A program made the translations under genes and the position numbers. DNA of 20,000 nt from an uncultured virus (IMG/VR IMGVR_UViG_3300049744_000074) (Duplodnaviria > Heunggongvirae > Uroviricota > Caudoviricetes): the IMG/VR virus record IMGVR_UViG_3300049744_000074. One strand, given 5' to 3'. The notes beneath the pieces were generated by a model that was given only the letters and a program-made list of their open reading frames with translations, searched no databases and was not told the origin of the DNA. Shown here piece by piece: positions 1-20,000 of the stretch. Within the stretch, counting starts at the first letter, position 1. Every line of letters begins with the position of its first letter.

Positions 1-3000
1 CCCGAGGCCGACGCGATCTACGACCAGATCCCCGACGCGTACGGCGGCAAGGTGATCGGCACTGACATTGCCCGCTTCATGCACCCCGCCTACCACACCG
101 TCGAAGGGCGGCGCGAGTTCACGGCTGCAACTTCCCGCGCCGCGAGCGTGTATGCATTTGACCGGCTGCGCCGCGCGATCGAGAAGCCTCCGGTCAGGCC
201 CGACGGCGAGCGGCCGCTCCTGATGTTCACGGCCGGCGGCGTCGCCTCCGGCAAGAGCTCCGCGATCGGGCCCGAGACCCTCGAGCGCGCCGACCTGGTT
301 TCCGACGGACAGATGAAGAACCCGGCGCAGGCGATCAAGGAGATCAACCTGGCGCTGCAGCACGGCTGGGACGTCGACGTCCGCTACGTGCACCGGCCTT
401 TCCCCCTGGTCGTCGAGGGAGCCATCCATCGCGGAATCACCACCGGCCGGTGGGGCCCGCTCTCCGAGCTACCGGACCTGCACATGCAGGCGCAGGATTC
501 CTTTGACCAGGTCGCGCGGCATTTCGCCGGCAATCCGCACGTCGATTCCAAGATCGTCGTGAACGAGGGAACGGCCCAGACGCCGGCGGCGCCGCGGCTG
601 GCCAATCGGTCGGACCTCGCAAAATCGGGCGTTTTACGCTATAGTGACAGAAGTGCTCTCGAAAGGTCGGTCCATGAAAAGTACGCCCAAGCCCGCGCCT
701 CCGGCAAATACCCCGCCGAACTTCTCGACCGGCTCGGCCAAGGCCTCCATGACGCCGGAGCAGCTGCACCGGCGCCGGCAGCGCAGCCAGCAGCTCGACC
801 AGGCGATCTTGAACACGCTGGCCCGGACCAGCAAGGCCCAGTAAGCCAGGAATCCAGCCATGGCAGCCAAGCAATCGAAGCAGGCCCCCCCGCCGCCGCC
901 GAGCAAATCGGTGCTGGCGGTCTACCGCCACGAGCCCAACGATCCCCAGGGCAACCAGAAGCGGTCCAGCCAGGCCCTGTCGCGGATGATGGAGCACGTC
1001 GTGCAGCAGAACGCCGCGCCCGCAGCGTCGCCGGGATCCAAGAAGCCCTCAAGTCCTTCGGCGGAGTAACTCTCCACGACGATGGGCAGAACCTCCACCT
1101 GGTGATGCCCAACCGGACGCGAATCCCCTGGCATCTCACCGAGCGCATCGAGCCGGCCGCCGACGAAATCCACAACTATCTGCAGAGCGCCCGCGTCGCC
1201 AATGACGGCAAAGCGGAATTTACGGCCAACGACGGCCGCACGCTGTCGCTGCCGGGTGATGACGCCGGCTGGAAGGCGCTGCCGGAAGCTGACCGCGCCG
1301 CAATCCTCGACAAGTTCATCGTCCGCGGCCGCTATGACGGCAACACCCGCGCGATCACCACCACCCACCGCGTCGGCGAGGATCACACCGTCGGCGCCGA
1401 GGAAGTCTTCCACGCTGAAGCGCACGGTCTCAAGGATGCCGATCGCCAGACGTACATCCGCATGATCAACCGCTACGACAACGAGGATGCCGCGTTCCAC
1501 GCGTTCATGCGGAGCCGCGGTAGCCGCGCCAAGTACTTCAAACGCATGCGCGAGGGGACGATCTACCTGCCGCCGGCGTTCGACCGCTATTTCACGCCGC
1601 GCGAGCGTGCGGCCGGCAAGCTGCTCGAGGCCGCCCAGAGCGAGGGCGTGCTGATGTCGGATGCGGAGTTCGAGCAGTTCCGCAATGATATGGGCGGGCT
1701 GCATCCCGACGTGCTCAAGGATTACCAGGTGCGGGGGAAAAACGGCAAGCTGGTGCTGGAGAAGGACGGCACCCCCAAGCTCACGCGAGAAGGGAAGCTG
1801 CTGGCGGAGTTTGTGGACGAGGATGGCTACTCCAATGCGACCGCAGACATGGATCCGGCGAAGGTCGACCGGTACCAGGACCGCGTGATCCGCGAGCTGC
1901 TGATGACCAAGGAACAGAAGATCCAGGCGGCGGCCGAGCACTACATGGATCCTCAGGCCCCGCCGGAGCTTCGCGAAGCCGCGGCCCAGGTGCTGGGGCG
2001 TCCCCTGGACGAGGATATCCCTTTCGCGGTGCGCAAGCGCGGCGAGGAGGAAGGCGGCGAGCAGCTCACCCTCGCCGGCGAGGCCCAGGGGCGGGAGACC
2101 GTGGGGGGCACGGGCAAGCTCTTCGAGACGCGGGCCGAGCGGCCGCGGCAGCCGGTCTACCGGGAATCCGCCGCGCCGATCGGCGCGGAGCGCTTCGGCG
2201 TCGACGCCCACGATATCCGAGTCGCATCGGCCTTCAGCGAGGAGGATCCGTCGCCGGCTTTTGCCTATGGGGTCAAGCAGGCGCTTGCGGGGAAGCGTGT
2301 GACGGCGGTGAAGGGCATGACGCCGGCGGAGGGCCGCGAGGCGCTGACGGGCGCTAAGGCCGCGGCCGAGGGAATGTCGCCGGTGCAGCGCGAGCATGCG
2401 GCGCAGCCGGCCGGAGAGGCGCCGGTCCAGGGGCAGGCCCGGATGTTCGCCGTGCGCAAGGATGGAACGGAAGGGCCCAGCGACGAAACGAAAGGCCCGG
2501 AATCCGAGACGAAGGTAGCGCCCAACGTGACGCGCTCCGCGGCGATCCTGGCGGCGGTGAAGACCCTGAAGTCGGCCGACCCGGAGATCTTCGATGCGCC
2601 GCCGCAGACCTCGGAGGTGCCAATGCGCGTGTCGGCCGCGGACATGCAGGCGGCGATCGACCAGGTGGGGACGGACTGGGCACTGGATCCGGCGGCCATG
2701 GAAAAGTACCGGCTGCCGGTCGACCAGCTGGCGCGCAAGCTGCTGTCGATCGCCCGCCGGCAGGGATCGTTCGATGCCGCGCTCGATTACCTCCACGATC
2801 CGCCGGCGCGCGACACGGGCATCAAGTCGCGGATCCGCTCCATCACCGAATCGCGCGACCCCGAGAAAATCATCCTCTCGGCCAAGGATGCCATCCGGCA
2901 GGCCATGCGGCAGCGCGAGCAGGGTCGGACCGAAGGCCTGCGGGAAGCGGTGAAGCTCCGCCAGCAGTTCCTGGAGGAGGCCTCCAGGTACCTGACGCCC

Positions 3001-6000
3001 GAGGAACGCGGGCCGCTGATGCGGGACCTGGCGTCGATCGGCAATGAGTCGGACCTGTACGCGCGGCTGGAAAAGGTCTATTCGGCGTTCGACCGCGCCC
3101 AGAAGCGGCAGGCGGTTAACGATGTGCGCGACCTGATCCGCGGCGCCGACACCAAGCACCTGCGGCCGGAATTCAAGTCGGCGATGGAGGCCCTCACCGG
3201 CGAGCTCGACGATGCGAACATGTCCGAACGCACCCGCGCCCGCGCGGAGAGCCTGGCCAGCCACGTGCAGAGCCTGAGCGACGAGGAACGGGCGGGGCTG
3301 CCCGCCCGGACCCAGGCGCTCCTGGAGCGGATGGGCAAGGAGGCCCTCGATACCTTCTCGGTCGAGGAGCTCCACCAGTTGGGGGATTCCATCCGCGCCA
3401 TCGTCACCCAGAACCAGCTGAAGAATCGCCTGATCGTCGGCAAGCACCTGCGGGCGATCGCCAAGGTCGAGAAGTCGGTCGTCGACGAGGTGATGAAGCA
3501 CAACAAGCCGCTGGGCCTGGTGGGTGAGGAGGGGAGCCGCAAGGAGCTGGCGGACAAGGGACTTGCCTCCCGGCTGGTGGAATTCACCGATTCGCCGGAG
3601 GTGCTGGCGGTCAGTGCCGGCGGCGAGGGCGGGGAGTTGCACAGCCATCTCTACGAGCAGCTGCGGCACGCCGAGAACGGGCACCTGGGTATGCTTCGCA
3701 AATACCGCGGAGAGATGCAGGAGCTGCTGGCCAAGCACAAGATGACCCCGCAGCAGATCATCGACTGGCGGGAGAAGACGCGCAAGGTGGAGCTCTCCGA
3801 CCTGCCGGCGAAACCGGTCAAGCGCCCCGCGGGCCGCGGCGGGCTCGATGCCCTGGACCAGGCGCAGCAGGCGGCGCAGGAGCGCGCCGACATGCTGGAG
3901 ACCTTCGGCGCGTCGCCGGAGGAGCTGGCGAAGGAAGGGGCCGCAGCGGCCGCGGCCGAGTCGGTGGAGCCGCCGGCGGCCGCCGAGCCGCGCACGCTGG
4001 AGATCACCGGGCCCGAGGCCCTCTCCGCGTGGCTCTACGACCAGAACCCCGACGCCCGCGAGAAGCTGCTGGCCAACCCGGTGAACCTGGAGCGATTCGC
4101 GGGCCAGTCGACGCTGAATCGCACGCTGATGCCGGTGGACCTGCGCGCGATCGAGGCGACGCTTACCCCGTTCGAGCGCGAGCTGGGCGAGACGATCCTG
4201 CGCCAGAACCGGGAGCTGGGCGAGGAAATCGGGAAGATCCACGTGCTGCTCAAGGGCTACGACATCACGCGCGAGGAGAACTATTTCCCGCTGCTGACCG
4301 ACCAGAAGCAGAAGCGGCGCGTGCTCGACGAGCTGGCCACCCAATACGCGGATAAATGGCTGGAGCAATCGGGCTTCCTGAAAGAACGCGTGCTGCATAA
4401 CGTGCCGATACTGCTCTCCGACGCCCTGGACACGCACCTGTGGCATCTCCGGCAGTCGGTCAGTTTCGTCAACAAGGCCATTCCGGTGCGCAATGCCCGC
4501 GTGCTGCTGGGGGCGCCCAAGGTGCGTGAGGTGATCGACGGCCACATCGGGCGGACCTGGACGCCGCGGATGGAGCGGCTGCTGAAGGATTTCTCCGGGG
4601 CGGAGCTGGGCGCCCGCACCGAGGCGGAAATGCTGGCGGCCAAGATCGCGCGCAACGCGGCCGCGGCGACGCTGGGGCTGCGGCCGACGACGGTGGCCAC
4701 CAACTTCATCGGGGCGCCGCTGGGGCTCATGACGCAGATGACGCCCCAGGAATCGCGCACCCTGGTGAAAAAGTGGATCAACCTCAAGGCCAACACGATC
4801 GACGCCGGCAAGTACTTCGCCGATCGGATCGCGCCCCACAATGCCTATCTGGCGGATCGGTACGATCCCCAGGGCGCGGTGCACCGGGTGGCGGTGATCG
4901 CCGGCGAGGAGGCGGCCGCCGGCGCCGGCGGATCCGCGCCCGGGATCCCGGGCGCCAAGACCGTCGCCGGGCAGCGCTGGCGCGACTTCCAGGAATGGTC
5001 CCTCTCCTGGATGAACCATGCGGAGCGGGCGTCGGTGGTGGCGGCGCATCGGGCGATCAGCGAGCTCAACCCCGAGTGGAGCGACGCGGAGGTCAGCGAC
5101 CACGTCGAGAAGATGGTGCGGCGCACGCAGAATGCGATCAGCTCCCTGGACATGTCCGAGTTTCTGCGGCAGACCAAGCGGCAGCCCTTCCTCGGGCTGG
5201 CCTTCATGTTCACCAACCAGGCGGCCAAGCTCAGGGACACGCTGCGGCTGGCGGCGCTGCGCTACACGCACTCGCATCGGACCCCGGCCGACAAGGCCCG
5301 GATCTCGGCGACGGCGGGCCTGGTCTTTTCCTCGGCCGTGGTGATGCCGGCGGTGGTGCGGGCGCTGTGGGGGCAGGTGCGGCAGGGATTCCGGGACCAG
5401 GAGGACGCCAAGACGCGCTCGGCCGGGCAGCTGCTCGCCGGCGGCGTGGCGGACCTGGCGGATGTCGCCCATCCGGTGATCGGGGACCTGGCGCGGGTGC
5501 TGACGCGCGGGGATGTCGGTGACTCGGTCAACAGCCGGGCGCTTGCGCAGATTGCCCAGGCCCTGCAGGGCACTTATTCGGCAGTCGCCAATCTGGGGGA
5601 ACCGGACCAGCGGCGGCAGCGGCAGGTCCTCCCGGCGATCTACCGGGTGATCTCGAACCTGTCGCGCGGTGTGGCGACGTTCGCCGGCATTCCCCTGGAT
5701 GCCCCGCTGACGGCCGCCGAGGGGGTGGGCCGGGCGATTACCGGGCGGCCCCCGGAGTTCGCCCTGCAGCAGGAGCTGCACCGCCTCCAGAAGCGGACCT
5801 ATCCGGGCGCGGTGGATCCGCGGAGCCGCTACGGGGACCTGTCGCCGCAGGAGATCCGCCGGCTGCGGACGCTGACGGCGATTACCGGGCAGATCGGCCG
5901 CGTGCGGCAGGCGGCCGCGTCGGGGCGCATCGACCAGGGGCGGGCGGAGAAGTCGATCGAGCAGCTGCTCGCCGCGGCGGGGCGGTCCCCCGTAATTTCA

Positions 6001-6012
6001 ACCGGGAGTTGA
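1..6012 (+). CDS. Large polyvalent / virion internal (DNA-ejection-type) protein, 5'-truncated; zeta-toxin-like P-loop kinase domain, degenerate zincin-like domain, long helical C-terminal region
   Basis: Frame is open from base 1 (PEADAIYDQIPDAYGGKVIGTD...), so the true start lies upstream and the visible part is >2000 aa. Walker A GGVASGKS at 235-258, followed by a zeta-like pattern (LVSDGQM...GWDVDVRYVHRP...AIHRGITTGR). RGRYD...EEVFH at 1324-1413. FAVRK linker repeated at 2023 and 2446. ENYFPL and GFLKERV motifs as seen in large phage ejection proteins. Confidence 0.8.
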   Translation, partial: PEADAIYDQIPDAYGGKVIGTDIARFMHPAYHTVEGRREFTAATSRAASVYAFDRLRRAIEKPPVRPDGERPLLMFTAGGVASGKSSAIGPETLERADLVSDGQMKNPAQAIKEINLALQHGWDVDVRYVHRPFPLVVEGAIHRGITTGRWGPLSELPDLHMQAQDSFDQVARHFAGNPHVDSKIVVNEGTAQTPAAPRLANRSDLAKSGVLRYSDRSALERSVHEKYAQARASGKYPAELLDRLGQGLHDAGAAAPAPAAQPAARPGDLEHAGPDQQGPVSQESSHGSQAIEAGPPAAAEQIGAGGLPPRAQRSPGQPEAVQPGPVADDGARRAAERRARSVAGIQEALKSFGGVTLHDDGQNLHLVMPNRTRIPWHLTERIEPAADEIHNYLQSARVANDGKAEFTANDGRTLSLPGDDAGWKALPEADRAAILDKFIVRGRYDGNTRAITTTHRVGEDHTVGAEEVFHAEAHGLKDADRQTYIRMINRYDNEDAAFHAFMRSRGSRAKYFKRMREGTIYLPPAFDRYFTPRERAAGKLLEAAQSEGVLMSDAEFEQFRNDMGGLHPDVLKDYQVRGKNGKLVLEKDGTPKLTREGKLLAEFVDEDGYSNATADMDPAKVDRYQDRVIRELLMTKEQKIQAAAEHYMDPQAPPELREAAAQVLGRPLDEDIPFAVRKRGEEEGGEQLTLAGEAQGRETVGGTGKLFETRAERPRQPVYRESAAPIGAERFGVDAHDIRVASAFSEEDPSPAFAYGVKQALAGKRVTAVKGMTPAEGREALTGAKAAAEGMSPVQREHAAQPAGEAPVQGQARMFAVRKDGTEGPSDETKGPESETKVAPNVTRSAAILAAVKTLKSADPEIFDAPPQTSEVPMRVSAADMQAAIDQVGTDWALDPAAMEKYRLPVDQLARKLLSIARRQGSFDAALDYLHDPPARDTGIKSRIRSITESRDPEKIILSAKDAIRQAMRQREQGRTEGLREAVKLRQQFLEEASRYLTPEERGPLMRDLASIGNESDLYARLEKVYSAFDRAQKRQAVNDVRDLIRGADTKHLRPEFKSAMEALTGELDDANMSERTRARAESLASHVQSLSDEERAGLPARTQALLERMGKEALDTFSVEELHQLGDSIRAIVTQNQLKNRLIVGKHLRAIAKVEKSVVDEVMKHNKPLGLVGEEGSRKELADKGLASRLVEFTDSPEVLAVSAGGEGGELHSHLYEQLRHAENGHLGMLRKYRGEMQELLAKHKMTPQQIIDWREKTRKVELSDLPAKPVKRPAGRGGLDALDQAQQAAQERADMLETFGASPEELAKEGAAAAAAESVEPPAAAEPRTLEITGPEALSAWLYDQNPDAREKLLANPVNLERFAGQSTLNRTLMPVDLRAIEATLTPFERELGETILRQNRELGEEIGKIHVLLKGYDITREENYFPLLTDQKQKRRVLDELATQYADKWLEQSGFLKERVLHNVPILLSDALDTHLWHLRQSVSFVNKAIPVRNARVLLGAPKVREVIDGHIGRTWTPRMERLLKDFSGAELGARTEAEMLAAKIARNAAAATLGLRPTTVATNFIGAPLGLMTQMTPQESRTLVKKWINLKANTIDAGKYFADRIAPHNAYLADRYDPQGAVHRVAVIAGEEAAAGAGGSAPGIPGAKTVAGQRWRDFQEWSLSWMNHAERASVVAAHRAISELNPEWSDAEVSDHVEKMVRRTQNAISSLDMSEFLRQTKRQPFLGLAFMFTNQAAKLRDTLRLAALRYTHSHRTPADKARISATAGLVFSSAVVMPAVVRALWGQVRQGFRDQEDAKTRSAGQLLAGGVADLADVAHPVIGDLARVLTRGDVGDSVNSRALAQIAQALQGTYSAVANLGEPDQRRQRQVLPAIYRVISNLSRGVATFAGIPLDAPLTAAEGVGRAITGRPPEFALQQELHRLQKRTYPGAVDPRSRYGDLSPQEIRRLRTLTAITGQIGRVRQAAASGRIDQGRAEKSIEQLLAAAGRSPVISTGS
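617..645 (+). promoter_or_regulatory. Candidate internal sigma70-type promoter inside the giant gene
   Basis: -10-like TATAGT at 640-645 in an AT-enriched patch; weak -35 TCGCAA at 617-622 with a 17-bp spacer; lies about 30 bp upstream of the nested ORF at 674. Confidence 0.35.
674..844 (+). CDS. Nested +1-frame small protein (56 aa; alternative start 749), candidate antitoxin/accessory factor
   Basis: SD-like GAAAGGT at 661-667, 6 nt before ATG 674. All 31 codons from 749 to the stop end in G/C, while 16 of 30 host-frame codons over 751-840 end in A/T. Confidence 0.55.
   Translation: MKSTPKPAPPANTPPNFSTGSAKASMTPEQLHRRRQRSQQLDQAILNTLARTSKAQ
860..1069 (+). CDS. Nested +1-frame small protein (69 aa), candidate antitoxin/accessory factor
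   Basis: AGGA 8 nt before ATG 860, which starts 15 nt after the previous nested stop. Only 4 of the first 54 codons end in A/T, versus about half of host-frame codons over 841-1020. Confidence 0.55.
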   Translation: MAAKQSKQAPPPPPSKSVLAVYRHEPNDPQGNQKRSSQALSRMMEHVVQQNAAPAASPGSKKPSSPSAE

Positions 6013-6015
6013 GTC

Positions 6016-6312
6016 GTGGAACAGCGGCAGGAGAAGATGATCCAGGAGACCCACGACACGGTGGTGCGGATCGACGAGCGGTTGAAGGCCGGGGATGAGA
6101 GGTTCGATCGCCTGGAGGAGGACCAGGAGAAGCACGCACGTGTGCTCTTTGGGTCGGGCAAGACGCCGGGCCTCATCGACGACGTGCGCGGCCTGACTCA
6201 ATGGAAGAAATTCTGGGAGCGGGTGGCCTGGGCGGCCGTCGGTGCGCTGGCGCCGGTGCTGGCGGCCGCGTCGTGCGCGGCGGCCTGGTGGGCGGTCAAG
6301 CATTTGCCGTGA
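6016..6312 (+). CDS. Holin-like / XhlA-like small membrane protein (coiled coil plus C-terminal TM helix)
   Basis: GGGAG before GTG; charged heptad-like N-terminus (VVRIDERLKAGDERFDRLEE) and hydrophobic C-terminus (VAWAAVGALAPVLAAASCAAAWWAV); last gene of the rightward late block. Confidence 0.55.
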   Translation: MEQRQEKMIQETHDTVVRIDERLKAGDERFDRLEEDQEKHARVLFGSGKTPGLIDDVRGLTQWKKFWERVAWAAVGALAPVLAAASCAAAWWAVKHLP

Positions 6313-6317
6313 CGGGC

Positions 6318-6686
6318 TTATCTTCCCCGCTCAGCATCTAGGATTGTCTTGTTGGGGGCCTTCGAGGTGCCGCCGCCTGGCGTAATCAGCGGCGCGACCA
6401 TCGGCGTTGACGGGTCAGAGTTGAGAAATACCGCTGGCGTCAGTGTCATGAAATCCATGCTCTTGGGATCAACCCGGACGTTCCACATCTGTCTCGCCGC
6501 GGTGTCGAAAACGAACATACGGCCGTCGGACGCCACCAGCTGGTACCGGCCGGCGGAAGTCGCCGTAACCCTGGCCGCCCCGCCAGACCCGGCCGGCGCT
6601 GGGGCGTACTGTCCCATGGCGAGCGCTGCCCCAATTCCGAGAACGAGCCCGATCGTGGCGCTCCGCAGGTCCAGCGTAACCTTCAT
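6318..6686 (-). CDS. Exported/membrane-anchored hypothetical protein (moron-like, 122 aa)
   Basis: Best start is ATG 6686, preceded by GGAAAGGA. Signal-peptide-like N-terminus MKVTLDLRSATIGLVLGIGAALAMG; beta-rich core GRYQLVASDGRMFVFDTAARQMW. Confidence 0.7.
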   Translation of the reverse strand: MKVTLDLRSATIGLVLGIGAALAMGQYAPAPAGSGGAARVTATSAGRYQLVASDGRMFVFDTAARQMWNVRVDPKSMDFMTLTPAVFLNSDPSTPMVAPLITPGGGTSKAPNKTILDAERGR

Positions 6687-6733
6687 TTGGGGATCCTTTC
6701 CTGTTTGCGTGGGGGATTTGACTCCGTTTTTAT

Positions 6734-6762
6734 ATTGTAGGTTTGTTAGCATTCGGTGAGAA
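6734..6762 (-). promoter_or_regulatory. Candidate promoter for the 6686-6318 gene
   Basis: Minus strand TTCTCA (6762-6757) - 17 bp - TACAAT (6739-6734) in an AT-rich intergenic stretch. Confidence 0.5.
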
Positions 6763-6775
6763 GGTGGAGGTCTCC

Positions 6776-7000
6776 ATGGCAGACACCAGCGCGTTTCAAC
6801 TTTCGGATCCGCAACGAGTAGACCCGATCCTGGTGCTGGTGCTGGCACTCAGCCAGCTTTCTTGCGGCCAGTCGATCGCGCGCCACCTTTGCCGGACGAT
6901 TGTTCAGGATCCTTCCCTCGCTCCACAGCTCGACTCACAGCTTCTCCAACTGATGCAGGCATTTCCTCCGCCGGAGCTGCACCTGACGTCGGAGCGTTGA
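6776..7000 (+). CDS. Putative 74-aa protein overlapping the repressor 3' end in antisense
   Basis: Strong SD GGAGGT at 6766-6771 before ATG 6776; extended -10-like TGtTAGCAT at 6744-6752; Leu/Gln-rich helical-looking product. Confidence 0.45.
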   Translation: MADTSAFQLSDPQRVDPILVLVLALSQLSCGQSIARHLCRTIVQDPSLAPQLDSQLLQLMQAFPPPELHLTSER

Positions 7001-7217
7001 GCCGCCCGGCCAGCAGACGCAGCAGGTCGCTATTAGCGCCGTCGATTTGGCCCAGGACAATGGCGCGGCCTACGTCGTCGAGTCGCAGGAAGAATTCCGC
7101 CAAACCACTCATTCCCTCGACCTGCGAGACCCGGGAGCGCCTGAAGGCGTCAATCAGGTCCTCCCGGAGCTGCTCGGGTAGCCGCACGCGAAAATCCGCA
7201 TCTTTCTTTTCATCCAT
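6849..7217 (-). CDS. Putative prophage repressor, ribbon-helix-helix (Arc/CopG-like) N-terminus
   Basis: DFRVRLPEQLREDLIDAFRRSRVSQVEGMSGLAEFFL fits the strand-helix-helix pattern; divergent from the early operon. Start is 7217 or 7250. Confidence 0.6.
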   Translation of the reverse strand: MDEKKDADFRVRLPEQLREDLIDAFRRSRVSQVEGMSGLAEFFLRLDDVGRAIVLGQIDGANSDLLRLLAGRLNAPTSGAAPAEEMPASVGEAVSRAVERGKDPEQSSGKGGARSTGRKKAG

Positions 7218-7260
7218 AACTACAGCGTAAGTGGTCACATGTAGTACCATCTACGGAACA

Positions 7261-7338
7261 TTTGGGAATATTTGGGAGTTTTCATTGACAGCAGACCCTC
7301 GTTTCGTACGATATTCCCAAAAGGTACTATTTGGGAAT
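7261..7338. repeat. Operator-like TTTGGGAAT repeats (4 copies, direct and inverted)
   Basis: TTTGGGAAT 7261-7269, TTTGGGAGT 7271-7279, ATTCCCAAA 7313-7321, TTTGGGAAT 7330-7338. The last two form a perfect 9-bp inverted repeat around an 8-bp spacer. Confidence 0.8.
7285..7312 (+). promoter_or_regulatory. Rightward early (PR-like) sigma70 promoter
   Basis: TTGACA (7285-7290) - 16 bp - TACGAT (7307-7312), flanked by the operator repeats, about 40 bp upstream of ATG 7352. Confidence 0.75.
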
Positions 7339-7351
7339 TAAAGGGAGTCAT

Positions 7352-7564
7352 ATGCTGGCCACACATCGCAAACCCTCGGCGCGCCGGGCGAGGACCTCGT
7401 CCAGCGACACGTCTGTGCACGTGCGGCTGTCGCCGCCGCTGCTCGAATCCATCGACCAGCTCGCGGTGCGTGAGAACCGTACGCGAACCAATCTCTGCCG
7501 GGTGCTGCTGGAAGAGGCCGTTGCGGCGCGCGCTCCTGCCGACTCTGAAGCCATCCGTGAGTGA
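7352..7564 (+). CDS. Ribbon-helix-helix (CopG/Arc-like) regulator in Cro position
   Basis: SD AAGGGAG then ATG 7352; SVHVRLSPPLLESIDQLAVRENRTRTNLCRVLLEEAV is a canonical RHH pattern. Confidence 0.8.
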   Translation: MLATHRKPSARRARTSSSDTSVHVRLSPPLLESIDQLAVRENRTRTNLCRVLLEEAVAARAPADSEAIRE

Positions 7565-7589
7565 AGTGGGATTCCGTCCCCGAACGCCA

Positions 7590-7617
7590 ACCTTACTACA
7601 GCTCAGCAGTTTGTCAA
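7590..7617 (-). promoter_or_regulatory. Leftward promoter candidate downstream of the cro-like gene (PRE-like position)
   Basis: Minus strand TTGACA (7617-7612) - 16 bp - TAAGGT (7595-7590). Confidence 0.55.
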
Positions 7618-7645
7618 AGGAATTTCCCCTTGCAGGGAGGATCTC

Positions 7646-8101
7646 ATGAGGCCCATTGAGCGGAATGCAGCCTGGGCGGACGCGTGCGGCGTCCCGTTGG
7701 TGATGTCGGGCCAACTCCCGAAATCCCGCATTTATCCAGACCATCTCCTGTCGCGGCGCGTGCCGCCGGTGCACCGGCCGGGGCGCGCTGGCGACCCGCC
7801 GCCGCGCGAGCCGCTCATGGGTGGAATCGACCCCGTCTGCGTGCGCTGCAGCCATTCGTGCGACGAACGCTGCGGGGAATGCGGCACCCTCATCCATCGC
7901 CAGTGCGCGATCAAGGGCTGCCCCGGCTGTGAAATCGAAGCCGCCCGCAGGGAGCGCGAAGCGCTGCTAGCTAAGGGGCTGCCGGCCGAGGACGTGCCGC
8001 TGCTTCGACCGCGGTTCCTGGGAGCGGCGTCGGTGGCGTTCTTCGCCGGCTTCGTGTGTGCCGCGATCCTGTTTGCCATGTTCTTGCGCGCGTGGAGGTG
8101 A
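7646..8101 (+). CDS. Cys-rich (Zn-binding) hypothetical protein with C-terminal TM helix
   Basis: SD GGGAGG; CxxC pairs CVRC, CGEC, CPGC; hydrophobic C-terminus FLGAASVAFFAGFVCAAILFAMFL. Confidence 0.6.
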   Translation: MRPIERNAAWADACGVPLVMSGQLPKSRIYPDHLLSRRVPPVHRPGRAGDPPPREPLMGGIDPVCVRCSHSCDERCGECGTLIHRQCAIKGCPGCEIEAARREREALLAKGLPAEDVPLLRPRFLGAASVAFFAGFVCAAILFAMFLRAWR

Positions 8102-8104
8102 ACG

Positions 8105-8461
8105 GTGAACGAGATCGCCAACAGCGTGCGGAAATGCCGCGAGTGCGGATGCACTGAGGAGAAGGACTGCCCGCTGCTCAAGCAACGTCATTGGGCAGCG
8201 CAGGACTGGTGCAGCGCCTGCCGCGACCGTCACCCCGGGCACCGCATGGTGCTGCGGCAGCAGACCTCTGGGCTGCGGCATTACGTGGATGAAAAGCCTG
8301 TCAAATGCGACGCGTGGCTGGAAGTGCGGATCGACAGAGCGTGGGTGCTGGTTCGTTACGAATGGACCTGCCACCGCAACGATAGCCCCCTGCTGTACAC
8401 GGGCGCCGGGAAGCTTCTCCCCAATCCTGACGCCCGCTACCGCTGGCCGGAGGACGCATGA
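8105..8461 (+). CDS. Phage Zn-finger protein with DUF5348-like C-terminal domain
   Basis: SD GGAGGT; CRECGCTE..DC...W...DWCSAC; C-terminal RHYVDEKPVKCDAWLEVRIDRAWVLVRYEW resembles DUF5348 (from recall). Confidence 0.65.
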   Translation: MNEIANSVRKCRECGCTEEKDCPLLKQRHWAAQDWCSACRDRHPGHRMVLRQQTSGLRHYVDEKPVKCDAWLEVRIDRAWVLVRYEWTCHRNDSPLLYTGAGKLLPNPDARYRWPEDA

Positions 8462-8679
8462 GCCGCCTCCTGGCCAATCCGGAAATTCTCGAACGCGCGC
8501 GGCATGACGCGGCGGTGTACCAGGCGATGCAGTACCTCCAGTCGGGCTCTTACGACGAGGTGCAGGTTTTGATGGGCCTGGTGGTCTATCTGTCGCGGGA
8601 TCGCGAGCGCCTGCGCGGCGAGCTGGTGCGGGCGCGGCGGCTCGATGCCTGCCCGCCCTCCTTCTCGCTTTTTCCCTAG
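8458..8679 (+). CDS. Hypothetical phage protein
   Basis: ATGA overlap with upstream gene, SD GGAGG, helical 73-aa product. Confidence 0.7.
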   Translation: MSRLLANPEILERARHDAAVYQAMQYLQSGSYDEVQVLMGLVVYLSRDRERLRGELVRARRLDACPPSFSLFP

Positions 8680-8690
8680 GTCCTTTCCTT

Positions 8691-8812
8691 CGCGGCCTCG
8701 TGGGCCGCGGAAGTCCGGGCCGGCGGTGTGTACTCCCCGCCGGCTTTTTCCCTTGTCCTTCTCCCAGGGCCCGGCGCCGGGTGTGTTCCCCCCGGCGCCG
8801 CCTCCCTTTTTT
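8691..8812 (+). terminator. Cluster of three GC-rich hairpins, two followed by T-runs (intrinsic terminator/attenuator-like)
   Basis: Stems CGCGGCC/GGCCGCG (8691-8709), GCCGGCGG/CCGCCGGC plus TTTTT (8719-8749), and CGGCGCCGGG/CCCGGCGCCG (8772-8800) with T6 at 8807-8812. Confidence 0.6.
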
Positions 8813-8830
8813 CTTGCAAAGGAGTCCCCC

Positions 8831-9598
8831 GTGCCCGAGCCGTTTCGATCCCCCTTCGTCAAACCCAGCCGCGAAGACCTGGTCAACCGCTTTTCCTACC
8901 ACGCGCCGCGCGGCGACCAGCCCAGCCGGTTCAACCGGATCCGGACGACGATCCTGGTGGCGGCGATCGATATCGTCGACCTCACGCCCTGCTCCCCGGA
9001 GCAGACGCGGGCGCTCAACGCGCTGGATGAGGCGATGTGCCTGGCCAATGCCGCGATCGCGCGCGGGGAAATGTCCGTGCACGAGCCGGCCGGGAGCACG
9101 GCACCAAGTGGTGGCGGACGCCCGCTGACGACGCGCAGCCGCGTGATGATCTGCGAGGGAGGCCTGCGAGGATGCGATGGCCGGATCCTCTCGGACAAGA
9201 CGGGCATCGCTGGCGTCTGGTGGGTGGGTGTTGATAGGGATCCGGCGGGCCGGCCGTGGCGTTCCGGGCCTCCGCAGATGTTCCGGGAGTACGAGCTGCA
9301 CGTTCTGCCCGAGGAATCGGATGAGGAATTCGAGATCTCGGTCAATGACTGGCTGGTCGCGCGGGCGATCGGCCAGACGGCCGCATCTCCCGCCACGCCT
9401 GCACCGGTGCAGCTCACGCCGGCCACACCGCTCAACAGCGACGTGGCGGCCGGCGACATGGACCTGCCCAACGCCTGCGGGGCGCTCACCGAGCCAGCGG
9501 CCGCCGTCGAGACGCTTGCGTCGACCTCTCCGGCCATCGAAGACCCCGCCCCCGCCCCCGAACAGGCCGCCCCCGCGGCAGAGGGTGGTGCCGCTTGA
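8831..9598 (+). CDS. Acb2/Tad1-like helical-hairpin domain fused to an SH3/KOW-like domain and an Ala/Pro-rich tail
   Basis: SD AAAGGAG before GTG 8831; DLVNRFSYHAPRGDQPSRFNRIR...TPCSPEQTRALNALDEAMCLANAAIAR matches the recalled family pattern NRFTYHxP..Q..RY..IR...CP.SRE.SLA...LEEA.MWANAAIAR. Confidence 0.65.
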   Translation: MPEPFRSPFVKPSREDLVNRFSYHAPRGDQPSRFNRIRTTILVAAIDIVDLTPCSPEQTRALNALDEAMCLANAAIARGEMSVHEPAGSTAPSGGGRPLTTRSRVMICEGGLRGCDGRILSDKTGIAGVWWVGVDRDPAGRPWRSGPPQMFREYELHVLPEESDEEFEISVNDWLVARAIGQTAASPATPAPVQLTPATPLNSDVAAGDMDLPNACGALTEPAAAVETLASTSPAIEDPAPAPEQAAPAAEGGAA

Positions 9599-9933
9599 AG
9601 GACGAGACCCCCACCACCCCCACCCCCGCCACCCACCTGCCGGCCCACCCGCTCGAAGCGCAGATGCGCGATCCGTCGATCCTGCTGCCGCACGCGATCG
9701 AGCTGGCGATGTCCAAGGCCCGCGACCTGCAGGACCAGCTCGAGACGATGGACCCGGAGACCGGCGCCCCGCTGGGCGAGATCTCGCAGGTCCTGGTGAA
9801 GCTGACCGAGGCGGGCCAGTGGTGCCGGACCCTGGGCGACATCATGGCGCATCTCCAGTCGCTGCGCAACCGCGGGCCGGCGGGGGGGGGAATTGTCATC
9901 GCCAAGAGCATGCCGCGGGACCTGGAGAGCTGA
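9595..9933 (+). CDS. Hypothetical phage protein
   Basis: TTGA overlap with upstream stop; high GC3; helical product. Confidence 0.65.
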   Translation: MKDETPTTPTPATHLPAHPLEAQMRDPSILLPHAIELAMSKARDLQDQLETMDPETGAPLGEISQVLVKLTEAGQWCRTLGDIMAHLQSLRNRGPAGGGIVIAKSMPRDLES

Positions 9934-9935
9934 TC

Positions 9936-10268
9936 GTGGTGACACGCAAGGAAATGGAGGCCCGCCTGGTCAAGCACGGGACGATGCTCGCCGCCTGGGG
10001 CACGACGGTGCTGGTGGGGTTCCTGCGGTCGGCCGAGACGCTCTATCCGACGTCCGTCCGCCGGCTGGAGATCTGGGACCAGGCGCGGATCCTGGCGATG
10101 GTGGTCGGCGATCGTGTGCAGGTGCGCCTCGCCCAGGAGCCGGTGCCCGACGTGATGGACGAGCGGCAATTCCTGGTGCAGCTGCAGGCGGTCGACCGGG
10201 CCTATGCCCTGGAGCTGCTCAAGGAAGGGGACCGGATCACCGGCCGCGACAAGGCGCGGCGCAACTGA
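9936..10268 (+). CDS. Hypothetical phage protein
   Basis: GGAGAG before GTG 9936/9939; 3' part of the 9177-10268 ORF, with typical codon bias. Confidence 0.65.
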   Translation: MVTRKEMEARLVKHGTMLAAWGTTVLVGFLRSAETLYPTSVRRLEIWDQARILAMVVGDRVQVRLAQEPVPDVMDERQFLVQLQAVDRAYALELLKEGDRITGRDKARRN

Positions 10269-10298
10269 CATGTCTGTTTTTCGAGCAGGGAGGCTCAG

Positions 10299-10523
10299 GT
10301 GGAGCAATTTCAGAAAGGGCAGCGGGTGGTGGTGACGGCCGAGGATCATGCGTGCGCCGGCAAGGCCGGCACGGTGGCCCGGGCGATCGACGGGGGCGTG
10401 CGCGCGTGGGTGGACCTGGATGAAGCGCCGCCGGAGCGGGTGCGGGCGTTTTCGCCCGAGGATGCCCTGCGGTCGCATTGGGTGAAGCTGTTTCCCGAGG
10501 ACTGCGAACTGGAGAGATCATGA
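10299..10523 (+). CDS. Small KOW/SH3-like protein
   Basis: SD GGGAGG; FQKGQRVVVT...AGKAGTV is a KOW-like motif. Confidence 0.65.
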   Translation: MEQFQKGQRVVVTAEDHACAGKAGTVARAIDGGVRAWVDLDEAPPERVRAFSPEDALRSHWVKLFPEDCELERS

Positions 10524-10915
10524 CCGAGGAAGAACTGGCCAAGTTGAAATCGCGGGCGGGGACGCCGGCCATCCAGCTGCGCGTCGAGATCGCGCCACTG
10601 GACAAGTGGGAAATCTGCAAATGCGGGTGCGGGGCGCCCAATCCGGATGTGAACGCGGTGAGCCATGCTGATTTTCGCTCCCTGCCATTAGCCACGGCGG
10701 CCTGCTGCCTGGCCGCTGCGTATGCACGAATCAATCAGCTGCTGGGCGATCTGCTAAGCCGACTGCCGGCGGAAGCACGCGCGGGCTTCGTGGCGATCCT
10801 CCAGGAGCAGGCCCGCGAGTACAGCCAGGTGGAGGCTGCCGCGATCCCGCGCGAGCAGATCGGTCAGGCGGAGGCATGCTTTTTTCCACCGGCGCGAGCG
10901 CCCGGCGTCGGGTGA
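10520..10915 (+). CDS. CxCGCG-motif hypothetical protein, paralog A
   Basis: ATGA overlap, SD GGAG; WEICKCGCGAP; similar to the next gene. Confidence 0.75.
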   Translation: MTEEELAKLKSRAGTPAIQLRVEIAPLDKWEICKCGCGAPNPDVNAVSHADFRSLPLATAACCLAAAYARINQLLGDLLSRLPAEARAGFVAILQEQAREYSQVEAAAIPREQIGQAEACFFPPARAPGVG

Positions 10916-10961
10916 CTCATGCGCGGGCGTTGCGACTGTTTCCTGATGAACTGGAGAAATC

Positions 10962-11351
10962 ATGAGCGAAGTGGCCAAGCCAACCCCCCGGCCGATCATC
11001 GAGGTGCGCGTCGAGCTGGGGCCCCCGGACGCTTGGGAGAAATGCGACTGTGGATGCGGCTCACCCGTGTGCACCTTCCGGTCTGCCAATCTGTTCGACA
11101 CGCGGTCATTGCCAAACGCCGACGCCGTCGCCGACGCGATTGCGATCCTGATCTGTGAAATGCGGGCGCTCCACCAGCAGGCCTTGGAGAGCGTGGAGCC
11201 TGGGAGGCGGGCGAAGATGGCGGCGCGGATCGCGCAGCAGTCGGCCCAACGCTGGGAAGTCCGGCAGGTGGCCTCCGGGTTCGAAGGAGCGGCCGCGGTG
11301 GCGGTGCGCGATGCGATCTTCCCGCCGGCCCGCATGCCGGGGAAAGGCTGA
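10962..11351 (+). CDS. CxCGCG-motif hypothetical protein, paralog B
   Basis: SD GGAG; WEKCDCGCGSP; C-terminus IFPPARMPGKG versus FFPPARAPGVG in paralog A. Confidence 0.75.
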   Translation: MSEVAKPTPRPIIEVRVELGPPDAWEKCDCGCGSPVCTFRSANLFDTRSLPNADAVADAIAILICEMRALHQQALESVEPGRRAKMAARIAQQSAQRWEVRQVASGFEGAAAVAVRDAIFPPARMPGKG

Positions 11352-11354
11352 CCC

Positions 11355-11648
11355 ATGCGCGAGCGCCGGGAGCATCGCGAGGACCTGTTCGGCGTCGACG
11401 CCGCGGCGGACCGCGAGCTGGTCGACACCGAGGAAGCGGCGCGGATCGCCGGCGAGACGGTCAACGCGTTCCTCACCGGCGTGGAGACCGGCCTGTACCC
11501 CAAGTGGCACGGCTGGCCGGACGTGAAGCGGCAGTACGTGTGGACCCCGCGGGGGTGGAAGAAATACCCCCGCTGGCGGCGCGGCGATGTGATCGCGGCC
11601 GTCGCCCGGCGCAACGAGCGGTCCCCCTTCGGCCGCCGACGGGATTGA
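11355..11648 (+). CDS. AlpA/excisionase-like winged-HTH DNA-binding protein
   Basis: ELVDTEEAARIAGETVNAFLTGVETGLYPK...RWRRGDV pattern. Confidence 0.55.
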   Translation: MRERREHREDLFGVDAAADRELVDTEEAARIAGETVNAFLTGVETGLYPKWHGWPDVKRQYVWTPRGWKKYPRWRRGDVIAAVARRNERSPFGRRRD

Positions 11649-11667
11649 CCTCAGGAGACCACGGACG

Positions 11668-12438
11668 GTGTCGGAAGAGGATGACAGTTATTTCGGCCGC
11701 AAGCGGGCACTGGTCCGCAATGCGCTCGCCGAGATGAAAGGATTGGCGTCCAAGGTGATGCACGTGCTGGAACTCAGACAGGACACCCGCACCGCGCTGG
11801 TGGAGATCGGCACCGCCGAACTGGCGGCGGCCGCCGGCAGCGATCGCCGCGACGTGGCACGGGCGCTCCAGGACCTGGTGGAGCTGCGCACCATCGAGAT
11901 CCTCGACGAGGGGGGCGGCTTCGGCCACAAGAAACGCATCCGCCTCCTGGTCACTCCGCCCCCCGCCTCCCGCCCCTCCTCGCCCCAACAACAGGGGGAA
12001 AATCCCCCGGAACTACAGGGGGATTTTCCCACATCTACTGGGGGAATTTCTTCAGCTACTGGGGGATTTACCACAGGCTACGGGGGGAAATTCCCCCCCC
12101 GATCTCTACAACTGCAATCTACACACACTACAGGGAACGGGCCGGCCGACTACGGGGGGAAATTCCCCCCCTTTCAGAATGGCACCGCCCCGTCCTCCCC
12201 ACCCCCCCACCGACGCCCCCCCCACCCACCGGGTTCTTCGGAAGAACGGGAGGAGTTTTTGCGCGGCAAGGGGATCTATCCCAAGTCGGCGCGCAAGTAC
12301 GCCCGGCTCTTCACGCTCAAGCGGTTGTGCGAGTTGTGGCGCGAGGTCGACGGCAATCCCCGGCTCAAAGGAGCGAAGCGTGCGGCGGCGTTCGCCGTCG
12401 TGCTCAAGGAACACGCCCCGGAACGTCCGGGCGAATGA
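11668..12438 (+). CDS. Putative phage replication initiator (N-terminal winged HTH, iteron-coding linker, small C-terminal domain)
   Basis: SD AGGAG; wHTH IGTAELAAAAGSDRRDVARALQDLVELRTIEI; central repeat region; architecture analogous to lambda O. Confidence 0.65.
   Translation: MSEEDDSYFGRKRALVRNALAEMKGLASKVMHVLELRQDTRTALVEIGTAELAAAAGSDRRDVARALQDLVELRTIEILDEGGGFGHKKRIRLLVTPPPASRPSSPQQQGENPPELQGDFPTSTGGISSATGGFTTGYGGKFPPRSLQLQSTHTTGNGPADYGGKFPPFQNGTAPSSPPPHRRPPHPPGSSEEREEFLRGKGIYPKSARKYARLFTLKRLCELWREVDGNPRLKGAKRAAAFAVVLKEHAPERPGE
11989..12171. repeat. Iteron-like repeats, putative replication origin
   Basis: C(T/A)ACnGGGGGA(A/T)(A/T)(A/T)... copies start at 11989, 12013, 12035, 12056, 12078 and 12150; spacing of the first five is 24, 22, 21 and 22 bp. 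Confidence 0.75.
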
Positions 12439-12462
12439 ACTTTTTCGAGAGAGGAATTCCCC

Positions 12463-14376
12463 ATGCCCACCAAAACGGCAAAGCGCCCATCTCCCCCCAC
12501 CCCGCGGAACCTGCGCGCGGCGGCCGACGCCGTCGACCACGCGCTCCAGGGCGCCGCGGCTTCGCGGTACCCGGTCCAGGATGTGCCCTGCGCGGAGATC
12601 GTCGACGACGGACACAATCACCGCGAGAACATCAAGGCCGACGACGCGGCGATCGCGGAGCTGGCCAAGTCGATGGGCGAGGGCGGGCAGCTGCAGGCGG
12701 TGCGCGTGTTCCGCGGGGCCGACGGGAAATATCACCTGATCTTCGGGTTCCGCCGGCTGCAGGCGGGCCGGAAATTAAAGTGGCCGACGATCCGGGCGGA
12801 AGTGGTGCCGATCGTGGTCAGTGACGCCGAGCGCCACCGCCAGCGGGCCGAGGAGAACCTCAAGCGGCGCAACCTGACGCCCGCGGAGGAGACCATCGCG
12901 GTGCACGAGCTGGTGGAGGCCAACGCCCCGATGCACGGCCTGGAGAAGGCGATCGACAAGGCGGCGGCGGACCTGGGCCAGTCGCGCAAGTGGGTCGATG
13001 ACCGCTACCGCGTCTTTGAGAAACTCTGCAAGGCCGGGCGCATCCTGCTGGGGGAAGGGAAGCTCAACCTGGGCCAGGCGCGGGCGCTGATCAAGATCGG
13101 CGACGGCGACGTCCAGGAGATGCACGCGAAAGATATCGCCCGATCGTTCGACCGCGGCGCGATGATCAGCGTGCAGCAGGTGGAAGGGTTTGTCCAGGAT
13201 CACAAGCACTCGCTGAAGGTGGTGCCCTGGGACGTCGGGGCATCGATGAAGACCGGCGTGAAGGGATGCGACCGCTGCATCGGCTGCGCGCACAACACGG
13301 CCACCAACCCGACCTTTTTCGATGTGGGCAAGGACGAGGCGAAGGACGGCGTCGGGAGCTGCACGCTGTCGCTGGGCTTCGAGGCCAAGGAGCAGATGAC
13401 GGCCAAGGCGCAGCAGGAGGCGGTCAAGAAGATCCGGAAGCAGGTGCAGAGCAAGCAGGTCGAGAAATCGAGCGCGGCGTCGGCGCCGGTGGTGCGCGAG
13501 GCCGTCGAGGAGTATGTGCGGCCGGAGACGGTGCAGCGGCTGGTGAAAAAGGAGATGGGGGCGCCCAAGGAAGCCGCGGGCAAGGGGACGAAGGGGGCGA
13601 AGGGGGGGGCGGCCAAGCCGGCGAAAAAGGAGACCGAGAAGGATCGGCGCTGCAAGGCGCAGGCGAAGTGGGCCAACGCCTTCGGGGAGTGGCGCAGGCA
13701 GCTGGACCAGGAAGTCGACCGTGTTCTGCAGAAGGATCCGCACCTTCTGCTGGCGATGGCCGCGATCAACCTTTCCGCGGCCGCAGATTCGCATGAGCAG
13801 TACCTGCTTTACTACTGGGAAGGGTCCGGCTTTGCCGAGCCCAAGCCGGAGAAGGCGGTCTCGCCCAAGCTGGCGGCGATGCTGGATCGCGTGCAGACGC
13901 GCAGCTACGAGTCGCTGCTGGCGTTGGCCGCGGAGCCGCACCCCGATCTGATGTTTAACAGCCTCGTCACCCACGGCGGTCCCGAGTTCTGCAGCCGGAT
14001 CGCGAAGGCGTTCGGGGTGACGCCCAAGAAGCCGCAGCCGGTGTTCGAGGATTTCCTGCCCGAGGATCTGCGGCCCACGAAGCCCGAGACGAAACCCACT
14101 GAAGCGAAGGCCGCGGCCGCGGGCAAGTCCATTCCGTTTCCCGACGGCGCTGTCGTGGCGCTCCGCATGGGCGGCGACGTGGGCCACGTCGTCGGCCACA
14201 CCGGCAACCAGCTGAGCGTCAAGTGGCTAGACGGGTCGGAGTCGACGGTGGCGCAATCGAAACTGCGAATCGCGACCCTGACCGAAGTCGAGGAATACCA
14301 CGGTCGGCGCAACACCAAACCTGACGATTTCGAGGACGAGGACGAGGGCCGCGCGGGCGACTCTCGCGACGAGTAA
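12463..14376 (+). CDS. ParB/RepB/Spo0J-family protein with Cys cluster and C-terminal SH3-like domain
   Basis: IAELAKSM...GQLQAVRV...YHLIFGFRRLQA...EENLKRRNLTPAEE plus HTH AAADLGQSRKWV; CIGC...C cluster; SD GAGAGG. Confidence 0.85.
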   Translation: MPTKTAKRPSPPTPRNLRAAADAVDHALQGAAASRYPVQDVPCAEIVDDGHNHRENIKADDAAIAELAKSMGEGGQLQAVRVFRGADGKYHLIFGFRRLQAGRKLKWPTIRAEVVPIVVSDAERHRQRAEENLKRRNLTPAEETIAVHELVEANAPMHGLEKAIDKAAADLGQSRKWVDDRYRVFEKLCKAGRILLGEGKLNLGQARALIKIGDGDVQEMHAKDIARSFDRGAMISVQQVEGFVQDHKHSLKVVPWDVGASMKTGVKGCDRCIGCAHNTATNPTFFDVGKDEAKDGVGSCTLSLGFEAKEQMTAKAQQEAVKKIRKQVQSKQVEKSSAASAPVVREAVEEYVRPETVQRLVKKEMGAPKEAAGKGTKGAKGGAAKPAKKETEKDRRCKAQAKWANAFGEWRRQLDQEVDRVLQKDPHLLLAMAAINLSAAADSHEQYLLYYWEGSGFAEPKPEKAVSPKLAAMLDRVQTRSYESLLALAAEPHPDLMFNSLVTHGGPEFCSRIAKAFGVTPKKPQPVFEDFLPEDLRPTKPETKPTEAKAAAAGKSIPFPDGAVVALRMGGDVGHVVGHTGNQLSVKWLDGSESTVAQSKLRIATLTEVEEYHGRRNTKPDDFEDEDEGRAGDSRDE

Positions 14377-14397
14377 TCCGCCGCCAGGGAGGGCGCC

Positions 14398-15615
14398 ATG
14401 TCCAAACGCATGATCAGAGCGCGGGGTGCGGGCGACGGTGTGCTGAAACACCAGCCGCCGTCGCTCGGTTTCTGCACGGAAACCGGGTGCCTCGAATTTG
14501 CCCAGGTGTCCGATCCGGAATGCCCCGACACGCTCAAGTTCAAATGCGCGAAGCACGAGATCGCGGCCCGGGCCCGCGGCGAGACCGGGATCCGGGCGCC
14601 GGTGCTCAGCGAGTTCCAGGAGCTCGCCGGCAGCAACGCCCGCTTCAACGGCCAGATCTCGACCCCGGACAACCCGGCGCAAGTCTTCCGCACGCCGCCC
14701 GCCTGGGGCCGGCCGGTGGTGGAGCTCGACGACGCCGGCGGGCTGGTGCAGCGGTGGGAGACGGCGGCCGCCGCGGCCGAGGCCCTGGACGTGGCGCGGG
14801 CGGCGCTCTCGGAATCGCTGCGCAAGGGCTATCGCTCGGGCGGCCGCCGCGTCGCCTGGGAGGACGAGTGGAAGCGGTCCCGGGAACTATCAGCAGGAAA
14901 GGAGCCAGCATGTACAGCGGAACCGATACCGGCGGAGCTGGAGATCTCCCCACCGAGTGCAATCCCGAGCGAGGCAGTTACCGCGGAAGAGAATATGCCC
15001 TCTGGTTCAACGGACGTCACTGGATCGGAACCCTCAGCCCCACCGGGCAGGGATGGTCCGCCACCCGCGACGGATTGCTCACACTCATTCGATACGCCAT
15101 CGATCGAAGCAACGCCGGCGGAGTTGTCGGCGATTGACCCCCCACCCCCCCCCACCCCCAACCCCAAAAGGAAAGAGAGGATTCCCGTGAAACCACCCAA
15201 ACCCATCGAGGCGATCGACGAGGAGGGCAAGCGGCACGCGTTCCCCACCGCGATCGAGGCCGCCGCATTTACCGGCGTTGCCGCATCGGCGGCGCGCAAA
15301 TGCGCCCACACTGACGGCAAGTGGGTGAAGTGCCGCGCCACCGGCAAGCGCTGGACGTTCGCGTTCGTCGATGGGCAGGCGAGCAAGCAGGCGCTGGTGA
15401 AAGCCTCCGCGGAGACCCTGCGGGTGCGTGGGGAGCTGCCGGCGGCGCCGATGGCAGGGACGGAGCCGACGGGGCTGGGCCGAGCGCTGGCGGCGATCGC
15501 CGGCATGGCGGCGGGGCTGGCCGGGGGGGGCGTGGTGCTCTCGGACGTGCAGATCTCCGTCGACGGCGCGGGGATGCAGCTCAAGGTGGGGAAGATGGAG
15601 GCCCTCCGTGCCTGA
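14398..15615 (+). CDS. Protein with N-terminal Cys/His finger and two NUMOD1/IENR1-like HTH domains, no nuclease domain seen
   Basis: RPVVELDDAGGLVQRWETAAAAAEALDV and KPIEAIDEEGKRHAFPTAIEAAAFTGV; SD GGGAGG; in-frame GTG 15187 with its own SD-like GAGAGG. Confidence 0.6.
   Translation: MSKRMIRARGAGDGVLKHQPPSLGFCTETGCLEFAQVSDPECPDTLKFKCAKHEIAARARGETGIRAPVLSEFQELAGSNARFNGQISTPDNPAQVFRTPPAWGRPVVELDDAGGLVQRWETAAAAAEALDVARAALSESLRKGYRSGGRRVAWEDEWKRSRELSAGKEPACTAEPIPAELEISPPSAIPSEAVTAEENMPSGSTDVTGSEPSAPPGRDGPPPATDCSHSFDTPSIEATPAELSAIDPPPPPTPNPKRKERIPVKPPKPIEAIDEEGKRHAFPTAIEAAAFTGVAASAARKCAHTDGKWVKCRATGKRWTFAFVDGQASKQALVKASAETLRVRGELPAAPMAGTEPTGLGRALAAIAGMAAGLAGGGVVLSDVQISVDGAGMQLKVGKMEALRA
14910..15137 (+). 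CDS. Nested out-of-frame 75-aa protein within the NUMOD1-like gene
   Basis: SD AAAGGAG 5 nt before ATG 14910; aromatic-rich globular-looking product (GSYRGREYALWFNGRHWIG) where the host frame is a disordered P/S/T/E linker. Confidence 0.55.
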   Translation: MYSGTDTGGAGDLPTECNPERGSYRGREYALWFNGRHWIGTLSPTGQGWSATRDGLLTLIRYAIDRSNAGGVVGD

Positions 15616-15997
15616 GCAGCTGCAGAAAATCACCGCGGCGCCGTGGAAGTGGCAGTGCATCGGAATGGAAACGCTCTACCTGGCGACGCCGGACCGGGGG
15701 AAGCTGATCGTCATGGATGCCATGCCGCGGCGCGCGGCGGTGCGCTTTGCCCGGCGCACCGACGACATGGGCGGGATCCTGGTACCGGCGACGATCGCCA
15801 ACATCTACGAATTTCCCGACGCGCGGGCGATCGAGGCGGCGCCGGAGCTGGTGGCGATGGTGCGGCGTCTCTATGACCGCCTGTGCATCAACGAGCTGGT
15901 GGGCGTCTACGCCCGGCAGGGGGACTGGGTGAACCCGGAAGATGAGAAGGCCGCCAATGATGCCGTGGCGCTGCTGCGGCGCATTGAAGGCGCGTAA
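15608..15997 (+). CDS. Hypothetical phage early protein (T(P/A)xPW N-terminal motif, Ead/Ea22-like)
   Basis: SD GGAGG before GTG 15608; KITAAPWKW...DARAIEAAPEL pattern. Confidence 0.65.
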   Translation: MPEQLQKITAAPWKWQCIGMETLYLATPDRGKLIVMDAMPRRAAVRFARRTDDMGGILVPATIANIYEFPDARAIEAAPELVAMVRRLYDRLCINELVGVYARQGDWVNPEDEKAANDAVALLRRIEGA

Positions 15998-16017
15998 GAG
16001 TTGTTTTGAGGAATCCG

Positions 16018-16260
16018 ATGAAAGCGATGATCGAAAGCACGACTCAGATAGTCCAGCTCGTGGTGAATGGCCGCGAGGTCCCGGCGCGCATCTGGGAGGG
16101 CCACACCGAGGCGGGCGTGCCCTGCCATTTCTTTGTGACGCGCGTCGCCGTGGCCAATGAGGAGGACTCCTCCCAGTTCGCGGCGGAGCTCCAGGAACAC
16201 AAGCCGCCGACCCCGGCGGTGGCCAGGACCTACGCGGGCGATCCCCGGCTCATTTTGTGA
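16018..16260 (+). CDS. Conserved-looking hypothetical phage protein
   Basis: SD GAGGA before ATG 16018; IESTTQIV...VPARIWEGHTEAGVPCHFFVTRVAV. Confidence 0.75.
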   Translation: MKAMIESTTQIVQLVVNGREVPARIWEGHTEAGVPCHFFVTRVAVANEEDSSQFAAELQEHKPPTPAVARTYAGDPRLIL

Positions 16261-16269
16261 GGCGCGGCG

Positions 16270-16578
16270 ATGAGCGAGGACGCCCGCAAGCTCTTTCCGA
16301 TCCGCTGCGCCGGCAACCGCGTGGTGCAGTGGGCCTGCTTCCTGGTGGATGCGTTCCCGCCGCACGGCCGCGGCCTGGTGATGGTGGTGGCCACCGCCGG
16401 CAGCGTGCTGCGGCCGTACGTTGTGACGATGGCCGCCGGCGACGACACCTATCCGCGCAAGTGGCTGGCCGGCGCCGGCGGATTCACGGCCGACCAGGCC
16501 GACGCGATCATCCGCGCGGCCCGGGAAATGGAATCCTGGTACCAGACACGCGCGAGGGAGATACCGCCCCATGAATGA
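16270..16578 (+). CDS. Hypothetical phage protein
   Basis: GAGG before ATG; typical codon bias; overlaps the next gene. Confidence 0.65.
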   Translation: MSEDARKLFPIRCAGNRVVQWACFLVDAFPPHGRGLVMVVATAGSVLRPYVVTMAAGDDTYPRKWLAGAGGFTADQADAIIRAAREMESWYQTRAREIPPHE

Positions 16579-16849
16579 ACCGCGATACCTCAACTTGATG
16601 CAAATGGAGGTGGCGAAAATCATAAACGTGGCCATCACTGTGCGGCTTGCCCGGCGGGGCGAGACGCCGGATCGCCTCAGCGAGGAGGACGTGCGGAAGT
16701 GTATCGCGGAGATGGACGGGATTTTTGACCGGCTGAGGGGGAACCGTGCACCCGAGACATTGATGTCACCGGCGGACAAAGCGCTGGCCCTGGAATCAGC
16801 CCTGCGGCGCGCCGTGGAAATGATCGACGAAGCAGACAAGGAGACCTGA
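16571..16849 (+). CDS. Hypothetical helical protein, paralog of 17487-17747
   Basis: Overlapping start; C-terminal GN...MS..DK...E.ALRR....IDEA shared with the downstream gene. Confidence 0.7.
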   Translation: MNEPRYLNLMQMEVAKIINVAITVRLARRGETPDRLSEEDVRKCIAEMDGIFDRLRGNRAPETLMSPADKALALESALRRAVEMIDEADKET

Positions 16850-17490
16850 TGCAATTCATTACCCGTCCGCTGCAGCATTGGCCGCGGGCAGAAACCAGGA
16901 ACCGCCGGCGAAGCCCCTACGCGGTGGCCTACGACAAGACGCTCCGGGCGCTGGATCGCGAGATCCGGGCGATCGACGGCAAGGGAGATGTCATCCTGCA
17001 GCTGGACATCCGGGAGCACGAGATCAGCACCAAGGGCACGCCCTATGCCGACGCCCGGCCGCGGTCGCCGCGCGTGGCGATCGCGTTTGGCTGCAAGCAT
17101 GGCCCCCTCACGTACTACTGCGATCGCTTCCTGGACTGGCAGTCGAACGTGCGGGCGATCGGGCTGGGCCTGGAGCGGCTCCGCCTGGTTGCGGAGACCG
17201 GCATCACCGACCGCGGCGAGCAATACACCGGCTTCAAGGCGCTGCCGGCGGGGATCCAGCTGGGGCCGGGGAAGATGACGGTGGAGGAGGCGGCGCGGTT
17301 CATCGCCAAAGAGGGCGGCGCCCTGCGGACAGCGGAGAAGCTGCTCGCCAGCCGGGCAATCTTCGATGCGACCTACCGCAGCGCGGCGAAGCGGCTCCAT
17401 CCTGATGCCAGCGGCGTGCGCGCGGAGTGGGACGTGCTGCAGGAGGCGGCGCGGCTGCTGGAAGCGCATTTCACGGGAGGGCGGCCGTGA
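16849..17490 (+). CDS. Phage J-domain (DnaJ-like, C-terminal HPD) protein
   Basis: YRSAAKRLHPDASG...LQEAARLL J-domain core; upstream CDRFLDWQSNVRAIGLGLERLR...GEQYTGFKALP segment typical of phage J proteins; SD AAGGAG. Confidence 0.8.
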   Translation: MQFITRPLQHWPRAETRNRRRSPYAVAYDKTLRALDREIRAIDGKGDVILQLDIREHEISTKGTPYADARPRSPRVAIAFGCKHGPLTYYCDRFLDWQSNVRAIGLGLERLRLVAETGITDRGEQYTGFKALPAGIQLGPGKMTVEEAARFIAKEGGALRTAEKLLASRAIFDATYRSAAKRLHPDASGVRAEWDVLQEAARLLEAHFTGGRP

Positions 17491-17747
17491 ACACACGCGA
17501 TGGAATGGCGAGTGTGATGTCGTCGATCATCACGGGCGCGTATGTGGTGGTCAACCCAGAAGCGCCGGAGACTAGCTGGTCGCATCAATGCGCCGTTGAC
17601 GTCGTACGCATTTATCGCGGGGTCCAGGGGAACAAGCCCAGCGGTGCGAAGATGTCCGACGGCGACAAGCTGCTGATGATCGAGGCGGCGCTCCGCCGTG
17701 GGATCGCGATCATCGACGAGGCCCGCGCGGCCGGGAGGATCCCGTGA
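17487..17747 (+). CDS. Hypothetical helical protein, paralog of 16571-16849
   Basis: GTGA overlap, SD GGGAGG; shared C-terminal motif. Confidence 0.7.
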   Translation: MNTRDGMASVMSSIITGAYVVVNPEAPETSWSHQCAVDVVRIYRGVQGNKPSGAKMSDGDKLLMIEAALRRGIAIIDEARAAGRIP

Positions 17748-18115
17748 TGCTCGATGCGGAGATCCCCTGCGTCGTGGGCGCTGACCATGCCGGCCAGCGG
17801 CCCCACCGTCTGTCGATCGACGTCTTCGACAGCGGGGGCGAGGTTCCCTACCGGATCGAGGTGCTGACCGGCCGGCTCAAGCGCTACGGCGAAGTGTACG
17901 TCAAGGAGCGGGCGCCTTACCCCGTCGACCTCCAGTGGATCGGGGACCATCTGGGCCTCAACGGGGAAACCATCGCGTATTTCGTGGTCGGCGGCGGCGA
18001 CGTGATCCGGTGCGTGAGAGCGGATTCGCCCGCTGCCTGGTGGGACGTCGTGTCGACGCGCTGGGAGCAGCTGCCGGACGATTCGTGGCCCATACCGTGG
18101 AGTTTTACCAAATGA
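17744..18115 (+). CDS. Hypothetical phage protein
   Basis: GTGA overlap, SD GGGAGG, typical codon bias. Confidence 0.7.
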   Translation: MMLDAEIPCVVGADHAGQRPHRLSIDVFDSGGEVPYRIEVLTGRLKRYGEVYVKERAPYPVDLQWIGDHLGLNGETIAYFVVGGGDVIRCVRADSPAAWWDVVSTRWEQLPDDSWPIPWSFTK

Positions 18116-18495
18116 GTGAATTCCTCGACGGTCCGGCGGCCGGGGTGAAGCTGCAGCTGCGGCGGGCGCCCTTGCTGCTGCGCGTGGCGGGGAATCCCGC
18201 GGGCGGGTGGGATGCGCTGGATCAATTCGACGATCAGCCCAGGAAGGGGGAATCGCTGTACGTCTACATGCTCACCGAGCTGCCGCTGGTCTACCACCTG
18301 CTGGCGCGGGGCAAGGGCAAGGCGAAGGTCGGGGGCTGGTGGCAGCAGGGGAAATACCGGCTCCTGGATCCGCAGCCGGAGGCCGACGTGCTCTGGTTCA
18401 ACGAGGATTGGCGGCGCTGGTGCGCGGCAAACGGCCCGCGCCTGGAGCCGGAATGGTGGAAGCTCGAGCGCGAGAGGAGGGCCAGTGGTCAGTAA
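18112..18495 (+). CDS. Hypothetical phage protein
   Basis: ATGA overlap, GGAG upstream; FLDGPAAG...RRAPLLLRV...WDALDQFDDQP. Confidence 0.7.
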   Translation: MSEFLDGPAAGVKLQLRRAPLLLRVAGNPAGGWDALDQFDDQPRKGESLYVYMLTELPLVYHLLARGKGKAKVGGWWQQGKYRLLDPQPEADVLWFNEDWRRWCAANGPRLEPEWWKLERERRASGQ

Positions 18496-18709
18496 CGTGC
18501 CCGGCGCCGATCAATCGCCCGCCCCGCGGATTTTCGCGGAGTCGGACCTCTACACCGTGGCGGAAATCGCCGAGCGGCTCAAGTGCGGGACCGACACCGT
18601 CGACCGGAAGATGAAGGCCCACAAGGTCAAATGCATTCGGTTCGGCGCCAAGAAGTACCTGGGCCGGGATTTGAACCGCGTGCTTGAGGCGGAATGGCAG
18701 GGGGGTTAG
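18485..18709 (+). CDS. xis: Excisionase-like HTH protein (recombination directionality factor)
   Basis: SD AGGAGG; DLYTVAEIAERLKCGTDTVDRKMK...IRFGAKKYL; immediately upstream of the integrase. Start is 18485 or 18497. Confidence 0.7.
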   Translation: MVSNVPGADQSPAPRIFAESDLYTVAEIAERLKCGTDTVDRKMKAHKVKCIRFGAKKYLGRDLNRVLEAEWQGG

Positions 18710-18713
18710 CCTC

Positions 18714-20000
18714 ATGCCCGTGGAACCGATCGAACGACAGCCGGGGAAGTGGCTTTACGACTACCACGACGTCCACGGCAAGCGCCGCTGGGGGACGGCG
18801 GGCGACAAGTCGACGGCCCTGACCATCCAGGCGGAACGCGAGAAGGAATGGCGGCTGGTGCGCGAGGGGGTGCTCAAGCCCGAGCAGCTGCTGCGGTCGC
18901 GGGCGAGCGGGCGGCCGATCGAGGCGCAGATCCGCGAGTACGAGGAGCACCTCCGGGGCAAGCGGGTCGGCGACAAGCACCTGAAGAACTCGATCGACGC
19001 CCTGCGGCGGGTGGTGGGGTGGCTGGGGGCGGGCACGGCCGCGGCGATCGCCCTGGAACGCGTGGAGTCGCTGTTCAACCGCAAGATGGAGGGGGGGATG
19101 GGCCCGCGGATGCGGAATTTCTACGTCAAGCTGCTCAAGGCCTTCCTGGAGGAGATGGAGGACCGCAACCAGGTGCTGCGCAATCCCCTGCGGAAGATGC
19201 GCGCGATCAACGAGGAGGTCGACCAGCGGAACGTGAGCCGGCCGCTGACGCACGCGGAGTTTGACCAGCTGCTGGCGCCGCTGGCCATGCCAGCGCCGGA
19301 GGAAGGGAAGGAGCTGGTGGTGACGCCGCAGCTGCGGAGGCGGGCGGAGCGGCGGACGTTTTATCTGCTGGTGGCGCGGACGGGGATGCGGTGGGAGGAG
19401 GCGGGGCGGCTCTCCTGGAACGACCTGGACGCGGCCCGGTGGTGGCTGGAGGTGGGGGCTGGGCAGGCCAAGACCAAGCGCGGGGCGTCGCTGCCGGTGC
19501 CGACGGACCTGGTGGAGGCCCTGCAGGAATGGCGCAAGCTGGCGCCCGCGGGGGACGGGGTACTGTTCCCCTCGGGGGTGCCGACGCTCAAGACCTGGAA
19601 GCGGGACCTGGTGGCGGCCGGGCTGGTGCAGCTGCCGCCCGCGCAGAAATTCGCCAGCAAACAGCGCAAGAAAAAAGGGAAGGGGGAGGCGGCCGCCGGC
19701 TACGTCGACCGGTACGCGAAAACCAAGGAGCTCGCCGGCTACGCCGACAAGGACGGGTGCAAGCTGCATCGCAAGTGCCTGCGGCTGACCTTCGGGACCT
19801 GGCTCTATGAGGCGGGGGTGGACATCCGCGAGGCCCAGCGGCTCATGCGGCATGCGGACATCAACCTGACCAGCAAGATCTACACGCGGCCGCGTCTGGT
19901 GAACCTGCAGGCGGCGGCGGAGAAGGTGGCCGAGGCGAGGAAGCCGGCGGCCTATGGTCCTTCAGCACCGGGCACAAACCAGGCGAAAAATTCAGCGTAA
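18714..20000 (+). CDS. int: Tyrosine recombinase / phage integrase
   Basis: Catalytic motifs TGMRWEE (R), AKTKR (K), RKCLRLTF (K in place of H in HxxR), MRHAD (H), KIYT (Y); N-terminal arm-binding and SAM-like regions; stop at 19998-20000. Confidence 0.93.
   Translation: MPVEPIERQPGKWLYDYHDVHGKRRWGTAGDKSTALTIQAEREKEWRLVREGVLKPEQLLRSRASGRPIEAQIREYEEHLRGKRVGDKHLKNSIDALRRVVGWLGAGTAAAIALERVESLFNRKMEGGMGPRMRNFYVKLLKAFLEEMEDRNQVLRNPLRKMRAINEEVDQRNVSRPLTHAEFDQLLAPLAMPAPEEGKELVVTPQLRRRAERRTFYLLVARTGMRWEEAGRLSWNDLDAARWWLEVGAGQAKTKRGASLPVPTDLVEALQEWRKLAPAGDGVLFPSGVPTLKTWKRDLVAAGLVQLPPAQKFASKQRKKKGKGEAAAGYVDRYAKTKELAGYADKDGCKLHRKCLRLTFGTWLYEAGVDIREAQRLMRHADINLTSKIYTRPRLVNLQAAAEKVAEARKPAAYGPSAPGTNQAKNSA

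Follow-up and report, generated by a model that had tools for sequence, protein, structure and literature searches.

This locus raises the question of whether a linker inside a giant multi-domain gene is also the coding sequence of a small protein and, if so, on which of the neighbouring domains this protein would act. The window, i.e., the whole stretch of 20,000 nucleotides from an uncultured virus analysed here, opens within a frame-1 ORF of polyvalent type (1-6012, + strand; ORF list; open at the 5' end of the window, stop codon at 6010-6012). The initial annotation proposed that two small genes, expressed from an internal promoter, are overprinted in this ORF directly behind a zeta-toxin-like domain and encode antitoxin or immunity partners of that domain. 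The giant multi-domain gene is part of a soil mobile element, its product exceeds 2000 aa (>2000 aa), and phrog_28077 matches residues 1332-1788.

The first module of the giant protein in the window is a zeta-toxin-like P-loop kinase module (1-745, +), recognised by Pfam PF06414 and BLASTP, with a C-terminal helical extension that is conserved to nt ~745. PF06414 scored 31.0 bits on residues 1-250 alone, against a Pfam gathering score of 22.3, and 22.1 bits, just below this cut-off, on the whole giant protein. The Walker A motif GGVASGKS (nt 235-258, aa 79-86) aligns with GGVAAGKS in the homologue P0004, which shares 53% identity with the module over residues 3-247 (BLASTP). The Pfam score and the Walker A motif are consistent with a zeta-like domain of the zeta toxin/PezT kinase family. 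Another homologue, P0006, of which the N-terminus is cut, ends 12 residues past the end of the zeta homology of the window, indicating that the zeta module can be C-terminal. Downstream follows module B, a conserved and uncharacterised module of ~1650 aa, of which the first conserved domain (1012-2040, +, frame 1, window residues 338 to ~680) opens with RRARSVAGIQEALKSFGGVTLHDDG and shares 62% identity with P0002 and 45% with P0003 (alignment A2, in agreement with BLASTP). Module B is internal to the protein in P0002 and P0003 as well, and P0002 does not contain a zeta module.

Between both modules lies a stretch (749-1033, +) in which frame 1 reads as an Ala/Pro/Gly/Gln-rich linker and frame 2 carries the native codon usage. 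ORF length alone is uninformative in DNA of 67% GC such as this, with 134 listed ORFs of at least 50 aa in the window. In frame 1, 16 of the 30 codons in 751-840 and 31 of the 60 codons in 841-1020 end in A/T, and in frame 2 all 31 codons of 749-841 end in G/C, as do 50 of the first 54 codons of the second small ORF (60/69 overall); every codon count given in the initial annotation was reproduced exactly. The GC pattern by codon position that frame 1 shows elsewhere (0.70, 0.46-0.47, 0.89-0.90) is found in frame 2 of 749-1020 (0.66, 0.44-0.47, 0.88-0.97). When the whole giant ORF was scanned by codon-usage likelihood, frame 1 was beaten only in scan windows starting at 601-961, with a lead of frame 2 of 2-37 nats. 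Six-frame scoring gave frame +2 values of -3.62 to -3.65 nats/codon in 749-844 and 860-1033, equal to those of genuine coding sequence elsewhere (-3.66 and -3.70), and gave frame +1 in the linker off-frame-like values of -4.4 to -4.5. The foreign-frame signature at 749-1033 is the sole such place in the 6-kb giant ORF. It begins at ~749 and not at 617 or 674 as originally placed; the frame-1 homology to relatives of the zeta module extends to nt ~741. These results support that frame 2 of the linker is genuinely coding.

The composition further suggests that frame 2 is the native reading and that the giant gene's linker reading is derived, which reverses the original view of the linker as host and of the small genes as overprinted on it. 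G/C-ending codons in frame 2 are G/C-starting codons in frame 1, resulting in the lack of stops and in the Ala, Pro, Gly, Gln, Arg and Glu residues of the linker; among the 88 frame-1 codons of 748-1011, 81 have G/C at the first position and 40 at the third. Frame 1 contains no stop and no ATG, GTG or TTG between 601 and 1101, and its residues 338-367 (nt 1012-1101) have conserved counterparts in the interior of P0002 and P0003. Considering that conserved residues lie on both sides of this interval, frame 1 must be translated too, and we infer that the host frame is read across the overlap. The first frame-1 start codons after 601 are GTG-ATG at 1102-1107 (+), 35 nt past the stop codon of the second small ORF, and the Met at this place (M32) is invariant in 3/3 module-B sequences; its use as a re-initiation start is speculation.

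The second small ORF, ORF2 (860-1069, +, frame 2; 69 aa, stop codon at 1067), is a nested small-protein gene, of which the 3' end overlaps the first 19 codons of module B. Its ATG is preceded at 7 nt by a Shine-Dalgarno-like AGGAA (848-852, +). The hexamer AGGAAT also precedes the ATG of the ParB-like gene at 12463, a real gene of this element; elsewhere in the element, genes have GGAG or GGAGG 5-9 nt upstream. An exhaustive phmmer search with ORF2 over 1.84 billion representatives (E <= 0.001) returned five proteins, i.e., ORF2 itself, P0011 (62 aa, 52% identity over the full length, E 3.6e-9), P0012 (104 aa, 41% identity, E 4.6e-6), and two that were discarded as spurious, being a tandem-repeat 'LAVYRH' protein and a 737-aa low-complexity protein (P0013 and P0014). 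Both P0011 and P0012 were called as separate genes. The conserved core of the family (aa 18-50 of ORF2) combines the strand LAVYR with an NDPxGN turn and an amphipathic helix, and variation at the polar positions leaves a hydrophobic stripe, A-[LMI]..M-[MLL]..V, intact. AlphaFold2 predicted a helix at residues 29-51, with pLDDT values of 80-88 over residues 21-50. ORF2 has kept its start codon, its Shine-Dalgarno-like site, its full length, and all invariant residues of the family, and the Met start is equally far from the core in ORF2 and P0011. Based on these sequence relationships, ORF2 is a real member of a rare conserved family of small proteins with three members. The proposal of frame-2 coding and of an RBS-like site for ORF2 thus finds support in its own ATG, the AGGAA and the homologues P0011 and P0012.

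Wider searches did not extend this family. A profile search with the ORF2 alignment (A1) recovered no members beyond the three already known, ORF2 had no tblastn match in phages or plasmids, the ESM Atlas gave no usable match, and neither small peptide (P0009 and P0010) belongs to a family in Pfam, PHROGs, NCBIfam or PADLOC. The first small ORF, ORF1 (674-844, +, frame 2; 56 aa from the ATG at 674, stop TAA at 842-844), has alternative starts at GTG 644 and at ATG 749 (ATGA overlap, 749-752), and its part before 749 shares nucleotides with frame-1 codons that are conserved in the zeta module. Its codons 749-841 score -3.65 nats/codon. No relatives of ORF1 were found by a word-index search at 'near' lengths or by tblastn against plasmids, and its hits in the ESM Atlas (0.76-0.77) are under the useful range. 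The support for ORF1 is compositional, and it represents a second nested gene or, alternatively, a relic. Hence, of the two nested ORFs originally proposed, ORF2 is backed by both family and composition and ORF1 by composition. The expectation that standard gene callers miss them holds in part, with both peptides being on record as called genes of a 1611-bp contig.

The distribution of ORF2 among homologues of the giant protein links it to module B and not to the zeta-like kinase. In the +1 frame of any DNA encoding residues 789-830 of P0002, just before RRAKSIAG, the ORF2 core would be encodable in 32 of 41 columns, including 12 of the 13 invariant columns of the family, against a null of 13,386 positions with a mean of 15.0, a standard deviation of 3.05, and a maximum of 27. 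The observed value was reached in 41 and 15 of 5000 draws under conditional nulls keeping the 13 frame-1 identities, and in 58 and 11 of 5000 under permutation nulls. P0002 could have an ATG 21 codons ahead of the Tyr, which is the distance in the window, and the P0002 sequence also permits a stop at the same codon. Conversely, at the homologous register, the -1 frame of P0011 could encode 11 of the 12 positions of the module-B start motif, a value reached by 1 of 27,178 null positions and 15 of 5000 shuffles. These encodability tests are partly circular, as likeness in one frame makes an encodable match in the other more feasible. From these protein sequences, we infer a nested copy in P0002 and an overlap with module B in P0011. 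The nested signal is absent from P0003, which has module B (15-22 of 41 columns at the homologous register), and P0012 shows no module-B motif, its best value (8/12) lying elsewhere in the protein. In all five zeta homologues, P0004-P0008, the signal for a nested ORF1 or ORF2 does not exceed the null maximum. P0002-P0008 contain no convincing BLASTP match to the frame-2 and frame-3 peptides. A hit of ORF2 to residues 95-152 of P0007 (E 0.005) falls in a low-complexity region and was obtained in a 7-protein database without composition correction. Overall, ORF2 appears linked to module B, including in the kinase-free P0002.

A physical interaction with module B is also predicted by structure modelling. 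ORF2 (alignment A1) was co-folded with residues 1-345 of module B (alignment A2), with three rows per alignment, and the score, which is the model's own confidence, was 0.68 (runs 0.70, 0.68 and 0.66), compared to 0.00 for the best of 3 controls. With this score the co-fold passed the mark, which 116 of 157 solved complexes and 2 of 215 mismatched pairs also reach; these counts apply only approximately, as the author's own alignments were used here. At least 58% of the contacts agree between the runs, and the partner pLDDT is at least 55 (55-58). The interface list of the co-fold places the predicted docking surface at residues 12-117 of module B (1045-1362, +). No similar solved complex was found by a PDB sequence search, in which two matches were returned, at E 0.75. 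The co-fold is a model prediction that supports binding of ORF2 to the start of module B. The original idea of a domain combined with a nested partner is therefore retained in spirit, through the predicted binding of ORF2, with module B instead of the zeta-like domain as the candidate partner.

We propose, with moderate confidence, that 749-1033 is read twice, as a frame-1 linker and as the frame-2 gene of ORF2, a partner dedicated to module B. As read in frame 1, a disordered linker would join the zeta-like kinase module to module B; ORF2 would be translated from its own AGGAA and ATG, with its last 19 codons overlapping the first codons of module B. The product, consisting of a short strand (LAVYR) and an amphipathic helix, may use the first ~117 module-B residues as its docking site, adding a strand and packing its helix there. 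Within the producing cell, it would come from the same mRNA, near where module B emerges, and may act as a chaperone or as an inhibitor-like cap for module B. The choice of chaperone or inhibitor is a guess, as the fold and function of module B were not assigned in the searches. The sequence of the linker would then be largely a by-product of frame-2 codon usage.

The architecture, with ORF2 in frame 2 at 860-1069 inside the frame-1 ORF 1-6012 on the same strand, fits that of embedded out-of-frame genes of the Rz/Rz1 type. In lambda Rz/Rz1, a small +1-frame gene lies inside a longer gene of the same strand, the products form a complex, such embedded genes often go unannotated, and they have been proposed to arise by loss of an upstream stop, which prolongs the long gene over the small one (PMC6139136, PMC5295617). 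The likeness lies in a small same-strand out-of-frame gene within a longer gene, with the complex being only predicted in our case. Here, however, the host is a giant of >2000 aa, the nested gene lies in an inter-module linker and runs 19 codons into the next conserved domain, and ORF2 has no lipoprotein signal or membrane role. A second parallel is comS in srfAB of Bacillus subtilis, which encodes a small protein in a distinct frame of a very large multi-domain gene and is expressed from the same operon (PMC12915044); in that work a stop silent in the host frame was introduced into comS. It resembles ORF2 as a small out-of-frame gene in a very large multi-domain gene, but ComS acts on an unrelated pathway, competence, instead of on its host protein, and its gene sits in a folded synthetase region, not in a linker. 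In hepatitis B virus, a disordered polymerase spacer between two enzyme domains lies over the preS/S gene, and from codon usage in sliding windows it has been suggested that two genes, at first separated by a short gene, later fused across it (PMC8227390). Both cases have a disordered inter-domain spacer read over a gene in another frame, although hepatitis B virus is an animal virus, the overlapping product is an envelope protein, and nothing suggests that it binds the polymerase.

The observations can also be explained by free small genes that once lay between an upstream gene and module B and became read across in frame 1 when a stop was lost, the small genes now being dead and their signature undecayed. 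We consider this unlikely. Frame 2 looks ancestral by the codon-usage criterion (PMC8227390), the G/C third positions of frame 2 keep frame 1 open at no cost (81/88 G/C-starting codons), ORF1 is without relatives, and P0006 illustrates a C-terminal zeta module. On the other hand, ORF2 is intact in start, Shine-Dalgarno-like site, length, and invariant residues, and the same overlap appears to exist in two further lineages with module B ~53-62% identical, a divergence that a dead frame would not outlast. The third positions of frame 1 would moreover have drifted from 0.47 towards 0.9 GC, and the co-fold result is specific to ORF2. The antitoxin reading, in which ORF1 and/or ORF2 counteract the upstream zeta-like kinase from an internal promoter, draws on the place of the ORFs directly after the kinase module, the last codons of which are overlapped by ORF1. 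Epsilon/zeta and PezAT pairs have small helical antitoxins, and the upstream module here matches Pfam Zeta_toxin and has a P-loop. In contrast to these pairs, ORF2 is not beside a free-standing toxin gene, has no similarity to known antitoxins, and tracks another domain, even in the zeta-free P0002; neither peptide belongs to an antitoxin family (Pfam, NCBIfam, PADLOC), P0004-P0008 lack a nested signal above the null maximum, and the predicted single helix of ORF2 differs from a three-helix bundle. By neither family membership nor co-occurrence with the toxin domain do ORF1 and ORF2 appear to be of the Epsilon/PezA type. The TATAGT taken for a -10 box (640-645, +) encodes the conserved Tyr-Ser of 'LRYSD', aligned to 'FHYNQ' of P0004, and a promoter and terminator scan of 400-1300 gave 0 sites, with no two-hexamer sigma-70-type site and no -35 partner. 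Together, these points make the zeta-like kinase a very improbable partner of ORF1 and ORF2.

It is also highly doubtful, to a slightly lesser degree, that a shift of ribosomes from frame 1 into frame 2, either around 745 or within the C7 run (885-891), followed by termination at TAA 842 or 1067, gives short forms of the upstream protein, with ORF1 as the old tail of the zeta-module gene. The frame-2 coding signature does follow directly on the end of the zeta homology, an ATGA at 749-752 and the run of seven C at 885-891 are present, and P0006 ends shortly past the zeta module; however, no slippery site was recognisable by eye, the C run is not kept in P0011 or P0012, BLASTP of the frame-2 peptide gave no match to the tails of zeta homologues, and Met lies equally far from the core in ORF2 and P0011, with ORF2 having a Shine-Dalgarno-like site of its own. 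An assembly error or indel, or separate genes misread as one giant ORF, is again very improbable. The source is a metagenome, the covering contigs are short and of low depth, and in one contig of run X17, 2+2 nt are missing at 1010 and 1014. Two runs that are not marked as possible sources nevertheless have contigs matching 202-796, 436-641 and 811-1035 with no difference, which makes an assembly error unlikely. The frame-2 stops at 842 and 1067 mean that no indel pair gives one continuous frame, and the internal position of module B recurs in P0002 and P0003.

The stretch is contained in 24 sequencing runs, with no RNA run among them, and runs X9, X14, X17 and X23 yielded only short contigs with the sequence of the window, with no polymorphism for a frame-specific substitution analysis. 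Other pieces, at 80-90% likeness, are short, carry many differences, and were taken as other organisms. Blastn of 1-6012 against phages and plasmids gave no match, and no related loci for the zeta module, module B, P0001, A1 or P0002 were found among viral, metagenome and genome contigs.

The giant polyvalent proteins that phages and conjugative elements encode are annotated as one ORF each, with no attention paid to their low-complexity linkers, and our results suggest that such a linker may double as the gene for a small protein acting on the next domain. They also suggest a growth route for giant genes in G+C-rich genomes, namely the read-through of a neighbouring small gene, which is open because the G/C-ending codons of the small gene leave the other frame stop-free. 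A literature search not aimed directly at the question found no paper on nested genes in polyvalent proteins, and in Iyer et al. 2017 (PMC5512222) the words 'overlapping' and 'linker' occur 0 times each. It is conceivable, but on balance unlikely, that polyvalent proteins carry 'domain plus nested guardian' cassettes, with ORF2 as an immunity-like inhibitor of the next domain. A harmful first subdomain of module B would then be silenced within the cell that produces it until transfer of the giant protein, and the nested gene and the capped domain would move between giant genes as one unit, as the G/C-ending codons of the nested gene supply a stop-free linker for any upstream module.

For the uncharacterised 1650-aa module, ORF2 and window residues 338-460 form a predicted pair that offers a handle. 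Identity searches on module B gave no family match in NCBIfam or PADLOC, and the PDB sequence search returned two matches only, at E 0.75, to Era GTPase. Foldseek gave no match at E <= 0.001 (best E 0.12, TM <= 0.2), and the best Z in the VIA wide structure search was 5.4, under the level that the tool calls common. The best VIA matches of module B were VRR-NUC and endonuclease-like chains and zincin-like peptidases.

The giant gene, a frame-1 ORF running from the window's first base to 6012, carries between its zeta-like kinase module and a downstream module (module B) a segment whose coding signature lies in frame 2. GC by codon position in frame 1 outside this segment is about 0.70, 0.46 and 0.90; from 749 to about 1033 this genomic pattern sits in frame 2, with frame-1 third positions down to 0.47. 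The codon counts of the initial annotation were all reproduced exactly, and in a codon-usage likelihood scan the segment was the sole place in the 6-kb ORF where frame 1 was not the best. Among the six frames compared, frame +2 scored -3.62 to -3.65 nats per codon, equal to genuine coding elsewhere, and frame +1 scored like an off-frame. Sequencing errors or a pair of indels do not account for this, since contigs of two runs not marked as possible sources are identical to the window at 202-796, 436-641 and 811-1035 and stop codons interrupt frame 2 at 842 and 1067.

A word-index search with the frame-1 protein (7999 candidates scored) retrieved seven proteins at E <= 0.001, five of which (P0004-P0008) share the zeta module; the first 250 residues also match Pfam Zeta_toxin (31.0 bits, cut-off 22.3). 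BLASTP against P0004 aligned frame 1 up to aa 247 (nt 741), so that 617-745 is conserved frame-1 coding sequence and the frame-2 pattern begins near 749, not at 617 or 674. The TATAGT read as a -10 box lies within this stretch and codes for a conserved Tyr-Ser, and a search of 400-1300 for two-hexamer promoter-like sites found none. The downstream part is common to P0002 and P0003, with solid alignment from aa 338 (nt 1012), opening with RRARSVAGIQEALKSFGGVTLHDDG and followed by about 340 highly conserved residues (identity 62% for P0002, 45% for P0003). Because zeta homology ends at nt 741 and the module-B alignment begins at nt 1012, the segment falls exactly on the junction of two modules found separately in other giant proteins. 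Frame 1 contains no stop in the segment and no ATG, GTG or TTG between 601 and 1101, yet the residues from 1012-1101 are conserved, at positions well within P0002 and P0003. Module B thus has no independent start here, from which we infer translation of frame 1 right through the segment.

Frame 2 holds two ORFs, ORF1 (674-844) and ORF2 (860-1069, 69 aa). A phmmer search of 1.84 billion representatives with ORF2 gave five proteins at E <= 0.001, including the identical self match; two were discarded as repeat or low-complexity proteins, leaving P0011 (62 aa, 52% identity, aligned end to end, E 3.6e-9) and P0012 (104 aa, 41% identity, E 4.6e-6). All three real members share M1, AVYR, D, GN, R, A, RM and V, together with a hydrophobic stripe of the kind seen in amphipathic helices, and AlphaFold2 predicts a helix at residues 29-51 of ORF2 (pLDDT 80-88 over residues 21-50). 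AGGAA lies 7 nt upstream of the ORF2 ATG, confirming the RBS-like site reported there, and the same AGGAAT precedes the ParB-like gene of the element. The two homologues and the genome-like codon usage bear out the proposed out-of-frame coding and indicate, at the sequence level, that frame 2 encodes a real protein family. The phmmer search found no ORF2 motif in frame within a longer protein, and a profile search with the family added no members. The initial annotation held that gene callers miss these ORFs; both have been called as genes on a contig of 1611 bp, so callers do find them where the giant ORF is truncated.

Over 749-841 the frame-2 signature of ORF1 is perfect (31/31 codons G/C-ending). 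Weak Shine-Dalgarno-like sites stand ahead of ATG 674, in line with the RBS-like site claimed for it, and ahead of ATG 749. Database searches made with ORF1 returned no relatives; it could represent a further nested gene, a relic or the former tail of the zeta-module gene.

Which module ORF2 accompanies was assessed from what relatives' protein sequences, not their DNA, permit in a shifted frame, a test that is partly circular, since likeness in either frame makes the other easier to encode. Directly ahead of RRAKSIAG, the +1 frame of P0002 (aa 789-830) could encode the ORF2-family core in 32/41 columns, including 12 of the 13 invariant ones, against a background of 15.0 +/- 3.05 (maximum 27; 13,386 positions). 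With the 13 frame-1 identities fixed and the rest randomised, 41/5000 draws gave the observed value (15/5000 with P0011 and P0012 alone as reference), and permutation nulls reached it in 58/5000 and 11/5000. P0002 also allows an ATG 21 codons ahead of the Tyr, where the window has it, as well as the invariant Met and a stop at the matching codon. In the opposite test, the tail of P0011 permits the module-B start motif in its -1 frame in 11/12 positions, in homologous register, a value reached by 1/27,178 background positions and 15/5000 shuffles. P0002 lacks the zeta module, and none of the five zeta homologues P0004-P0008 shows a nested signal above the background maximum, which speaks against the proposed nested partner of the zeta domain. 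P0003, with module B and no nested signal (15-22/41), and P0012, in which no module-B motif was found, count against a strict link. Overall, ORF2 appears to be tied to module B and not to the kinase.

Co-folding of ORF2 (ORF2-family alignment) with module-B residues 1-345 (module-B alignment) gave a score of 0.68 (runs 0.70, 0.68 and 0.66), against 0.00 for the best of three controls; the mark used is reached by 116/157 solved complexes and 2/215 mismatched pairs, a rough guide only, own alignments having been used here. At least 58% of contacts agreed among runs, with partner pLDDT of at least 55. In the modelled interface, the ORF2 strand LAVYR (19-24) pairs with module-B residues 100-107 and the helix (35-52) packs on residues 12-64. 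As predictions, these models support binding of ORF2 to module B. Sequence, family and structure searches gave no match that names the module-B fold. For its alpha/beta subdomain (1012-1430, residues 1-140), VRR-NUC and endonuclease-like chains lead the weak fold matches (Z 5.2-5.4, rmsd 4.0-4.8, 70-79 aligned), with zincin-like peptidases next; none reaches the level that the search tool calls common.

The most likely reading, which we hold to be somewhat probable, is that ORF2 still functions as a nested gene and that its product caps or chaperones the first subdomain of module B. That the segment is a dead fusion scar seems unlikely, and that the frame-2 signature reflects frameshift-derived short forms is highly improbable. 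Even less credit goes to the initial reading of ORF1 and/or ORF2 as a zeta antitoxin, as ORF2 appears to track module B, also in the zeta-less P0002, and the zeta homologues carry no signal above the background maximum; an artefact, against which the undiffering contigs and frame-2 stops stand, is just as remote.

By the codon-usage criterion for overlapping genes (PMC8227390), the frame nearer to genome usage is the older. Frame 2 is the nearer, and the giant gene would therefore overprint the small genes and not the reverse. G/C-ending codons in frame 2 make frame-1 codons begin with G or C, as 81/88 codons of the segment do, which forbids stops and gives an Ala/Pro/Gly/Gln-rich linker. Comparable arrangements are lambda Rz/Rz1, a +1 embedded gene whose product binds that of its host gene (PMC6139136), comS inside srfAB (PMC12915044), and the hepatitis B polymerase, whose spacer overlies the preS/S gene (PMC8227390). 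What appears to be new is the family and its setting, in that the nested partner occupies a linker of a giant polyvalent protein, directly ahead of its predicted target domain.

Several minor observations bear on the junction. After 601, frame 1 has its first start codons in GTG-ATG at 1102-1107; all 3 module-B sequences keep the Met, which lies 35 nt past the ORF2 stop, and re-initiation there might also yield module B as a separate protein. P0006, whose N-terminus is cut, ends only 12 residues beyond the limit of the zeta homology of the window. A protein can thus have the zeta module at its C-terminus, in keeping with an origin of the giant gene by fusion. In run X17 a contig is missing 2+2 nt at 1010 and 1014, exactly where frame 2 hands over to frame 1, and in run X14 a contig connects 718 directly to 764, leaving out 45 nt including ATG 749 (its shorter side is 21 nt only); both may be variants or stem from other organisms. 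ATGA at 749-752, a frame-2 ATG overlapping a frame-3 TGA at the onset of the signature, or the seven-C run at 885-891 in the proline stretch of ORF2 could be an old stop-start junction or a slippage site.

The DNA (67% G+C) belongs to a mobile element from rhizosphere and soil metagenomes, with a tyrosine integrase (18684-20000), an excisionase-like HTH protein, a ParB-like protein (12463-14376) and a weak Rep-like protein. Giant-gene residues 1332-1788 correspond to a PHROG of unknown function. The antisense ORF opposite the giant gene (922-5781, minus strand, 1619 aa) is most likely a shadow ORF of G+C-rich DNA, and over the regions compared antisense frames scored below the sense coding frame. 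The ORF at 8645-9595 (plus strand, 317 aa) has hits to the Pfam Acb2/Tad1 hairpin domain (aa 84-140; 26.2 bits, cut-off 27, E 9.4e-6) and to phrog_1454 (E 2.8e-12), and its product may be an element-borne sponge for cyclic-nucleotide immune signals.
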